Of a stretch of 64,000 nt of DNA, positions 1-64,000 are shown in pieces. The stretch comes from Planctomycetota bacterium (GTDB lineage: Bacteria; Planctomycetota; PLA2; JAEUHO01). The translations under genes were made by a program, and so were the position numbers. Every line of letters begins with the position of its first letter. Within the stretch, counting starts at the first letter, position 1. The DNA lies in contig CBDCWP010000040.1 in the NCBI GenBank assembly GCA_965223505.1, positions 174,336 to 238,335 on the forward strand, written 5' to 3'. Under the pieces are notes generated by a model. The model did no database searches, was not told the origin of the DNA, and saw only the letters and a list, made by a program, of their open reading frames with translations.

Positions 1-1726
1 CCTGCCCTACTACGGCGGCGCCATGGAGAACATCTCGCTCGTCGCGTGGGACGACGTGTTCGTCCTCGACGAGAACCTGGCGAAGGAGTGGACCTGGTTG
101 GTGGACCAGATCAACATCCACGAGATGGCGCACAGCTACTTCGGCGACCTGATCGTGTGCCGCGACTTCGCGCATGCCTGGTTGAAGGAAAGCTGGGCTA
201 CCTACATCGAGACGCTCTGGCTGGAGCACTCCAAGGGCGTCGACGAGCGCGATTACGACTTCTACACCAACGTCATGGCGTACGCGCACGAAGCCGACGA
301 GGTCTACCAGCGACCGATCGTCACGCGGGAGTTCAACCACTCCTGGCAGATGTACGACCGACACCTGTATCCGGGCGGCGCCGCGCGCATGCACATGCTG
401 CGCAAGGAGCTGGGCGACGACACGTTCTTCGCCGGCGTGCGCGAATACGTGAAGCGCTTCGCGTACAAGGTCGTCGAGACCGCCGACTACCGGCGCACGC
501 TCGAAGAGGTCTCGGGACGCTCGCTCGTGAAGTGGTTCGACCAGTGGATCCACGGCAAGGGGTACCCGAAGCTCAAGGCCTCGTTCTCCTTCGACAAGAA
601 GAAGGGCGAGGGCACGTTCTCCATCGAGCAGACCCAGGTCGACGAGAAGCAGGGCGTCGGCGCCTTCGACATGCCGCTCGACATCGGCTGGGTCGTCGGA
701 GGCAAGCTCGAGACGCGCACCGTTCAGCTGGAGAAGGCGAAGCACACGTTCGTGATCCGCAGCGAAGCGGAACCGGAACAGGTCCGCATCGATCCGCACA
801 ACCGGTCGGTCTTCACGCTCGAGTTCGATCCCGGCCGCGACAAGCTCGCGAAGCAGATCACCGACGCGCCGGACGTGATCGGACGCATTCGCGCCGGCAG
901 CGAGCTGGCGAAGGACGGCAGCGCCAAGAACGTGGCGACCGTGAAGGACGCGTACATGCGCGAGCCGTTCTGGGGCGTGCGTGTTCGTTTCGCCGAGGCG
1001 CTGGCGAAGGCGGGCTCGCAAGCCGCCCTCGACGCGCTGGCGGAGATCATCGGGCACGAGCAGGATGGTCTGGTGCTCGAGCCGCTGCTGCGCCACGTGG
1101 CGAAGCACCGCGATGAAGGCATCGCGAAGGCGATCGAAGCGCGCCTCGACGCCGGGTTCGGCATGTACCGCGCGACCCAGGCCGCGTACGAGGCCTTGGG
1201 TGCGCAGCGCGAGAACGCGCCGATGCAGCGGCTGATCGGCGCCGCGACGCAGTGCGATCCGTACGGCTTCGATCAGACGGGGGCGTTTCGCGGCCTCGCG
1301 GCCTCGCGGAACGAGGAGGCGGCAAAGCACCTGCTGGCACGGATTCCGTACGGCGCGACGTCGAACCGCTCGCGGCCGTTCGCGCTGCACGCCCTCGGGG
1401 GTCTGGGTCGGCTACAGGAGAAGCGCGTGCGCGAGCAGATCGTCGAGCAGCTCGTGGACGGACTGCGCGATCCCGTGGATCGCGTTCGCGACGCGGCGGT
1501 CACGGCGCTGAAGTTCGCCGGGGCGCCGGAGGCGATCGCGGCGCTCGAGGCGTACGGCAAGAGCGTGTCGGACCAGGATCGCGTCGCGGTCGATCGCGCG
1601 GTCGGGGCGATTCGCGCGGCGCAGAAGCCGAGTGCGGCGTCGCAGGAGAAGGCGCTGGAGGAGCTCCGCGACAAGTTGCGCAAGCTCGAGGAAACGGTCG
1701 GCAAGCTCGAGGCGAAGATGCAGTAG
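1..1726 (+). CDS. pepN: M1 family aminopeptidase with C-terminal HEAT repeats (5'-truncated by window edge)
   Basis: GGAMEN motif read from nt 14, HEMAH...WLKE zinc motif, YxxGA motif, HEAT-like helical repeats and coiled-coil tail; frame is open to the window start. Confidence 0.9.
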   Translation, partial: LPYYGGAMENISLVAWDDVFVLDENLAKEWTWLVDQINIHEMAHSYFGDLIVCRDFAHAWLKESWATYIETLWLEHSKGVDERDYDFYTNVMAYAHEADEVYQRPIVTREFNHSWQMYDRHLYPGGAARMHMLRKELGDDTFFAGVREYVKRFAYKVVETADYRRTLEEVSGRSLVKWFDQWIHGKGYPKLKASFSFDKKKGEGTFSIEQTQVDEKQGVGAFDMPLDIGWVVGGKLETRTVQLEKAKHTFVIRSEAEPEQVRIDPHNRSVFTLEFDPGRDKLAKQITDAPDVIGRIRAGSELAKDGSAKNVATVKDAYMREPFWGVRVRFAEALAKAGSQAALDALAEIIGHEQDGLVLEPLLRHVAKHRDEGIAKAIEARLDAGFGMYRATQAAYEALGAQRENAPMQRLIGAATQCDPYGFDQTGAFRGLAASRNEEAAKHLLARIPYGATSNRSRPFALHALGGLGRLQEKRVREQIVEQLVDGLRDPVDRVRDAAVTALKFAGAPEAIAALEAYGKSVSDQDRVAVDRAVGAIRAAQKPSAASQEKALEELRDKLRKLEETVGKLEAKMQ

Positions 1727-1959
1727 GGGCGACCCTCGTGGTCGCCCAATGGCGTGTGTCTTGGCGCTACGGGTTGGGCAGCCACAAGGGCGCCCCTACG
1801 GGGAATCGTCACGTGGACGTGAACGTGCACCTGAACGTGCACGACACCCCTGACCGCAAGGCGGTGAACGCAGGTGCGGAGGTAGGGGCGACCCTCGTGG
1901 TCGCCCAATGGCGTGTGTCTTGGCGTTACGGGTTGGGCAGCCACAAGGGCTGCCCCTAC
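1723..1959. repeat. GTAG-type REP doublets (two ~77-bp units)
   Basis: GTAGGGGCGACCCTCGTGGTCGCCC...GGGCAGCCACAAGGGC(T)GCCCCTAC at 1723-1799 and 1882-1959, near-identical, between convergent genes. Confidence 0.9.
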
Positions 1960-1971
1960 AGGGTCGCGCAA

Positions 1972-3240
1972 CTAGTTCCCGGTGACCACCGGCGGACGCT
2001 CGTCCGGATCGTCGAACAGCTCCGGATGGCGCAGCTTCTCCGTCTTCCACCAGTCGTGCCACTTGCGCTTGTGCGTGCCCATCGTCTCGCCCGTGATCTT
2101 ACGCAGTGTCCACGAGATCCAAATGCCCGCCGCGCGGTCGTTGAGACGGTTGATCAGCTCGGGAACGGCGTAGTAGCCCATCTTGAGCAGGGCTTTGTGC
2201 GCCGGCATCTGCGCGCGGTACTCGAACTTGAAGCGGTTCATCTTGAAGACCAGCGGCGGCACCGCGCGGCTGCTCTTCTTGTTCGACAGCAGCTCGATCA
2301 CGTGATTGTGGTAGCCGAAGTCCTTGACGTAGATGACCTCCCCGAGCGCCGCGATCCCCGGCCCCCCCATCTCGTCGAGATGCGTGATGATCTTCAACGA
2401 GAGCTTGCGGATCTTCAACTCGTGAAACTCGCGAATGGCCCGCATGAAGGGCTTCTCGGGCTCTTCCTTCTCCGGCTTCTCGAGGCAGCGGTAGATGACG
2501 TCGAGCGCGTTCTCCCAGTGCTTCTCCTTGCTCGTGCTCGCGTAACGGCCCATCTCGCGCGCGACCCGGCTCGTCCCGACGATCGCGAGCGCTTCGTGAA
2601 CGCCGTCGCGCGCGTTCTCGTCCTGCTCCTTCTTGAACAGGTCGAACAGCTGCGGTAACGCGAGGACGCCGCCCTTCTTGGCCATCTGCCGCGCGAGGGA
2701 AGCTCGCCCCGTCGGCGAGTCGGTCTCGTCGTAGAGCTTGCGGATGCGCTTGCACCAGGGACCGATGCGTTCGCCGTCCGTCGGCGGCGGCGCATGGATC
2801 TCCGGCTCCTCCTCCTCGGGCTTCTTCTCGCCGGGCTGCTCGGGGTCGATCGGATCGCCCCACGGAGCTTCCCCGTCGGCGCCCTTCTTCTTCGCCGCGT
2901 CCTCGTCCTTGCCGACCTCGACGTGCTCGAGCACGCGCTTGGCGAACGTCTCGCCGTCTTCGATCTCCTCGAGGTTGCGCTCGATGCGGCTCTTCAACCC
3001 GGCGGAGATGGGGTCGGCCTTGGCCGCCTCCTCGAAGATCCGGCGGGCCTCCTTCAGGTTCAGCAGGCCCTTCTTGATGCGCTTCGGGTCGTCCATCGCG
3101 CTGCCGGCGTCGATCTGGGAGAACCCCAGCTCCTTGAGCGTGGTGGCCCGCTCGAGCGGATCCTCGTCGCTCGCCGCGGCCGGAGCCGCCAGCAGGGCCA
3201 CGCCAACCAGCGCCCAGAGCAGGAGTTGCGGTCGGCTCAT
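1972..3240 (-). CDS. Secreted HEAT-repeat protein
   Basis: Signal peptide MSRPQLLLWALVGVALLAAPAAA; HEAT-like AVPPLV/AVPELI repeats ending in LRKITGE...W..WW. Confidence 0.7.
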   Translation of the reverse strand: MSRPQLLLWALVGVALLAAPAAASDEDPLERATTLKELGFSQIDAGSAMDDPKRIKKGLLNLKEARRIFEEAAKADPISAGLKSRIERNLEEIEDGETFAKRVLEHVEVGKDEDAAKKKGADGEAPWGDPIDPEQPGEKKPEEEEPEIHAPPPTDGERIGPWCKRIRKLYDETDSPTGRASLARQMAKKGGVLALPQLFDLFKKEQDENARDGVHEALAIVGTSRVAREMGRYASTSKEKHWENALDVIYRCLEKPEKEEPEKPFMRAIREFHELKIRKLSLKIITHLDEMGGPGIAALGEVIYVKDFGYHNHVIELLSNKKSSRAVPPLVFKMNRFKFEYRAQMPAHKALLKMGYYAVPELINRLNDRAAGIWISWTLRKITGETMGTHKRKWHDWWKTEKLRHPELFDDPDERPPVVTGN

Positions 3241-3422
3241 GTCGTCCACGCTACCACCTCGGCCCCCGCGCACAATCCGGACACCCGAAACCGTGGGTTC
3301 AAACGTCCGATCGAGGCCCTTTGCGCAGGCTGGGCGGGCGGGCCCCGCGCAGGCCTTCCATGCGTCGGAACCGGGCGGCAGAATCCCGGCGCCGGGCGGG
3401 TCCCGGCGGCTGAAGGAGCACG

Positions 3423-5006
3423 ATGAGCACCTATCGGATTCTGGTCGCGGACGAGCTGGCGCCGGAAGGCATGGCGATCCTCGAAGAAGCGGCCGACGTG
3501 ACGATTCGCACGGGCATGGACGAGGACGCGTTGCGCGAAGCGTTGCCGCCCTACCACGCGCTCGTCGTGCGCTCCGCCACCAAGCCGACGGCGCGCAGCC
3601 TCGAGCTCGCAGAGAACCTCACGGTGATCGGACGGGCCGGCATCGGCATCGACAACATCGACCTGAAGGCGGCGACGGAGCGCGGCATCGTCGTGATGAA
3701 CACGCCGGAGGCGAACGCCGTCACGACCGGCGAGCTGGCGCTCTCGTTGATGATGAGCCTCGCGCGCAACATCGCCGCGGCGGACGCGTCGATGAAGGCC
3801 GGCCGCTGGGACAAGAAGCAGCTCATCGGCACGGAGCTTCGCGGACAGCGCCTGGGCGTGCTCGGCCTGGGGAAGATCGGCACCGTGGTCGCCACGCGCG
3901 CGCTCGGCCTCAAGATGCACGTCGGCGCCTTCGACCCGAACGTCTCGCAGGAGGACGCGCCGGAAGGCGTGCGCATGGTGACCTTGGACGAGCTGCTCGA
4001 GCGCAGCGACTTCCTCACCGTCCACGTGCCACTCAACGATCACACACGCCACCTGCTGAACGCGGAGCGGTTGGCGAAGATGAAGAAGGGCGCGCGCTTG
4101 ATCCACGCCGCGCGCGGCGGCGTCGTCGACGACAACGCCCTCATCGAGGCGCTCGAGTCGGGTCATCTGTCCGGCGCCGCGCTCGACGTGTACGAGACGG
4201 AGCCGCTGCCGGAAGACCACCCTTTCCGATCGATGGCCAACGTCGTGTTGACGCCGCACCTCGGCGCGAGCACCAACGAAGCGAAGCGCAACGTCTCCAT
4301 CGAGATGGCGCGCCAAATCGTGACGTGCCTGCAGACCGGCGTGGCGTTGAACGGCGTCAATGTGCCGCGCATCCCGCCGAGCGAGGTGAACCGCCTTGCG
4401 CCGTTCCTGGCGCTGTCGCGCAACCTGGCATCGTTCCTCGTGCAGATCTTCCCCGGCAAGCTCGAGTCGCTGCGACTCACCTGCCAGGGCGAGCTGCCGG
4501 AGATGGCGACACAGGCGCTGAGCCTGGAGATGCTGGGCGGGGCGCTCAACGTCCTTGCGGACCGGCCGGTGACACCCGTGAACGCCGAGGCGATCGCCGA
4601 GTCGATGGGCGTTCGCGTGCACAGCGAGTCGTCGACGCTCAAACGCGACTTCCTCAACCTCATTCGGATCGAGGCGCTGGTCGACGGTGAGCGCCACTTC
4701 ATCACCGGCACGGTCCTGGGTAACCGACACGGTCGGATGGTGCAGCTCGACAAGTTCCTGCTCGACGCGATTCCCGAGGGCCCGCTCCTGGTGATCTTCC
4801 ATCACGACAAGCCGGGCGTGATCGGCGCGATCGGCTCGATCCTGGGCGACGAGAACGTGAACATCTCGCGCCTGCAGCTGGGCGCGCCGCCCAACGGCGG
4901 TCCGGCGCTGGGCATCCTCAATCTGTCGACGCCGGTCGAAGACGGCGTCCTGCAGCGCATCCGCGACCTGGCGAGCATCGACAGCGCGTACGCGGTCGTC
5001 GCGTAG
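3423..5006 (+). CDS. serA: D-3-phosphoglycerate dehydrogenase
   Basis: GRAGIGIDNID, GLGKIG, ARGG, ALDVYETEP, TPHLGAST, C-terminal ACT domain (DKPGVIG); RBS AAGGAG. Confidence 0.95.
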   Translation: MSTYRILVADELAPEGMAILEEAADVTIRTGMDEDALREALPPYHALVVRSATKPTARSLELAENLTVIGRAGIGIDNIDLKAATERGIVVMNTPEANAVTTGELALSLMMSLARNIAAADASMKAGRWDKKQLIGTELRGQRLGVLGLGKIGTVVATRALGLKMHVGAFDPNVSQEDAPEGVRMVTLDELLERSDFLTVHVPLNDHTRHLLNAERLAKMKKGARLIHAARGGVVDDNALIEALESGHLSGAALDVYETEPLPEDHPFRSMANVVLTPHLGASTNEAKRNVSIEMARQIVTCLQTGVALNGVNVPRIPPSEVNRLAPFLALSRNLASFLVQIFPGKLESLRLTCQGELPEMATQALSLEMLGGALNVLADRPVTPVNAEAIAESMGVRVHSESSTLKRDFLNLIRIEALVDGERHFITGTVLGNRHGRMVQLDKFLLDAIPEGPLLVIFHHDKPGVIGAIGSILGDENVNISRLQLGAPPNGGPALGILNLSTPVEDGVLQRIRDLASIDSAYAVVA

Positions 5007-5081
5007 GGGCGACCGCCCGCGAATGACCTGGTGCGTTCGTCCCTGACCGCGGCGCGAGCGGTGTCCAGTCCCACCCCCTAC
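5003..5081. repeat. Degenerate REP pair between serA and serC
   Basis: GTAGGGGCGACC at the left end and CCCCCTAC at the right end, each overlapping a TAG stop codon. Confidence 0.6.
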
Positions 5082-6157
5082 GCGTTGCGGCGCTCGAAGT
5101 CTTCCATGAACGCGGCGAGGCGCTCCACGCCGTCCGGCTCCATCGCGTTGTAGATCGACGCGCGCATGCCGCCGATCGTGCGGTAGCCCTTGAGCCCCAC
5201 CATGCCGTTCGCCTCCGCCTCCTGCAGGAACGCGCCGTCGAGGCTGTCGTCCTTCAGCGTGAAAGGCACGTTCATGTTCGAACGGTCCTCGCGCGCGGCC
5301 GGGCCGCTGTAGAAGTCGGAGCTGTCGATCACGCCGTACAAGCGATCGGCCTTCGCCTTGTTGCGGACCTCCATCGCCGCCAGTCCGCCGTTGCTCTCGA
5401 TCCAGCGCGCCACCAGCCCCACCACGTAGATTGCGAACGCGGGCGGCGTGTTGTAGAGCGAGCCCTTCGAAGCGTGCGTGTTGTAGTTGAGCATCGTCGG
5501 CAGGCTGTCGGGCGAGCGCTCGAGCAGCTCGTTGCGGATCAAGACCAACGTGACGCCTGCCGGTCCGAGGTTCTTCTGCGCGCCGGCGTAGATGACACCG
5601 AAGCGGCTCAGGTCCATCGGCCGCGAGAGGATGTCCGATGACGCGTCGCAAACGAGCGGCGCGTCCGTGGACGGGAACGCGTGGAGCTGGGTCCCGAAGA
5701 TCGTGTTGTTCGACGTGACGTGGACGTAGTCCGCGTCCGGGCGCAGGTCGAGGTCCTTGGGGATGTGGTCGAAGTTCGTGTCCGCGCTGCTGGCCGCGAC
5801 ATGTCCGTGGCCCATGCGCTCCGCCTCGGCGTGGGCCTTCTTGCCCCAGTTGCCTGCGACGAGGTAGTCGCCCTTCGGTCCGAGGTTGTACGGAACCATG
5901 AAGAACTGCGACGACGCCCCGCCTTGCAGGAACAGCACGGACCAGTCGTCACCCGCACCGAGCAGATTCCGAATCGACGCCTCGGCGCCTTCGTGAACGG
6001 CCGTGTATTCCGGCGAGCGATGACTCACCTCGGCGACGCCCACGCCGCATCCGCCGAGCGAGATGAGGTTCTCGGCGGCCTCCTCGAGCACGGCGAGCGG
6101 CAGCGTCGCGGGCCCCGCGCTGAAGTTCAACATGCGATCGGTCATGGTGCTGCTCAT
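5078..6157 (-). CDS. serC: Phosphoserine aminotransferase
   Basis: NFSAGPA, SHRS, QGGAS, NNTIFG, GAQKNLGPAG (PLP lysine), NTPP, GGMRASIYNA. Confidence 0.96.
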   Translation of the reverse strand: MSSTMTDRMLNFSAGPATLPLAVLEEAAENLISLGGCGVGVAEVSHRSPEYTAVHEGAEASIRNLLGAGDDWSVLFLQGGASSQFFMVPYNLGPKGDYLVAGNWGKKAHAEAERMGHGHVAASSADTNFDHIPKDLDLRPDADYVHVTSNNTIFGTQLHAFPSTDAPLVCDASSDILSRPMDLSRFGVIYAGAQKNLGPAGVTLVLIRNELLERSPDSLPTMLNYNTHASKGSLYNTPPAFAIYVVGLVARWIESNGGLAAMEVRNKAKADRLYGVIDSSDFYSGPAAREDRSNMNVPFTLKDDSLDGAFLQEAEANGMVGLKGYRTIGGMRASIYNAMEPDGVERLAAFMEDFERRNA

Positions 6158-6255
6158 GGCGCCTCCTGCGATGGCGCGGATGGTACGACCGTCTGCTTCC
6201 CGGCTGGCGTTCCGCGCGACCGGGAGGAAGATCGGAGCGTTCGCTGGAGACAGCC

Positions 6256-6969
6256 ATGGCCGTCCACGAGCTCGAGATCGCCGAGGTCATCCAAGAGACC
6301 CCGATGGACCGCACGTTCGTCCTGCCGATCCCGGCCGGGCTCGCCGAAGAGATGCGCTTCACCGCGGGGCAGTTCGTGATCGTCGTGGACCCGGACGCGG
6401 AGAAGCCGCTCCGGCGCGCGTACTCCATCTCCTGCGGCCCGGACGATGCCGAGGCCATCACGCTCACCGTCCGTGACATGGGCGGCTTCGGACACGACTT
6501 CTACGGCTTCGAGCCCGGCAAGCGGCTCCAGGTCGCGACGCCGCAAGGCAAGTTCACGCTCGACGAAGAGGCGGCGGGCGACATCGTGATGGTGTCGGGC
6601 GGATCGGGCGTCACGCCGTTCCGTTCGTTCGTCCAGCACCTGCGCGCGGTGGGCACGGACCGCGCCGTGACGCTCTTTCAGAGCGCGCAGCAGGCGAACG
6701 AGCTGATCTTCCGCGAGGAGTTCGAAGCGCACGCCGCTGCGGGCGACTGGTTCACCTACGTGCCGACGGTCACCCGGGCCGCCGACGACGACCCGTGGCC
6801 GGGCCGCCGCGGCCGCATCGACCTCGCGCTGGTGCGCAGCGCCGTGACGTCGCCGGAGACGGTCCGTTACTACGCGTGCGGTCCGGGCGCCTTCGTGCGG
6901 TCGATGTTCGAGATTGCGGAGGAGATCGGCGTCCCGAAGGAGCACCGCCGCAAGGAGCAGTGGGGGTAG
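6256..6969 (+). CDS. Ferredoxin-NADP reductase-like FAD/NAD(P)-binding oxidoreductase
   Basis: FTAGQF, RAYSIS, GGSGVTPF, YACGP, terminal EQW. Confidence 0.88.
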   Translation: MAVHELEIAEVIQETPMDRTFVLPIPAGLAEEMRFTAGQFVIVVDPDAEKPLRRAYSISCGPDDAEAITLTVRDMGGFGHDFYGFEPGKRLQVATPQGKFTLDEEAAGDIVMVSGGSGVTPFRSFVQHLRAVGTDRAVTLFQSAQQANELIFREEFEAHAAAGDWFTYVPTVTRAADDDPWPGRRGRIDLALVRSAVTSPETVRYYACGPGAFVRSMFEIAEEIGVPKEHRRKEQWG

Positions 6970-7184
6970 GGGCAGCCCTCGTGAAATTGGGTGACCTGTA
7001 GGGGCAGCCCTCGTGGCTGCCCAATTGGGCGACCAGTAGAGTAGGGGCAGCCCTTGTGGCTGCCCAATTGGGCGACCAGTAGGGGCAGCCCTTGTGGCTG
7101 CCCAATTGGGCGACCACGAGGGTCGCCCCTACGTGAATTGGGCGACCACGAGGGTCGCCCCGACAGCAAGAGGGTCGCCCCTAC
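6966..7184. repeat. GTAG-type REP cluster (about 7 complete or partial units)
   Basis: Tandem GTAGGGGCAGCCCTYGTGGCTGCCC units followed by inverted GGGCGACCACGAGGGTCGCCCCTAC units. Confidence 0.92.
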
Positions 7185-8383
7185 AGCAGATGCGTGAACA
7201 ACCCCGAGCGCAGCTTCGGCTCGAACCACGTCGACTTCGGCGGCATCGTCATCCCCGCATCCGCCACGTCGAGCAGCTCGTCCACCGACACCGGATACAA
7301 CGAGAACGCCACCGCCGCTTCGCCCGCATCCACACGGCGCTCGAGCTCCGTAGTTCCGCGTGAGCCCCCCACGAACGCGATCCGCTGATCGTTGCGCGGA
7401 TCGTCAATGCCCAGCAGCGGCGCGAGCACGCGGTCCTGCAGCACCTGCACGTCGAGACGCGCAACCGCATCGCCGTCCACCGACCCCCAACGGAGTCGGC
7501 GCCACGCACCGCCCAGGTACATCCGTGCTTCGCCGCGCGCCGCAGGCGTGCCGTCGTCGGCGTCATGCACCTGCATGACCTGCGAGAGCGCCTCGAGGAA
7601 GGCCGACTCGGACTGCCCGTGAAGATTCCGCACCAATCGGTTGTACGCCAAGATGCGCACTTGATCGGAAGGGATGGCGACCCCCAGAAAGAACGCACTC
7701 TCCGCATCGGCTCCGTCGCCGCGCTCGCGATGCGCGTTCATGGCGGACGCGGAACGATGATGGCCGTCGGCGATGTACAGCGCGGGTACGGACGCCATGG
7801 CGTCGATCCACGGGCCGCAGTCGCCCACGCGCCACACCCGGTGCCGCACGCCGTCGTCCGCCGTGAAGTCGATCTCCGGCGCTTCGGCGACCGTGTCGGC
7901 GACGAGCGCGTCGAGCTCGGCGTTCGGACGGTACGTCAAGAACACGGGACCGGTCTGCGCCTCCAACGTGAGCACGTGCTGCGTGCGCTCGGACTCCTTG
8001 TCGGAGCGGGTGTGCTCGTGCTTGCGAATCGTGCCGTCGACGTACTCCTCGACGGCGAACGTCCCGACGAGCCCGACCTGCGCGTGCTCGCCGTCCTGCT
8101 GCGCGTACAGATACAGCGACGGCGCGTCGTCGCGCGCGAGCAGGCCCCTCGTCTCGAGCGACGCAAGCTGTTCGCGCCCGCGCGCGTGCGCTCGCGCCAC
8201 GTCCTTCGCCTCGTCGTGGGGTAGACCGATCTCCGGGCGTACGACGTGCAGGAAGTTGTCCGGAAGCGCTGCGGCCAGCTCCCTGGCTTCCGCGGTGCTC
8301 ACGACGTCATAGGGAACGGAGGCGACACGCGCGGCGGCCTCGGCGGTCGGGCGCAACGCACGGAAGGGTCGAATGGTGCTCAC
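7181..8383 (-). CDS. DUF1015 family protein
   Basis: IRPFRALRP, PYDVVS, IRKHEHT, YIADGHHR, MPPKSTWFEPKLRSGL. Confidence 0.9.
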   Translation of the reverse strand: MSTIRPFRALRPTAEAAARVASVPYDVVSTAEARELAAALPDNFLHVVRPEIGLPHDEAKDVARAHARGREQLASLETRGLLARDDAPSLYLYAQQDGEHAQVGLVGTFAVEEYVDGTIRKHEHTRSDKESERTQHVLTLEAQTGPVFLTYRPNAELDALVADTVAEAPEIDFTADDGVRHRVWRVGDCGPWIDAMASVPALYIADGHHRSASAMNAHRERGDGADAESAFFLGVAIPSDQVRILAYNRLVRNLHGQSESAFLEALSQVMQVHDADDGTPAARGEARMYLGGAWRRLRWGSVDGDAVARLDVQVLQDRVLAPLLGIDDPRNDQRIAFVGGSRGTTELERRVDAGEAAVAFSLYPVSVDELLDVADAGMTMPPKSTWFEPKLRSGLFTHLL

Positions 8384-8466
8384 GCGCGCAGCGTACCGAC
8401 GGATCGCGCCCCCGATTCACTTCCAACGAGCGTTCGAGTCGGCCACCGGCCGACGCGCGGTCAGCG

Positions 8467-9297
<831 letters not shown>

Positions 9298-9682
9298 CAA
9301 CTCTCCCTAAGAGCCCCGCCCAAGGGCTGAGCCCAAAACGTACCCAGGGCACGACTGCAAATGAACAAGCAGTCGCTGGAAATCAGGGCTCCCTGCCCTG
9401 ATTCACCCTCCAAAAAGCCTTCCGTAGAAGTGCCTCGTACACAGGACGTCGGCTGTTGACCCAGAAATTCCAGCGATTTCTGAGATTTGCATTTGGGCAT
9501 GAGTTCGCATCGCGCTCGTAACCCACTGACAGGCAGCCGGTTACCGTCGACAGAATTTCGCCGCACGCGCAGGAATCGCGCGCGCGCCGGTGGCGGAAGG
9601 CCCGTCGCCACCGCTGTCGAATGCAAGGTGTCCCGCGCGCAGGACCGGGGAAGATGAGCGACCGCAACCTGCCGGAGACGCA

Positions 9683-10258
9683 ATGACGCCCGACCGATCC
9701 AAGCACGTTTCGTTCGACGACGAACCGCTGATCGTCGTAGACGAAGACGACAACGTGTTGGCGCACCGGACAAAGGCGGACTGCCACGCGGGCGACGGCC
9801 TCCTGCATCGCGCGCTCTCGGTGTTCGTCTTCGACGCCGAGGGGCGCGTCCTCCTCCAGCAGCGAAGCGCGCGCAAGCCGTTGTGGCCACTTTACTGGTC
9901 GAACAGTTGCTGCAGCCATCCGCGACGCGGCGAATCGGAGGCAACCGCGGCGGTCCGTCGCCTGTACGAAGAGCTCGGGCTCGAGGCCGAGCCGACGTTC
10001 CTCTACCGCTTCCAGTACCACGCGCCATTCGAGGACAAGGGCTCGGAGCGCGAGCTGTGCTCGGTGTTCATCGCCCGCGCCAACGGCTCCGTCGCGGCCA
10101 ACGAGCACGAGATCGCCGACTGGCGCTGGCTCGAACCCGCGGCGCTCGACCGCGCGCTTCGCGACGAACCCGACGCGTACACACCTTGGCTTCGCATGGA
10201 GTGGGCGCGCATCCGCGAAGACCACTGGCCGCAGATCGAGGCCATGCTCGAGGCCTGA
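9683..10258 (+). CDS. idi: Isopentenyl-diphosphate delta-isomerase, type 1 (Nudix fold)
   Basis: LHRALSVFVF, LLQQRS..K, WSNSCCSHP, RRLYEELG, ExE, FTPW-like YTPW. Confidence 0.93.
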   Translation: MTPDRSKHVSFDDEPLIVVDEDDNVLAHRTKADCHAGDGLLHRALSVFVFDAEGRVLLQQRSARKPLWPLYWSNSCCSHPRRGESEATAAVRRLYEELGLEAEPTFLYRFQYHAPFEDKGSERELCSVFIARANGSVAANEHEIADWRWLEPAALDRALRDEPDAYTPWLRMEWARIREDHWPQIEAMLEA

Positions 10259-10302
10259 TTTCTCTATAGTCGCCCGCCGCCGCAACGCGCCAGGAGCCGC
10301 AG

Positions 10303-11373
10303 GTGACCACAGCGCACGCCGAAGGAAGCACCCGCCGCCTGCTCCAGCTCTGCGTGGGCTACTACGTCTTCTATGTGATCACCGGCGTCGCGGTGAAGTA
10401 CTTCCTGAAGACCGATCCCGACTTCCCGGGAATGAGCGGCATCGAGTTCCTGGTGAACAGCACGATCGCCGCGAACGTCTCCGTGCTGATCGTCATCGTC
10501 GCGCTGGGCTGGATCAAGCTGCGCTCGAACCGGCTCGTGCAGGTCGGTCCGCTGCGTGTTCCGTCCGAGCTGGCCTACATCATTCCGTCGGGCGTGTGCA
10601 CAGGGATCATCATCCCGACGACGACGCTGATGTACACGCTGCCGATCTCCGTGATGGTCGCGATGGTCATCATGCGCGGCAGCGTGATCGTCATCAGCCG
10701 CGTCGTGGACGCAATTCAGATCTGCCAGGGGATCCTGAAGAAGCGCGTCTACGCGGAAGAGAACATCGCGGTGCTGTTCGCGCTGGGGGCGGTCGCGACG
10801 AACGTGTTCGGCAGCGGCGGCAACGCCTTCGATTTCGCGAGCAACACGGCGGCGCTGGCGATCTTGATCTCGTACGTCACGGCGTACGCCTTCCGCATCT
10901 ACATCATGAACTACTACAAGAACACCCGCGGGAAGGACGTTCCCCACGACAGCAAGGGCTTCTTCGCCCTCGAGCAGCTCGCGGCCTCGGGCACGCTGCT
11001 GCTGATGGGCGTGATCGTGTTCAACGCGCGCTCGTGGTTCGGATGGGACGACTTCCGGCTGGACCAGTTCGACGGCGCGATCCGTGACCTGAACGGCTTT
11101 GCGCTGCTGGCCGGGGTGCCGTTCGGCATCGTCGCGTTCTTCTCGGTGTTCATCTTCCTGTTCAAGGGACGTACGGCGACGTTCGCCGGCCTGGTGAACC
11201 GGCTGACGTCGCTGCTCGCGGGTGTCACCGCGACGCTCGTGTTCGCGGTCGTGCATGGCGGCAGGTACCCGACGCTCAAGCACTGGGCCTCGGTCGCCCT
11301 GATCGTCGTCGCCGTGTACTTCCTGACGCGCGCGGAGAAACGCCGCGCCGCGGAGCTCGCCGCGCAGGCGTAG
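10303..11373 (+). CDS. Multi-pass integral membrane protein (possible DMT-like transporter)
   Basis: About 10 hydrophobic segments; high-GC codon usage. Confidence 0.65.
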   Translation: MTTAHAEGSTRRLLQLCVGYYVFYVITGVAVKYFLKTDPDFPGMSGIEFLVNSTIAANVSVLIVIVALGWIKLRSNRLVQVGPLRVPSELAYIIPSGVCTGIIIPTTTLMYTLPISVMVAMVIMRGSVIVISRVVDAIQICQGILKKRVYAEENIAVLFALGAVATNVFGSGGNAFDFASNTAALAILISYVTAYAFRIYIMNYYKNTRGKDVPHDSKGFFALEQLAASGTLLLMGVIVFNARSWFGWDDFRLDQFDGAIRDLNGFALLAGVPFGIVAFFSVFIFLFKGRTATFAGLVNRLTSLLAGVTATLVFAVVHGGRYPTLKHWASVALIVVAVYFLTRAEKRRAAELAAQA

Positions 11374-11376
11374 GCG

Positions 11377-11844
11377 TCAGACCGTCGCCAGCTCGAGCAG
11401 CCCGTGACCGCCGTCGCGCAGCTTGCCCTGCTTGATCAGGAAGTCCCACACCTCGGGCGGATACTGCTCCGGCGGCTTCACGCCGAGAATGCGCGAGCTC
11501 TCCCCCTTGCTGAGCGGGTTGCGACTCGCGGACGACTCGTCGTCGAGACGCACCAGCTTGAGACGCTTGCGGTACGCCTTGAGCGCGCGCTTGAGCACCG
11601 CCTTGTCCCACTCGCTGAGCGGCATCGTGCCGGCCTCCCAGCCTTCGACGACCGCACGCACGTCGGCCAGGCTGCGTTCGAGGACCGGCAGCGCGACGTC
11701 GGCATCCTCCTCGGCGCCGGCGGACTCGAGTAGCTGTTCCGCTTCGAGCCACAGCGCATCGGCGTCGGCGTCCGCGGCGGCGGCGATGGCATCGACCAGT
11801 CCGTTCATTCGATGCAGCAGAAGCCAGTTCTCGACGGGTGCCAC
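11377..11844 (-). CDS. Hypothetical protein
   Basis: Distal part of the long minus-strand ORF has a protein-like composition (KRALKAYRKRLKLVRLDDES...); start codon uncertain. Confidence 0.6.
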   Translation of the reverse strand: MAPVENWLLLHRMNGLVDAIAAAADADADALWLEAEQLLESAGAEEDADVALPVLERSLADVRAVVEGWEAGTMPLSEWDKAVLKRALKAYRKRLKLVRLDDESSASRNPLSKGESSRILGVKPPEQYPPEVWDFLIKQGKLRDGGHGLLELATV

Positions 11845-11937
11845 ACCGTGAAGATACCCGGCCGGCGCGCGACGCGCGGGCGCGACAGCAAACGCCGCGG
11901 AATCTAGAATGCGCGGCGCTCTCTGGAGGGTGCCGCC

Positions 11938-13272
11938 GTGTCGAGACTCGAAACGCTCTTGCGCCAACAGCTGGGCGGTACCCGCTTGCGCCATCTCAGC
12001 AGCCGTGTCGGGGAGGATGAGCAGGCTGTCGGGTCGGCCGCGCAGTCCGCGATTCCGCTGCTGATCGCCGCGCTCGCGCGCAACACCCAGCGGCGCGGCG
12101 GCGCGCAGTCCCTGTACGGCGCGCTCGAGCGCGACCACGACGGTAGCGTCGTCGACGCGTTCGGGGACGGCGGCGCGGACCTCGCCGGCATGGGCGACGC
12201 GATCCTCGGGCACATCCTCGGCGGCCGGCGGCGCGACGTCGAGCGGCACGTGAGCAAACAGAGCGGTCTGGGAGGCGACGCCACCGGACGTCTGATGGCG
12301 AACCTGGCGCCCTTGATCATGGGCGCGCTCGGCCGGCAGCAGCGCGAGCGACGGATGAGCCCGCGGGGCCTCACGAACTACCTGCGCCGCGAGCGGCGCG
12401 GCATCGAGCGCGGCAACCCGGGCGCGCAACAGCTGATGAACGGGTTCTTCGGCCGCAACAGGGGTGGCGGAAAGGCCAAGCTGGTCGTCGCGCTGGTGAT
12501 CGCCGGCATCTCGGTGTTCGGGTACCTCAAGTCGTGCGACGTGAACCCGACGACCGGTGAGACGCAGTTCGTCGCGCTCACGACCGAGCAAGAGATCGCG
12601 CTCGGCGTCCAGTCGGCGCCGCAGATGAAAGACCGCCACGGCGGCCTCTATCACGACGCGCGCGACCGCGAGCGGTTCAGCCGCATCGGACAGCGCATCG
12701 TTCGCAGTACGGACGCCGGCAAGACGCCGTACCAGTACGAGTTCCACTTGCTGGCCGATCCCGAGGTCGTGAACGCCTTCGCGCTTCCGGGCGGTCAGAT
12801 CTTCATGACGTACGCGCTCTACAGCCGCCTCGACACGGACGGCAAGATCGCGGGCGTGCTCGGGCACGAGATCGGGCACGTGGTCGCGCGGCACAGCGCG
12901 CAGCACATCGCGAAGGCCAAGCTGGCCCAGGGGCTGCAGGGCGCGGCCGTTCTGGCGACGTACGACCCGGACAAGCCGTCGACCACGAAGACCGCGGCGG
13001 TCGCCGCGATCATCTCGAAACTCGTGACGATGAAGTTCGGCCGCGACGACGAGCTCGAGTCCGACAAGCTGGGCGTCAAGTACATGGCCGAGGCCGGCTA
13101 CGACCCGCGCTCGATGATCAGCGTGATGGAGGTGCTCGCCGAGGCCGGCGGAGGGGGCCGGCAGCCCGAGTTCTTCAGCACCCACCCCAACCCCGAAAAC
13201 CGCATCGAGAAGATCAAGGCGGCCATCGACGCGGTCTTCCCCAAAGGGGTGCCGGAAGGCCTGACGCGCTAG
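11938..13272 (+). CDS. M48 family zinc metalloprotease with N-terminal DUF937-like domain
   Basis: NAFALPGG, HEIGH, ELESD, FFSTHP; N-terminus with LERDHDGS and ILGHILG typical of DUF937; RBS GGAGG. Confidence 0.85.
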   Translation: MSRLETLLRQQLGGTRLRHLSSRVGEDEQAVGSAAQSAIPLLIAALARNTQRRGGAQSLYGALERDHDGSVVDAFGDGGADLAGMGDAILGHILGGRRRDVERHVSKQSGLGGDATGRLMANLAPLIMGALGRQQRERRMSPRGLTNYLRRERRGIERGNPGAQQLMNGFFGRNRGGGKAKLVVALVIAGISVFGYLKSCDVNPTTGETQFVALTTEQEIALGVQSAPQMKDRHGGLYHDARDRERFSRIGQRIVRSTDAGKTPYQYEFHLLADPEVVNAFALPGGQIFMTYALYSRLDTDGKIAGVLGHEIGHVVARHSAQHIAKAKLAQGLQGAAVLATYDPDKPSTTKTAAVAAIISKLVTMKFGRDDELESDKLGVKYMAEAGYDPRSMISVMEVLAEAGGGGRQPEFFSTHPNPENRIEKIKAAIDAVFPKGVPEGLTR

Positions 13273-13318
13273 GCCTTGCGTGATACCGTCGTACGGGATA
13301 CGAGGCGCGGAGGCGTGC

Positions 13319-13912
13319 ATGAAGCCCGAACAAGACGAGCCCACGGTGAGCAGCAGCCCATGTGAGACGAGCGGGTACGGCCTGTACCCGGACGTTCATC
13401 CCGTCGTCGAGCAGTTCGCGCGCGACATCGCGCAGATCATCGAGAGCAACGAGCCCGAGGACGTGCCCGCGCAGGTCTCCGAGAAGCTCGAGGCGGTCCT
13501 CGCGACCGACGATCTGCTGGCCGAATGCCATCGAGAGACCGGCGACGAGACGTACCGCCGGCACATCCTCTACGCCGATCCCGATCGTCGCTTCACGATC
13601 CTGGCGCTGGTCTGGAAGCCGGGCCAGCGAACGACGGTCCACGGTCACACTGCGTGGGGCTCCGTCGGCGTCTACGAGGGCCGGCCGAACGTGACCTGCT
13701 ACGACTGCACGGAAGACGAGGACGGCGCCGTCACGCCGCACGAGACCCAGGACATCTGCTGCGAGCCGAAACAGACGACGCACGTCCAGCCCGGGCTCTG
13801 CGGCACGCATCGCATCTACAACGACACCGACGACGTGGTCATCACCATCCACACGTACGGAAGGGACCTCGTCCAAGACCCCGAGTCGATCAACATGGTC
13901 TTGTCCAACTAG
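13319..13912 (+). CDS. Cysteine dioxygenase-like (thiol dioxygenase) cupin
   Basis: YRRHILY, LVWKPGQ.T.VHGH, THRIYN, IHTYG (3-His facial triad pattern). Confidence 0.85.
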   Translation: MKPEQDEPTVSSSPCETSGYGLYPDVHPVVEQFARDIAQIIESNEPEDVPAQVSEKLEAVLATDDLLAECHRETGDETYRRHILYADPDRRFTILALVWKPGQRTTVHGHTAWGSVGVYEGRPNVTCYDCTEDEDGAVTPHETQDICCEPKQTTHVQPGLCGTHRIYNDTDDVVITIHTYGRDLVQDPESINMVLSN

Positions 13913-13979
13913 CGATCGACTGGAGCAGATGCTCAAGAACGCGTAGTCCGCTTGCTACCGTCTGCGGCGGAGGTACGCC

Positions 13980-14408
13980 GTGGAAGAGCAGCACGACGAT
14001 CCGGCCGCGCAGCGGCCCGAGAGCAAGGCGGGTTGGCGGGAGAAGCTCGAGAGCGCGAAGGAGTGGTTCGGCAGCCTGAAGGACAGGCTTCCGAACGTGG
14101 ACCCGCGTGTGGTCGAGGCGCTACGGCTGAAGCTGGCGACGACGTTGCTGGCCCCGGTGCGCGAGAAGGTGCGGTTCCACACGTCCGACATTCGAAAGAA
14201 GCTGCTCTGGATCTTCGGTGCGGTCGCGGTCGCGTTGGTGGCGACCGGCTACTTCACGAAGATGGAGGTCTTTTACTGGTCGGCCTATTCGTTCGTGCTG
14301 AGCCTGGTGATCCTGCTGGTGGTCGTATCGATGGTGCAGACGCGCGTCCTGAAGGTGATCGAGGACGTGCACGACCGCGTCGTAGGCAGCCACCCGGCGG
14401 AGGGTTAG
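13980..14408 (+). CDS. Hypothetical membrane protein
   Basis: Two TM segments; RBS GGAGG. Confidence 0.6.
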   Translation: MEEQHDDPAAQRPESKAGWREKLESAKEWFGSLKDRLPNVDPRVVEALRLKLATTLLAPVREKVRFHTSDIRKKLLWIFGAVAVALVATGYFTKMEVFYWSAYSFVLSLVILLVVVSMVQTRVLKVIEDVHDRVVGSHPAEG

Positions 14409-14672
14409 CTACAGCACCGTGCTCGAGACTTCCGTCGTCTGGGGCGGATCGCTGCTGTCCAGGACGCGGATCTTGACTTGGGTGCCGGAGGGCGTGTGCG
14501 GCGGCACCATGACGTGCGCCGTGTTCGTGCCCGGCGTGATGGTCACGCCCGGCGGGTTGTCCGGCGGCGGCGGCGCCACGAACTGGTACGGCGGCGTGCC
14601 GCCGTCCGCGGTCACGGTGAACCCGGCGTGCGGGTCAAACGGATTCGGGTTGGCTTGCGCGGTGAGCGGCAT
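14409..14672 (-). CDS. Small beta-rich (Ig/cadherin-like) hypothetical protein
   Basis: GGTPPYQF, PPGVTI, VLDSSDPPQT motifs; RBS GGGAGA. Confidence 0.55.
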   Translation of the reverse strand: MPLTAQANPNPFDPHAGFTVTADGGTPPYQFVAPPPPDNPPGVTITPGTNTAHVMVPPHTPSGTQVKIRVLDSSDPPQTTEVSSTVL

Positions 14673-14721
14673 GGCGTTCTCCCCTGGGTGCTCTAGGAAT
14701 CTAGAGTCGGTGGGTCGAACG

Positions 14722-16155
14722 CTAGTCTTCACCCTCGAGCGATCTGATCAGCTCGTCCGCGGCGGCCCTGAGCTTCTCCGGAAGGGCGTCCCGCAACCGG
14801 CGCAGGTTCGGAAGCAGCGCCTTGTCGTCGAGCTCACGCGCCAATTCGAGCAGTTCCGTGAGTCGGCGCTCGTCGTCGGACTCGATGTCCCATCCGACCA
14901 AACGTCCGAACAGGATCTGGCGCTTCGTGCCCGACGCCGACTTGGCGGCATCGACGAGAGTGAAGCGACACTCGGTCCAGTTGCCTTCGACGGCCATCTT
15001 GGCCGCGGCGCCGACCAGCGTAGTGTCCGACGAGTCGAGCGCCGCACGCCAGCGTTTGCGCGCCTCGCTCTCGTCGCCGCCACGCAGCATGTGCAGCGCA
15101 TAGAGCAGGGAACGAGCGTCGTCCAGCGTGTCGTTCGCGAGCCGCTCGCGAGCGAACGCGACGGTCTCCTCGGAGGGCTCGACCGAGACGATCAAGACGC
15201 GCTCGACCTCGGCGGAGACGCCCGCCTCGATGGCGTCCATCGCAAACTCTGCGAAGTCCTCGGGCGGGAGCTGGCTCTTGAGGCAACCAAGTGCCGATTG
15301 CTTGACGTTGGCCGCGGCGTCGCCGGTCACGATCTTCGCGACGGCATCCCTGTGCTCGAAGTCCGGCGCGTAGCCTAGGCCCTTCAGAGCCGAGAATCGA
15401 ATCGTGTCATCGGCGTCGTTGATGTACGGCGCGAACACCGCAGCGCAGACCGACCCCTCATGGGCCGCCGCCTGCATCGAAAGCCCGCCCAGCACCTTCT
15501 GCAGCGTCGCGACGCGGCGCTTCTCCCGCGCCTCGAACAACACGCGCGCGACGTCGCCGTCGGACGCCGTCTCGATGACCGAGTCGATGTCCTCGTCCCA
15601 CCCCTGGGCCAGCAGGCGCTCGGCGACCGTGGTCTCCACCGGGATTCCGCTGTACGTCAGACACTCGAAGGCGGTCTTGCGAACGAGCGTGGACGGATGC
15701 TCGAGCGCTTGCTCGAACTCGCTCCGAAGCGCCGGGTCGTTCTTCAGCCGCTCGTAGTCCGGCTTCGAGGCGCCGAACTCACCGAACACGAGCTCGTTGA
15801 GGTACGCGGCGTACTCCACCGAGCTTCGAACGGCGCCGGTCTCCGGCGTCGGCTTGAAGTACGCGAACAGCGCGAACGCGACGACGAGCACAGCGGCCGC
15901 CGCATAGGCGAAGCCACGCCGGCGCATCGCAACCCGTCGCTGCGCGCGCCCGAAGATGGCCTCCGCGCGCGCTTCCGAGATCGGCTCCACGACGGAGGCC
16001 GCGCCGCGACGCATGTCCTGGATGGACCGCCGTGCGGACTCGCAGTGCGCACAATCCGAGAGGTGCGCGAGGCTCTTCGCGTCGAGCTCCGCTTCGTCGA
16101 TCAGACGGCGGAACACGATGTCGCATTGCTGGGACACGTCATGCGTCATCGCCAT
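14722..16155 (-). CDS. Putative zinc-binding anti-sigma factor with TM and extracytoplasmic HEAT repeats
   Basis: HLSDCAHC (HxxxCxxC), one TM helix, HEAT-like repeats; overlaps the upstream sigma gene. Confidence 0.7.
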   Translation of the reverse strand: MAMTHDVSQQCDIVFRRLIDEAELDAKSLAHLSDCAHCESARRSIQDMRRGAASVVEPISEARAEAIFGRAQRRVAMRRRGFAYAAAAVLVVAFALFAYFKPTPETGAVRSSVEYAAYLNELVFGEFGASKPDYERLKNDPALRSEFEQALEHPSTLVRKTAFECLTYSGIPVETTVAERLLAQGWDEDIDSVIETASDGDVARVLFEAREKRRVATLQKVLGGLSMQAAAHEGSVCAAVFAPYINDADDTIRFSALKGLGYAPDFEHRDAVAKIVTGDAAANVKQSALGCLKSQLPPEDFAEFAMDAIEAGVSAEVERVLIVSVEPSEETVAFARERLANDTLDDARSLLYALHMLRGGDESEARKRWRAALDSSDTTLVGAAAKMAVEGNWTECRFTLVDAAKSASGTKRQILFGRLVGWDIESDDERRLTELLELARELDDKALLPNLRRLRDALPEKLRAAADELIRSLEGED

Positions 16156-16795
16156 CCCCTTTCCGCATGTCGCGCAGTCGGCGAAGGCCCCGGCTCAATC
16201 GCTGATACACGGCGGCCGCGGAGACCGAGTGCAGCTTGGCGATCTCCGCGGGCGATACGCCGTAGGCGAAGTGCAGAACGACGGTCTGTCGTTCCGCGTC
16301 GGGCAGCTTCTCCACACCCTTCCAGGCGTTCGGCGCCTCGGCGGGCGAAGTCCACGCGCCTTTGCCATGTTGCGTCTCGCCGAGCAGCTCCGGACGGCGC
16401 TTGCGAAACTGATCGCGGCCGACGTTCTTGCAGATCACGACGAGCCACGGTGTGACGGCTCGGGCCGCGTCCAGCTTCCTGTGAGCACGGAACGCCCGGA
16501 ACCAGGTCTCGCCGACCACCTCGTCGATCTGCGCACCGCGCGCCCCGGCCGCGAGCGTGATGTACTCGAGCAAGGGTTGCAGGCATCGGACGAGCAAGGT
16601 CCAAGCTGGTGGTTCTCCTTTACGCAGGCGGTGCCGAAACGCGGGGGTTTCGATTTGGCTGCAATCGGACCTACCTCCGCCACCCGTTGGGGCAGCGGAA
16701 TCGGTCAGCGGTTGCCCGGCGTTTCCTTCGCTTCCTTCGCGCTTTCCCAGCGCATCTCCGTCGGAAGTACGATTCTGGCCCCCGGGCTCTGACAT
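16139..16795 (-). CDS. ECF RNA polymerase sigma factor
   Basis: Region 2 (EVVGETW...WLVVICKN) and region 4 (LPDAERQTVVL...EIAKL...RLSRG); true start may lie downstream of 16795. Confidence 0.8.
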   Translation of the reverse strand: MSEPGGQNRTSDGDALGKREGSEGNAGQPLTDSAAPTGGGGRSDCSQIETPAFRHRLRKGEPPAWTLLVRCLQPLLEYITLAAGARGAQIDEVVGETWFRAFRAHRKLDAARAVTPWLVVICKNVGRDQFRKRRPELLGETQHGKGAWTSPAEAPNAWKGVEKLPDAERQTVVLHFAYGVSPAEIAKLHSVSAAAVYQRLSRGLRRLRDMRKGDGDDA

Positions 16796-16838
16796 GGATT
16801 GTGAGACTAATGTGCGGCGGGCTGCAGAGCCCTAGTTT

Positions 16839-16913
16839 TGGCTGCTCCGAGAGGGTTCGAACCCCCACCCGCCGGTTCAGAGCCGGCGATGCTACCGGTT
16901 ACACCACAGAGCA
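16839..16913 (-). tRNA. tRNA-Gln(CTG)
   Basis: Anticodon arm GCCGG-ctCTGaa-CCGGC, TTCGAAC T-loop, encoded CCA. Confidence 0.85.
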
Positions 16914-16921
16914 GCGGCGGC

Positions 16922-16996
16922 TGGTGCTCCGAGAGGGAGTTGCACCCCCATCGCGGGATTCGTAGTCCCGAATGCTGTCTGTTACACCATCGGAGC
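16922..16996 (-). tRNA. tRNA-Arg(ACG), atypical
   Basis: CGGGA-ctACGaa-TCCCG; T-loop TGCAACT; CCA. Confidence 0.75.
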
Positions 16997-17000
16997 TTGT

Positions 17001-17078
17001 TGGGGTGAGCGACGGGACTCGCACCCGCTTGCCCCGGCGTCACGGGCCGGGTCCTCGACGACTTCGGAATCGCTCACC
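17001..17078 (-). tRNA. tRNA-His(GTG), atypical
   Basis: CCGGC-ccGTGac-GCCGG; G-1:C73 pair; T-loop TGCGAGT; CCA. Confidence 0.78.
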
Positions 17079-17085
17079 AGGAAAC

Positions 17086-17162
17086 TGGTAATCCCGGCAG
17101 GAGTCGAACCTGCAACTTCCGGTTTCTGAAACCGGCGCCTCTGCCAGTTGGGCTACGGGATC
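17086..17162 (-). tRNA. tRNA-Leu(CAG) with short variable arm
   Basis: CCGGT-ttCAGaa-ACCGG; canonical D and T arms; 5-nt variable loop; CCA. Confidence 0.82.
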
Positions 17163-17171
17163 TCGAGAAAA

Positions 17172-17241
17172 TGGGGCCCACGGGAAGACTCGAACTTCCG
17201 TCCGCTCTTTACGAGAGAGCATCTGCGCCTTGCGCGCGGGC
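17172..17241 (-). tRNA. tRNA-Thr(CGT), reduced D-arm
   Basis: GCTCT-ctCGTaa-AGAGC; TTCGAGT; acceptor GCCCGCG/CGTGGGC; CCA. Confidence 0.68.
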
Positions 17242-17249
17242 TCGTTGAA

Positions 17250-17325
17250 TGGCTGGCGCGGTCGGATTCGAACCAACATGGTCCCGGTCAACAGCCGGGC
17301 GCCTTACCAGATCGGCCACACGCCA
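17250..17325 (-). tRNA. tRNA-Asn(GTT)
   Basis: CCCGG-ctGTTga-CCGGG; TTCGAAT; CCA. Confidence 0.85.
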
Positions 17326-17326
17326 T

Positions 17327-17400
17327 TGGTACCGGGCCACGGAGTCGAACCGCGTAGGTCGGGGTCATGAGCCCCGCCGGAGACCGTCTCCACGCCCGGG
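17327..17400 (-). tRNA. tRNA-Met(CAT), initiator-like, atypical D-arm
   Basis: CGGGG-ctCATga-CCCCG (consecutive G-C pairs), 1:72 mismatch, TTCGACT; CCA. Confidence 0.72.
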
Positions 17401-17401
17401 T

Positions 17402-17478
17402 TGGTGTCTCGAGGAGGCCACGATCCTCCATCTCACGGGGTAAGAACCCGGCGCTCTGCCCACTTGAGCTATCGAGAC
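17402..17478 (-). tRNA. tRNA-Lys(CTT), atypical T-loop
   Basis: CGGG-ttCTTac-CCCG; D-arm GCTC..GAGC; T-loop ATCGTGG; CCA. Confidence 0.7.
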
Positions 17479-17486
17479 GTGTTGTT

Positions 17487-17563
17487 TGGCGCGAACGACG
17501 AGACTTGCACTCGCTTCCTTCGGCTCGACAGGCCGACGTCTCGTCTCCTTCGACTTCGTTCGC
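17487..17563 (-). tRNA. tRNA-Asp(GTC), atypical
   Basis: TCGGC-ctGTCga-GCCGA; T-loop TGCAAGT; G73; CCA. Confidence 0.78.
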
Positions 17564-17565
17564 AT

Positions 17566-17642
17566 TGGTACGGACGACGAGACTCGCACTCGCTTACTCC
17601 GGGTTGAGGGCCCGGCGCCTCGGCTTCTTCGGCTTCGTCCGC
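17566..17642 (-). tRNA. tRNA-Glu(CTC), atypical
   Basis: CCGGG-ccCTCaa-CCCGG; T-loop TGCGAGT; CCA. Confidence 0.75.
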
Positions 17643-17652
17643 AAAGGTTCGC

Positions 17653-17727
17653 TGGTCAGGGTGGGAGGACTCGAACCTCCGTCTGCCTGCCTCCGAAGCA
17701 GGCTGTCTGCCGCTGACGTACACCCTG
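17653..17727 (-). tRNA. tRNA-Pro(CGG)
   Basis: CCTGC-ttCGGag-GCAGG; C1-G72, A73; TTCGAGT; CCA. Confidence 0.85.
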
Positions 17728-17739
17728 AAAGTTGATTGT

Positions 17740-17814
17740 TGGACCACTCGGTGGGATTCGAACCCACGCCTCCACGATGGCACCGTGGTGTGCTGCCGCT
17801 GACACCACGAGTGG
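17740..17814 (-). tRNA. tRNA-Gly(GCC)
   Basis: CCACG-gtGCCat-CGTGG; U73; TTCGAAT; CCA. Confidence 0.82.
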
Positions 17815-17815
17815 T

Positions 17816-17889
17816 TGGTTCCGCGAGACGGAGTCGAACCGTCGTCCACCGGATTTCACCCGGTCGCTCTGCCGTTGAGCTATCGCGAC
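17816..17889 (-). tRNA. tRNA-Phe(GAA)
   Basis: ACCGG-gtGAAat-CCGGT; TAGCTCA..GAGC D-arm; TTCGACT; CCA. Confidence 0.82.
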
Positions 17890-17891
17890 GT

Positions 17892-17962
17892 TGGCACGCG
17901 CCCACGGAGTCGAACCGCGCCTCCGGGGGTTGGAGCCCCGTGCGCCCCAAGGCGTAGCGCGT
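17892..17962 (-). tRNA. tRNA-Trp(CCA), reduced D-arm
   Basis: CGGGG-ctCCAac-CCCCG; TTCGACT; G73; CCA. Confidence 0.72.
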
Positions 17963-17985
17963 GCGTGTCTAGTGTCTGACTTGGA

Positions 17986-18000
17986 GATACCAAAGAGCGG
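17986..18000 (-). promoter_or_regulatory. Possible boxA-like antitermination site upstream of the tRNA array
   Basis: Minus strand reads CCGCTCTTTGGTATC about 25 nt before the first tRNA; resembles rrn boxA (GCTCTTT). Confidence 0.35.
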
Positions 18001-18355
18001 AGCGCTCGAAGGCACGGCGGTCTTCGGTCGCGAAATGGGGATCGGACGAGACGATTGGCGACGCCAAATCGAGTCCGAAGGGGGCGTCCCCCTCTTCAAA
18101 GAGACGGGACGCGTCTAGGCGAACAGATTGAGATTCGCGAGACCGCGCGGTTCACCGAACCGACGTGCGCAGCCTCGCCACATACCGCCCTCGAGGACGA
18201 TCGCGGGCTCCGGCAAATGGCGGCGCAGACAGATCACGAGAGCTACGACGCGCGCCACGTCCGACGGGTTCCGTCGAACCGAACCCAAAAAGCGGTTCGC
18301 CCTCCGGATCACCGTACCGCTACCATGTCGCGCCGCACCGCTGCGAGGTCGCGTC

Positions 18356-19627
18356 TTGGAATGGAAACTGACATTGGACGTTCGATCGGGACCCGATGAG
18401 GGCCTGCGGTTCCAATACGTCATCAGGAGTGAGATCGTCTTCGGGCGCGAGGGCGAGAAGGACGCCGAGGGACTGCGCCCCTCCGACCTGCGCGTCAGTC
18501 GCAAGCACCTCACCCTCGCGCCCGACGAGGCCGGTGTGAAGGCCGCAATGCTCAGCTCCCAGCGCAGATTTCTTCACAACGACCGCAAGGTGGGGGAAGC
18601 AACGCTCGTCGACGGCGATCGCATCCGCTTGGGCGCCAGCACCTATGCCGTCGCTCTGCGACGCATGGGCCGCGACGACGAGGAAGGACCCGACCCGACG
18701 GCACTCGCCGCCGAAACGACAACCGACAACATCACGGTCAACGCGCTGAGCGATCTCGAGCTGCTGGATGAGATCGGCCGCGGGGCCATGGGCCGGGTGT
18801 TGCGAGCGCGCGACAAGGCAGGGCGAAACCTGTGCGTCAAGCTCGTTCGTCAAGACTTCAGCGATCCCAAGTCCACGGATGCCATCGTCCCCTTCTTTCT
18901 GCGCGAAATGGACCTGCTCGGCGCGCTCGTCCATCCCAACATCGTGCGCACGCTCTACGCCGGCCCTGCGGAGGGCGAGATGTACCTGGGGATGGAGTGG
19001 GTCGACGGGCGTAACCTGGAGCAGGAAGTGACGGTCGCCGGCAAGCTCCCGCTGCTGGACGGGTGCGCCGTCGGACGACAGCTCCTGAGCGCGCTGGTGT
19101 GTGCCCACGAGCACGACGTCGTTCACCGCGACGTGAAGCCCGACAACGTCATGATTCGCGGCGAACGGGGCGCATTACACGCGATCCTGATCGATTTCGG
19201 CCTCGCTCGCATCGTCGGCGAGGCCGGTGACGAGGGTCTCACGGCGACGGGCGAGGCGCGTGGGTCCTACGCGTACTCACCGCTCGAGTGTCTGGCTGAC
19301 GCCAAGCGTGCGAAACCACCTGCGGATCTGTTCGGCGCCGCGGCAACGCTCTACTTCGCGCTGACGGGCTCGCCCTACTACGACGAAGAGCTCGCCGCGC
19401 AGGGGATGCCCAACGTGTTCGGCGGGAAGAGCATCGTCCCGCTTCGCGAGCGCCGCGACGACGCGCCCGAGAGTCTCGCAAGGGTGATCGAGAAAGGGCT
19501 CGCGATCGAGCCTGAAGATCGGTGGTCGTCAGCGGCGGAGATGCTCGAGCGCCTGGTCGTTGCGGAAGGGGAAGTGCTGCGCGCCTCCGCCAATACCAGT
19601 GAAGCTGCGAAGGGCGTTCAGCGATAG
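18356..19627 (+). CDS. FHA-domain Ser/Thr protein kinase
   Basis: FHA (FGR...VSRKH), IGRGAMGRV, VK, HRDVKPDN, DFG, YSPLE; probable TTG start after GAGG. Confidence 0.88.
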   Translation: MEWKLTLDVRSGPDEGLRFQYVIRSEIVFGREGEKDAEGLRPSDLRVSRKHLTLAPDEAGVKAAMLSSQRRFLHNDRKVGEATLVDGDRIRLGASTYAVALRRMGRDDEEGPDPTALAAETTTDNITVNALSDLELLDEIGRGAMGRVLRARDKAGRNLCVKLVRQDFSDPKSTDAIVPFFLREMDLLGALVHPNIVRTLYAGPAEGEMYLGMEWVDGRNLEQEVTVAGKLPLLDGCAVGRQLLSALVCAHEHDVVHRDVKPDNVMIRGERGALHAILIDFGLARIVGEAGDEGLTATGEARGSYAYSPLECLADAKRAKPPADLFGAAATLYFALTGSPYYDEELAAQGMPNVFGGKSIVPLRERRDDAPESLARVIEKGLAIEPEDRWSSAAEMLERLVVAEGEVLRASANTSEAAKGVQR

Positions 19628-21459
19628 CCGCGAAGGAACCGCAGCACCACGTCCGACCGGATTGCCATGCCGAAGGTCTCCGCGCCGCCTCCCCCACCGG
19701 TGACCGGCGACCGGGAGTGAACACCGACGACCTCGCCGTCCATCGACAGGAGCGGGCCCCCGCTGTTGCCGCCGAAGGAAGACGCCGTGTGCTTCACGTC
19801 ACCCGTCACGAAGCGAATCGTGCCGAGAGACGCGGAGAGGTCCGATCGGCCGGAGTCGATGACACGGGCACCGAGGGGGAAGCCGAGCAACATGACCGCG
19901 TCGAGGTTCTTCATGGTGGTCGGATCACGCTTGATCGGAATCGGCGTGAACCCGGATCCGCTGAGCCGCAACACGGCGAGGTCGCCGTCCGAAACGACCT
20001 TGTGGGTGCGGATGCGCACAGTCCGTCCGCCGAAATCCTTGTCGAAGCGTCCGGTCCAGTCGTCGGTCGCGACGCCTAGCAAGCGCAGGTTGCCGCGACG
20101 CGCGGTGTTGAACCCCGTTTGGGTGTTCGGCGGTAGGTTGCTCGAGTCCAGAAACGAGGTGTCTGCGGGCCACGCGTAGATCTCGGTGTCGGGTCGTGCG
20201 TTCGGGAACCGCGCCAGCAGCGCCTGTGCGTTCTCGTCGAATTTCCAATCCTCGACCACGTGCTTGTTCGTCACAAGCAGGCCGCTGGAGGTTGCGAGCC
20301 AGCCAGTGCCCCACCCCGCTGTTCGTACCGGTGAACCATCGCGATTCTGAACGCCGTTGAACGTCGTGACGGTGTAGATCAGGAATACCGAGCGCTTGTA
20401 GCGCTCGAGCAGCTCCGCGAACCTCTCTCGCTCGCTCGCGTTGGCCTCGGCGAGCGCCCTCTTCAACTCGGCTTGCTGCGCCTCGAGCGCCCGCTGGAAG
20501 CGCTCGCGTTCTCTCTCGAAGCTATTGCTGAAGCTCGCTCTCATTTCGTCGAGCTGAGCCATCAACTTCTCGCGCTCGGCTTTGTCCTTCGCGCGATCCT
20601 CGGCATGGCGCCGCTCGACCTCGGAGAGCTCTCCGGAAACCTCCGAGACCTCGCCGGACACGTCGGCGATTTCGGCGCGATCCTGCTCCCGTTCCTCTGC
20701 AAGCATGTCCAACACGGAGTACCCAGCGACGATCAGACCGGCGCAGGCCAGGCCGACAAGGGCAAGAGTAAGCGCCTGGTTCTTCCGGCCGCTCTTGATG
20801 ACCTCACGCTTGAGGGTTTGTTGGCCCACACCGACCTTGGGCACCTCTTTCGGCGGCGCTCCGCGTGCGCCCAGAACGCGTACGGGCAGTTGCTGATCGC
20901 CCACCTCCAGGATGTGTCCGGTCGCGATATCGTCTTGCCGAACGGTCGCGTCACCGCCGGCAGGCTCGGCGACGATGGGATTGCGGTCGAGGTGAACGGC
21001 GAGGCCCGTGCGGCCTTCCCGGGCCTGGGCGCCCTCGAGCAAGAGTCCGTCGCGATCTAGCGCGATGCGGACCTCGTCCCGGTCCGCGGCCGCGAGGAAG
21101 CGGCCGGGGTAGGCCTTGGGCTCGACCACGAGCCACGTGCGTGGCGGAGAGTCGATGCTCGCCTGCAGAAGCGCGGCGGGTCCGCTGGCGCCGAACATGA
21201 TCCAGTCACCCTTGTGGACGGCCGTCGTGGTGTTGGGCTGGATGCGGCGACCGTTGACGAAGGTGCCGGTCGTGGAGCGTTCGTCGCGCACGAACCAGGC
21301 GCCATCGACCTGTTCGAGGGTCGCGTGTGTGCCCGACGAGGTCGTGTCCTTGGGCGTGAGGCGAATGTCGTTCTTCGACGCCCGCCCCACGAGCATCTTT
21401 TCGGAGCGTAGCTGAACACGGTTCCCGGCGAGACCACCGGAGCAAAAGGCCAGGTACAT
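19618..21459 (-). CDS. FHA-TM-coiled-coil-trypsin-like serine protease
   Basis: FHA (VGR...SGTHA...STTGTFVNG), TM, coiled coil, catalytic TNKHVV / DLAVL / GNSGGP. Confidence 0.85.
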   Translation of the reverse strand: MYLAFCSGGLAGNRVQLRSEKMLVGRASKNDIRLTPKDTTSSGTHATLEQVDGAWFVRDERSTTGTFVNGRRIQPNTTTAVHKGDWIMFGASGPAALLQASIDSPPRTWLVVEPKAYPGRFLAAADRDEVRIALDRDGLLLEGAQAREGRTGLAVHLDRNPIVAEPAGGDATVRQDDIATGHILEVGDQQLPVRVLGARGAPPKEVPKVGVGQQTLKREVIKSGRKNQALTLALVGLACAGLIVAGYSVLDMLAEEREQDRAEIADVSGEVSEVSGELSEVERRHAEDRAKDKAEREKLMAQLDEMRASFSNSFERERERFQRALEAQQAELKRALAEANASERERFAELLERYKRSVFLIYTVTTFNGVQNRDGSPVRTAGWGTGWLATSSGLLVTNKHVVEDWKFDENAQALLARFPNARPDTEIYAWPADTSFLDSSNLPPNTQTGFNTARRGNLRLLGVATDDWTGRFDKDFGGRTVRIRTHKVVSDGDLAVLRLSGSGFTPIPIKRDPTTMKNLDAVMLLGFPLGARVIDSGRSDLSASLGTIRFVTGDVKHTASSFGGNSGGPLLSMDGEVVGVHSRSPVTGGGGGAETFGMAIRSDVVLRFLRGYR

Positions 21460-21704
21460 GGGTGGGATCCTAGGAGAGTGGACGTCGGCGGCCAAGCGCG
21501 CCGTCGTCGACTGCGGTCGTCTTGGTGCCTGCATCCCTGAATTGGGAAGGCCGGAAGGGAGAATCACCCCAGTATTGGGAGCAGACGACTACTCTGCCGG
21601 CACGTCGACGACGAGGCGGGTACCGACCGTGGCTGCGTGAACGTCGGCATCCATGGCACGGACTTCGAGGCCGCTCCAAAGTGGATCCCGACAGTGAGCA
21701 CGAG

Positions 21705-24700
21705 TCACTCGTCCTTGACGACCACTCCCAGGTACGCGCCAGCCGCGGCCCATCCCCGCGATTCCCTGGCCGAGGCGACGAGCAGGCCGTCGCCACTCTT
21801 CGCCGCAATCATCTGAACTCGCAGGAATCTCGTCTCGCCGGCCGCAAGGCGATCGATGATCCGCTTGTGTTCCGCATCGCCGACACCTTCCAACCCCGCA
21901 TCACCTCGGACGGAATAGACCACGTCTCGCAACTCCAGCGTGCCCGTGTTCTTCACGGCCAGCAAGGCCGCGAACATCTCGCCCTTCTTGACCGCCCCCG
22001 GAGCCTCGATGTAGGTCTGCAGTTGTAGCGTCTTGGGACGACCGCGCGTGACGAGATGTTCAGCCTTCTTGGCCACTACGTCCATGTACACGCCGGCCGC
22101 GGCCCAACCTCGCTCTTCACGTGCCGAGCCATTCACGCGCCAAGTGCCCTCCTCCTTTGCTACGAATGAGACTTTCAGAGTGCCACGGCCTTTGAATTCC
22201 TCGAATCGTGTAACTGCATCCGATGGATCAGTCACGAGTTCGAGTCCCGTCCCTCGCGCTGCGAGGGTCACGCTGGAGAGAGGATAGAGTTTGTTTCTCA
22301 CAGTGAACACCACCTCGAACGGTCTCCCGACGACGACCGTCGCAGGACCATCGGCTTCCATCTCCATGGCCCACGTGACGCCCCGCGCCGTGTCTGAGGG
22401 CGGACCCGGATTGCTTGGCAACGAAACGACAGGGCGAAAACCACCCCCACCACTGGACGTATCGGGGGTGTACCTCCCGCGAACCGCCGCACGAACGCTC
22501 CAGGGACCATAGCCGAACGAACCTCCACGCATGACGCGCAGCGTGCCCGTGGGCGGCCCGCCGGGATCGACCAGATTCGAGCTCGCGTAGTAGGTCTCTG
22601 AAAACCAGTCGGAGCACCACTCGTACAAGTTCCCCAGCATGTCGTGAAGACCAAAGCCGTTGGGGAGGTGGGACCCCACGGGCGCCGTGTCGCGGAAGCC
22701 GTCGTCTCCCGGAAACGCCAGTCCGGGAGTGTCGGGACTCTCCTCCTTCGTCTTTGCGTCGAGTCCATTCGCATACAGATGGGCCTGCTCGTCACTCGCA
22801 CCCCAAAAGCACTTCGTCGTCGTTCCTGCACGACACGCATACTCCCATTCGGCCTCCGTGGGCAGGCGGTAGGTGGCGCCCCTTGGTCTGTCCCAGGGGT
22901 TCTGAGAGTTGAGCCACGCAAGGTAGCAGTCACCCTCTCCGTCTCCTTGTGGACCGGCGATGTCTTCATGGCTCACTCTGGCGACCGGATGATCGGCTCC
23001 ACTCCGGCTGTCGTTCTTGTCGTGATCCGGCCTCCACGCCCGATACTGAGCATTCGTCGTCTCCGTGGTCTGCATGTAGAACGCCCTCGTGATCGTCACG
23101 TCATGGGCGGGATCCTCGGCCGTGAGCCACTCGGCCTCGACGTACGCATCTTCCGCCATGATCTTCTGACGCTCCGCGTCCGAAGAGCCCATCGTGAACT
23201 TGCCCGGCGGGATCAGGACGAAGCACATCCCCAAGTCGTTCCCCCACGCGACCGGCACACCCAACCACGCAGCCACTCTCTGCTGCTCCACACTGACCTT
23301 CGCCCATTCGGGCACACTCGACGTATCGCGGATCGGCAGCGAGACGACGAGGCGAAACCCCTTCTCCGAGTCAGCGTACGCGTCGCCAAGAAACCCCAGT
23401 CGCGCTGCGGCCGACATGTAGCGCGGCGGATCTCCGTAGCTCGCGCCGCGAACGAGCCGCCCCCCTTCGGCAGGTCCGCGAGGGTCCCCTGCGGGCGACG
23501 CGGCGTAGTACGCTGGGTCGTACCGGTCAGCACACCACTCGGACGCATTGCCGAGCATGTCGTACAGGCCCCAGGGGTTCGGTAGAAACGATCCCACAGG
23601 TGCAGTCACGACGTGTCCGTCCTCCTTCGGAAACACCGGGCCGGCGACGAGCTGTGACTTCGTGCTCTCGATCCACCTCTTCGTCTCGGGGTCGAGGCCG
23701 TTGGCGTAGCGGTGAGCGTCTTCGTCGCGGTCACCCCAGAAGTACTTCGTCGTCGTCCCGGCGCGGCAAGCGTACTCCCACTCGGCCTCGGTCGGCAGGC
23801 GGTAGGTCACACCCTCCGGCCCGCTCGTCCACGCTTGCTCGTTCAACCAACGCAGGTAGAAGGACTCACGACTACCGTCGGCACTACCGGCAATGTCTTG
23901 GTAACTGACCCGCACGGCGGGCTGGTTGTCGCCGTTCAGGCTGTATCGCCCGTCGGACCCGCTGTCATGAGCGCCGTTCCAAGTGCGGTACTGTGCATTC
24001 GTCGTCTCGGCCATCTGCAGGTAGAACGCGCGGGTGATGGTCACCTCGTGCTGCGGCCGCTCGTCCTTTTGGCTCCCCGGTTCCGACACCGGTGCGCCCA
24101 TCTTGAAGCTCCCCGGCGGAATCAGGACGAACCGCATCCCGATGGCGTTTTCCCAGGCCACCGGAACGCCGAGTCGCTTCGCTTCGTCCTTCTGCTCGTC
24201 GCTGACCTTTGCCCACGTGGGTGTCTGGTCATTCTTCGAAAGCGTCACGCGGACCACCAATTCGCCTCTCAACTCATCCCCGTCCTTGACCTCTAGCTTG
24301 ATCGCAACTTCGCCTTCATTCTCGTACGTGTGCTTCCATGTGAAGGGACCTGCTCCCTCACGAACGCGCTCGCCGTCGATGAACAAGACGTCGGTCCTCC
24401 GGCCCGTCGAGACCGTTCCTCGCACTTCGACCGCCATGGTCTCGACCCGACTCCCGTCCACCGGGCTCGTCACCTCGACTGCCGGAGGCGACTTCCATTT
24501 GGCAATCGCACCGGACAGCGCTTGGGGAATGTCACCTGCCGCAACCCCCTGCTTCCGTGCTTCGGTCAGCTGAGCCTCGGCCTCTTCGATGTCGCCGGTC
24601 TCCAGCGCCGTCAGCGCCGCTGCCAGCGGCGCCTCCCACGGTTTCGACGCGGGCGCGTAGGTGACCGTACGTTCGACGACCTCTGAACGATTCCCAGCCG

Positions 24701-25949
24701 CGTCCACCGCTTCCAGACGTACCACGACAGTCTCGCCGTCTCTCAGCGTCCGCCGGACCGCGAACGCGCCGTCCATGAGCGCTTCGATCTGCTCTACACC
24801 GTCCACGAGGAAGCTCGCGAGGTGCTCGTCGACGACGGTTCCCGAAATCACGACGTCCGGACCGTCGACCGTGACGGCGGGCCCCTTCGGATTGGTCAGG
24901 GTGATGACCGGCGCCGTCGTGTCCGACACTGGATCCGGGGATTCAGGTCCCGGTTTCTCCATCACGGTGCCAATGGGTTTCTCGGAGGTGGCACTGTCGA
25001 ACACGCCGCCGAAGTGGAGCCCCGCGCCGATGAGCATGGCCAGCGCCGCGATGAGCAGCGGCCACCGCCGTCGGCCCCCGGCGGACGTCCCGACGCTCGA
25101 TGGCGGGGCCGGTCGACGCGCGCCTTCCCCGAAGGCCTTCGCGAACGACGCGCAGTCTTCGTAGCGCTCGTCGCGGTCGAGGCTCAGCGCCTTCTCGATC
25201 GCGTCGGCGCACCCTTGTGGAACTGAGTCGACACGGTCTCGTACCGAGGGCGGCGGTTGCACCAGCTTGAGGTTCGCGGTCTTGAACGGGGTGCGTCCCG
25301 CCAGCGCCGCGTAGACGGTGCACGCCAACGCGTACTGATCGGCGCGGGCGTCGATGGTATCGGCGCCGGCACCCTCGACGATCTGCTCCGGGGCCGCATA
25401 CCCGGGCGTGAACATCTTCATCTGGGTCGCAGTCATGCCGGCTGTGGTGCCGCTGAGCGCCTTGACGATGCCGAAGTCGGACAGCACGGGACGGCCATCC
25501 GCGTCGAAGAGGATGTTGCCCGGCTTCACATCGCGATGGATCACGTCCACTTTGGCAACAGAGTCCAATGCCTCGGCAACGGGGAGCAGCCACTCGAGCA
25601 CCTGCTCCGGCGTCTGTGTGCCGCGCTTCAGGCGCTCATCGAGGGTGCCGCCCGGCAGGTACGCCATCACGAAGAACGGCATCCCTTCGTGCTCTCCCTG
25701 ATCGGAGATGTAGACGACTCCGGGTAGGTGGCGCAGGCGGATCTGCTGCTTGATCTCGCGCTCGAACTTCTTCTTGAGCGCGGGCGTTACGAGCAACTCG
25801 TCCTTCGGGACCTTGATCGCGACGGAGTCGTCGTCCATGCGGTGATCGACGGCTCGGTAGACGTCGGCCATACCGCCGCCGCCGAGGCGTTCCATTACCT
25901 CGTAGCGGTCGAGCAGTGTCGCTCCAATGAACTCAACCGAGTCGCTCAT
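21705..25949 (-). CDS. Receptor-type Ser/Thr kinase: kinase-TM-Ig-like-(FGE/SUMF1)x2-two C-terminal Ig-like repeats
   Basis: LGGGGMADVY, VAIK, HRDVKPGN, DFG, YAAPE; two RLPTEAEWEYACRAG...N..GL.DMLGN..EWC domains; repeated tail ARE.RGWAAAG.Y. Confidence 0.92.
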   Translation of the reverse strand: MSDSVEFIGATLLDRYEVMERLGGGGMADVYRAVDHRMDDDSVAIKVPKDELLVTPALKKKFEREIKQQIRLRHLPGVVYISDQGEHEGMPFFVMAYLPGGTLDERLKRGTQTPEQVLEWLLPVAEALDSVAKVDVIHRDVKPGNILFDADGRPVLSDFGIVKALSGTTAGMTATQMKMFTPGYAAPEQIVEGAGADTIDARADQYALACTVYAALAGRTPFKTANLKLVQPPPSVRDRVDSVPQGCADAIEKALSLDRDERYEDCASFAKAFGEGARRPAPPSSVGTSAGGRRRWPLLIAALAMLIGAGLHFGGVFDSATSEKPIGTVMEKPGPESPDPVSDTTAPVITLTNPKGPAVTVDGPDVVISGTVVDEHLASFLVDGVEQIEALMDGAFAVRRTLRDGETVVVRLEAVDAAGNRSEVVERTVTYAPASKPWEAPLAAALTALETGDIEEAEAQLTEARKQGVAAGDIPQALSGAIAKWKSPPAVEVTSPVDGSRVETMAVEVRGTVSTGRRTDVLFIDGERVREGAGPFTWKHTYENEGEVAIKLEVKDGDELRGELVVRVTLSKNDQTPTWAKVSDEQKDEAKRLGVPVAWENAIGMRFVLIPPGSFKMGAPVSEPGSQKDERPQHEVTITRAFYLQMAETTNAQYRTWNGAHDSGSDGRYSLNGDNQPAVRVSYQDIAGSADGSRESFYLRWLNEQAWTSGPEGVTYRLPTEAEWEYACRAGTTTKYFWGDRDEDAHRYANGLDPETKRWIESTKSQLVAGPVFPKEDGHVVTAPVGSFLPNPWGLYDMLGNASEWCADRYDPAYYAASPAGDPRGPAEGGRLVRGASYGDPPRYMSAAARLGFLGDAYADSEKGFRLVVSLPIRDTSSVPEWAKVSVEQQRVAAWLGVPVAWGNDLGMCFVLIPPGKFTMGSSDAERQKIMAEDAYVEAEWLTAEDPAHDVTITRAFYMQTTETTNAQYRAWRPDHDKNDSRSGADHPVARVSHEDIAGPQGDGEGDCYLAWLNSQNPWDRPRGATYRLPTEAEWEYACRAGTTTKCFWGASDEQAHLYANGLDAKTKEESPDTPGLAFPGDDGFRDTAPVGSHLPNGFGLHDMLGNLYEWCSDWFSETYYASSNLVDPGGPPTGTLRVMRGGSFGYGPWSVRAAVRGRYTPDTSSGGGGFRPVVSLPSNPGPPSDTARGVTWAMEMEADGPATVVVGRPFEVVFTVRNKLYPLSSVTLAARGTGLELVTDPSDAVTRFEEFKGRGTLKVSFVAKEEGTWRVNGSAREERGWAAAGVYMDVVAKKAEHLVTRGRPKTLQLQTYIEAPGAVKKGEMFAALLAVKNTGTLELRDVVYSVRGDAGLEGVGDAEHKRIIDRLAAGETRFLRVQMIAAKSGDGLLVASARESRGWAAAGAYLGVVVKDE

Positions 25950-26000
25950 TCGACGCACAGGGTAAGGAACACGACGCCCCGCCACCACCGCCAACAGCCA

Positions 26001-26792
26001 CTACTGCTCCGGCAGCCTACCGAAGAACGACGGCGCGCGTCTGATGTCCATGTAAGGCGAAAGTGCGGGAAACAGCGCCCGGCGTTCGTCCTCGCGCTCG
26101 TCCGGATCGGCCACCGTCTCCTTCAACTCCTCCCAAACGGCCTCTGCGAACATGCTGCGCGCGCGAAGGACGATCATGGCCATCTTCTTCGGCGCGATGG
26201 CAAGCCGCTCGCCGAGCTGGGCGTTCGAGATCTCCGGGTCCTTCATCCGCAACTCGAGCACTTGCGCGTTGGTCTCGCTGCGCTCGCGTACGCGCCCGAG
26301 CGCCGCCCCGGCCATGCAGTCCGCCCATTCTTCGCGCAGGCGCTCGCCGACCTGGGATTCCGCTTCGTCGCCCAGCACGTCGGCGAGCGGCTCGATCGGG
26401 ACCGGCTGCCCGCCACTGGGTGCGCGCTTCTTCGCACGGCGCATGGCGATGTAGTCGCGGGTGTGTCGGGCCAGAAGCACGCGCACGAAGCCCCGGAAGC
26501 GGCCGTGCTCGGGCGCGGCGCGGGCCAGCCAGTCCTTGTCGAGGCATTGGAGGAGGAAGCTCTGGACGACGTCCTCCGCCTCGTCGGGCGTGCAGACGCC
26601 GCCGCCACCTCGCCGAAGGAGAAACCGGGCGTAGCGGACCATGGCCGGACGATAGCGAAGCTGCAGATGGCGCCAGGCGTCGCGCCAGATCGTCTTTCGG
26701 GCGGGGTCGGCCAAGGCGCGCACCTGTCCCCACTGGGTGGCGGTCGGGTCCAAGGAATCGGGCTTCGCGGGCATCGCGTCGGTTTTCTCCAT
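26001..26792 (-). CDS. ECF sigma factor of the kinase-associated type
   Basis: N-terminal TQW motif, EAEDVVQSF, GRFRGF; lies directly upstream of a kinase gene. Confidence 0.82.
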   Translation of the reverse strand: MEKTDAMPAKPDSLDPTATQWGQVRALADPARKTIWRDAWRHLQLRYRPAMVRYARFLLRRGGGGVCTPDEAEDVVQSFLLQCLDKDWLARAAPEHGRFRGFVRVLLARHTRDYIAMRRAKKRAPSGGQPVPIEPLADVLGDEAESQVGERLREEWADCMAGAALGRVRERSETNAQVLELRMKDPEISNAQLGERLAIAPKKMAMIVLRARSMFAEAVWEELKETVADPDEREDERRALFPALSPYMDIRRAPSFFGRLPEQ

Positions 26793-27161
26793 GATTCTGG
26801 CGAGCTCGCGTGATTTCCCGAGTCGGCCTCCCATCAAGGGGGTGAGGGCGATCAAGCCCTCCCTACCAAGGAGCACGCCGTGACGACAGCAACCATCTTC
26901 GCAGAGAGCATCGACCCCGCGCAGTCTCTGATTCCCGGCATCGCCGCGACGCCGCGTTCGGCGCCGAAGCAGGGGATCGAGAACCTGCTGGGCAAGACCC
27001 TGTTCGTGCTGTCGGCACTGCCCGTTCTGCCTGGCGCGCTTCTGTTGATCGGGGCGGCCGTTGGGGTCGAGCGCCTCGCGAAGTGGATCCGCTCGGAATC
27101 ATGATCGACCGGCCCGCGCCGTCGCCTCATCCCAAAGACTGTCTGCGCGTAGAGTAGGCCC

Positions 27162-27638
27162 ATGCCGCAAGAGAACGACATCCTGCGTCCGATGCCCGAG
27201 ACCCTCGAGCAGTGGAGGGCGTTCGTCGATGCCGAGGTGTCGGCGGTGTGCGAGCGGAGGGGTTGGGGCCGGCAGGTCCGCAGGAAGTGGGCTGTTCGCG
27301 AGAAGCCTGTCGCCGAGTCGCCGATCGACGACTACGAGTGGAAGTTGATCCCCGACGCCGACGGGCTGCTCCCGCCCTTCGACGTTTCGAAGTTCATCGA
27401 CGGCGTGGACGAGGGCCGGTACTTCGTCCTCGGTGTCGACACGCAAGACGGCGCCTTCGTCTTGCAGCACGACACGCTACACAACGTATTTCGGGGACGA
27501 CAGAACGACACGTCGACGTTCACCCGGATTCCGTTCGAGGCCCTCCGGCACGCCCACCTGAGTGGAAACGGCGACCTCCGCGACTACGTGCTCGACCTCG
27601 TCGAGAAGTTCGAGCCCAACGAGTTCCTCTTGCTGTGA
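27162..27638 (+). CDS. Hypothetical protein
   Basis: 158-aa ORF with protein-like composition. Confidence 0.6.
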   Translation: MPQENDILRPMPETLEQWRAFVDAEVSAVCERRGWGRQVRRKWAVREKPVAESPIDDYEWKLIPDADGLLPPFDVSKFIDGVDEGRYFVLGVDTQDGAFVLQHDTLHNVFRGRQNDTSTFTRIPFEALRHAHLSGNGDLRDYVLDLVEKFEPNEFLLL

Positions 27639-27660
27639 TCAGGTTTCCCGGACTGAGATC

Positions 27661-28017
27661 ATGACCTACCCGCCCACTGGCATCGTCCAAGGGACCCCGC
27701 CCGACATCGCGTTGGAGTGGAAGGGCAACACGCTCCACATCCGTGGCATGCTGACGATCAACGAGACGTATTGGGTCGAGAAGGACATCGAGGAAACGAC
27801 CGGTGACGTCGACTTCGACCTGTCCGAGCTGACGTTCATCGACGACCTCGGACTGGCGTCGCTGATCAAGTGGCAGCGGCACCTGGCGGAGCACGGTGCG
27901 AAGCTGCGTCTGCTGCGTACGCTGCCGCGGATCTGGAGAGTGCTGAAGATCCTCGGCATGCTCGAACTGTTCGATGAGGTCGAGGTGGTTGATCCGGAGC
28001 AAACGCATGAGCCCTGA
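27661..28017 (+). CDS. STAS-domain anti-sigma-factor antagonist
   Basis: DLSELTFIDDLGLASL...RVLKILGM...F; the usual phospho-Ser of DSSG is replaced by DDLG. Confidence 0.8.
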   Translation: MTYPPTGIVQGTPPDIALEWKGNTLHIRGMLTINETYWVEKDIEETTGDVDFDLSELTFIDDLGLASLIKWQRHLAEHGAKLRLLRTLPRIWRVLKILGMLELFDEVEVVDPEQTHEP

Positions 28018-28324
28018 CACACACTCGTCGTCTGAGGAAAGGGACAAGACTCGCACGCTCGTGGTCGGGACCTTCCCCGAGCTCGACTACGGGCAGGTGG
28101 ACTGGGCGAGAGGTCCGATCAGCGTCGGCACGCTGGACATCGATGACGGGAGAGATCCGCTCGAGTTGACAGTGGCGAGAGGCGTGCCCAAGGACGCGGT
28201 GCTTGGCTTCCTGCGGAAGGTGATCCAGATGATCGAACTCTCCGACCGCATGCCGGCGCCTCACAACCCCTGGGTGAAGTGGTTCCGAGAGGAAGAAGGC
28301 GACGGGCGAAAAGCATCGGACTGA
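28008..28324 (+). CDS. Hypothetical protein
   Basis: Overlaps the end of the STAS gene; RBS GGAG. Confidence 0.5.
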
Positions 28325-28405
28325 TCGCGAGACCCTCTGATCTCGGCATCGAGTGGATCTCGCTCGTCGATGAGCGCTCGATCGAGCATCGCGAGGTTGA
28401 TTGTC

Positions 28406-31400
28406 CTACTTCGACGGCAGTGAAACGACGAGGCGGAAGCCGACCGTCCAGTCGACATCACCGTCAGGTGGCAACCCGCGGCGGCTCGCACATCGGACTT
28501 CCCTGGGCGGCGACTTCGACGATCCGCCGCGACACACACGAAGGCTCCCCGAGGATGGTCCCGCCGGATCCGACAGTGGCGACTTGCTGTAGTAGTCGTG
28601 CGCGAACCAGTCCGAACACCACTCGCTCACATTCCCAAGCATGTCGTAGAGACCGAATCGGTTCGGGCGGTAGGAACCGACGCTCGCATTGACGATGGCA
28701 CCGTCGTCCTTCGAGAGCGTCGACCACTCCCAACCGGTCGAGAGCCTTGCCTCTTCGTCGGCTGCATTCGCATGGAGAGCCGCATCGGCGAGGCCATCGC
28801 CCCAGTAGTAGAGCGAGGAGGCACCTGCGCGGCAGGCGTACTCCCATTCGGCTTCCGTCGGCAGGCGGTAGCTGGAACTTTCGGGCGCGCGTCCGTCCTC
28901 TCGCGCGTTGAGCCAAGCAAGATAGCAATCACCCTTGCCGTCGCCACGATCGCCGGCGATGTCCCGGTAGTTGATCCCAGGCGCCGGCTGCCCGAGATAG
29001 AAGAGTTGATAAAGCAATTCGGACTTCGGACCGGGAAGCACGTAGCCGGGGTCATGATCCGACTTCCACACTCGATACTGGCGGTTGGTCGTCTCCGCGA
29101 CCTGCATGTAGAACGCGCGCGTGATCCGCACCGTATGTTGCGGGCCCTCATGATCGAGCGGGCTACCTGCATCGCCGTCGCTGAAGCGCTTACGCTCCTC
29201 AGGCGTGGATCCCATCTTGAACGTGCCGGGCGGAATCAGGACGAATCTCATCCCAATGCCGTTCTCCCAGGCAACCGGCACACCCCTGCGCTCCGCCTCC
29301 GCCGTTTGCTCGTCACTGACGCGGGCCCACTTGGGAGTGCGCGGCTCGTGCGCGGCGAGTGACACGGCGAGCCGGAACCCTCCCATCCAACTTGTGGGGT
29401 TCACGTCGCTGCGGGTGCTCCTTGCGCCGCAGCGGGTCCGAAAGACCTGGTCCTGGGCGGAAAAACCTCGCCGAACCCAGAAGGTGCCACCGATCGGCCC
29501 CTGAGGATCGATCGCGTGAGAGACTTCGTAGTATCTGCGGTGGTACCAGTCCGAGCACGTCTCACTGACGTTTCCGAGCATGTCGTAGAGACCCCAGCCG
29601 TTGGGTCGATACGACCCCACCGGGGCGGCCACGCGATGACCGTCGTCGGCCATCAGGTAGGCACCCTCAATATCCTCCCCCAACTCAGGCAACAGCTTCC
29701 TGGTCTCGACATCGAGCCCGTTCATGTACTGGTGCGCGTCTTCCCCACGATCGCCCCAGAAGTAGCGTGTCGTAGTTCCGGCTCGGCATGCGAACTCCCA
29801 CTCTGCCTCCGTAGGAAGCCGGTACCTGACGCGTCGGGGCCCCTTGCTCCACTTCCTGGAATTCAACCAGGCAACGAAGCAATCTCCGTCTCCTAGAAGG
29901 TGTTCCCCCAAGATCTCGAAGTGGTCGACGCCACAGACCGGCTGCGTATCGCCGTTGAGTGAGTGCCCCAGGCAGTCCTCGCTGTCGTGGTCTGGCCGCC
30001 ACTCCCTGTACTGCGCATTTGTGGTCTCCGTAATTTGCAGATAGAAGGCGTGCGAAACCTGCACTCGATGCTGAGGTGCTTCTTCGGAGTACGCGTCGGT
30101 CCACCACTCAATCGACCTCTCCCGCCGCACTTGCTCTCGCTCAGCCTCAGACGTCCCCATCGTGTAGGTCCCTGGGGGGATCAAGACGAAACGCATTCCG
30201 ATGTCGTTCTCCCAAGCGACAGGGACTCCCAACCGCTCCGCTTCCGACCTCTGTTCCGCACTGACCCCCGCCCAGGCAGGTACCGATCGGCTCTCTCTCT
30301 CCCAGGTTTCCAGTTGTGTGCGCGCGCCTTCGTCGATTCTCGCAGTGGGCACGCCCGCATCGACCGCCGCGTCCAGCTGCTTGCGCGCCTCCGGCCAATC
30401 CTTCTCTGTGACTGCCGCGATGAACGCTGCCAGCGGCGCCTCCCACGGTTCAGGCGGTCGTTCGTAGGTCACGGTTCGCTCGACGACCTCGGAGCGGTTG
30501 CCCGCCTCGTCCACCGCCTCGAGTTGAACGGTGATCGCCTCTCCGTCCTTCAAGCCCGTCCGTCGGATGGTGAACTTCGTCCTGTCCGTCAACGTCTCGA
30601 TCTGCTCGACGCCGTCCACCAGGAAGCTCGCAAGGTGCTCCTCGATGATCGAGCCTTCGATGACGAACTCGGGCTGATCGACCGTGTGCGTCGCCTCCGC
30701 TGGACTCATGACCGTGATGGCGGGCGCAACCGTGTCGAGAGCTACGGAAGGCTTGCTCGGCCCGCGCTCGGGTTTCGCGACTTCGATCGGGTCGGTCTTG
30801 GACGAGCGATCGAAGACACCACCGAAGTAGAGCGCGGCACCGAGAGCGAGAACGAGCAGTAGCGCGGTTGCGGGCATCCGCCACCCGCCGCGCACCGCTT
30901 CCTCGTCGACGAGGGTCGTGGACTTCGAGATCGGCGGCGCTGCCGGTGTCTCGGCCGCGCCGACCTTGAACGCCGCGGCAAACGCCCTGCAGTCCGCGAA
31001 GCGCTCGTTGCGATCCAGACTGAGCGCTCGCTCGAGAGCGTCCGCGCACCCCTCCGGCACCGTGTCCACCAGCTCCCGCACCGACGGCGCGGGCTTCACG
31101 AGCTTCAGGTTCGCCGTGTCGAACGGCGTCCGGCCCGCCAGCGCCGCAAAGACCGTGCAGGCCAGCCCGTATTGGTCCGCCCGGGCGTCGATGGTGTCCG
31201 CCCCCGCTCCCTCGACAATCTGCTCGGGCGCCGCGTAGCCCGGCGTAAACATTTTGAGCTGCGTTGCGGTCATCCCAGCGGTTGTGCCGCTGAGCGCCTT
31301 CACGATGCCGAAGTCCGAGAGCAACGGCCGACCTTCGGCATTGAACATGATGTTGGCCGGCTTCACGTCGCGGTGAATGACGCCCACACTCGCCACGGAG

Positions 31401-31786
31401 TCCAGCGCGTCTGCGACCGGCGCGAGCCAACGCAGCACCTCCGCGGGGGTCTGCAGCCGGTCACTCAGGCGCTCCTCGAGCGTACCGCCGCTCAGATAGG
31501 CCATGACGAAGAAAGGGAGGCCCCGGTGTTCGCCTTGGTCGTAGATGTGGACGACGCCCTGCAGGTGTCGCAGTCGGATCTGCTGCGTGATCTCCTTCTC
31601 GAACTTGCGCTTCATCGCCGGCGTAACGAGCAGCTCCGCCTTGGGCACCTTGATGGCGACCGAGTCATCGTCCATGCGGTGGTCGATCGCCCGGTAGACG
31701 TCCGCCATGCCGCCGCCGCCTAGGCGTTCCACCACCTCGTAGCGGTCGAGCAGCGTCGCTCCGAGAAACTCCGTCGACTCACCCAT
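28406..31786 (-). CDS. Receptor-type Ser/Thr kinase: kinase-TM-Ig-like-(FGE/SUMF1)x2
   Basis: Same kinase and FGE motifs as 21705-25949. Confidence 0.92.
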   Translation of the reverse strand: MGESTEFLGATLLDRYEVVERLGGGGMADVYRAIDHRMDDDSVAIKVPKAELLVTPAMKRKFEKEITQQIRLRHLQGVVHIYDQGEHRGLPFFVMAYLSGGTLEERLSDRLQTPAEVLRWLAPVADALDSVASVGVIHRDVKPANIMFNAEGRPLLSDFGIVKALSGTTAGMTATQLKMFTPGYAAPEQIVEGAGADTIDARADQYGLACTVFAALAGRTPFDTANLKLVKPAPSVRELVDTVPEGCADALERALSLDRNERFADCRAFAAAFKVGAAETPAAPPISKSTTLVDEEAVRGGWRMPATALLLVLALGAALYFGGVFDRSSKTDPIEVAKPERGPSKPSVALDTVAPAITVMSPAEATHTVDQPEFVIEGSIIEEHLASFLVDGVEQIETLTDRTKFTIRRTGLKDGEAITVQLEAVDEAGNRSEVVERTVTYERPPEPWEAPLAAFIAAVTEKDWPEARKQLDAAVDAGVPTARIDEGARTQLETWERESRSVPAWAGVSAEQRSEAERLGVPVAWENDIGMRFVLIPPGTYTMGTSEAEREQVRRERSIEWWTDAYSEEAPQHRVQVSHAFYLQITETTNAQYREWRPDHDSEDCLGHSLNGDTQPVCGVDHFEILGEHLLGDGDCFVAWLNSRKWSKGPRRVRYRLPTEAEWEFACRAGTTTRYFWGDRGEDAHQYMNGLDVETRKLLPELGEDIEGAYLMADDGHRVAAPVGSYRPNGWGLYDMLGNVSETCSDWYHRRYYEVSHAIDPQGPIGGTFWVRRGFSAQDQVFRTRCGARSTRSDVNPTSWMGGFRLAVSLAAHEPRTPKWARVSDEQTAEAERRGVPVAWENGIGMRFVLIPPGTFKMGSTPEERKRFSDGDAGSPLDHEGPQHTVRITRAFYMQVAETTNRQYRVWKSDHDPGYVLPGPKSELLYQLFYLGQPAPGINYRDIAGDRGDGKGDCYLAWLNAREDGRAPESSSYRLPTEAEWEYACRAGASSLYYWGDGLADAALHANAADEEARLSTGWEWSTLSKDDGAIVNASVGSYRPNRFGLYDMLGNVSEWCSDWFAHDYYSKSPLSDPAGPSSGSLRVCRGGSSKSPPREVRCASRRGLPPDGDVDWTVGFRLVVSLPSK

Positions 31787-31958
31787 TCGTCATCCAAGTC
31801 AGAACGGCCGTGAGTATAGCGACCTCCTAGCAATGGCGCCCGTCGCAGAGTCGTCGCCTGAGTGCGCACTACTCCTCACAGAGTCGTCTCGGCCCTTTCC
31901 GCGCACCGGCGCGCATCGCGCTGTACAGAGCGAGGTGCAAGGCCGCTATAGTTCGAGG

Positions 31959-32390
31959 ATGAAGATCTGGCTGAATTGTAGCTGTGGGAAGCTGTATCGC
32001 GTCGGTTCGGCGAAAGCGGGAACGTCAATACGCTGTCACGCCTGTGGCAACGAGCTCGCGGTTCCCGACCCGCGCAAGATCGCCGTGGGAGACGAGCCGC
32101 CGGACACCGGCGCCGTTCTTCGTTGGCTGGAGACCCAGTACGAGCTCGGCGCCTCGCGTGAGGAGTTGATCGAGCAGTTCAGCGAGATCACGAGCGCTCC
32201 GTCGGGAGCTGCGTACCTGGTGGACGACTTGATCGCCGCAATGGAGGCAAGGGAGGCGGCGAGTCGGGAGCCCATCGTCGTGCGAAGACGCAGCAATGGA
32301 GGCGGAATGCAGTGGGTCGTCTGGCTGTCGATTCTCGTTGGAATCAACCTGCTTAGCGCTATCTTCGACTGGGGTTTCTGGTTGTACTGA
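31959..32390 (+). CDS. Zinc-ribbon protein with C-terminal TM helix
   Basis: CSCGK...CHACG...VP; terminal TM helix; RBS GAGG. Confidence 0.7.
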   Translation: MKIWLNCSCGKLYRVGSAKAGTSIRCHACGNELAVPDPRKIAVGDEPPDTGAVLRWLETQYELGASREELIEQFSEITSAPSGAAYLVDDLIAAMEAREAASREPIVVRRRSNGGGMQWVVWLSILVGINLLSAIFDWGFWLY

Positions 32391-32392
32391 CG

Positions 32393-32983
32393 GTGTCGTT
32401 CGATCGCGCCCGCGTCCTGGACCTTTTGCTCGCAGCCTCCGTCGTGGGGTGGTCGATCAACGCTGTCGTGGACCGCAGCGGGAGTCTTTGGATTTGGACG
32501 TTCGTTGTGCACGCGACCGTGGCCGGCCTGATCGCGTTCCGCCGAAGATCAACTCAGTTCGCGGGGCTATCCGATGTGCTTGTTTGTCTACCGTCCCTCA
32601 CGGTGGGCGCGGCCGTCGTCTTCCTCGGCGACCGATTGCAGTTGAGCCCTCCGCTTCGCGCCGCCACCGTGGTTGCGGCGCTTTGGATACTCGCCAGCTA
32701 CCTTTCGCTTGGGCGTTCGTTCGGCGTGCTGCCGGCGGACCGCGGGCTGGTTCGAGCCGGCCCGTATCGACTGGTCCGCCACCCTGCGTACCTGGGTCAC
32801 GTGCTGATGGCCGGATGCCTTGGCGCGGCGGTGTCCCCCGTGATCGGTCTCGTCGCGGCCGCAGGTCTCGCGCTATGCGTCGTCCCGAGGTTGAAGGCGG
32901 AGGAGGCGCGACTCGGACGGAGGCACGACTACGCGGGCTACGTCAGGACCGTCCGGTTTCGCCTGATTCCGGGCGTCTGGTAG
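32393..32983 (+). CDS. ICMT/PEMT family membrane methyltransferase
   Basis: LGRSFG, GPYRLVRHPAY, EE..L, Y..Y...VR.RLIPG. Confidence 0.8.
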   Translation: MSFDRARVLDLLLAASVVGWSINAVVDRSGSLWIWTFVVHATVAGLIAFRRRSTQFAGLSDVLVCLPSLTVGAAVVFLGDRLQLSPPLRAATVVAALWILASYLSLGRSFGVLPADRGLVRAGPYRLVRHPAYLGHVLMAGCLGAAVSPVIGLVAAAGLALCVVPRLKAEEARLGRRHDYAGYVRTVRFRLIPGVW

Positions 32984-33011
32984 GGGTCTCTCCGGCAGCG
33001 GCAGCCACTGA

Positions 33012-33236
33012 TCACAACCGCGTGGCGAGTATCAGAGCGACGATTCCGGCTATGAGACCGACCACACCGCCAATGCGATACCCGAGCACCTGCGACCTCG
33101 ACGGCTCGCGGCCGTCATTGTGATGCCGCCACCAGAATTCCGGCCAGACAATGAGCGTGACGCTGAGCGCGATGATGAGGATCACGACCACGTACGAGAG
33201 GATGACGACACCGTTCGCGCCGAGAGTGAAGCTCAT
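33012..33236 (-). CDS. Small membrane protein
   Basis: Two TM helices flanking WP..WW...EPS. Confidence 0.55.
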   Translation of the reverse strand: MSFTLGANGVVILSYVVVILIIALSVTLIVWPEFWWRHHNDGREPSRSQVLGYRIGGVVGLIAGIVALILATRL

Positions 33237-33252
33237 TATGAAATGCTCCCGG

Positions 33253-36200
33253 TCATTTGGACGCCCCCAGACTCGCGAGCCAGTTCAGGTCGCCCAAGTC
33301 GGTGATCTCGTACGCACTCTCAAGACGATCGACCTTCTCCTTCCCAATCGCCTCTTCCAACTTCTTCTGATGCTCGAGCCGTAGCGGGATCATCTCTCCG
33401 AGCTTCTCGATGATCAGAGGGAAGTACTTGGCGGCCGCGGCGGGCCGCTTCGACTCATCCTGACGGGCCTCTTCGAGCTCACGGCGTACGTCATCGGCCG
33501 ACGTGCTCCCATCGGCAAGAAGCTCATAGACGGCGGACATCGTCTCGCGAGTGATGCGGCGAACGGATTCTTGCTCCTCGGCTGTGAGACCGAGATCCGC
33601 AGCCGCGTGTGCGAGCGTGACCTTCTTTCTGGGATGCTCGATGGTGACTGCAAGACGGAAGCCCAATGTGCCTTCCGAGAGCGGCAAACTGCGTTCAGCG
33701 GGTTTGGCGCTTGCGCGGTTCGAAGACCGCAAGACGTACCATGAAGCACGCCAACTTCCGCCGCGGAGCGCGCGCACCGGAGTCTCGGTTCCGGGGGTCG
33801 CGACCCTCGGGTCGGCCTTGGGCGAGGACTTGTAGTAGGAGGGGTCGTACCAATCAGCGACCCACTCCCAAACGTTGCCCAGCATGTCGTAAATGCCGAA
33901 GCCGTTCGGAAGATAGGACGCAACAGGCGCACTCACGGCATGCCCGTCATCTTCGGGGAATCCCTGCGACCATCCGGCGTTGGCGTATCGATGCCCGATT
34001 TCATGGCTTTCTCCCCAGAAGAACGGCTTCGAAGACCCGGCACGGCACGCGTACTCCCACTCGGCTTCGGAGGGAAGGCGGTATGCCATGCGGTCCGGCG
34101 TCCCGGGCTCGAACCGGTTGTTCAACCAGTCGAGAAAACAGTCGCCATCGCCGTCGCCCTTCGTTCCGGCGATGTCATGGTGGCTCACGTGGACGGCGGG
34201 CTGTTCGTCTCGATTCAGGCTCTGGCTATGGCTGGTGCCGCTGTCGTGACCGGACTTCCAATGCCTGAACTGCGCATTACTGACTTCCGTGGTCTGCAGG
34301 TAGAACGCGCGGGTGATCTGCACCTCGTGCCGGGGAAACTCCTGGCGGTACCAGTCCCTCTGCTGGCTTGGCTCCGCCTCGATGATGTCTTCGATCTCCT
34401 CGTCCGTGGCTCCCATCATGAACGTACCCGGCGGAATCAGGACGAACCGCATTCCGAGGTCGTTCTCCCACGCCACAGGAACGCCGAGCCGTCTCGCCTC
34501 GCGCTTCTGCTCGTCGTTGACCATTGCCCAGGAAGGAACTCCCTGATTCGCCTCCCAGTCTTCGAGCCTCTTTCGCAACTCGGACGGGATCTGCGACTCC
34601 GGAACGCCTGCCTTGATCGCGGCGTCCAGTTGCTTGCGAGCCTCCGGCCAATTCTCCTGCTCGGCCGCTCCACGAAACGCCGCGAGCGGTAACTCCCAGG
34701 CGGCGCGCTGCCGCGCTGCCGGCGTTGGCAGTGACGCCACAAGGCGAAAGCCCAAGCAGCCGTGCCCCGGGGGCTTCTGGCCATCGCGCCGCGCGTGTCG
34801 ATACTCGCGGCTGTGGCTACAGGCTCCCTTGGTCACACGCACAGCACCCGTCGCGGGCCCCATCGGATCGATCGACGAACCCGGCCGGAAAGGCGCAAAC
34901 CAGTCACTACACATCTCGTTCACGCTCGCGACCTGATCGTAGATGCCCCATGGACTCGGCCGGTAGCTGCCGACATTCCCTTGCGAAAACGACCCCGAGC
35001 TTGGGTCGATCTCGTCCCCGCCGTACGGACGCGCGCCCGCACCGTCATCGCCCCAAAAGTAGATCGTGTCGGTTCCCGCTCGAGCCGCGTGCTCCCACTC
35101 CGCCTCCGTTGGGAGGCGGTACCTCGTCGCCCCGTCGGCACGCTCAGTCAGCCATGTGGCGAACTCCATCGCCTCGACATGCGTGATGCAAGTTGCCGGC
35201 TGCTCGTCTCCGTTGATCTCATACGCGTTCTCGATGCGATCGCGTTCCACGTCCTTGAACGCGCTGACGTGCTCCGGCCGCCAGCGACGATACTCACGAT
35301 TCGTGACTTCCGTGATCTGCAGGTAATACGCTTTCGTCAGCGTCACGCGATGGATCTGCTCATCGCTCGCCTTGTGATCCTCTGTTGCGACAGCGCCAGG
35401 ACGCCGGCCCATGCGAAACGTCCCCGACGGAATCAGGACGAAGCGCATGCCAATCTCGTTTTCGAAGGCGACGGGGACGCCGAGCCTCTCGGCCGCGACC
35501 TTCTGTTCGTCGGAGACCTTCGCCCACGCCAACTCTGGAGAGGCCTTGGCCGGTGACGCTTCTCGAGGACGCTTCAATGGCAGCGGAAACCGATCTCTCA
35601 TGTCACGCGCAACGTCCGCAAGCTCATCGCGCAGCTTCCTAAGCCGACGTTCGTCGCTGCTCGTCAGCTTCCCTTTGCGGGTCCACTTCTCCTCGGACAT
35701 GCGCAGGGCATTGGCCAACTTCGTGACTTCCGACAAGTCCTTGAGGTGACGCTTGACTTCACGATCGAGACTCTTGTCGTAGACCCTGTTCGCGTACTTC
35801 TTTAACGCGCCATAGAGACTCGACACCTTCACCCTCGTCAGAGCGTAGACGTGGTCTCCTCCGTCACCTGGTAGCAGTGCCGCCGGGGTCACGAACACCA
35901 GCCGGGGAACGTCCCTCTTGTAGTCGCCTGACAAGAGAGGATCCAGGTTGGCGTCCTCGGGTGTCATCCGAAGGGTCCGAAACGCCTGCAGGCCCAAGCT
36001 GACCTTGTGGTCCGGGAACACGATTAGCTCGATCTTCTCCGAGTCGCTGTCGTCCTTCTCGTTCCGCACGTAGATCAGTAGCGGCTTGTCGACCGGTGTC
36101 GCAAGAACCACCTTCCCGTCGGAATCCACCTTGGCGATCCGCGTGACCCGCTCCCAGGCGACTGTTGTTGTCTCTTGGCCTGGAACGCGGGCCACGACAA

Positions 36201-38049
36201 CCGACGACCCATGGACCCAGGCCGGCAGCGGGGGCTCCAAGGTGACGTTGACGGCGCGGGCAATACGCTGTTCGTTCACCTCGATGTCGCGAACGACGCA
36301 TTCGATGCTGACGGGACCGTAGGCCTCGAACGCGAGCTCGACGGAGAACTTGCCGTCCTCCACGGCGGCCACCTTGCCACCGACTGTGAGTTGATCTGAG
36401 GGGCGCGGCGTGTCGAGCGTGCCCGTGACGGTCAGGGAGAGTCCCTCGACCAGATCGCTGCTTGCGGGGGAGTTGATCGTCAGAGCGGGCGGAAGCGCCT
36501 CCCATGTTTCGATGCCGCGTTCCAACCACGCAGGAAGCGCCACAAGTGGTGCGCCCGCACTCACGGCTGCCTTCAGGTGCTTGCGGGCGGCGTACCAGTC
36601 CTCCGTCTCCCCCTCGGCAATCGCCTCCGCCAACGGCGCCTCCCAGGGCTTTGCCGGACGCACGTAGGTCGCGGTTCGGCCGGCTGTGGCGCGATTGCCG
36701 GCCTCGTCCACAGCAACGATCTGAATCGTCGTTGCCTTGCCCTCCTCGAGCGTTCGCCGAATCGTGAAGCGGGCGCCGTCCTGAAGCGTCTCGATCTGCT
36801 CCACGTCATCGACGAGGAAGCTCGCGAGATGCTCGTCGACAACCGTTCCGACGATCACGAGCTCAGGACGATCTACGGTCTGAACGAGGTCTTCGGGACT
36901 CGTGATCGTGATCACCGGCGTCGTCGTGTCGGGTGGAGGCGCAGGGGGAATCGGATCAGGCCCCGGTTCAGGGTCGGGTTCCGTCTGCGGCTCCGGATCG
37001 GGTTCCGTAGCCGGTCCTTCGTCGCTGACAGTGACCGGTTCGCCCTTCGGTTCCTGGTGCGCGAAGAGGTAGCCGTAGCCGACGTAGATCCCGGCGGCGA
37101 TCACCGCTCCGAGGAGCAGCGCAAAGACGACACGGGATCTCGGTTTCGCCTCGGGCCCGACCGCCGCGGTCGTCCGGGCCGTCTTCGCGGGCTTCTTGCG
37201 CTTCGGAGGAGACGCCTTCACGAGCCCGGCCTCGAACGCCTTCGCGAACGCCGTGCAGTTCTCGAAGCGCTCGTCCGGATCGCGCTTCAGTGTCTTGCCG
37301 ATCGCGTCAGCGCACGCCATCGGAACGGTGCCGACGAGCTCGCGCACCGACGGCGCCGGCTTCATGAGCTTGAGGTTCGCCGTCTTGAACGGCGTTCGGC
37401 CTGCCAGAGCCGCGAACACCGTGCAGCCGAGCGCGTATTGGTCGGCGCGACCGTCGATCGTGTCGGCACCCGCACCCTCGACGATCTGTTCCGGCGACGC
37501 GTAGCCCGGCGTGAACATCTTGAGCTGCGTCGCCGTCATTCCGGCCGTCGTGCCGCTCAAGGCCTTGACGATGCCAAAGTCCGAGAGCATCGGGCGGCCG
37601 TCCGCGTCGAACAGGATGTTCGCCGGCTTCACGTCGCGATGGACGACCCCGATCTTGGCGACGGCGTCGAGCGCCTCGGCGACCGGCAGGAGCCACGCGC
37701 AGACCTCTTCCGGGGTCTGCAAGTTGCTGCCAAGCCGGTCTTCGAGGGCGCCGCCGCCGAGATAGGCCATGACGAAAAAGGGCATGCCCTCGTGCTCGCC
37801 CTGGTCGTAGATGTGGACGACGCCGGGCAGATGGCGCAGTCGAATCTGCTGCTTGATCTCCTTCTCGAACTTTCGCTTGAGCGCCGGCGTGACGAGCAAC
37901 TCTTCCTTGGGAACCTTGATGGCAACCGAATCATCGTCCATGCGGTGGTCGATCGCGCGATAGACGTCCGCCATGCCCCCGCCACCAAGGCGTTCCACGA
38001 CCTCGTAGCGGTCGAGCAGCGTCGCACCGATGAATACCGACTCGCTCAT
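33253..38049 (-). CDS. Receptor-type Ser/Thr kinase: kinase-TM-Ig-like x2-inserted domain-(FGE/SUMF1)x2-helical tail
   Basis: Same kinase and FGE motifs; extra central domain (KPLLIYV...PRLVFVT) and a C-terminal helical domain. Confidence 0.92.
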   Translation of the reverse strand: MSESVFIGATLLDRYEVVERLGGGGMADVYRAIDHRMDDDSVAIKVPKEELLVTPALKRKFEKEIKQQIRLRHLPGVVHIYDQGEHEGMPFFVMAYLGGGALEDRLGSNLQTPEEVCAWLLPVAEALDAVAKIGVVHRDVKPANILFDADGRPMLSDFGIVKALSGTTAGMTATQLKMFTPGYASPEQIVEGAGADTIDGRADQYALGCTVFAALAGRTPFKTANLKLMKPAPSVRELVGTVPMACADAIGKTLKRDPDERFENCTAFAKAFEAGLVKASPPKRKKPAKTARTTAAVGPEAKPRSRVVFALLLGAVIAAGIYVGYGYLFAHQEPKGEPVTVSDEGPATEPDPEPQTEPDPEPGPDPIPPAPPPDTTTPVITITSPEDLVQTVDRPELVIVGTVVDEHLASFLVDDVEQIETLQDGARFTIRRTLEEGKATTIQIVAVDEAGNRATAGRTATYVRPAKPWEAPLAEAIAEGETEDWYAARKHLKAAVSAGAPLVALPAWLERGIETWEALPPALTINSPASSDLVEGLSLTVTGTLDTPRPSDQLTVGGKVAAVEDGKFSVELAFEAYGPVSIECVVRDIEVNEQRIARAVNVTLEPPLPAWVHGSSVVVARVPGQETTTVAWERVTRIAKVDSDGKVVLATPVDKPLLIYVRNEKDDSDSEKIELIVFPDHKVSLGLQAFRTLRMTPEDANLDPLLSGDYKRDVPRLVFVTPAALLPGDGGDHVYALTRVKVSSLYGALKKYANRVYDKSLDREVKRHLKDLSEVTKLANALRMSEEKWTRKGKLTSSDERRLRKLRDELADVARDMRDRFPLPLKRPREASPAKASPELAWAKVSDEQKVAAERLGVPVAFENEIGMRFVLIPSGTFRMGRRPGAVATEDHKASDEQIHRVTLTKAYYLQITEVTNREYRRWRPEHVSAFKDVERDRIENAYEINGDEQPATCITHVEAMEFATWLTERADGATRYRLPTEAEWEHAARAGTDTIYFWGDDGAGARPYGGDEIDPSSGSFSQGNVGSYRPSPWGIYDQVASVNEMCSDWFAPFRPGSSIDPMGPATGAVRVTKGACSHSREYRHARRDGQKPPGHGCLGFRLVASLPTPAARQRAAWELPLAAFRGAAEQENWPEARKQLDAAIKAGVPESQIPSELRKRLEDWEANQGVPSWAMVNDEQKREARRLGVPVAWENDLGMRFVLIPPGTFMMGATDEEIEDIIEAEPSQQRDWYRQEFPRHEVQITRAFYLQTTEVSNAQFRHWKSGHDSGTSHSQSLNRDEQPAVHVSHHDIAGTKGDGDGDCFLDWLNNRFEPGTPDRMAYRLPSEAEWEYACRAGSSKPFFWGESHEIGHRYANAGWSQGFPEDDGHAVSAPVASYLPNGFGIYDMLGNVWEWVADWYDPSYYKSSPKADPRVATPGTETPVRALRGGSWRASWYVLRSSNRASAKPAERSLPLSEGTLGFRLAVTIEHPRKKVTLAHAAADLGLTAEEQESVRRITRETMSAVYELLADGSTSADDVRRELEEARQDESKRPAAAAKYFPLIIEKLGEMIPLRLEHQKKLEEAIGKEKVDRLESAYEITDLGDLNWLASLGASK

Positions 38050-38412
38050 TCGTCATCCAGCTTGCTAGCCGCAAGAGAATACGAAAGCGACGCCACGATC
38101 CAAGCGTCGGGAGTCGGTGCGTGAAATGACCCGGCAATTCGACGGTCGATTCGAAGTTTCGTGACGACGGCGACCCATTGGCGTCCCGCGGCTCAGGCAC
38201 CCGCTGACCGAGGCGCTTCGGCCGAGGCTCAGGAGACTCGAGTCGGCGAACTGCACAACGCGGCGGCGTCCTCGGGGCCACCGAAGTGTGGAAAAAGAGC
38301 CGGGCAACGGACCCGGAGCGGTGGGAGTACGCTCCGGTGGAGATCAGCGATGGGGCGTTGCCCAATCGACTTCGAGGGTGTCAGAGGTTCGGTATCCGGT
38401 GCCCGGCGTCAG

Positions 38413-41205
38413 TCATCGGTCGGCGCGGAAGCGAATGTCCCACCGGTCCACGAACGGACCGGGATCGAACGCCCCCACGCTCTCGGGTAGGAAGAATGTG
38501 AATCGGACCTGAAGGAACTCTCGCCCGCTCAGGTTGTGGATCCCGAACCCCGCATTGTCCTTCGGCAACGGCACGCTCGGTTGATCCAAGTGCCAGGTCG
38601 GCTGTGTCACGACACCGCTGTCGGTGAAGTGCCCGACGGTGAAGTAGTCCGTCGCGCTCCCGAGATCCGGCGTGCCGTCCGCGCGCATCTCGAAGGCGCG
38701 CGCTTCGACGAGGATCGCCGTCTGCCCGATGCCGGGACTGCCGAGCTTCGGAACGCCGGCGGCGAAGTCCGTCCGCCCCGCGTAGTCCTGGACAGGCGCT
38801 TCGTACAACGGATCGAGCCGGCCGACCCAGAACAGGTCCGTCAGCGCGCGCGGCGTCCTGCCGCCGCCCTTGAACCGGTTCGAGTCGAAGGGCCCGGTGA
38901 AGAGACCGTCCGCCGGCGCGCCGGGCGTCACGCTCGCCGCTGCCAATCCCGTGATGACGGAATCTCCGTCCTCCATCACGATACGCCCGTTCGCGCCCGC
39001 CCCGCCGTCGTTGGTCGGGTTCGTTTGGTTCCCCGCGCCGCCTTGGCCACCGGCCGCGGTGATGGTCGTCGTGTTGCCCAGGATGATGTCCTGTGGCGTC
39101 AGGAGCCGTACGGCGCCTCCCGCGCCGCCGCCGCCGCCGCCGGAGTGGGATCGGCCCAGCCAGCCGTTGCCGTCGCCGCCTCGGCCGCCCGCCGCGTCGA
39201 TCGTCCCCAGGATGCTGATCGACGTGGACGACGTGATGTCGATGAAGCCGCCCCCGGCGCCTCCGCCCCCACCCGTCGCCTGCCACGCGGTCGTCGTGCT
39301 CCAGGGACGTCCGTTCATGAAGCCGGCCGACCCGCCACCCGATCCCGCCTCCGGCGTCGGAAGCCGAACATCGCCGTAGGACGCGCCTCCGTCACTGCGA
39401 GGCTGCAGCTGCAACATGAACTGAGCGCCGCTCAGGCGACTGCCGGTCGCGCCCGCGGAACGATGCCCGCCGCCGCCGCCACCGGCCGAGCTTCCGTTCC
39501 AGGGATTGGGCGGATTGACCGACGTTCCCGCAGGTTGTCCCGCAAGCCCCGCACCGAGCCCGCCGAGGCCTTCGCCTTCGGGATCCATCAACGGATCGTG
39601 ATCCGGGCTACCGAAACCGGCATAGCCGTCCTCTCCGTACACGGCCGCCTGATTGGCGCGCACGCCATCACCACCGTCGCCCCCGCCCGCGACGCCCACG
39701 CCGCCACGGACCGCGATGTTGGTGTTGCCGCTGTTCTGGGCCGCACCGTTGGCGCCGTCGCCGTTGGGGCTTCCGCCGAGTCCGTCGCCGCGCACGCGCA
39801 AGACACCGCCGGGCTCGACGAGCACGTCGCCCTTGACGAGAAGAATGGCCGGGTTCACGCCGACGATCCGAACGGTGACGCCGGAACGAATGCGCAGAGA
39901 GTTGAACTCCCATACGACGGCGGTCGACTCGTCGGTGCCGTTCAGGCACACGTTCGGCGATGCGCCCGTGTCCAGCAGCACGTCCGTGGACGGATCGAAG
40001 ACGTCGTCCTTGCCGTCATTGGCCTGGCGATCGAAGGCGCACTCGGGATCCGACTGCGGCAGAGACGGCCGCAGCAGATCGAAGCCGTTGTCGCCGTCGC
40101 CCGCGAACGCCAGGAACGCCTGCACGGCGCCCGGCGCGCGCGCGGTGTTTACGTCGGCCGTCGTGCCCTCGTCGAGATAGGGCGTCTCGCCCTCGTTGTC
40201 GATGGTCCGCGCCACCGTCTGCTCGGTGAGGTTCTCGGTCGTGAACGAGAAGCCGAAGGGAGTCAGCGGATTGCCGCCGAAGTCTTCCATCCCGAACGTG
40301 AGCTCGACGACGAGCAACGCGTTCTCCGGGAACTGGCCCGCTTCGGGCGTGATCAGCAGCCGGGTGCTGCCGAAGTCCTGCTGCAGCGTGAACGTGGCGC
40401 GAACGCGCTGAGGGGGCAAGAGCGCGTTCGTACCGTCCGCCCCCCAGGAGAACAGCGACGGGTCCTGATCGGACGTTCGGCCCGCGAGGTCGAATCCGGA
40501 AAGCCCGCCGCCGAGCGACGGGGTGAACGTGTCCCTCGTGCCTTCTTCGTAGATGTGGAAGCGGACCGTGTCCTCGCTGATCGAGCAGGGATCCAGGTTC
40601 TCGCTCAGCCTGATGACGACCTGGTTTTCGGGTCCCACACGGACGGCCTCGCTACCGTTCAGTGGCGACACGGAGGCCACGAACGGCATCTCACCGGGCA
40701 CCTCGTCCAGGAAGCCCCCCTCCTCGACGCGTGTCGAGAAGCTGAAGGACTCCGTACGCGACAGCGGCTGCCCGCGTGTGTTGCGAATCGTGAATTGCTC
40801 CGGGAACCCGATGACCTGCACGCGGTAGGTCGTCGCGGGCTGAAGGCCGCCGTCGGAGAGATCGCAGTGCGTCGGCAACGCGGGCTCGAAGATCACTTGC
40901 TCGCCTTGCACGATGTAGCGCCCCGGGATGGAGCGTCCGAAGGAGGGCCCTTCTCGAATCTGTATCGACGCCGGCGTGATGGTCGACGCATCGAGAGGTT
41001 CGCTGAACACGAACACGAGACGTTCGTTCAACGCGACGGTATCGAGCGCGCCCTGGATGAAGCTCACGAGCATCAGCCCTTGTCCGTCGCCTTCCGGACC
41101 GGGCCCTCCGGTTCCACCGCCGCAGCTCCCTGCAATGACGGTGACCAGGAGTGCTCCGAAGAAGTAGCCGGCGTTTCGCCGTCCGGCGGTCTTGAAGTTC
41201 GCCAT
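38413..41205 (-). CDS. Surface lipoprotein with Ig-like (Big_5-type) domains and glycine-rich region
   Basis: Lipobox IAGS-C, FSEPLD / LSENLD Ig motifs, GGGGG repeats; RBS AGAGGAG. Confidence 0.8.
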   Translation of the reverse strand: MANFKTAGRRNAGYFFGALLVTVIAGSCGGGTGGPGPEGDGQGLMLVSFIQGALDTVALNERLVFVFSEPLDASTITPASIQIREGPSFGRSIPGRYIVQGEQVIFEPALPTHCDLSDGGLQPATTYRVQVIGFPEQFTIRNTRGQPLSRTESFSFSTRVEEGGFLDEVPGEMPFVASVSPLNGSEAVRVGPENQVVIRLSENLDPCSISEDTVRFHIYEEGTRDTFTPSLGGGLSGFDLAGRTSDQDPSLFSWGADGTNALLPPQRVRATFTLQQDFGSTRLLITPEAGQFPENALLVVELTFGMEDFGGNPLTPFGFSFTTENLTEQTVARTIDNEGETPYLDEGTTADVNTARAPGAVQAFLAFAGDGDNGFDLLRPSLPQSDPECAFDRQANDGKDDVFDPSTDVLLDTGASPNVCLNGTDESTAVVWEFNSLRIRSGVTVRIVGVNPAILLVKGDVLVEPGGVLRVRGDGLGGSPNGDGANGAAQNSGNTNIAVRGGVGVAGGGDGGDGVRANQAAVYGEDGYAGFGSPDHDPLMDPEGEGLGGLGAGLAGQPAGTSVNPPNPWNGSSAGGGGGGHRSAGATGSRLSGAQFMLQLQPRSDGGASYGDVRLPTPEAGSGGGSAGFMNGRPWSTTTAWQATGGGGGAGGGFIDITSSTSISILGTIDAAGGRGGDGNGWLGRSHSGGGGGGAGGAVRLLTPQDIILGNTTTITAAGGQGGAGNQTNPTNDGGAGANGRIVMEDGDSVITGLAAASVTPGAPADGLFTGPFDSNRFKGGGRTPRALTDLFWVGRLDPLYEAPVQDYAGRTDFAAGVPKLGSPGIGQTAILVEARAFEMRADGTPDLGSATDYFTVGHFTDSGVVTQPTWHLDQPSVPLPKDNAGFGIHNLSGREFLQVRFTFFLPESVGAFDPGPFVDRWDIRFRADR

Positions 41206-41475
41206 GATGCGGCTCCTCTTGGACCCGCCTCATCCGCAGCCGCGCCGTACACGCATTAGACGCGCACACCGGCAACCAGGTTTCAAAACGCACGAGGTAA
41301 CCAGGACCTTTGCCGCGCGACCCGGGGCCTGAGTCTTGCATATGCAATAGCAAGAGCACGAACGTCAGATGGAGTTACACTGAATCGCGGCGGCTGAACG
41401 GGGACGGCTACCGTTGCACGCACGAGTGAGGACCATCTTCACGGTCCTCGCTCGTCGAGCGCACTTCGGCGCGGT

Positions 41476-43305
41476 TCAGTTCACGGTATAGGTGCCTGCG
41501 TCGGCGACCTCCTCCTCGTCGCTGCCCGGATCGCGAATCACCTTTACGTGGTAGGTTCCGACCGGAAGTCCTTCCAGCCCACCCGGCGGCAGACACAAGA
41601 TGCGGCGATCGTCGTGAAAGATGACGATCCCGTTTTGCGGACCGGTCGCGTCTCCGTCGTCGAGGTCCCACGTCACCGCGAGATCGTCGAACTCGAGCAG
41701 GGTCCCCGCCGGCAAGCCGATGTTCGGCAGATCAGCGAAGAAGCCGACGCCGAACCCACGACCCTCGATCATGACGGGCTCGACGGGCTCGCCCGCCTCG
41801 TGAACCGTCGGCTTCATGCTGGTGACCTCCGGCGGAACGTCCTTCACCGTGAACGCGACGGCGTTGGAGGTCTTGTCACCGACCTTGACCGTGACGTCGT
41901 AGAGCCCGTCCGCGAGCTCGAACGGAACGAGGACCTGGATCGCCTCGCCGTCGACTTCCGGCCTGCAGTCCCAGCAGAACAGGTTCGTGTAGGCCTCGAC
42001 GGAAGGACCGCCCGCTGACGGCGTGAAACAGACGACGCCGCCGAGCAGGCCCTCGCCCTTCAGAGCGAGCAGGCTTCCGGCGGGACCCTCGGTCGGATCC
42101 AGCGCGGCGATCGTCGGGTCGGGCGGCGTGCCCACCTCGTACGCAACCGCGTTCGTGCGGGAGATCGTGCCCCAGTCGTACAGCTCGACGGTGACGTCGT
42201 ACGACGTGCCCGGCGTGGCCTGGTTCGGAACGAACGTCTCGACCAGGTCGAATCCGTTTGCCATGCCGTGACCGAAGAGGGTCTTGCCGTCGGCATCCGT
42301 CCACTCGACGGACACGATCCCTTGGGGCCCCAGACCCGCGCCTTCGATCGTCACGCGCCGGCCCGGCGGCTGGAGGGCAGGGGTGATCGTCTCGATCTTC
42401 GCGTCCGACGCCTCGACGACCTCGATGCTGCGAGCGCACGGACCCGTGTCGAGCTCGAGCTCGTTGGTGACACGCAGCTCGTACGAGCCCGTCGCGAGAT
42501 CTTCGGGAATCTCGAAGAACGCGCAGTGCTTCCCGCCGTCGAGGGTCGCTTCCGCCACGACGGTTTCGTCTTCGGCGAGGAACGCCACGACGCCCGGATG
42601 CAGGCGTCGGCCGATGAGGAACACCACGGATCCGGCGGTCGCTCGCGACGCGCTCATGTAGTGAATCACGGGCGCCCCTTCACTCAGCACGTGAAGCGTC
42701 CGTTCGTGGCCGTCCACGTCGATCACGGCTTCCCCGGCCGGCAGGCCTTCGGGGACTCGCAGCACGAGGATGTCTTCGTGCCGGAACACGATCTCGGCGG
42801 CCACGCCGCCGATGGTGGCGACGGGATCCGCCGACAAGGACGGAACGTGGATCAGAACGGGATCCCCGGGCGCCGCACAGCCGGGATGAACGTCGGCCTC
42901 CTCGTCACCGAGCACGCCGCTGAAGACCCGAATCTTGTTGCCGCGGAGTCCCGCGATCTCGAGCTCGGCCGGCCCGGTGGTCCACTGATCGCCGTTTGCG
43001 TATTCGGTCAGCACGCGCGAGAGCTCGGGTACGAGGCTCTGCCCCACGAGCTCGGGCGCCGCGCGTGCCGCGCCGCCGAAGCCGCCAAGGACGGCCTCCA
43101 TGATCGGAGACGCGACGCGGGCCGTGTCCACGGTGATGTAGTCGACGTTCTGGTCGCCGTCGTGATCGTAGCGAACGACGACGGGCTGAACCGCCTGCGG
43201 CGACGCGACCGGTGTTGGCGGTGTACCGGAGCGCCCTCCGCCGCAGGCGGCCAGGAAAATGCTGGATGCGACCAGCAGCAGGACAGTGGGGATTCGGGTG
43301 CGCAT
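41476..43305 (-). CDS. Lipoprotein with multiple IPT/TIG domains
   Basis: Lipobox FLAA-C; repeats P.I..L.P..G..G..V.I.G.GL. Confidence 0.78.
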   Translation of the reverse strand: MRTRIPTVLLLVASSIFLAACGGGRSGTPPTPVASPQAVQPVVVRYDHDGDQNVDYITVDTARVASPIMEAVLGGFGGAARAAPELVGQSLVPELSRVLTEYANGDQWTTGPAELEIAGLRGNKIRVFSGVLGDEEADVHPGCAAPGDPVLIHVPSLSADPVATIGGVAAEIVFRHEDILVLRVPEGLPAGEAVIDVDGHERTLHVLSEGAPVIHYMSASRATAGSVVFLIGRRLHPGVVAFLAEDETVVAEATLDGGKHCAFFEIPEDLATGSYELRVTNELELDTGPCARSIEVVEASDAKIETITPALQPPGRRVTIEGAGLGPQGIVSVEWTDADGKTLFGHGMANGFDLVETFVPNQATPGTSYDVTVELYDWGTISRTNAVAYEVGTPPDPTIAALDPTEGPAGSLLALKGEGLLGGVVCFTPSAGGPSVEAYTNLFCWDCRPEVDGEAIQVLVPFELADGLYDVTVKVGDKTSNAVAFTVKDVPPEVTSMKPTVHEAGEPVEPVMIEGRGFGVGFFADLPNIGLPAGTLLEFDDLAVTWDLDDGDATGPQNGIVIFHDDRRILCLPPGGLEGLPVGTYHVKVIRDPGSDEEEVADAGTYTVN

Positions 43306-43567
43306 GACGTCTCTCTCTTCTTCGAAAGGTCGTTGCCCACCACTACTCACTGCCCGCCGGGAGCGCGGGCGTCCCACGTGTCCGGGACCGCGCTCATCCG
43401 CCATCGAAGGGCGGGACTCTCCATGGGGGGCTTCCCGCGGGTTCGGTCTGCGTCTCAGCATTTCCCTCGAAATGGCAATCCGTCCCGCGCCGAGACTCGT
43501 TGGTCCCACGATCCGCCCGGTCGGCTAGACTCGAAGGGGGCTACGAGGCACGAGAGCGTCGATGCGC

Positions 43568-45667
43568 ATGTCTGCCTCACGAATTGACGACTACCTCGAG
43601 CACACGGAAGCGCTCGAGCGATTGGCCCTGGTACTCGTGCGCGATGCGACCGAGGCCCAGGAGCTCGTCCAAGAGACGTGGTTGGTCGCGCTCATGCATC
43701 CGAACGGGCCGCAGGGCAGCTCCCGGCGGTGGTTGGGCGGCGTGCTTCGCAATCTCGTGCTTCGATCGAGGCGAACGCGTACACGCCGGCTGCGACGTGA
43801 GCGCCGCGCCGCGCGCGCGGAGTCCGTGCCGCCCGGGCAGCGCTACGTAGACGAAGCGGATCTTCACCGCTATCTCGCAACGTGCATCCGCAAGCTCCCG
43901 GCGGACTACCGCCACTTCCTGGAACTTCGGTACTTCAAGGGACTCGCGCCGAAGGAGATCGGCATGCGTCTCGGCGTACCCGCGTCCACCGTACGAACGC
44001 GGGTGCAAAGAGGACTCGAACGCCTGCGCGTCGCGCTCGGAGAGCGGCCGCGCACCAACCTGATCTCGCTGATGCCGTTGCTTCTTGCGATGAAGCCGAA
44101 GCGTGCCTCCACCGCGAGCGCCAACCACGGATACGGTCTCGGCGCGGCGGCCGCGGTTCTGCTCGGTGTCGTGCTCGTGTGCGGGAACGCCGTTCGAAAC
44201 GCCTTGGAAGACACGACCGACTCGGTGAGTGTGGGGTCCGTCGATGCCGTCGATCGCTTGCACGGTGCGGCGCCGCTCGCCGATGCAGCGGCAGCGGCCG
44301 CCGAGGCGACGACCTCGTCCGCTCGCACGGTGTCCACGGCGGATTGGTTCGAAGACGCGCCGGACGGCGCAACGAGCCGGCAACGCCCAGGTGCGCCGGC
44401 GGTGCGAGAGACGGCACCGCGACGGGTCGCCGGACTCGTGGTGAACGAGGACGGCGTCGCAATCCGAGGCGCGACCGTCGCGCTGTTCGGGTGCGGCGAC
44501 GACGGTCCGGCCAAACGACCGCTTGCGATCACGCGCAGCGGGCCGGACGGCCGCTACGAGCTGACGTTCAAGGCCGGCTCGACGATCCTCGTCGTCGCGA
44601 TCCCTGGATACGTCCCGACGGCCAGGCCTCTGACCGCCGGCTCGACCGTGGAACGGCAAATGCTCGTTCGTGGACGTCGGCTCGAGCTATCGCGCGCGTA
44701 CCGCCGAGCGGCCGTTCGGCTCGAAGCGAAGGGACTCGTTCTCGAGCTCGATCGGGAGGAAGCGCAGCTCGCGTGGATCGACGGACGCCCGGCATGGACG
44801 ACTTCGACGCTGGAGCGGGATGCGAGCGGCGCACTCTACGTATCGGGATTGGAGGCGCGCCGGTACGCGGTCGCCGCTGAGCACGAGCACGCGCCTGCGG
44901 TGTTTTGGACGGTCGACCTCGGTGTCGAGACCGTTCCGGCGGTCGCGCAAGAGCCGGTCGCGACGCCGGACCGCGGCGAGGTCGTCGCCGAGCGTTCCGA
45001 GGTGAAGCGCGGCGATGATCGAGCACGTGATGACTGGCGCCGGCCGGCCACACGACGTAGCGAGCCGACGGCGCGCGAAGAACGAACGCGTCGCGACAAG
45101 ACACCGCGGCGCCGCGGGCGGAAGCGAGCACCGACGGCGAGTGGCGCCCGACGTGACGACTCCGCCCGAGGGACCCGTGGCGGCAAGGCAGGCGCACCGG
45201 ATCGACGTGGGCCGTCGTTCGTTGTGTCGAAGCCCACGCACGGCGGAACGGCGTCGCTGGCGCCTTCGCCGCAGCAGCACGAACCGAACCTGTCCACACC
45301 AGCGCCCGTCCACGACGTGGACGATTCGTTCGGGACGGTCATCACCAAGGGCCCCGCGGCGGTCGTTCCCGTGGCGACGCCTTCTCCGGCGGCTTTCGAG
45401 ACGCCGGGGCCGGCGGAGGGCTGGCCGGCGGATCCCGGCGTCCTCGAGCCGACGGAGATGAGTGTCGCGCCGATGGTGATGGAGGTTCAGCCGCTGTCCG
45501 CGGATGCGTACATTCACAAGCCGATCGGCCTCGCGTTGACGGAGAGCGCGCTGCTCTCGCTACCGCCCGGCACGTACCTGGTTCGCGTCTTCACGGCCGA
45601 GCTTCCGCCGCAGGAATACATCGTCGACGTCGGTGTGGAGCACGGCCTGCTGATTCACACCCGCTGA
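43568..45667 (+). CDS. ECF sigma factor with long C-terminal extension (TM plus carboxypeptidase-regulatory-like domain)
   Basis: AQELVQETW, WLGGVLRN, LP..YR..LELRY..GL...EIG..LGVP.STVRTR; VAGLVVNEDG.AI.GATV. Confidence 0.82.
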   Translation: MSASRIDDYLEHTEALERLALVLVRDATEAQELVQETWLVALMHPNGPQGSSRRWLGGVLRNLVLRSRRTRTRRLRRERRAARAESVPPGQRYVDEADLHRYLATCIRKLPADYRHFLELRYFKGLAPKEIGMRLGVPASTVRTRVQRGLERLRVALGERPRTNLISLMPLLLAMKPKRASTASANHGYGLGAAAAVLLGVVLVCGNAVRNALEDTTDSVSVGSVDAVDRLHGAAPLADAAAAAAEATTSSARTVSTADWFEDAPDGATSRQRPGAPAVRETAPRRVAGLVVNEDGVAIRGATVALFGCGDDGPAKRPLAITRSGPDGRYELTFKAGSTILVVAIPGYVPTARPLTAGSTVERQMLVRGRRLELSRAYRRAAVRLEAKGLVLELDREEAQLAWIDGRPAWTTSTLERDASGALYVSGLEARRYAVAAEHEHAPAVFWTVDLGVETVPAVAQEPVATPDRGEVVAERSEVKRGDDRARDDWRRPATRRSEPTAREERTRRDKTPRRRGRKRAPTASGARRDDSARGTRGGKAGAPDRRGPSFVVSKPTHGGTASLAPSPQQHEPNLSTPAPVHDVDDSFGTVITKGPAAVVPVATPSPAAFETPGPAEGWPADPGVLEPTEMSVAPMVMEVQPLSADAYIHKPIGLALTESALLSLPPGTYLVRVFTAELPPQEYIVDVGVEHGLLIHTR

Positions 45668-45687
45668 CGGACGAACGGGTGGAGAGA

Positions 45688-45777
45688 TGGCGGAGAGACA
45701 GGGATTCGAACCCTGGGTACGGTTGCCCGTACACCGGTTTTCGAAACCGGCCCGTTCGACCACTCCGGCATCTCTCC
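45688..45777 (-). tRNA. tRNA-Ser(CGA)
   Basis: Canonical cloverleaf GGAGAGA..., CCGGT-ttCGAaa-ACCGG, long variable arm, GCCA. Confidence 0.95.
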
Positions 45778-45822
45778 GCGCTTTGAGTGGGGAGGGAACG
45801 GTAGGCCCGCCCCCTTGGACCG

Positions 45823-46302
45823 TCAAGCAGTGCCACGCCCCCTGCGCGCCGCGCGGAAGAACGCCTTCAGAATCCCGCCGCACTCCTCGGATAGCACCCC
45901 CGAGACGACCTCCGGACGGTGATTCAACCGCGCATCCGCCAACACGTTCGCGAGACTGCCCGCCGCGCCGGCCTTCGGGTCCAGCGCGCCGAAGACGACC
46001 GTGCTCAAGCGCGCGTTCACGATCGCGCCCGCGCACATGAAGCAAGGCTCCAGCGTCACGTACAGCGTGCAGCCGATCAGACGCCAGTCCTTCAGCAGCG
46101 TCGCCGCGTGCTTGATGGCGAGCATCTCGGCGTGCCCCGTGGGGTCCTTCTCGATCTCGCGCGTGTTGTGCGCCCGCGCGATCACCTGGCCGTTGCGCAC
46201 GATCACCGCCCCCACCGGCACCTCGCCGATGTCGGCTGCTTGGCGCGCTTCTTCCAGCGCCTCGCGCATGTAGCGCTCGTGACCGTTCAAGGAAGGGGTC
46301 AT
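45823..46302 (-). CDS. tadA: tRNA adenosine(34) deaminase
   Basis: GEVPVGAV, HAE, TLEPCFMC, DPKAGA. Confidence 0.94.
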   Translation of the reverse strand: MTPSLNGHERYMREALEEARQAADIGEVPVGAVIVRNGQVIARAHNTREIEKDPTGHAEMLAIKHAATLLKDWRLIGCTLYVTLEPCFMCAGAIVNARLSTVVFGALDPKAGAAGSLANVLADARLNHRPEVVSGVLSEECGGILKAFFRAARRGRGTA

Positions 46303-46307
46303 GCCGG

Positions 46308-46814
46308 CTATTTCGCGCGCTCTTTCGCACGCTCCAGATGGCGATCGCGCCGATCGCACTGCTGCTTCTCACGCCACGTGTCGCACTTCACGAACAACGT
46401 CAGCGAGTGATCCTTCATCGTGAAGCCGTGATCGCGCACGACCTCCTCCTGGAGCCGCTCGATCTCGTCGTTCGTGAACTCCACGACCGCCTTGCAGTCG
46501 ACACAAATCATGTGGTCGTGGTGCTCGCGATCCAGCGCCCTCTCGTAGCGACGCTGGCCGTCGGCGAAGTCGTGCCCGTCGAGCATCTCCGCTTCTTCGA
46601 GCAGCGCGAGCCCACGGTACACCGTCGCCATCGAAACCGACTCGCCTTCGCTGTTGAGGCGCCGGTACAGGTCCTCCGCGGAGAAGTGCCCGCGTTGATC
46701 GAGCGCGGTGCGGATCATGGTCCGCCGCTGCTCGGTCATCTTGAGACGCTTCTCGCGCAGGAAGTCCTCGAAGGACTTCAGGGCATCTTCGACGGCGGCC
46801 GCGCTCAAGCTCAC
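46308..46814 (-). CDS. fur: Fur family transcriptional regulator
   Basis: T.QR, HFSAE, ATVYR, HHDHMICVDC..VVEF. Confidence 0.9.
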   Translation of the reverse strand: MSLSAAAVEDALKSFEDFLREKRLKMTEQRRTMIRTALDQRGHFSAEDLYRRLNSEGESVSMATVYRGLALLEEAEMLDGHDFADGQRRYERALDREHHDHMICVDCKAVVEFTNDEIERLQEEVVRDHGFTMKDHSLTLFVKCDTWREKQQCDRRDRHLERAKERAK

Positions 46815-46869
46815 ACCGAGATGATACCCGGCGAACGCCCGACCTGGCGACGGATCGAGGCGAGCGCCC

Positions 46870-47565
46870 CTACTTCATCGACGAGATCTTGTCGAGCACG
46901 CCCGGAATGCACTTGTGGATCGACTTCGGCGCCTTGATGACCATGTACTGGTCCGTCGCCGTGATGCTCCACTCGTCGTTCTCGTCCCAGCCGGGTATCA
47001 GCTCCTTGACGAGTTCCGCGACGGCGTCGCCGTTGTTGAGCGGGTCGTCCTCGACCTCGACCTCGGGCGTGTATTCCTCGCCGACGTCGTCCGGATGCGT
47101 CAGGTTCATCTCCGGCGCGATGAAGTCGATCTTCGTCCACGTGATGTGAGAGATGCCGTAGAGGCGCGTGATGGGCTTGCCGTACGAGTCCTTCTTGGTC
47201 GTGAGGTACACGACGTTGCCCTTCACGACCGCGGCCAGCTCGTGCGGCTCGAGGATCAGCTTGAGGAACGTGGCGACGGTGACGTCCTTGAGCGTCGCCG
47301 TGACGACGATGTCCTCCAGGTCGATGCCCGCCTTCTCGAGCGCGGCTTTCTTGATGTGGAAGTTCTCGCCGGTCGCCGTGCGCAGCCACACGACCACCTT
47401 TTCGAGCGCCTCCTCCTCGAACTTCACGTTCGACAGGCGCTGCTTCTTGAGCTTCGCAATCAGCCCGGCGGTCTTCTTGGCGGTCGACGGCCCGGCATCC
47501 GCGGGGCCGGCCGCGAACGGCACGATCAGGGTGACAACGAGCAGGGCAGCGAGAGCGAGACGCAT
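46870..47565 (-). CDS. Secreted hypothetical protein (secretin N-terminal/STN-like)
   Basis: Signal peptide; V.FEE..LE.VV.WL...TG.NF pattern. Confidence 0.6.
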   Translation of the reverse strand: MRLALAALLVVTLIVPFAAGPADAGPSTAKKTAGLIAKLKKQRLSNVKFEEEALEKVVVWLRTATGENFHIKKAALEKAGIDLEDIVVTATLKDVTVATFLKLILEPHELAAVVKGNVVYLTTKKDSYGKPITRLYGISHITWTKIDFIAPEMNLTHPDDVGEEYTPEVEVEDDPLNNGDAVAELVKELIPGWDENDEWSITATDQYMVIKAPKSIHKCIPGVLDKISSMK

Positions 47566-47675
47566 GGCATCCTCCGGCGATCGACTGCGGGACCACCGAT
47601 AGTAACGACGGCCCGCAGCGGGTTGCCGCGCCGGATTCGGGATTCGTGCCTGATTCCTGCCCCCGGGAGCCTGTT

Positions 47676-48956
47676 CTAGGCCTTCACGCCCCTGGCGCCG
47701 ATGTCGCGGCGGTGGAAAGCCCCTTCGAAGTCGATCTTGTCGACCGCCGCGTACGCGCGGTCGCGCGCGCCGTCGAAGCTGTCGCCCAGGGCCGTCACGC
47801 ACAGCACGCGCCCGCCCGCCGTGGTCACGACGCCGTCCTTCTCGCGCGTCCCGGCGTGATAGACGATCACGTCGTCCATCGCGTCGGCGGCGTCCAGACC
47901 GCGGATCTCCTTGCCCGCCTGGTACCCGCCCGGGTAGCCGGCCGACGCCACGACCACCCCCACCGCGGAGCGCTCGTCGATCTCTACGTCGGCGACGTCC
48001 CTGAGCTTGCCGTCCGCGGCCGCCATCAGCAGCGCCCCCAGATCGCTCTTGATGCGCGGGAGCACGACCTGCGTCTCCGGATCGCCGAAGCGCGCGTTGT
48101 ACTCGAGCACCCGAGGGCCTCCGCGCGTGATCATCAGCCCGGCGAAGAGCGTTCCCCGGTACTCGACGCCCTCGCGCTTCAGGCCGTGAAGCGTCGGGAC
48201 GAGGATCGTCTTGATGATCTTGTCGAGCATCGCACCTTCGGCGACGGGCGCCGGGCTGTAGGCACCCATGCCGCCGGTGTTGGGCCCCGTGTCGCCTTCG
48301 CCGACACGCTTGTGGTCCTGTGCGGTCGGCAATACGACCAACGTCTCGCCGTCGGTGATCGCGTGCACCGAGGCCTCTTCGCCGCGCAAGAAGTCCTCGA
48401 TCACGACCTTGTCGCCGGCATCACCGAACCGCTTGTTGACCATCGCGTCTTCGAGGGCCGCGACGGCATCCTCGACGCTCTCGCAGATCGTCACGCCCTT
48501 GCCGGCTGCCAGGCCGTCGGCCTTCACGACGATCGGGAGATGGTCCCTCTGCTCGACATGCTCCTTCGCTTCGGCGAAGTCCGTGAACACGTGCGCGCCC
48601 GCGCACGGAACGTTGTTGCGGCTCATCAGATCGTGAAAGAAGGACTTGCTGCCTTCGAGCTGCGCAGCCTCCTTCGTCGGTCCGTAGATCTTCAGCCCTT
48701 GCTCGTTGAAGTAGTCCACGATGCCCGCGACGAGCGGCACCTCGGGACCGACCACCGTCAGGTCGATGGCTTCGTCCTTCGCGAAGCGGGCCAACCCCTC
48801 GAAGTCGCTCACGAGGAGGTGCGGAACGCAATGCGCGTCGGCGGCGATCCCTCCGTTTCCGGGCGCGCAATAGACGCGTTCGACGCTCTTGCTTCGAGCC
48901 AGGGCAACACAAAGCGCGTGCTCGCGGCCACCGCCGCCGACAACCAGGACCTTCAC
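47676..48956 (-). CDS. purD: Phosphoribosylamine--glycine ligase
   Basis: GGGGREHA, VGPE.PL, LEGSK, KADGLAAGKGV, QDHKR, NTGGMGAY, EYNARFGDPE; GTG start after AAGGAG. Confidence 0.97.
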   Translation of the reverse strand: MKVLVVGGGGREHALCVALARSKSVERVYCAPGNGGIAADAHCVPHLLVSDFEGLARFAKDEAIDLTVVGPEVPLVAGIVDYFNEQGLKIYGPTKEAAQLEGSKSFFHDLMSRNNVPCAGAHVFTDFAEAKEHVEQRDHLPIVVKADGLAAGKGVTICESVEDAVAALEDAMVNKRFGDAGDKVVIEDFLRGEEASVHAITDGETLVVLPTAQDHKRVGEGDTGPNTGGMGAYSPAPVAEGAMLDKIIKTILVPTLHGLKREGVEYRGTLFAGLMITRGGPRVLEYNARFGDPETQVVLPRIKSDLGALLMAAADGKLRDVADVEIDERSAVGVVVASAGYPGGYQAGKEIRGLDAADAMDDVIVYHAGTREKDGVVTTAGGRVLCVTALGDSFDGARDRAYAAVDKIDFEGAFHRRDIGARGVKA

Positions 48957-49359
48957 GTCGGATCTCCTTTGATTCGGTGCTGCTCTACCACACTGCCGCC
49001 GTCGCACGCACGCGCAAACAAGGGGCTGACAGGTTCCGGCCGAGCCGCGCCGGTCGCGGCTCTCGCGACGCGCCTCGAACCGCCCCGAATCAGGCCCTTC
49101 AACGGCCCTGTGATGAAACGGTGACACTCCGAACCGCTTTCCCAGGTGCCCCTGGAGAGGCCGTCTAGGGCTCCTAGAGCCCCAATTCAGGGCCCAGGGC
49201 GGGATTCGAGAGGTTGTGGACGGGGACCTGGGGATTCGTCCGGGCTGCCTTGGCCCGAATGAGTGCTCAGGTTAGTCTCCCGAAGGCCGACGAATTTCGA
49301 CGGCAAACAGTTTCGACCCGGCGCCGCGGGTGCGGGTCCATAGGGAGGATATCGATCTC

Positions 49360-49584
49360 ATGAAGAAGATCGTTGCGATCGTCGCGCTCGTGGGCTTCTG
49401 CAGCCTGCTCGGCGCTTGTTCGAACTTGCTGGGTTGCGGCTGCGAGCCGGATCCGTGCTGCGAGCCCGTCTACCAGAGCCCCTGCTGCCCCGCTCCGAGC
49501 GGTGGTATCGCGGGCACGCCCGCCAGCGGTGGCGGCGGTGGTGGCGGCGGCAGCTGCGGCGGCGGCAGCGGCTGCGGCGGCTAG
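49360..49584 (+). CDS. Small cysteine-rich lipoprotein 1 (74 aa)
   Basis: RBS GGAGG; MKKIVAIVALVGFCSLLGA-C lipobox; DPCC and SPCC motifs; Gly/Cys tail. Confidence 0.85.
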   Translation: MKKIVAIVALVGFCSLLGACSNLLGCGCEPDPCCEPVYQSPCCPAPSGGIAGTPASGGGGGGGGSCGGGSGCGG

Positions 49585-49660
49585 CCAACTCTGCCGGTTC
49601 GGTTGAGCCGGCCTACAGCCGACCGTGAAGGCCCCGGCAGGGGGGCCTGACAGTCAGCAG

Positions 49661-49693
49661 GGCGTGGTGCGGTTTTCCGCATCACGCCTTTTT
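49661..49693 (+). terminator. Intrinsic terminator
   Basis: GGCGTGGTGCGG-TTTT-CCGCATCACGCC-TTTTT. Confidence 0.8.
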
Positions 49694-49870
49694 CAATTGC
49701 GCTCGTGCCGGGCTCCCCCATCGAACGGCATTCCCAACCGGTCCATTGGCCCTGCCGATGCACAAGATGATTTGCAGCGCCTGCATCGATGCACTACATT
49801 TGAGGCGTCGCGGGATGGCCGCGATACGAGGTCGCGGCAATCCGGCCGCACCCGGGTAGGAGACATACAG

Positions 49871-50023
49871 ATGAAGCGACTCAGCGTTGCACTCTTGACG
49901 CTGGTTCTGGCCGCCGGCTTCCTCGCCGGCTGCTGCTGCGATGACCCCTGTGCGCCGGACGATCCCTGCGCTGCGCCCGCTGACAGCGGTGGCGGCGGCA
50001 GCTGCGGCGGCGGCAAGGGCTGA
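49871..50023 (+). CDS. Small cysteine-rich lipoprotein 2 (50 aa)
   Basis: RBS AGGAG; FLAG-CCCDDPCAPDDPC... Confidence 0.87.
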   Translation: MKRLSVALLTLVLAAGFLAGCCCDDPCAPDDPCAAPADSGGGGSCGGGKG

Positions 50024-50112
50024 GGCTAGTTGCCTCGCCGGCTCGTGTAGCCGGCATCAAGAACCAGCCGTAAAAGACAACCCCTCTTCGTGAGGGCATT
50101 GGTAGTTCGCGA

Positions 50113-50148
50113 GGGCGGTGCGGGATTCCCGCACCGCCCTTTCCTTTT
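50113..50148 (+). terminator. Intrinsic terminator
   Basis: GGGCGGTGCGGG-ATT-CCCGCACCGCCC-TTTCCTTTT. Confidence 0.8.
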
Positions 50149-50362
50149 GCCGATACGTAGGACGTCAATCATCGTAAACGCCGAACAGGAATGGACATAG
50201 GACCCTAGAACGAAGGCGGCGTTGATTGCGATGGCGCAGTGATTGACCTATCTTCTTCGCTCCACTGCGGGTGTTTCGCAGCGGCAAGAGGAAGCGGCGA
50301 CGGCGTCGCACCACCCATCATTTCGGCTCCGCACCTCGCGCGGGGACCGGGTAGGAGAAACG

Positions 50363-50551
50363 ATGAAGCGTCTTGGATTCGCGGTTTTGACGCTGGTGCT
50401 GGCTGCCGGCCTGTTTGCCGGTTGCTGCTGTGACGACCCCTGCGCGCCGGACCCGTGCGCTGCGCCGGCCTCGGCGCCCGCCGATGCCGGCGGCGGCGGC
50501 GGCAGCTGTGGCGGTGGCGGCGGCTGCGGCGGCGGCAAGGGGTGCGGCTAG
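50363..50551 (+). CDS. Small cysteine-rich lipoprotein 3 (62 aa)
   Basis: RBS AGGAG; LFAG-CCCDDPCAPDPC... Confidence 0.87.
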   Translation: MKRLGFAVLTLVLAAGLFAGCCCDDPCAPDPCAAPASAPADAGGGGGSCGGGGGCGGGKGCG

Positions 50552-50587
50552 CGCACCGGGTTCCGTTTGGAACGCAATGAGTAGGCG

Positions 50588-50622
50588 ATGGGCGTCGCGC
50601 TTCGTGCGCGGCGCCCATTTTT
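50588..50622 (+). terminator. Intrinsic terminator
   Basis: ATGGGCGTCGCGC-TTCGT-GCGCGGCGCCCAT-TTTT. Confidence 0.8.
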
Positions 50623-50798
50623 CATTGCCTGTTTTCGTGTTCTTTCGGGGTTCGACACAGAAGTGTTGTTTCCGCGAAATGGATACCTACGATGTCTGCG
50701 CTCGTGGGAGGGGTTTCTACGGGCTCCTCGAGACGTCGAGGGCAGGTTTAACGCCGCGGGGAAACACCCCAACGCGATTCGATCCTTTAGGAGCGCAT

Positions 50799-50918
50799 AT
50801 GCGTAAGTTCGCAACCCTTTTGATTCTTGCCGTTCTCGCGTTCGGCGTCGCCGGCTGCTGCTGCGACGATCCGTGCGATCCGTGCGCTGAGCCGGATCCG
50901 TGCGACCCCTGCGGTTAG
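50799..50918 (+). CDS. Small cysteine-rich lipoprotein 4 (39 aa)
   Basis: RBS AGGAG; GVAG-CCCDDPCDPCAEPDPCDPCG. Confidence 0.87.
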   Translation: MRKFATLLILAVLAFGVAGCCCDDPCDPCAEPDPCDPCG

Positions 50919-50971
50919 TCGCGGAACGGTAGGACGACGTTCGCGCATCGGCGTGGCGTCGTACAAAACGG

Positions 50972-51006
50972 AAACGCGGGTGGGCTTCGGCTCACCCGCG
51001 TTTTTT
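50972..51006 (+). terminator. Intrinsic terminator
   Basis: CGCGGGTGGGC-TTCG-GCTCACCCGCG-TTTTTT. Confidence 0.85.
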
Positions 51007-51184
51007 CGTTGATAGGTGGGCTCCTCCAGGGAACCGTGGGCCATCGATTGCGCCCTGACATCGGCTGCATAGGATGACCGGCACTCGTTGGGAGGGATTC
51101 TCTACGGGTCTCTCGTCGAGACGTCGATGAGAGGTTTTCGCCGACGGTGTGGAATGCGCCGGCGGTGCACTTCAAAAGGAGCGC

Positions 51185-51331
51185 ATGATGCGTAAGTTCG
51201 GAACTCTTCTTCTCTTGGCAGTTCTCTCGTTCGGTATCGCCGGTTGCTGCGGCTGGGATCCTTGCTGCGATCCCTGTGACCCGTGCTGCAACCCGGATCC
51301 CTGTGATCCCTGCGATCCCTGCGCGAAGTAG
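51185..51331 (+). CDS. Small cysteine-rich lipoprotein 5 (48 aa)
   Basis: RBS AAGGAG; GIAG-CCGWDPCCDPCDPCCNPDPCDPCDPCAK. Confidence 0.87.
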   Translation: MMRKFGTLLLLAVLSFGIAGCCGWDPCCDPCDPCCNPDPCDPCDPCAK

Positions 51332-51377
51332 CTCGCTGCAGAGAAGACGCGCAGGACGTCCTGCGCACCCCATCGAA

Positions 51378-51411
51378 GCGCGGAGTGGGCGAGTGCCTGC
51401 TCCGCGTTTTT
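51378..51411 (+). terminator. Intrinsic terminator
   Basis: CGCGGAGTGGGC-GAGT-GCCTGCTCCGCG-TTTTT. Confidence 0.8.
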
Positions 51412-51496
51412 CAATTTCGAAGCGAACGCTAAGAACGCCTCGGGATGCTCGGTCGTCGCGCGTTGGGCGACGAAGAACCACATCGAGGAGCGAGGC

Positions 51497-51622
51497 ATGC
51501 GAAGGCTAGGGACTCTCATCTTGTTGGCGATCGTGTCGATCGGGATCGCGGGATGTTGCGGCTGGGATCCGTGTGATCCGTTCGGCTGCGACGACGACTG
51601 TTGCGATCCCTGCGACGAGTAG
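51497..51622 (+). CDS. Small cysteine-rich lipoprotein 6 (41 aa; absent from the ORF track)
   Basis: RBS GAGGAG; hand translation MRRLGTLILLAIVSIGIAG-CCGWDPCDPFGCDDDCCDPCDE*. Confidence 0.85.
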   Translation: MRRLGTLILLAIVSIGIAGCCGWDPCDPFGCDDDCCDPCDE

Positions 51623-51898
51623 GGACGAAAGACGGCGCGGAGTGAGCGAGAGGCCCTCTCCGCGCCGCGGCGAGTCGCGCACGCAGAACGTCTTCGACGT
51701 GCTGTGTCGGGGCGCTAGATGCCGATGAAGGGACGCGGGGTGGGTCGCGCCGAATTGCGTGCGTCGGGTGCACCCAGGCCGAACGCCCTTTGTCATGCAG
51801 GACTGGAGTCGCGGCACGCGGCGCGGGTCGCCGTTGCGGCCGTCACTCGACCGCACGCCGTCTGCCTTTGCGGCTGCCCTATGGGCGACCAGTTGCAT

Positions 51899-51947
51899 GT
51901 AGGGGCAGCCCTTGTGGCTGCCCTTGGGCGACCACGAGGGTCGCCCC
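51899..51947. repeat. GTAG-type REP doublet
   Basis: GTAGGGGCAGCCCTTGTGGCTGCCC-TT-GGGCGACCACGAGGGTCGCCCC. Confidence 0.88.
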
Positions 51948-51956
51948 GCTAGCGGG

Positions 51957-52148
51957 TTAGGGCCAGCTCGACATGCTCCAGCCGCGTCGCAGGAGGAGTC
52001 GTGTGGCGGCATAGGCCAGAAGCAGCAGCATGGCGGCCCGTACGACCCATGGGTTGAGCTTCTCCGCCGTGCTCTCCCTGTCACAGCGGTGGCCGCCCAG
52101 ACCGCGATGCCGCATCTTGATTCGTTTCTTGCACTTGCTGCACTTCAT
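51957..52148 (-). CDS. Small protein (CxxC N-terminus plus TM helix) between REP units
   Basis: MKCSKCKK...C...hydrophobic helix; no clear RBS. Confidence 0.45.
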   Translation of the reverse strand: MKCSKCKKRIKMRHRGLGGHRCDRESTAEKLNPWVVRAAMLLLLAYAATRLLLRRGWSMSSWP

Positions 52149-52228
52149 GAGGCGAACCAATTCTAGTTCGCCAACCAGCGGACTGGATCCACGAGGCCGC
52201 GCATCTCCGACTCGTGTTTCCGGGCCAT

Positions 52229-52296
52229 GGGCGACCACGAGGGTCGCCCCTACAGCGGTCACGCGACCGCGTTTGCCGGTTGCATGTAGGGGCGAC
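52229..52296. repeat. REP unit plus truncated REP
   Basis: GGGCGACCACGAGGGTCGCCCCTAC (52229-52253) and GTAGGGGCGAC (52286-52296). Confidence 0.8.
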
Positions 52297-52873
52297 GCAG
52301 CTGTACACCAAGCGCGGGATCCAGTGGCTTCGCGAGCAGCGACTGGGTGATGAGAACCAGGATCTGGCGCTGCAGTCGCTGGTGGATGTCGTTGCGGCTC
52401 TGCAGGAGCGCATCGAGAAGCTCACCGCTCGAATCCGCGAGTTGGCCGAGCAGGACGAAGTCTCAGGCTGGATCGTTCCGGCGCGAGATCTCCTGGGCGT
52501 CGCGTCGATCCGTCTTCTTGCCCTGCTTCTTCAGATCGAGCTTCGTGGCGTCCACCACAAGCATCTCCAAACCCGCTTCGCGGCAGGCCAGCACGAACCA
52601 GCGGTTGCAGCCCAACGCTTCCACCGCGAAGCGCCCGCCTCCGTAGGTGCCAAGAAACGCAACCAGCGCCGCGGCCGCCTTTCGATCCGGCAGGCGCCAC
52701 CGCCGCTCCTCTTCGATCTCGCCCTTCGCATCACGGACGCAGATTTGGGCGACACTCTTGTGCAGGTCGATTCCGACGTGGTATGCAGTCATGGGGTGGC
52801 AGTTCCTTCCTCGGCTGATGCCGTAAACACACTTGGCACGACCGAGGATCAGGGCTGCCACCTCCTATCCCAT
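52297..52873. mobile_element. Rearranged IS110-family remnant
   Basis: Minus-strand DEDD N-terminus (52463-52792); plus-strand fragment resembling the central helical region (about 52297-52465); structured non-coding end at 52795-52862. Confidence 0.75.
52463..52792 (-). pseudogene. Truncated IS110 recombinase (N-terminal RuvC-like DEDD domain only)
   Basis: VGIDLHK, AVEA, KKTDRRDA, then a premature stop. Confidence 0.85.
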
Positions 52874-52996
52874 CCCCTACGGCTATCAGGCGTCCGCTTG
52901 CCGGTTGCTTGCTGTGCGACATGCGGGACGCGCCGTAGGCGCCACACGGGGGGGGTAGGGCGTAGCGAAGCGGAGCCCGCAAGGGGGGCCATGCCC

Positions 52997-54446
52997 CATC
53001 GCCGTCAACTTAAGGAGGCCCCCGCGGGGCACCTGGTGGTGGCGGCAGTTCCCTCCATCGTCCCCGCCAGTCCGGCCGGCAGGTGTCGCGGGGTCGGTTG
53101 CCGCGGGTCTTGTCGGCGAGGATCCTCCAAAGTGGCACTTGGAGGCAGCAGGCGTCATGCCAGTCGGGCTTGCGCAGCTTCACTCCGGGGTTGGCGCGCT
53201 CGGTGAGCAAGAACCCCATCTCGAGGGTCACCAGGGTGGCTGAGGTGGCGCCGAGGAGCGGAAAGAGCTTCGCCTCGGAGATGTCTTCCGGCTCGACAGC
53301 AGCTTCGTGCGCGATTCGGCCCTGGGCTATGCGCATCGCGGTGTGCACGATCGCGGACGCATAGAGTTGCATCGCGATCGCGTTCGCGTTGCCGCAGTAG
53401 AAGCGATGGAGGTTGAGTACCTCCTTGAGGTCGTAGAACATGCGCTCGACCTCCCAGCGATCGGCGTACAGCTCTGCGATCTCCGCTGCGGATAGGCGCT
53501 CGGGATCCAGGACGTTGGTTGCGAACTCGTAGGTCTTCTCTCCCAGCGAGAGCCGAATCAGCCGAGCCGCAAGCCTGGCTTGCTTGCCGAACGTGACGGC
53601 TTTGTCCTGGAGCGTGCCCCCGCCGTAGGCGCAACTGCCCAAGTCCTCCTGCACCTCCACATGAGCATGTCGCTGGCGCCGAAACACCCCGTAAAGGCTA
53701 GCTTCTTGGGCTTCTGAGAGAAACTTCGGTGTTCCGTACAGACGGTCCCCGAGAACCAGGCTGCCCTTGGGAAGCTGCCCGAGCACCTCGCGAGCGGAAA
53801 TCAGCTCGCCTTTCTTCAACGTATGGGAGTAGCGCAGATCGGCCAGGCTGCCTCGCATGAGGTCGTAGCACGCGAGCATCGAACCGGGGATCGGCGTTGC
53901 CGTATCCTCCCACGTGATCTTCAAACGCCGCGCTACGGGATCGAGGTTCGAGCCATCCAGGATCAGGATGCGGTCGAAGCGCTCAGCAACATCCTGGTGG
54001 CGTTGGGCAAACCGAGCCGGCTCCGAAGAGCTCACACTCTCAACGAAGGCCCGAAACACCTTCGCGAAGAACTCCCATCGCAGGTTGCCACAGCGCTGGA
54101 AGAACGCCTGGTTGGAGGTTTCCACCGGCGGGTATCCGGACGACCGATCCCCAGCCGCCTCTCGAAGCGCTTGGCTGAGCGACTCAGGCGCCCGCAAGAT
54201 CACAGCTGTCCAGAACGCCACCATCTGTTGCAGCGTCCAGACGCGCTCGCGCTCGCCATCTCGGAGATCCTCGAACGCAGCCGCCACCAGCGACCCGTTC
54301 AGGTGCTCATGGAGCAGCTCGGCCACGCAGACGAGATCGACTTGATCATCTCGATTGGCCTTCGCCACCGCGCCCTCCTCACCTGAGGGATCGGAGTTGA
54401 ATCAGGCCAGAATTAGCGCAACCAGCGGCCTAAATTGACGGCGATG
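52997..54446 (-). mobile_element. IS4-family insertion sequence (IS231-like ends), 1450 bp
   Basis: Terminal inverted repeats CATCGCCGTCAA(C/T)TTA; 11-bp direct repeat GGGCCATGCCC at 52986-52996 and 54447-54457. Confidence 0.9.
53010..54368 (-). CDS. IS4-family DDE transposase
   Basis: LDGS, GDRLY, Y..RW.VE..F..LK (YREK) motifs. Confidence 0.92.
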   Translation of the reverse strand: MAKANRDDQVDLVCVAELLHEHLNGSLVAAAFEDLRDGERERVWTLQQMVAFWTAVILRAPESLSQALREAAGDRSSGYPPVETSNQAFFQRCGNLRWEFFAKVFRAFVESVSSSEPARFAQRHQDVAERFDRILILDGSNLDPVARRLKITWEDTATPIPGSMLACYDLMRGSLADLRYSHTLKKGELISAREVLGQLPKGSLVLGDRLYGTPKFLSEAQEASLYGVFRRQRHAHVEVQEDLGSCAYGGGTLQDKAVTFGKQARLAARLIRLSLGEKTYEFATNVLDPERLSAAEIAELYADRWEVERMFYDLKEVLNLHRFYCGNANAIAMQLYASAIVHTAMRIAQGRIAHEAAVEPEDISEAKLFPLLGATSATLVTLEMGFLLTERANPGVKLRKPDWHDACCLQVPLWRILADKTRGNRPRDTCRPDWRGRWRELPPPPGAPRGPP

Positions 54447-54570
54447 GGGCCATGCCCCCCTTGAAAAAGAACTTCTAGGTCGGACGCGCGCTCGCGCGCG
54501 TCTCCTGAGGGCGAAGCCCGAAGGCCGAGCGAAGCGAGGGACCGGTCGCGGCCTTCAGGCCGCGAAGAAG

Positions 54571-54599
54571 TGGTCGGGGTGGGGGGATTCGAACCCCCG
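54571..54599 (-). repeat. 29-bp duplicate of the tRNA-Pro 3' end (att-like)
   Basis: TGGTCGGGGTGGGGGGATTCGAACCCCCG identical to 54767-54795. Confidence 0.85.
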
Positions 54600-54766
54600 C
54601 TACGGGCGGCTTCGCCGCCGCTTCGCGGCACCCGCGGTGTCACCCAGGGGGCTTCCCAGCCCCCTACGCTGCGGACTCCGCTCCGCTACGTCCTTCGCTA
54701 CCCCAAACCAGTCGGGGGTTCGAATCCAACGCGCCGAGCTCGCGCGGCGTTCGAGAATGCGGCTGC

Positions 54767-54841
54767 TGGTCGGGGTGGGGGGATTCGAACCCCCGACTGG
54801 TAGCACCCAAAACTACCCCTCTACCACTGAGGTACACCCCG
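54767..54841 (-). tRNA. tRNA-Pro(TGG)
   Basis: CGGGGTG acceptor, GTAGT-ttTGGgt-GCTAC, TTCGAAT, ACCA. Confidence 0.93.
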
Positions 54842-54908
54842 AGTCCTGAATCAATGAAGAAGACTACATCGCCACGGCTTGGCCAAACAGAACGAGAAAC
54901 GCCCCGCT

Positions 54909-56717
54909 CTATCCGCCCGTCGTCGGACCGCCCGCTCCACTCCCAGGCCTCGGGCCCGGTGGTGGCGGCGCGCTCGGCCGCGGTGGCTTGGGCTTCGGTT
55001 TCGGCTCGCGCTTCCGATCGCCCTCTCCGTCCTTCGGATTCGTCTCGGGACGGCGACGCTCAGGCTCCTGCTCGACGATGCGCACGTTCTTGCTGAACGA
55101 CAGCAGATGCCCCTTCTGCAAGCACAGCGCCCACGGCGTACGCGGGAACTTCCGCGCCAGACGCTGCTGCGCCAACATCACCTCGGCGAACCGCGCGTTG
55201 CGCTCCTCCGACTTCAGATCCACCCTTCGGCGCGGGAGCGCGACACCTGCCGCGATCGGACCGGGGCGGATCTGCACCTCGCGGTACGTGACGTCCAGCT
55301 CGGTGATCGTGTCGAGCGCGGACAGCGCCTCGTACCAGTGGAACTGCACCTTCTTGAGCTGCACGCCGAGGAACTGGAAGTCGGCCTCGAGACGCTCCTT
55401 GAGCGGATCCTCGCCGGCCTTCTCCTCGCGCTCACGCCCGTTGGCGGTGCTCCACCACTTGAGCGCCTCCTCGACCATCTTGATCCGGCTCTTGCAGAGC
55501 TCCTTCGCCTCGCGCACCTCGTCGAGGTCCGTGTACCACTGCCGCGGGTTCGCCGTCGAACGCAACGGACGCGCCGGCCGCGGCTGCAAACTCGCACCGC
55601 GCCGCTCCAACGTCCCCAGCGTCCCGATGATCGGCGTCGCCTCGTTGGCCAGATGCTGCCAGATTCGAACGATGGCATGCGCGCGCCAGTCCTTGTTCAG
55701 CGACTTCAGGATCTTCGAACGCGGTCTGAGGTCGGGCGCAACCATCGCGAGCCGCGTGTAGTCGTAAAGCGACTTGCGCTTTCGCTGTTGGCGTTTGTTG
55801 AGCGCCGCCTGGGCGAAGTCGAACACGAAGTAGCGACCGCCCGAGGAGTACGCCAGCGTGGCGAGCGACCAATAGCCGTAGCCCGAGGGCACCGGATACT
55901 TCGGCGGGCGAACCCAGTAGAACTCGGTCTGCGCGAGATCGAACTCCCAACGGTACGGCACCAACCCGAACGCGGTGTCGCCGCCCATGTAGAGCGCGTT
56001 CTTCGTCTTCTTGCGCGGCAGCGGGTTGTAGCGCTCCGAAAGACCCGCGGCCTCGAGCCCGGGTCGCGGCTCATAGTCCTGGATCCAGCAGCGTTCGAAC
56101 GCCGACTCGCCGGCGATGCAGTAGAACGCCGCCTCGCTGTCGAGGACGGCGTCGCGCGTCGCCTCGACGTCGTCCTCGCCCTCGCCGCCCTCCTCCGAGA
56201 CGAACAGCATCGCCTTCGGACCGCCGTTCACCTTGCGCAGCAGCTTGGCGGCGCCGCGGATCTCCGCGTGGACGTTCTTCGGGCCGTCGAGCGGGAGGAA
56301 CGACAGGGCGCTCAGCGCGCTGTTCGAGTCCGTCGGCAGACGCGAGGGCTCGGCGTACTCCTGGGCGCCGACGCCGTAGACGCCGATGCGCATGCCCTTG
56401 GGGCCTTCGCTCCAGGCCACCTCGAGCCCGCTGCGAAGCTCCGCGATCTCGTTCTTCATCGAGGTCGTCGGATCGACGACGAGCAGCAGGACGGCCGGCG
56501 GTTGCTTGGTGTCCGCCTCCCAGCGCGCCTTCAGGTCGCGCGCCACGTAGGCCATGCACTCGTGGATCGAGGGCTTGCGCTCGAAGATCTCGCCGGGCGT
56601 CCTGGCCTCGTTCGAGACCTCGGCGGCGGCTGTCTGAAGCGCCCGGTCCGTTCCGGCCAACGGCAGGAGCAGCAAGACCAAGACGGCCGCTCGGAGAGGG
56701 CTCGAGAAGAAACGCAT
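54909..56717 (-). CDS. Secreted protein with VWA-like domain
   Basis: Signal peptide; LLVVDPTTSM (MIDAS-like); Pro-rich tail. Confidence 0.65.
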   Translation of the reverse strand: MRFFSSPLRAAVLVLLLLPLAGTDRALQTAAAEVSNEARTPGEIFERKPSIHECMAYVARDLKARWEADTKQPPAVLLLVVDPTTSMKNEIAELRSGLEVAWSEGPKGMRIGVYGVGAQEYAEPSRLPTDSNSALSALSFLPLDGPKNVHAEIRGAAKLLRKVNGGPKAMLFVSEEGGEGEDDVEATRDAVLDSEAAFYCIAGESAFERCWIQDYEPRPGLEAAGLSERYNPLPRKKTKNALYMGGDTAFGLVPYRWEFDLAQTEFYWVRPPKYPVPSGYGYWSLATLAYSSGGRYFVFDFAQAALNKRQQRKRKSLYDYTRLAMVAPDLRPRSKILKSLNKDWRAHAIVRIWQHLANEATPIIGTLGTLERRGASLQPRPARPLRSTANPRQWYTDLDEVREAKELCKSRIKMVEEALKWWSTANGREREEKAGEDPLKERLEADFQFLGVQLKKVQFHWYEALSALDTITELDVTYREVQIRPGPIAAGVALPRRRVDLKSEERNARFAEVMLAQQRLARKFPRTPWALCLQKGHLLSFSKNVRIVEQEPERRRPETNPKDGEGDRKREPKPKPKPPRPSAPPPPGPRPGSGAGGPTTGG

Positions 56718-56905
56718 GCCGTTCCTCAATCTACACCGGGAGCACCCGCCCGGGACGCCAATCGCCTCGTCGGCTTGAACCCCGACCGGCCCCATGGGAT
56801 GCGGTACCGGCGGCGGCGGCCGGGGATTCGTCCGCGAGCGCGTTCCGACGTAGTTCGCGGCTTCGTGGCGCGAGTCTCGCGGCACGGACCCGTATCATTT
56901 GCCGC

Positions 56906-57961
56906 ATGCACGGGGGGCGCGACAGGATCGGGATTCGTACGTGCGCGGCGTGGGTCGCGGCGGGGGCACTCTGCGCGACGGCCTTCGCCGACGACGAGAC
57001 CGGGACTCGAGACCCCGGAGCGCCGGTGAAGAAGGACGCGAAGTCGTTCCTCATCGCGGCGGTGAACGCGTTTCCCGAGAACGCGGTGATCGACGGCGAC
57101 ACGATCCGCGTGCCGTACGGGGAGCGAACGAAGAGCGTGCGCATTCGTTCGATCGACACCGAGGAGGTCTTCCGCGAAGACGAGGACCGCGCTGCCGCCG
57201 AGAAGGACTTCGATGCATACGCCCGCTCGAAGCGCGGGGATGAGCCGCGGCCCACGAAGTACGGCACGCCCGCCGGCGAGGCGGCCAAGGCCTTCGGCGT
57301 CGAGCTCCTGGCAAAGGCGGTTTCGGCGCGACTCGAACGCGACTGTCCGAACGAGAGAGATCTGGACACCTACGGTCGGCTGTTGGCGCACGTCATCCTC
57401 GTCACGAAGGACGGCGAGCTCAACTGGTCGGCCGAGATGATCCGCAACGGGCACTCGCCCTACTTCGTCAAGTACGGACGCTCGCGCCGATTCGATGCCC
57501 TGTTCCGCGAGGCCGAGCAAGAGGCCATGACCGCCAAGCGCGGCATCTGGAACGAAGCGGCGGCCGGCCACTATCCGGACTACGCCGAGCGTTTGAAGTG
57601 GTGGCGCAGCCGCGCGGACCAGGTCGACCGTTGGCGCAAGATCGCGGACGAGCCGCAGAACGTGACGCTCGCGGTGCCCGATACCGCGAAGAAGCTGCGG
57701 GCGCGCGTCGGCAAGGAAGCCGTCGTGATGGGGCTGTTCCACAGCAAGCTGCGTACGAAAGACGGATCACGGACGATCTTGTTCCTCATGGATCGAAACC
57801 GTCGTAACTTCCCGCTGGTGATCTTCTCGGACGACGTGCTGAAAGCGCTCGACATGGCGGCCATCGAGTCGCGCTTCGTCACGGTGCGCGGGAAGGTGAC
57901 CCTGTATCGCGACAATCCCCAGATGGTGATCGAACGTGCGGATCAAATTTCGACGCAGTAG
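56906..57961 (+). CDS. Thermonuclease (SNase) family protein with C-terminal OB-fold
   Basis: IDGDTI, VR..SIDT.E, D.YGRLLAHV, AEQEA..AKRGIW; V.VRGKV..Y...PQM. Confidence 0.88.
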   Translation: MHGGRDRIGIRTCAAWVAAGALCATAFADDETGTRDPGAPVKKDAKSFLIAAVNAFPENAVIDGDTIRVPYGERTKSVRIRSIDTEEVFREDEDRAAAEKDFDAYARSKRGDEPRPTKYGTPAGEAAKAFGVELLAKAVSARLERDCPNERDLDTYGRLLAHVILVTKDGELNWSAEMIRNGHSPYFVKYGRSRRFDALFREAEQEAMTAKRGIWNEAAAGHYPDYAERLKWWRSRADQVDRWRKIADEPQNVTLAVPDTAKKLRARVGKEAVVMGLFHSKLRTKDGSRTILFLMDRNRRNFPLVIFSDDVLKALDMAAIESRFVTVRGKVTLYRDNPQMVIERADQISTQ

Positions 57962-59012
57962 CACACTCGCATTGATCGTCGGCGCGCTCCTGTTGGGTGC
58001 GTGTTCCAACGACGACAGCGTGCCGACGTCTACGGAAGCGGACGACTGGACGTATCCGTACTCGCACATCGTCATCAAGGCCGAGCCCGAGCGATCGGAT
58101 GCGGACGCGCGCAAGCTCGCCTTCCGCATTCACGCGCGGCTGCTGGCCGGCAAGAGCTTCGCGGAGACGGCGAAGCGCTTCTCCGAGGGGCCGTCGAAGA
58201 TCGCAGGCGGGTTCGTCGGATTCCGCCCGGCGGCGGGAATGAACCGATTCTCCGGCGCGCTGCAAGCGCTTCCGCCCGGCACGCACAGTCAGCCGGTGCG
58301 CACGCAGGTCGGCTATCAGATCCTCCTCCGACACACGTTCGACGAGGGCGCGCGCCTCGAGCGCAAGCACATGGCTCCCGTGTACGGGGTCGTCGTTCCG
58401 TGGGAGGGTCTCGAGGGCGGCGCGGGCAACACGAAACAGGCGGCGTTCGAGGAGGCGAAGCGGATCCTGAAGGGCGTGCGGGGCAAGGTGCTCGACCTGG
58501 ACGAGGAGGCGGCCAGGTTCATCGCGCCCGGGAAGCCGCGGCGCGACAGCTTCCTGGGGATGTACTCCGTGCACGGCGAGGGGCATCCGCTGATGGATCC
58601 GCTGCGCAACCTCCCCGTCGAGACGTTCGCGGACGTGTTCGAGACGGAGATGGGCTGGGTGGTGGCGAAGAAGGGCCGGCACTTGCGTTGCGCGCTGCGC
58701 CAGATCCTGGTTCAGCACGTGGAGTCGGAGAATCGAGCGATTCGGGTTCGGCGATCGAAGGCGGAGGCCCTCCAAGCGGCGCAAACGGCGCTGTCGGAGC
58801 TCAAGGCGGATCGTACGAAGTGGGGCGCGTTGGTGCCGCGCTTCAGTGACGACGACACGTCGATCGACATCAACGGCTGGATCGGAACGTTCGGCAACGG
58901 CGGGACGCCCCCGAACGTGGAAGCGGTGTTGCTGGAGATGTCGCGGGGCGACATCTCGTCCGAGGTGGTGGAGTCGCCGGAGGGATTCCACATCTTCTGG
59001 AGGGTCAGGTGA
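57936..59012 (+). CDS. PpiC/parvulin-type peptidyl-prolyl isomerase lipoprotein
   Basis: Lipobox LLGA-C; SHIVIK, FAETAKRFSEGPS..GG, FSDD, VESPEGFHI. Confidence 0.85.
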   Translation: MRIKFRRSSTLALIVGALLLGACSNDDSVPTSTEADDWTYPYSHIVIKAEPERSDADARKLAFRIHARLLAGKSFAETAKRFSEGPSKIAGGFVGFRPAAGMNRFSGALQALPPGTHSQPVRTQVGYQILLRHTFDEGARLERKHMAPVYGVVVPWEGLEGGAGNTKQAAFEEAKRILKGVRGKVLDLDEEAARFIAPGKPRRDSFLGMYSVHGEGHPLMDPLRNLPVETFADVFETEMGWVVAKKGRHLRCALRQILVQHVESENRAIRVRRSKAEALQAAQTALSELKADRTKWGALVPRFSDDDTSIDINGWIGTFGNGGTPPNVEAVLLEMSRGDISSEVVESPEGFHIFWRVR

Positions 59013-59079
59013 CGATGGATTCGTCGGAACTGAGGCCGGGCGTCCGAAGACCGTAGGATCGAGCGTACGAACCAGGCGC

Positions 59080-59119
59080 GCCCCCGTAGCTCAGTTGGAT
59101 AGAGCACCGGATTTCTAAT
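59080..59119 (+). pseudogene. 5' half of a tRNA-Arg(TCT) interrupted at the anticodon loop (att junction)
   Basis: GCCCCCGTAGCTCAGTTGGATAGAGCACCGGATTTCTAAT followed by unrelated lower-GC DNA. Confidence 0.85.
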
Positions 59120-59346
59120 GCTCTGCTACCTAACGAACTTGATTGCAGTCTGGGATGAATCATCAACAAGCGCGCTCTTCGACTGCGCACGTAGATGTTG
59201 TCTGACGTAAGCACTGTGGTGCACGTCGCAAGCGTTGTGTTGTTCCTCCACCATGCGGAAAGTGAAGGCATCACCTGATTTCACCTGTAGGCATGAGGTC
59301 TCGATGAGCGTGAGCCTAACGCGCTCCACGGAACCGATCTCCTGCC

Positions 59347-60660
59347 ATGAACCGACTCCCCAGGCCCCGCCTCAAGACGCGCACGAGCGGAAGAGGAACG
59401 GCCTGGAACATCGTGTTTCCGCTCCTGGGGCCGGATGGACGACCGCTGCGATACCGCAACCGGAACGCCAAGGAATCGTCCCTTTGGCTTGAGGGGGTTA
59501 CGACGGAGCAGGAGGCGCTCCGTGACCTTGCAATGTTCAACGCGGGCTGGGACGCCCGAGATCCAGGCGCGGTGGAAGCGCGTCCCCCGCACGCGACGGG
59601 TGGCCACAGTTCCGTGGCCGCTTCGCCCAACCCGAACCCGATCCGGGGATCCATCAGCACCTACATCAAGGTCATGTGGGATCGCCACCACGGCACGGGC
59701 AAGCCGGGACGACAGCACATCGAAACGGAGGAGCGCTTCTTGCTCAGGGTCTACGAGAGGTGGGGCGAGGACGTGAGCCTCTACACGCCCTCGAACTACC
59801 GCGAGTTCCTCAAGGTGTGCGTCAGCGAGGACGTTCCCGAGCGTGATCGCTGGGGCCATACGAATGTGGAGAAACACCTCGGCGCAGTGCGGCGCTGGAT
59901 CGTCTTCGCCGGGGCTGAGGGCGGCACTCGCATCCCGGACTTCGCCCCGACGACCGTGAAGCCGAGCCACTTTGCTCTGCCAGCCAAGACCGAGCGGCTG
60001 ATCCTCGCTCCCGACGAGGTATTGGCGTTGAACTCCTCGGCGAGGCGACTGTTGAACGAGCGAGAAGCTCTCCTTCGGCGCAAGGCCACGCCGCACAGGG
60101 AGGCCCGCGTAGTTGGGGCACGTGGTCGCATGATGGCCATAGCCCACTCCAGCTTGGCGGGCCTGTCCTACTCCGACATGCGCGTTGTAGGCGAGACCGA
60201 GTACAGGGATGACGGCAAGCGCTTCTGGTTCGGCCACTACAGAAAGAAGACTGGCGTCGCCATCGACGTCCCGTTCATGGGGCGAATCAGCGATCTTCTC
60301 CGGGAGCATGTTGAGGAGGGCAGTGGCGCCCTGGTCTGCGACGGCCTCTCGACGCACAGCGCAAGCCTCAAGAGCCTTCAGACCGTCGTCCGGCACTCGG
60401 AGATCGGCCGCGACCGCGTTACGTGGTACACGCTTCGGCACACGTTCGGGAGCATGGTGCGGAAGGCATACTCAGAGGACTTCGCTGTCTACGGCCGCCT
60501 CATGGGCCACGCTCACGGATCTCCGATGTGCCTGCCGGAGAAGCTGCGGCTCTCGAAGGAGGGACAGCAGAAGATGATCGGGCTCCGCTACGACCACCCG
60601 GACGAGGCGCGATGCTTGGAGGTCGTAGACTCCGTGGAGGCCCTTCTGGACGCGGGCTAG
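59347..60660 (+). CDS. Tyrosine recombinase/integrase
   Basis: AGLSYSD, RKKTG, YTLRHTFGS, LMGH, RYDH; adjacent to a split tRNA. Confidence 0.85.
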   Translation: MNRLPRPRLKTRTSGRGTAWNIVFPLLGPDGRPLRYRNRNAKESSLWLEGVTTEQEALRDLAMFNAGWDARDPGAVEARPPHATGGHSSVAASPNPNPIRGSISTYIKVMWDRHHGTGKPGRQHIETEERFLLRVYERWGEDVSLYTPSNYREFLKVCVSEDVPERDRWGHTNVEKHLGAVRRWIVFAGAEGGTRIPDFAPTTVKPSHFALPAKTERLILAPDEVLALNSSARRLLNEREALLRRKATPHREARVVGARGRMMAIAHSSLAGLSYSDMRVVGETEYRDDGKRFWFGHYRKKTGVAIDVPFMGRISDLLREHVEEGSGALVCDGLSTHSASLKSLQTVVRHSEIGRDRVTWYTLRHTFGSMVRKAYSEDFAVYGRLMGHAHGSPMCLPEKLRLSKEGQQKMIGLRYDHPDEARCLEVVDSVEALLDAG

Positions 60661-60687
60661 GGCCAGGAGTAGCCTCCGAGAAATCGC

Positions 60688-60764
60688 GCCCCGGTAGCTC
60701 AGTTGGATAGAGCAAGTGACTTCTAATCACTAGGTCGGACGTTCGAGTCGTCCCCGGGGTGCCA
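60688..60764 (+). tRNA. tRNA-Arg(TCT), element-borne
   Basis: AGTGA-ctTCTaa-TCACT, A20, TTCGAGT, GCCA. Confidence 0.93.
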
Positions 60765-60900
60765 CCCCGCTCTCGCGCAGCAGGAGGGGCTGCTGACGGC
60801 GGCCGCCGACGTCGCTCCGACCCGATAACCTCAGCGTGGGGTCATTCCCTCATCGAGCGCCCCTCTGCGCAACGACAAGGGGATCCCGCCGAGGTTATCC

Positions 60901-62736
60901 ATGAGTGTGCTACCGGAACAGTTGAGCGAGGTCTTCGCCGAGGCCGAAAAGCTCGGCGCTGCCCTGGACATCAACGCACTGTGGATGCAGGTCCGCAGGC
61001 TCCAAGCCGAAGACGCGGACGACTGGCCCGAAGACGACCTTCGTGCGCTGAGAGCGGAGCAACTCGCCCTCTGCCTGCTTCCGCGCCGGGGTAACCCGGA
61101 AAGAGGCTGGGGCCGCTACTTCGGGCCGAGGTTCTGGATCGACGGAGTAGAGATCCCCGAGGCTGCCGAAGTTGACGAGTGGTGCCTTGACTACTGGGAG
61201 CAGCGCGCGGAGGAGGCCAAGGATCCGCAGTTGGTTGCCCGCTACGCGGATGCTGTCTGGGACGTTACCTCGGCGGGCAACGACCACGTTCCTCGCATCG
61301 ACGCCGTGCGGCTGGCCATTCCCGCGTACCTGAAGGCGGGAACGACCGCCCTCCCGCGAGGTGTGCGCCGAGACTGCCTCCTCCGCGCGCTCGACCTGTC
61401 GATTGCGACATCCTCACCAGCATCGGTCGAAGAAGCCGTCGATGCATGCATCGACCTTGCCAAGGAGTCGGACGACGAGCATCTCGGCATCCAGGTGGGC
61501 ATCTTCATCGCCGTCCGGAACTCCAGGCGGAAGATCGAAAGGGCGGAGGAGCGGATCCAGGAACTGGCCGGGATCCTGGAGGCGCGCCTGCGCGGCCTCC
61601 TTGCCGCGACCGTCCGCTCCAAGTCCCCACTGGACATGCACACGCTTACGGAGCAACTCGCGCGGCACTACATCGGCCGCGACCAACCGGAAGAGGCGAG
61701 GCGACTTATCGGCGAGTACGCGGAGGTGATCGAGCAGTACTCACGAGGAGGCTCGGCCTTGACCGCTAGAGGCTGGGTGGACGACGCGCTGAGGCTCTGC
61801 CAGGACATGGGCGTCAAGGTGTCGGCCGACCGACTCTTCCGACGCCTCGGCGAGCTTGGGCAGGAGAGCCAAGAGGAAATGGTCCGATTTGCCCAGCCGA
61901 TCACCATCACGGCTGAGGAGGAGGCGCAGTTTCGCGCCGAAGCGGTGGAAGGCGGGCTGGGGGCATCCATCAACCGCGTAGCGCAGTACTTCTTGCCGGA
62001 CCGCAACAAGGAGATGGAGAGCCTGAAGGAGTCCGCTCAGAACACCCGGCTGCTCCACCTAATAGAAACCCAGCTTGTGGACGGCAAGCACGTCCGGGGT
62101 CGGGTTGGTGGCGTCATCGACGACCCGGAGGGATCTCTGGCCCGACACCTCTGCGAGTCGATGAAGTTTCAGGCGCCCTTCCTTCACCTCGTGTTCGAGG
62201 AGATCATCAGGCGCTACCGCTTGACCGGCGAGGACTTGGCTTCCATCGTCTGTCAGCACGGTGCGGCCGACGACGACCACAGGGCGATCTTCATATCGGG
62301 CATGCGTGCCTACTGTCGGGGCGACTACATCGACGCGATTCATGTGCTCATTCCCCAAGTCGAGCACGTGGTCCGCAAGCTGCTGGATGAACTGGGAGGG
62401 GAGACCTCTTGCCGGAAGCAGGATGTGTTCGAGGAACGGAACTTCGGCGCCGTTCTCCAGGACGAGGTCCTCGTGGCCGGGATGGACCCCGACCTCCGCT
62501 GGTATCTCCGGGTGTTGTTCACGGAGAAGGCGGGATGGAACCTCCGCAACCTCGTCTGCCACGGGCTACCGGAGGCGGGCAGATTCACCTTCGTGATGGC
62601 GGATCGTGTTGTCCACGCGCTGCTCGCACTCGCACGCGAGGTGGCACTGATCTCCCTGCGCGCAGAGGAAGCTGAAGCCGGAGCGCCGGAGCCTCCCGAT
62701 GTGCAGGACGCCTCGGAAGAGAACGCAGGGGGGTGA
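60901..62736 (+). CDS. DUF4209-like protein with C-terminal HEPN-type RxxxxH motif
   Basis: ARYADAVW N-terminal domain; AIHVLIPQVE..VR; GWNLRNLVCHG. Confidence 0.75.
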   Translation: MSVLPEQLSEVFAEAEKLGAALDINALWMQVRRLQAEDADDWPEDDLRALRAEQLALCLLPRRGNPERGWGRYFGPRFWIDGVEIPEAAEVDEWCLDYWEQRAEEAKDPQLVARYADAVWDVTSAGNDHVPRIDAVRLAIPAYLKAGTTALPRGVRRDCLLRALDLSIATSSPASVEEAVDACIDLAKESDDEHLGIQVGIFIAVRNSRRKIERAEERIQELAGILEARLRGLLAATVRSKSPLDMHTLTEQLARHYIGRDQPEEARRLIGEYAEVIEQYSRGGSALTARGWVDDALRLCQDMGVKVSADRLFRRLGELGQESQEEMVRFAQPITITAEEEAQFRAEAVEGGLGASINRVAQYFLPDRNKEMESLKESAQNTRLLHLIETQLVDGKHVRGRVGGVIDDPEGSLARHLCESMKFQAPFLHLVFEEIIRRYRLTGEDLASIVCQHGAADDDHRAIFISGMRAYCRGDYIDAIHVLIPQVEHVVRKLLDELGGETSCRKQDVFEERNFGAVLQDEVLVAGMDPDLRWYLRVLFTEKAGWNLRNLVCHGLPEAGRFTFVMADRVVHALLALAREVALISLRAEEAEAGAPEPPDVQDASEENAGG

Positions 62737-62911
62737 TTCGACCGGGGGAAGCCCACGAGGTCTGGTCGCCTGCCGGACGCACCAGCCAGCCTCCGGATCC
62801 GTCCGCACCTTGGCCAGCCTAGCCATAGTCCTCGGGCTGCTACGCCCATGGGTCCATACCCCTTGGACGAGTGGCTACCGTGTGCGAAGGTCACTGCCCC
62901 AAGATAGGAGC

Positions 62912-63349
62912 GTGCGCATCAACTGGTGGCCTACTGCTGCGTGCTCCCAGTGCCGTGGGACGGGGATCCTCCGAGGGATCGGTGGTAGGTCGGCGGGTGA
63001 CTGCGCCACGTGCGGCGGTGACGGCGGAGGGCGGCACTGGATCGGCCATCACGAAGACGGCCTTATCGCGATCGTCCACGGCCGTGAGGACCACGTCTGG
63101 CGGGCGAAGCTGCTCTACCCCTTGGAGCATTCGCATGGCGCCGACGTACCTGCGGTGCGGCATGCCGTCCCCGCAGCGCGTACCCGGATCGCCATTTTGA
63201 GGACGGTCTGGGACGACGGCCCGTCGGCCCGCCGAGGTGTGGAACTGGCCTTCACGCTAATGCTCGGGGCGTCCCAAGAAGAGGCTGCCGCTTGCACCAT
63301 CCGACCGGCTGGTCAGGGGCACCTCCTGCTCGCGAGGTCTCGTAGGTGA
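62912..63349 (+). CDS. Hypothetical protein with DnaJ-type zinc finger
   Basis: CSQCRGTG and CATCGGDG; GTG start after AGGAG; overlaps the next start codon (GTGA). Confidence 0.5.
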   Translation: MRINWWPTAACSQCRGTGILRGIGGRSAGDCATCGGDGGGRHWIGHHEDGLIAIVHGREDHVWRAKLLYPLEHSHGADVPAVRHAVPAARTRIAILRTVWDDGPSARRGVELAFTLMLGASQEEAAACTIRPAGQGHLLLARSRR

Positions 63350-64000
63350 GGACGACACGAGGGTTCCTGGGCCGCAAGGCTGTCGGCTATCTGCGCGTGA
63401 GCACGCGCGAACAGGCACTCGGGCTACAGGCCCAGCGCGATGCCATGGGTGCATGGTGCCGAGACTGTGGCGTCGCGATGGTGGCCACCTTCGAGGACGA
63501 AGGCGTGTCCGGTGCGGTTGGCCTCGATGCCCGGCCGGGCCTAGCCCAAGCCATCGAGGCCGTCCGCGAGCATGGCGCAGACACGCTCCTGGTTCACCGT
63601 CGAGATCGGCTCGCGCGCTCGGTTCTGGTCGCGGCCGTTGCCGAGAGCCTCGTCGCGAGGGCTGGTGGGCGAATCGTTGCCGTGGAGGGACCTGCGACCA
63701 ACGACGGCCCTGAAGGTGAACTGCTCCGCACGATCCTCGACGCGATCTCGCAGTTCGAGCGGTCACTGCTCCGGTCGCGGATCAAGGCCGCGCTAGCGGT
63801 GAAGCGCGAGAAGGGACAGCGGACGGGGGGAATCCCCTACGGGTTCAGGCTGGGCCGAGATGGAGTTCGCTTGGAGCCCAACGAGGACGAGCAGCGGGTC
63901 GCAAGGGTCGTGCTCGAACTCCGGGGGGACGGCATGAGCTACGGTGCCATCGCCCAGCACCTTCATGAGGCCGGTGAGAGGCCGCGGTACTGGCTACCCG
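63346..64000 (+). CDS. Serine recombinase (resolvase family), 3'-truncated by window edge
   Basis: Hand translation: GYLRVST.EQ, DEGVSG, RPGL, DRLARS, QFER, PYGF; absent from the ORF track because no stop falls in the window. Confidence 0.9.
   Translation, partial: MRTTRGFLGRKAVGYLRVSTREQALGLQAQRDAMGAWCRDCGVAMVATFEDEGVSGAVGLDARPGLAQAIEAVREHGADTLLVHRRDRLARSVLVAAVAESLVARAGGRIVAVEGPATNDGPEGELLRTILDAISQFERSLLRSRIKAALAVKREKGQRTGGIPYGFRLGRDGVRLEPNEDEQRVARVVLELRGDGMSYGAIAQHLHEAGERPRYWLP

Follow-up and report, generated by a model that had tools for sequence, protein, structure and literature searches.

Older work described planctomycete walls as proteinaceous and rich in Cys and Pro, and peptidoglycan was found later. 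The closest described systems to the locus presented here come from different settings. Braun's Lpp is a tiny lipoprotein whose C-terminal Lys is the attachment point to peptidoglycan, and lpp is a small monocistronic gene with a strong terminator. In chlamydiae, omcB is encoded adjacent to omcA. The metallothioneins (bacterial SmtA-type, fungal Cu-metallothioneins) are short cytosolic peptides, classically recognized by a composition low in His and aromatic residues and by their Cys motifs. One source describes OmcA as a small Cys-rich lipoprotein belonging to a disulfide-cross-linked envelope complex that gives structure (PMC2811131), while Cys-rich proteins have been reported to occur in planctomycete walls, with the YTV proteins originating from cell-wall preparations (PMC8567305). 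For the periplasmic SoxY, the Cys of the C-terminal GGCGG is reported to hold the sulfur substrate (PMC6067878), and one study detected none of the known outer-membrane tethering systems in Planctomycetes (bioRxiv 10.1101/2021.05.31.446380).

The array described here consists of six co-oriented + strand ORFs of 39–74 codons (g1–g6) within a 64,000-nucleotide stretch of DNA from a Planctomycetota bacterium (the window), each with a GGAGG/AGGAG ribosome site 5–10 nt 5' of its ATG (Table 1). The initial annotation of the window had reported six tiny frames with a ribosome site, a signal peptide and a lipobox, characteristic Cys/Asp/Pro motifs, and mature parts of 20–55 aa with 6–10 Cys each, all of which were located as stated. 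It had also remarked that gene 6 was absent from the ORF track and that the other genes appeared there with wrong starts; indeed, g6 lies below the default 60-aa cut and g1–g5 are given from upstream GTG/TTG codons. In the protein collection, g6 is present as a called protein (P0102). The comparative evidence shows g1–g6 to be genuine genes, beyond chance, because homologues exist in relatives (46 distinct mature peptides), g1 has pN<pS, and hairpins with U-tracts follow five of the six genes (z −4.0 to −6.4 in fold statistics). No curated family matches the 48 peptides, and the family is undescribed. The homologue search in related genomes that had been proposed at the outset recovered a conserved family, including the synteny with purD.

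Table 1. Features of the lipoprotein gene array and its surroundings (coordinates in the window; for g1–g6 given without and with the stop codon).
Feature	Coordinates	Strand	Remarks
purD (phosphoribosylglycinamide synthetase)	47676..48958	-	GARS_N/A/C domains, E 8e-76; divergent neighbour marking the conserved locus
Sigma-70-like promoter candidate for g1	49250..49278	+	TTGGCC, 17 nt, TAGTCT, read from sequence
g1, 74-aa lipoprotein precursor	49360-49581; 49360..49584	+	Founding member; mature part with Cys cluster, PVYQSPCCPAPS core, Gly-rich spacer and SCGGGSGCGG tip
Intrinsic terminator of g1	49659..49690	+	14-bp stem and U-tract; -28.3 kcal/mol, z -4.5
g2, 50-aa lipoprotein precursor	49871-50020; 49871..50023	+	CCCDDPCAPDDPC, then GGGGSCGGGKG tail; near-identical database relative P0088
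Intrinsic terminator of g2	50111..50141	+	z -6.4
g3, 62-aa lipoprotein precursor	50363-50548; 50363..50551	+	CCCDDPCAPDPC, Ala/Pro spacer, GGGGGSCGGGGGCGGGKGCG tail
Intrinsic terminator of g3	50587..50619	+	z -5.7
g4, 39-aa lipoprotein precursor	50799-50915; 50799..50918	+	Mature part is CCCDDPCDPCAEPDPCDPCG
Intrinsic terminator of g4	50967..51010	+	-30.6 kcal/mol, z -4.8, then UUUUUU
g5, 47-aa lipoprotein precursor	51188-51328; 51188..51331	+	Nearly all DPC repeats, C-terminal Lys; alternative start ATG at 51185 gives 48 aa
Intrinsic terminator of g5	51375..51410	+	z -4.0
g6, 41-aa lipoprotein precursor	51497-51619; 51497..51622	+	Mature part is CCGWDPCDPFGCDDDCCDPCDE
Hairpin after g6, weak terminator candidate	51634..51666	+	Without U-tract; z -2.0
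658-aa conserved protein	54912..56885	-	Convergent with the array; weak VWA_2 match, E 0.04

Upstream of g1, the pattern TTGG..N17..TAnnnT is conserved in an alignment of 16 orthologous regions; since a simple promoter scan gave no hit for this candidate, we infer a sigma-70-like promoter only tentatively. The VKVLVVGGGG motif places the probable start of purD near 48955, and purD is the divergent neighbour of the array in 8 of the 11 loci scanned, window counted. On the other side, the 658-aa protein shares 46–59% identity with an ORF downstream of the array in five other loci; it adjoins the array in relatives, and in the window two transposase genes intervene. A Fur-family regulator gene lies 2.5 kb from the array and is syntenic in the window and three further loci.

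The leaders of g1–g6 start K/R-rich and run through a hydrophobic stretch into a lipobox, namely L-G-A-C (g1), L-A-G-C, F-A-G-C (g3, with F at −3), V-A-G-C, I-A-G-C and I-A-G-C. The Sec/SPII pattern (basic n-region, h-region and [LVI][ASTVI][GAS]-C about 18–22 residues from the start) is found in all six window peptides and in all homologues from the lipobox-based scan, in which the lipobox was itself a criterion; the profile hits are a separate recovery, and 31 of 31 satisfy the lipobox rule. The Pfam model PF08139 (LPAM_1) gave only sub-threshold matches on the 48 peptides. Both Lgt (PF01790, E 3e-59) and signal peptidase II LspA (PF01252, E 8.5e-32) are encoded in the genome. Because residue +2 of the mature peptides is Ser or Cys and never Asp, they would probably reside at the periplasmic face of the outer membrane, according to an E. 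coli rule that may not hold in Planctomycetes.

A single g1 orthologue per genome was recovered from 13 of the 16 genomes belonging to one Planctomycetota family, and from none of 384 genomes of other planctomycete families. This phyletic pattern fits a lineage-specific invention, and such restriction to one lineage means that the array family is not a general planctomycete wall component; nor is it a PVC-wide trait, its members having been found in a single family-level lineage only. In 15 genomes, g1 is followed by one to five more small lipoprotein genes with (D/N)PC repeats. The g1 orthologues share an invariant PVYxSPCCPAPS core, whose non-Cys residues (P, V, Y, S, P, P, A, P, S) are invariant among 10 orthologues and nearly so, at least 90%, across 83 sequences. 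At the codon level the orthologues are under purifying selection, with pN<pS in 101 of 105 pairs and synonymous codon variation at the invariant residues. The PCC of the core is followed by a variable Ala/Pro spacer of 9–59 residues, and 57 of 81 g1-family proteins carry C-G(-G) plus 0–2 further residues as their tip, i.e., in the last ~4 residues, while 18 of 78 members have no Cys after the core. The conserved founder of the array is g1, in which a membrane-proximal Cys cluster is followed by the core, by an Ala/Pro/Gly spacer that varies in length and by a Gly-Cys(-Lys) tip.

The other genes, g2–g6, are fast-evolving paralogues made of (D/N)PC units. Between genera, repeat number varies in frame and the number of genes in the array ranges from 1 to 6. 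The mature peptides are acidic, with about 20–36% Cys and ~20% Pro. Across 46 mature peptides, Cys averages 20%, His 0.0% and aromatic residues (Y, W, F) ~2.6%; the commonest Cys spacings are 3, 1, 4 and 6, and the count of free Cys is odd in 23 of the 46. AlphaFold returned a mean pLDDT of 52.7, with the mature part below 50, no confident structure and no helix beyond the leader. The mature peptides are thus predicted to lack a globular fold, and without a confident mature structure no fold supports any role.

Like OmcA/CrpA, the closest functional analogue of an envelope layer of this kind, the array peptides are small, very Cys-rich lipoproteins in the PVC group, and the initial annotation had taken them for an OmcA-like family. 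They could share a PVC ancestor with chlamydial OmcA as true but strongly diverged homologues, in line with the lipoprotein character described for OmcA (PMC2811131) and with a weak match of g3 to the OmcA model PF03503 (Chlam_OMP3; E 0.011, residues 20–52 on model positions 14–46). However, g3 is the only one of 48 peptides to match, its 16.4 bits fall below the 25-bit gathering cut-off, and the match sits in low-complexity Cys/Pro sequence. The best E-value of this model in the whole genome is 0.124, and six of the 14 unrelated control genomes likewise give responses to it at E≤10, all of them below the cut-off. OmcB (PF03504), a partner that the initial annotation had proposed to look for elsewhere in the genome, has no hit over the cut-off there (best 15.6 bits versus 34.1, on another contig). 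Profile searches of 5.8 billion proteins yielded no protein named OmcA, the named hits being called 'hypothetical protein' or, under one label, 'YgcG'. Given the single sub-threshold match and the missing OmcB, homology to OmcA is not supported; the confinement of the g1 family to one planctomycete family further makes common descent very unlikely. The array peptides also differ from OmcA in being shorter, built on Pro/Asp/Asn repeats and encoded by an array of monocistronic genes.

The YTV proteins, which are not known to be lipoproteins, resemble the array peptides as Cys-rich proteins of planctomycetes, but are far larger and multi-repeat, the frames holding matches being about 390–890 aa long. 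No YTV match (PF07639) was obtained in the peptides, the window's own genome or the 16 genomes of the same family, while all 20 genomes covered from another family carry YTV. Since it was likewise not found in most other families, no argument for replacement can be built on this distribution.

Our preferred reading, to which we assign a probability of about 0.4 and which is therefore tentative, is that g1–g6 encode envelope peptides which are anchored by lipid, cross-link through disulfides and carry an Ala/Pro spacer together with a conserved Gly-Cys(-Lys) tip. Every gene would form its own transcription unit and give a Sec/SPII lipoprotein precursor, which Lgt and LspA would process to a 20–55-residue mature peptide held at the membrane by its lipidated N-terminal Cys. 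The peptides are probably part of the cell envelope; their abundance, location, disulfide state and structural role are what we infer from the features above. As abundant structural components of the envelope, they would undergo oxidation of their thiols in the periplasm by a VKOR-type oxidase, a homologue of which is encoded in the genome, forming intra- and intermolecular disulfides. Intermolecular bonds would be possible because half of the mature peptides (23/46) have an odd number of free Cys. The result would be a cross-linked, proline-stiffened layer anchored by lipid, with the peptide tips as attachment points to other envelope components, functionally akin to the chlamydial OmcA layer through convergence and not descent. 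The invariant non-Cys residues of g1 favour a specific interaction over a mere thiol sponge, the combination of anchor, variable spacer and conserved tip fits a tether, and variation in repeat and gene number is typical of structural surface proteins. Moreover, no metal-homeostasis gene and no maturase turned up when the long ORFs around 11 loci were scanned. Against the envelope-layer reading counts the composition of the array, which fits metallothionein criteria equally well.

The main rival, although somewhat unlikely, builds on this composition. The array would then encode lipid-anchored metallothionein-like peptides acting as a thiol and metal buffer of the periplasm, whose reduced CxxC, CC and CxC thiolates bind soft metals (Cu(I), Zn, Cd, Hg) or intercept oxidants and electrophiles on the membrane surface. 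The 46 mature peptides have the Cys content (~15–30% or more), the CC/CxC/CxxC motifs, the lack of His and the scarcity of aromatics that define metallothioneins, their mature part is predicted to be unstructured like that of apo-metallothioneins without ligand, and both the odd Cys numbers and the nearby Fur-family gene could be read in the same direction. However, fur belongs to a generally conserved gene order (deaminase, fur, purD) that is not array-specific, and the scan of neighbouring ORFs revealed no gene for an exporter, a metal sensor or a chaperone. At E≤1, none of the 48 peptides is hit by a Pfam metallothionein model, many non-Cys residues are conserved in g1, and exported Cys-rich peptides are expected to be oxidised where a VKOR oxidase is present. 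Unlike metallothioneins, the array peptides are Pro-rich, exported and lipid-anchored. The tip of g1 (...SGCGG), shared in its C-G(-G) form by the 57 g1-family proteins mentioned above, recalls the very end of SoxY, where a Cys stands between Gly residues; the sulfur-binding role of that Cys (PMC6067878) suggests thiol carrier arms for persulfide sulfur or thiol-bound cargo. Yet this likeness is limited to a motif of 4–5 residues: the SoxY fold and the SoxZ partner are absent, no Sox or other sulfur-enzyme genes occur among the neighbouring ORFs scanned, and 18 of the 78 members have no Cys past the core, all of which renders such a role highly improbable. The small size, Cys richness and many paralogues would also suit RiPP- or bacteriocin-like precursors with a leader serving for export only. 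This idea is hardly credible in view of the canonical lipobox in 6/6 window peptides and in the profile hits and of the stable chromosomal locus adjoining purD; nor did the long ORFs scanned near the 11 loci include a maturase, a protease, an ABC exporter or a gene for immunity. The absence of an adjacent maturase had already been pointed out in the initial annotation, and the neighbours in the loci scanned are purD and the VWA-like protein.

A further rival, improbable on present evidence, is an Lpp-like tether anchored in the outer membrane, in which a Pro/Ala peptide spans the periplasm and a YkuD-type L,D-transpeptidase joins its C-terminal Lys to peptidoglycan. Lys hardly occurs away from the C-terminus: of 29 such residues in the 46 mature peptides, 21 lie among the final six positions. 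It is the final residue in 15 of 31 database paralogues versus 271 of 3085 (8.8%) long ORFs of the genome, and in all 10 members seen of the CxxLFCxIPxCDPC subfamily an Ala/Pro spacer precedes a terminal Lys. The genome encodes YkuD domains and PBP transpeptidases, so peptidoglycan is probably present. The array genes share with lpp a small size, a monocistronic layout and strong terminators, and one study came upon no known outer-membrane tether in Planctomycetes (bioRxiv 10.1101/2021.05.31.446380). On the other hand, g5 alone ends in Lys in the window, where g2 and g3 carry it 2–4 residues from the end and g1, g4 and g6 have none, and in the whole genera of loci L023, L025 and L027 the ends are mostly Gly-Tyr. 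Neither an α-helical trimeric coiled coil (AlphaFold) nor a match to Pfam LPP (PF04728; 48 peptides, E≤1) was found, the genome has two OmpA-type peptidoglycan-binding domains at other sites, and the extreme Cys content is left without explanation. The array peptides thus differ from Braun's Lpp in their Cys/Pro richness, in a Lys that is not universal and in a peptidoglycan link that is putative. A non-helical variant, also quite unlikely, would see them as the lineage's missing outer-membrane tether of Braun type, with a lipidated Cys as anchor in the outer membrane, a disulfide-stapled, polyproline-like (D/N)PC/Ala-Pro rod that would define the width of the periplasm, and a Gly-Cys-Lys tip bound covalently to peptidoglycan (Lys, via YkuD) or to wall proteins (Cys).

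Although its importance is limited by the restriction to one uncultured lineage, this family is conserved, under selection and arrayed as strongly signalled single-gene units. Genes of 39–50 codons, which are readily missed or mis-started in GC-rich genomes, can make up conserved systems. If the metallothionein-like reading holds, these would be the first lipid-anchored peptides of that type. If the tether is true, gene number and spacer length would tune envelope spacing, and the phylum, in which one study found no known system, would gain its first candidate tether. More generally, the array supplies tangible candidates for a layer of the unusual planctomycete envelope that is held by disulfide cross-links or by covalent tethers.

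The region 48800-52200 of the window, read together with the ORF listing, carries six small lipoprotein genes on the plus strand (g1 to g6), as the initial annotation had proposed. In all six, GGAGG or AGGAG lies 5-10 nt 5' of the start codon, and the product begins with Lys/Arg-rich residues and a hydrophobic segment that lead to a lipobox with its final Cys, i.e., the signals for lipoprotein export. The mature parts comprise 20-55 residues with 6-10 Cys and contain the motifs quoted in that annotation, whose warning about ORF tracks also proved right: in the mechanical list g1-g5 begin at upstream GTG or TTG codons, and g6 is dropped at the default 60-aa cut. In the protein collection, g2 and g6 are called proteins. 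A long GC-rich hairpin with a U-tract follows five of the genes at a distance of ~40-75 nt (fold z-scores -4.0 to -6.4), so that the array is most simply read as six single-gene transcription units within 2.4 kb; the hairpin 3' of g6 has a z-score of -2.0 and no U-tract. An Rfam E-value scan of 48900-52300 returned only noise. Comparison with the contigs of four sequencing runs shows the presence of the array and nothing beyond, a GGC-rich stretch within it drawing unrelated contigs. In a second study, g4 is found in a single low-depth contig without coding differences, all seven listed differences being located 3' of its stop codon; this coverage is too slight to build on.

Features of the array and its surroundings (window coordinates; gene coordinates of g1-g6 exclude the stop codon)
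Feature	Position	Strand	Length	Basis or remark
Sigma-factor-like gene	43562-45664	+	701 aa	ECF-type sigma-70 regions 2 and 4 N-terminal; CarboxypepD_reg-like domain
Deaminase (MafB19/dCMP_cyt_deam type) and Fur-family gene	45826-46814	-		upstream of purD
purD	47676-48958	-		divergent to the array
Direct repeat GTGA(T/C)-N6-GTGAC	49110-49128		11-nt spacing	purD-g1 intergenic, ~230 nt upstream of g1
GC-rich GACCC...GGGTC	49310-49345			putative hairpin just 5' of the g1 RBS
g1	49360-49581	+	74 aa	sequence reading and ORF listing
g2	49871-50020	+	50 aa	sequence reading and ORF listing
g3	50363-50548	+	62 aa	sequence reading and ORF listing
GGC-rich stretch	50488-50536			draws unrelated contigs
Duplicated leader, g4 and g5 copies	50726-50741, 51113-51132			with palindrome CCTCGA-GACG-TCGAGG
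g4	50799-50915	+	39 aa	sequence reading and ORF listing
g5	51188-51328	+	47 aa (48 from 51185)	sequence reading and ORF listing
g6	51497-51619	+	41 aa	sequence reading and ORF listing
IS110-type transposase fragment	52466-52861	-		between array and VWA-like gene
DDE_Tnp_1 transposase	53013-54368	-		between array and VWA-like gene

A profile built from the six peptides, a search suggested in the initial annotation, matched tandem sets of homologous genes in relatives. Scanning the retrieved loci for lipobox and Cys showed that these homologues share the RBS, leader and lipobox layout, and brought the distinct mature peptides to 46 in total. The motif PVYxSPCCPAPS, the core of the founder g1, is invariant in its orthologues and nearly invariant over 83 sequences. 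Selection is evident among 15 g1 orthologues, where pN is lower than pS in 101 of 105 pairwise comparisons (median pS 0.52, pN 0.34), and synonymous codons vary at invariant residues (AGC/TCG for Ser, CCC/CCG/CCT for Pro). Judged by their sequences, g1-g6 are real genes.

Their phyletic range is narrow. From a collection of 5.8 billion clusters, the g1 profile recovered 82 proteins at E<=0.01, none of which has a Pfam domain; when 1.84 billion cluster representatives were searched exhaustively, only 17 clusters reached E<=0.001. No database match bears a functional name: those named by their source are 'hypothetical protein' and one 'uncharacterized membrane protein YgcG', and the two with an organism name derive from Planctomycetota/Planctomycetia MAGs. 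All 16 g1 loci from species-representative genomes likewise belong to Planctomycetota MAGs, with no cultured organism among the g1-family matches. When the phylum was sampled widely, the window's own genome and 13 of the 16 genomes from its family, an uncultured lineage, each had a single profile match; outside this family, all 384 genomes sampled were negative. The three non-matching family members belong to one genus; in the two of them examined, a diverged single gene adjoins purD, its product combining a lipobox and Cys cluster with xVYK(K/R)PCC, an Ala/Pro spacer and the tip KACGAGKCG. The paralogue profile recovered 31 database proteins, with no name beyond 'hypothetical protein' and a single organism name, again a Planctomycetota MAG. 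A pattern search for the triple (D/N)PC repeat matched 8 of 401 genomes; in the four that belong to other families, none of the matches is a small lipoprotein. In the genus with only a single g1-like gene (L051; genome G006, contig C5, minus strand), PCDPCDPC belongs to a long frame that runs off the 5' end of the locus, spans at least 742 aa and is not a small lipoprotein.

The initial annotation had also suggested a check of synteny with purD. Of the 11 loci scanned, window included, 8 have this gene upstream in divergent orientation. Downstream of the g1 orthologue, 15 distinct genomes whose sequence extends far enough carry one to five further genes for small Cys-rich lipoproteins in the same orientation. 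The products of these genes include g2- and g3-like peptides with CC(C)DDPC, an Ala/Pro spacer and GGGGSCGGGK, as well as types marked by CS(S/W)LCCDPCxEDCC, by CCCxLFCxIPxCDPC...APAAK and by runs of the hexapeptide NQPNPC. A conserved protein of ~600-680 aa (46-59% identity) is encoded convergently downstream in six loci, with an at best weak VWA_2 match in the window's copy. This VWA-like gene directly follows the array in relatives; in the window, an IS110-type transposase fragment and a DDE_Tnp_1 transposase separate the two.

On the other side of purD, the deaminase and the Fur-family gene recur in three other loci (L015, L019 and L022), the deaminase match being confirmed in L019 and L022 only; the order of genes here is thus stable from genus to genus. 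The deaminase is probably tadA-like, and the Fur regulator was rejected as an array-specific partner, as it is part of this general synteny. The neighbouring 701-aa protein is, from its domains, an unusual long sigma-factor fusion. Between purD and g1, the GTGA(T/C)-N6-GTGAC repeat is found at the equivalent place in 14 of the 16 orthologous loci aligned and may be an operator or promoter element for either gene. The sequence of the GACCC...GGGTC element is kept across genera; since RNAalifold of 15 g1 leaders gave four pairs and no compensatory change, it is regarded as a putative hairpin only. A further leader is common to g4 and g5.

The 46 mature peptides consist of 20% Pro, 20% Cys, 14% Ala and 13% Gly, with few aromatics and 0.0% His. 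At position +2, 40 of them have Ser, Cys or Asn, and none has Asp. Frequent Cys spacings are 3 (CxxC, from D/N-P-C units), 1 (CC), 4 and 6, and the number of free Cys is even in 23 peptides and odd in 23. The g1 family follows a layout of anchor, Cys cluster, spacer and tip: four Cys stand between the lipid Cys and the core in 51 of 78 proteins, two Cys follow the core in 40 of 78, 9-59 residues follow PCC, and Cys-Gly(-Gly) with at most two more residues forms the C-terminal end in 57 of 81. The apparent GAT/GATC excess in the DPC repeats was set aside, as it is explained by the genome-wide Asp-Pro context: GAT accounts for 17% of all Asp codons genome-wide versus 52% when Pro is the next codon (54% in the array), and GATC density in the array equals the genome mean.

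The OmcA-like family proposed in the initial annotation was not supported. The OmcA model PF03503 touches only g3 of 48 peptides (E 0.011; 16.4 bits against a cut-off of 25), and its best E-value over the whole genome is 0.124; of 14 unrelated control genomes, 6 also give matches to it at E<=10, none of them above the cut-off. For the partner OmcB, also sought at the annotation's suggestion, no match exceeded the cut-off in the window's genome. Together with the narrow phyletic range, these results argue against inherited homology. A functional analogy is still reasonable: according to PMC2811131, OmcA, likewise a small Cys-rich lipoprotein, belongs to a complex that gives structure. Other known families offered no closer relative: Pfam gave no accepted family for the 48 peptides, matches of the six window peptides in NCBIfam were sub-threshold and leader-driven, a PDB sequence search with both profiles yielded leader-driven noise, and full-text literature searches showed no description of such peptides among the papers listed.

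The window's genome (5.15 Mb, 67% GC, 92% complete) has genes for Lgt and LspA, YkuD L,D-transpeptidase domains, PBP transpeptidases and two OmpA-type domains. The search for disulfide-forming genes that the initial annotation advised led to a VKOR-type disulfide oxidoreductase. The YTV protein occurs in all 20 genomes of another planctomycete family and in neither the window's genome nor 16 relatives of its family; the idea that the array replaces it is uninformative, because most families have neither. Two additional small Cys-rich lipoprotein genes are present on the plus strand of contigs C11 (~56690-56900) and C26 (~154170-154300) of the same genome. One follows a CarboxypepD_reg gene; the other neighbours an FG-GAP gene and is transcribed divergently from one for a secretin, a position that might point to a pilotin.

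With a probability of roughly 0.4, we favour a structural role in the envelope, in which the peptides would be abundant components, their thiols would form disulfides within and between molecules, and the Ala/Pro spacer and conserved tip would serve as an attachment arm. The invariant non-Cys residues of g1, the tether-like layout, the variation in repeat and gene number and the encoded oxidase all speak for this role. So does the scan of neighbouring ORFs in 11 loci, which contained no metal or maturase genes, in keeping with the earlier remark that no maturase is adjacent. Counted against it are the lack of a confident fold, since AlphaFold2, run on g1 with 83 sequences, predicted only the leader helix (mean pLDDT 52.7, mature part <50), and the composition of the peptides, which would suit a metallothionein just as well. 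A metallothionein-like buffer of metal or thiols is the main rival and the less likely of the two.

An Lpp-like peptidoglycan tether is more doubtful still. It would agree with the YkuD genes, with the report in bioRxiv 10.1101/2021.05.31.446380 that no known outer-membrane tether was detected in Planctomycetes, and with the enrichment of C-terminal Lys, found in 15 of 31 database paralogues versus 271 of 3085 long ORFs of the window's genome (8.8%); among the 46 mature peptides, 21 of 29 Lys occupy the last six positions. However, Lys is not universal: it is C-terminal in only 8 of 81 g1-family proteins, and among g1-g6 it is the last residue of g5 alone. In the g1 family, the terminal Cys with its flanking Gly also recalls the GGCGG carrier arm mentioned for SoxY in PMC6067878, and thereby a sulfur carrier; a sulfur role found no support beyond this likeness. 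We class the locus with small Cys-rich, probably envelope-located lipoproteins; it is real, tidy and of interest for envelope biology.
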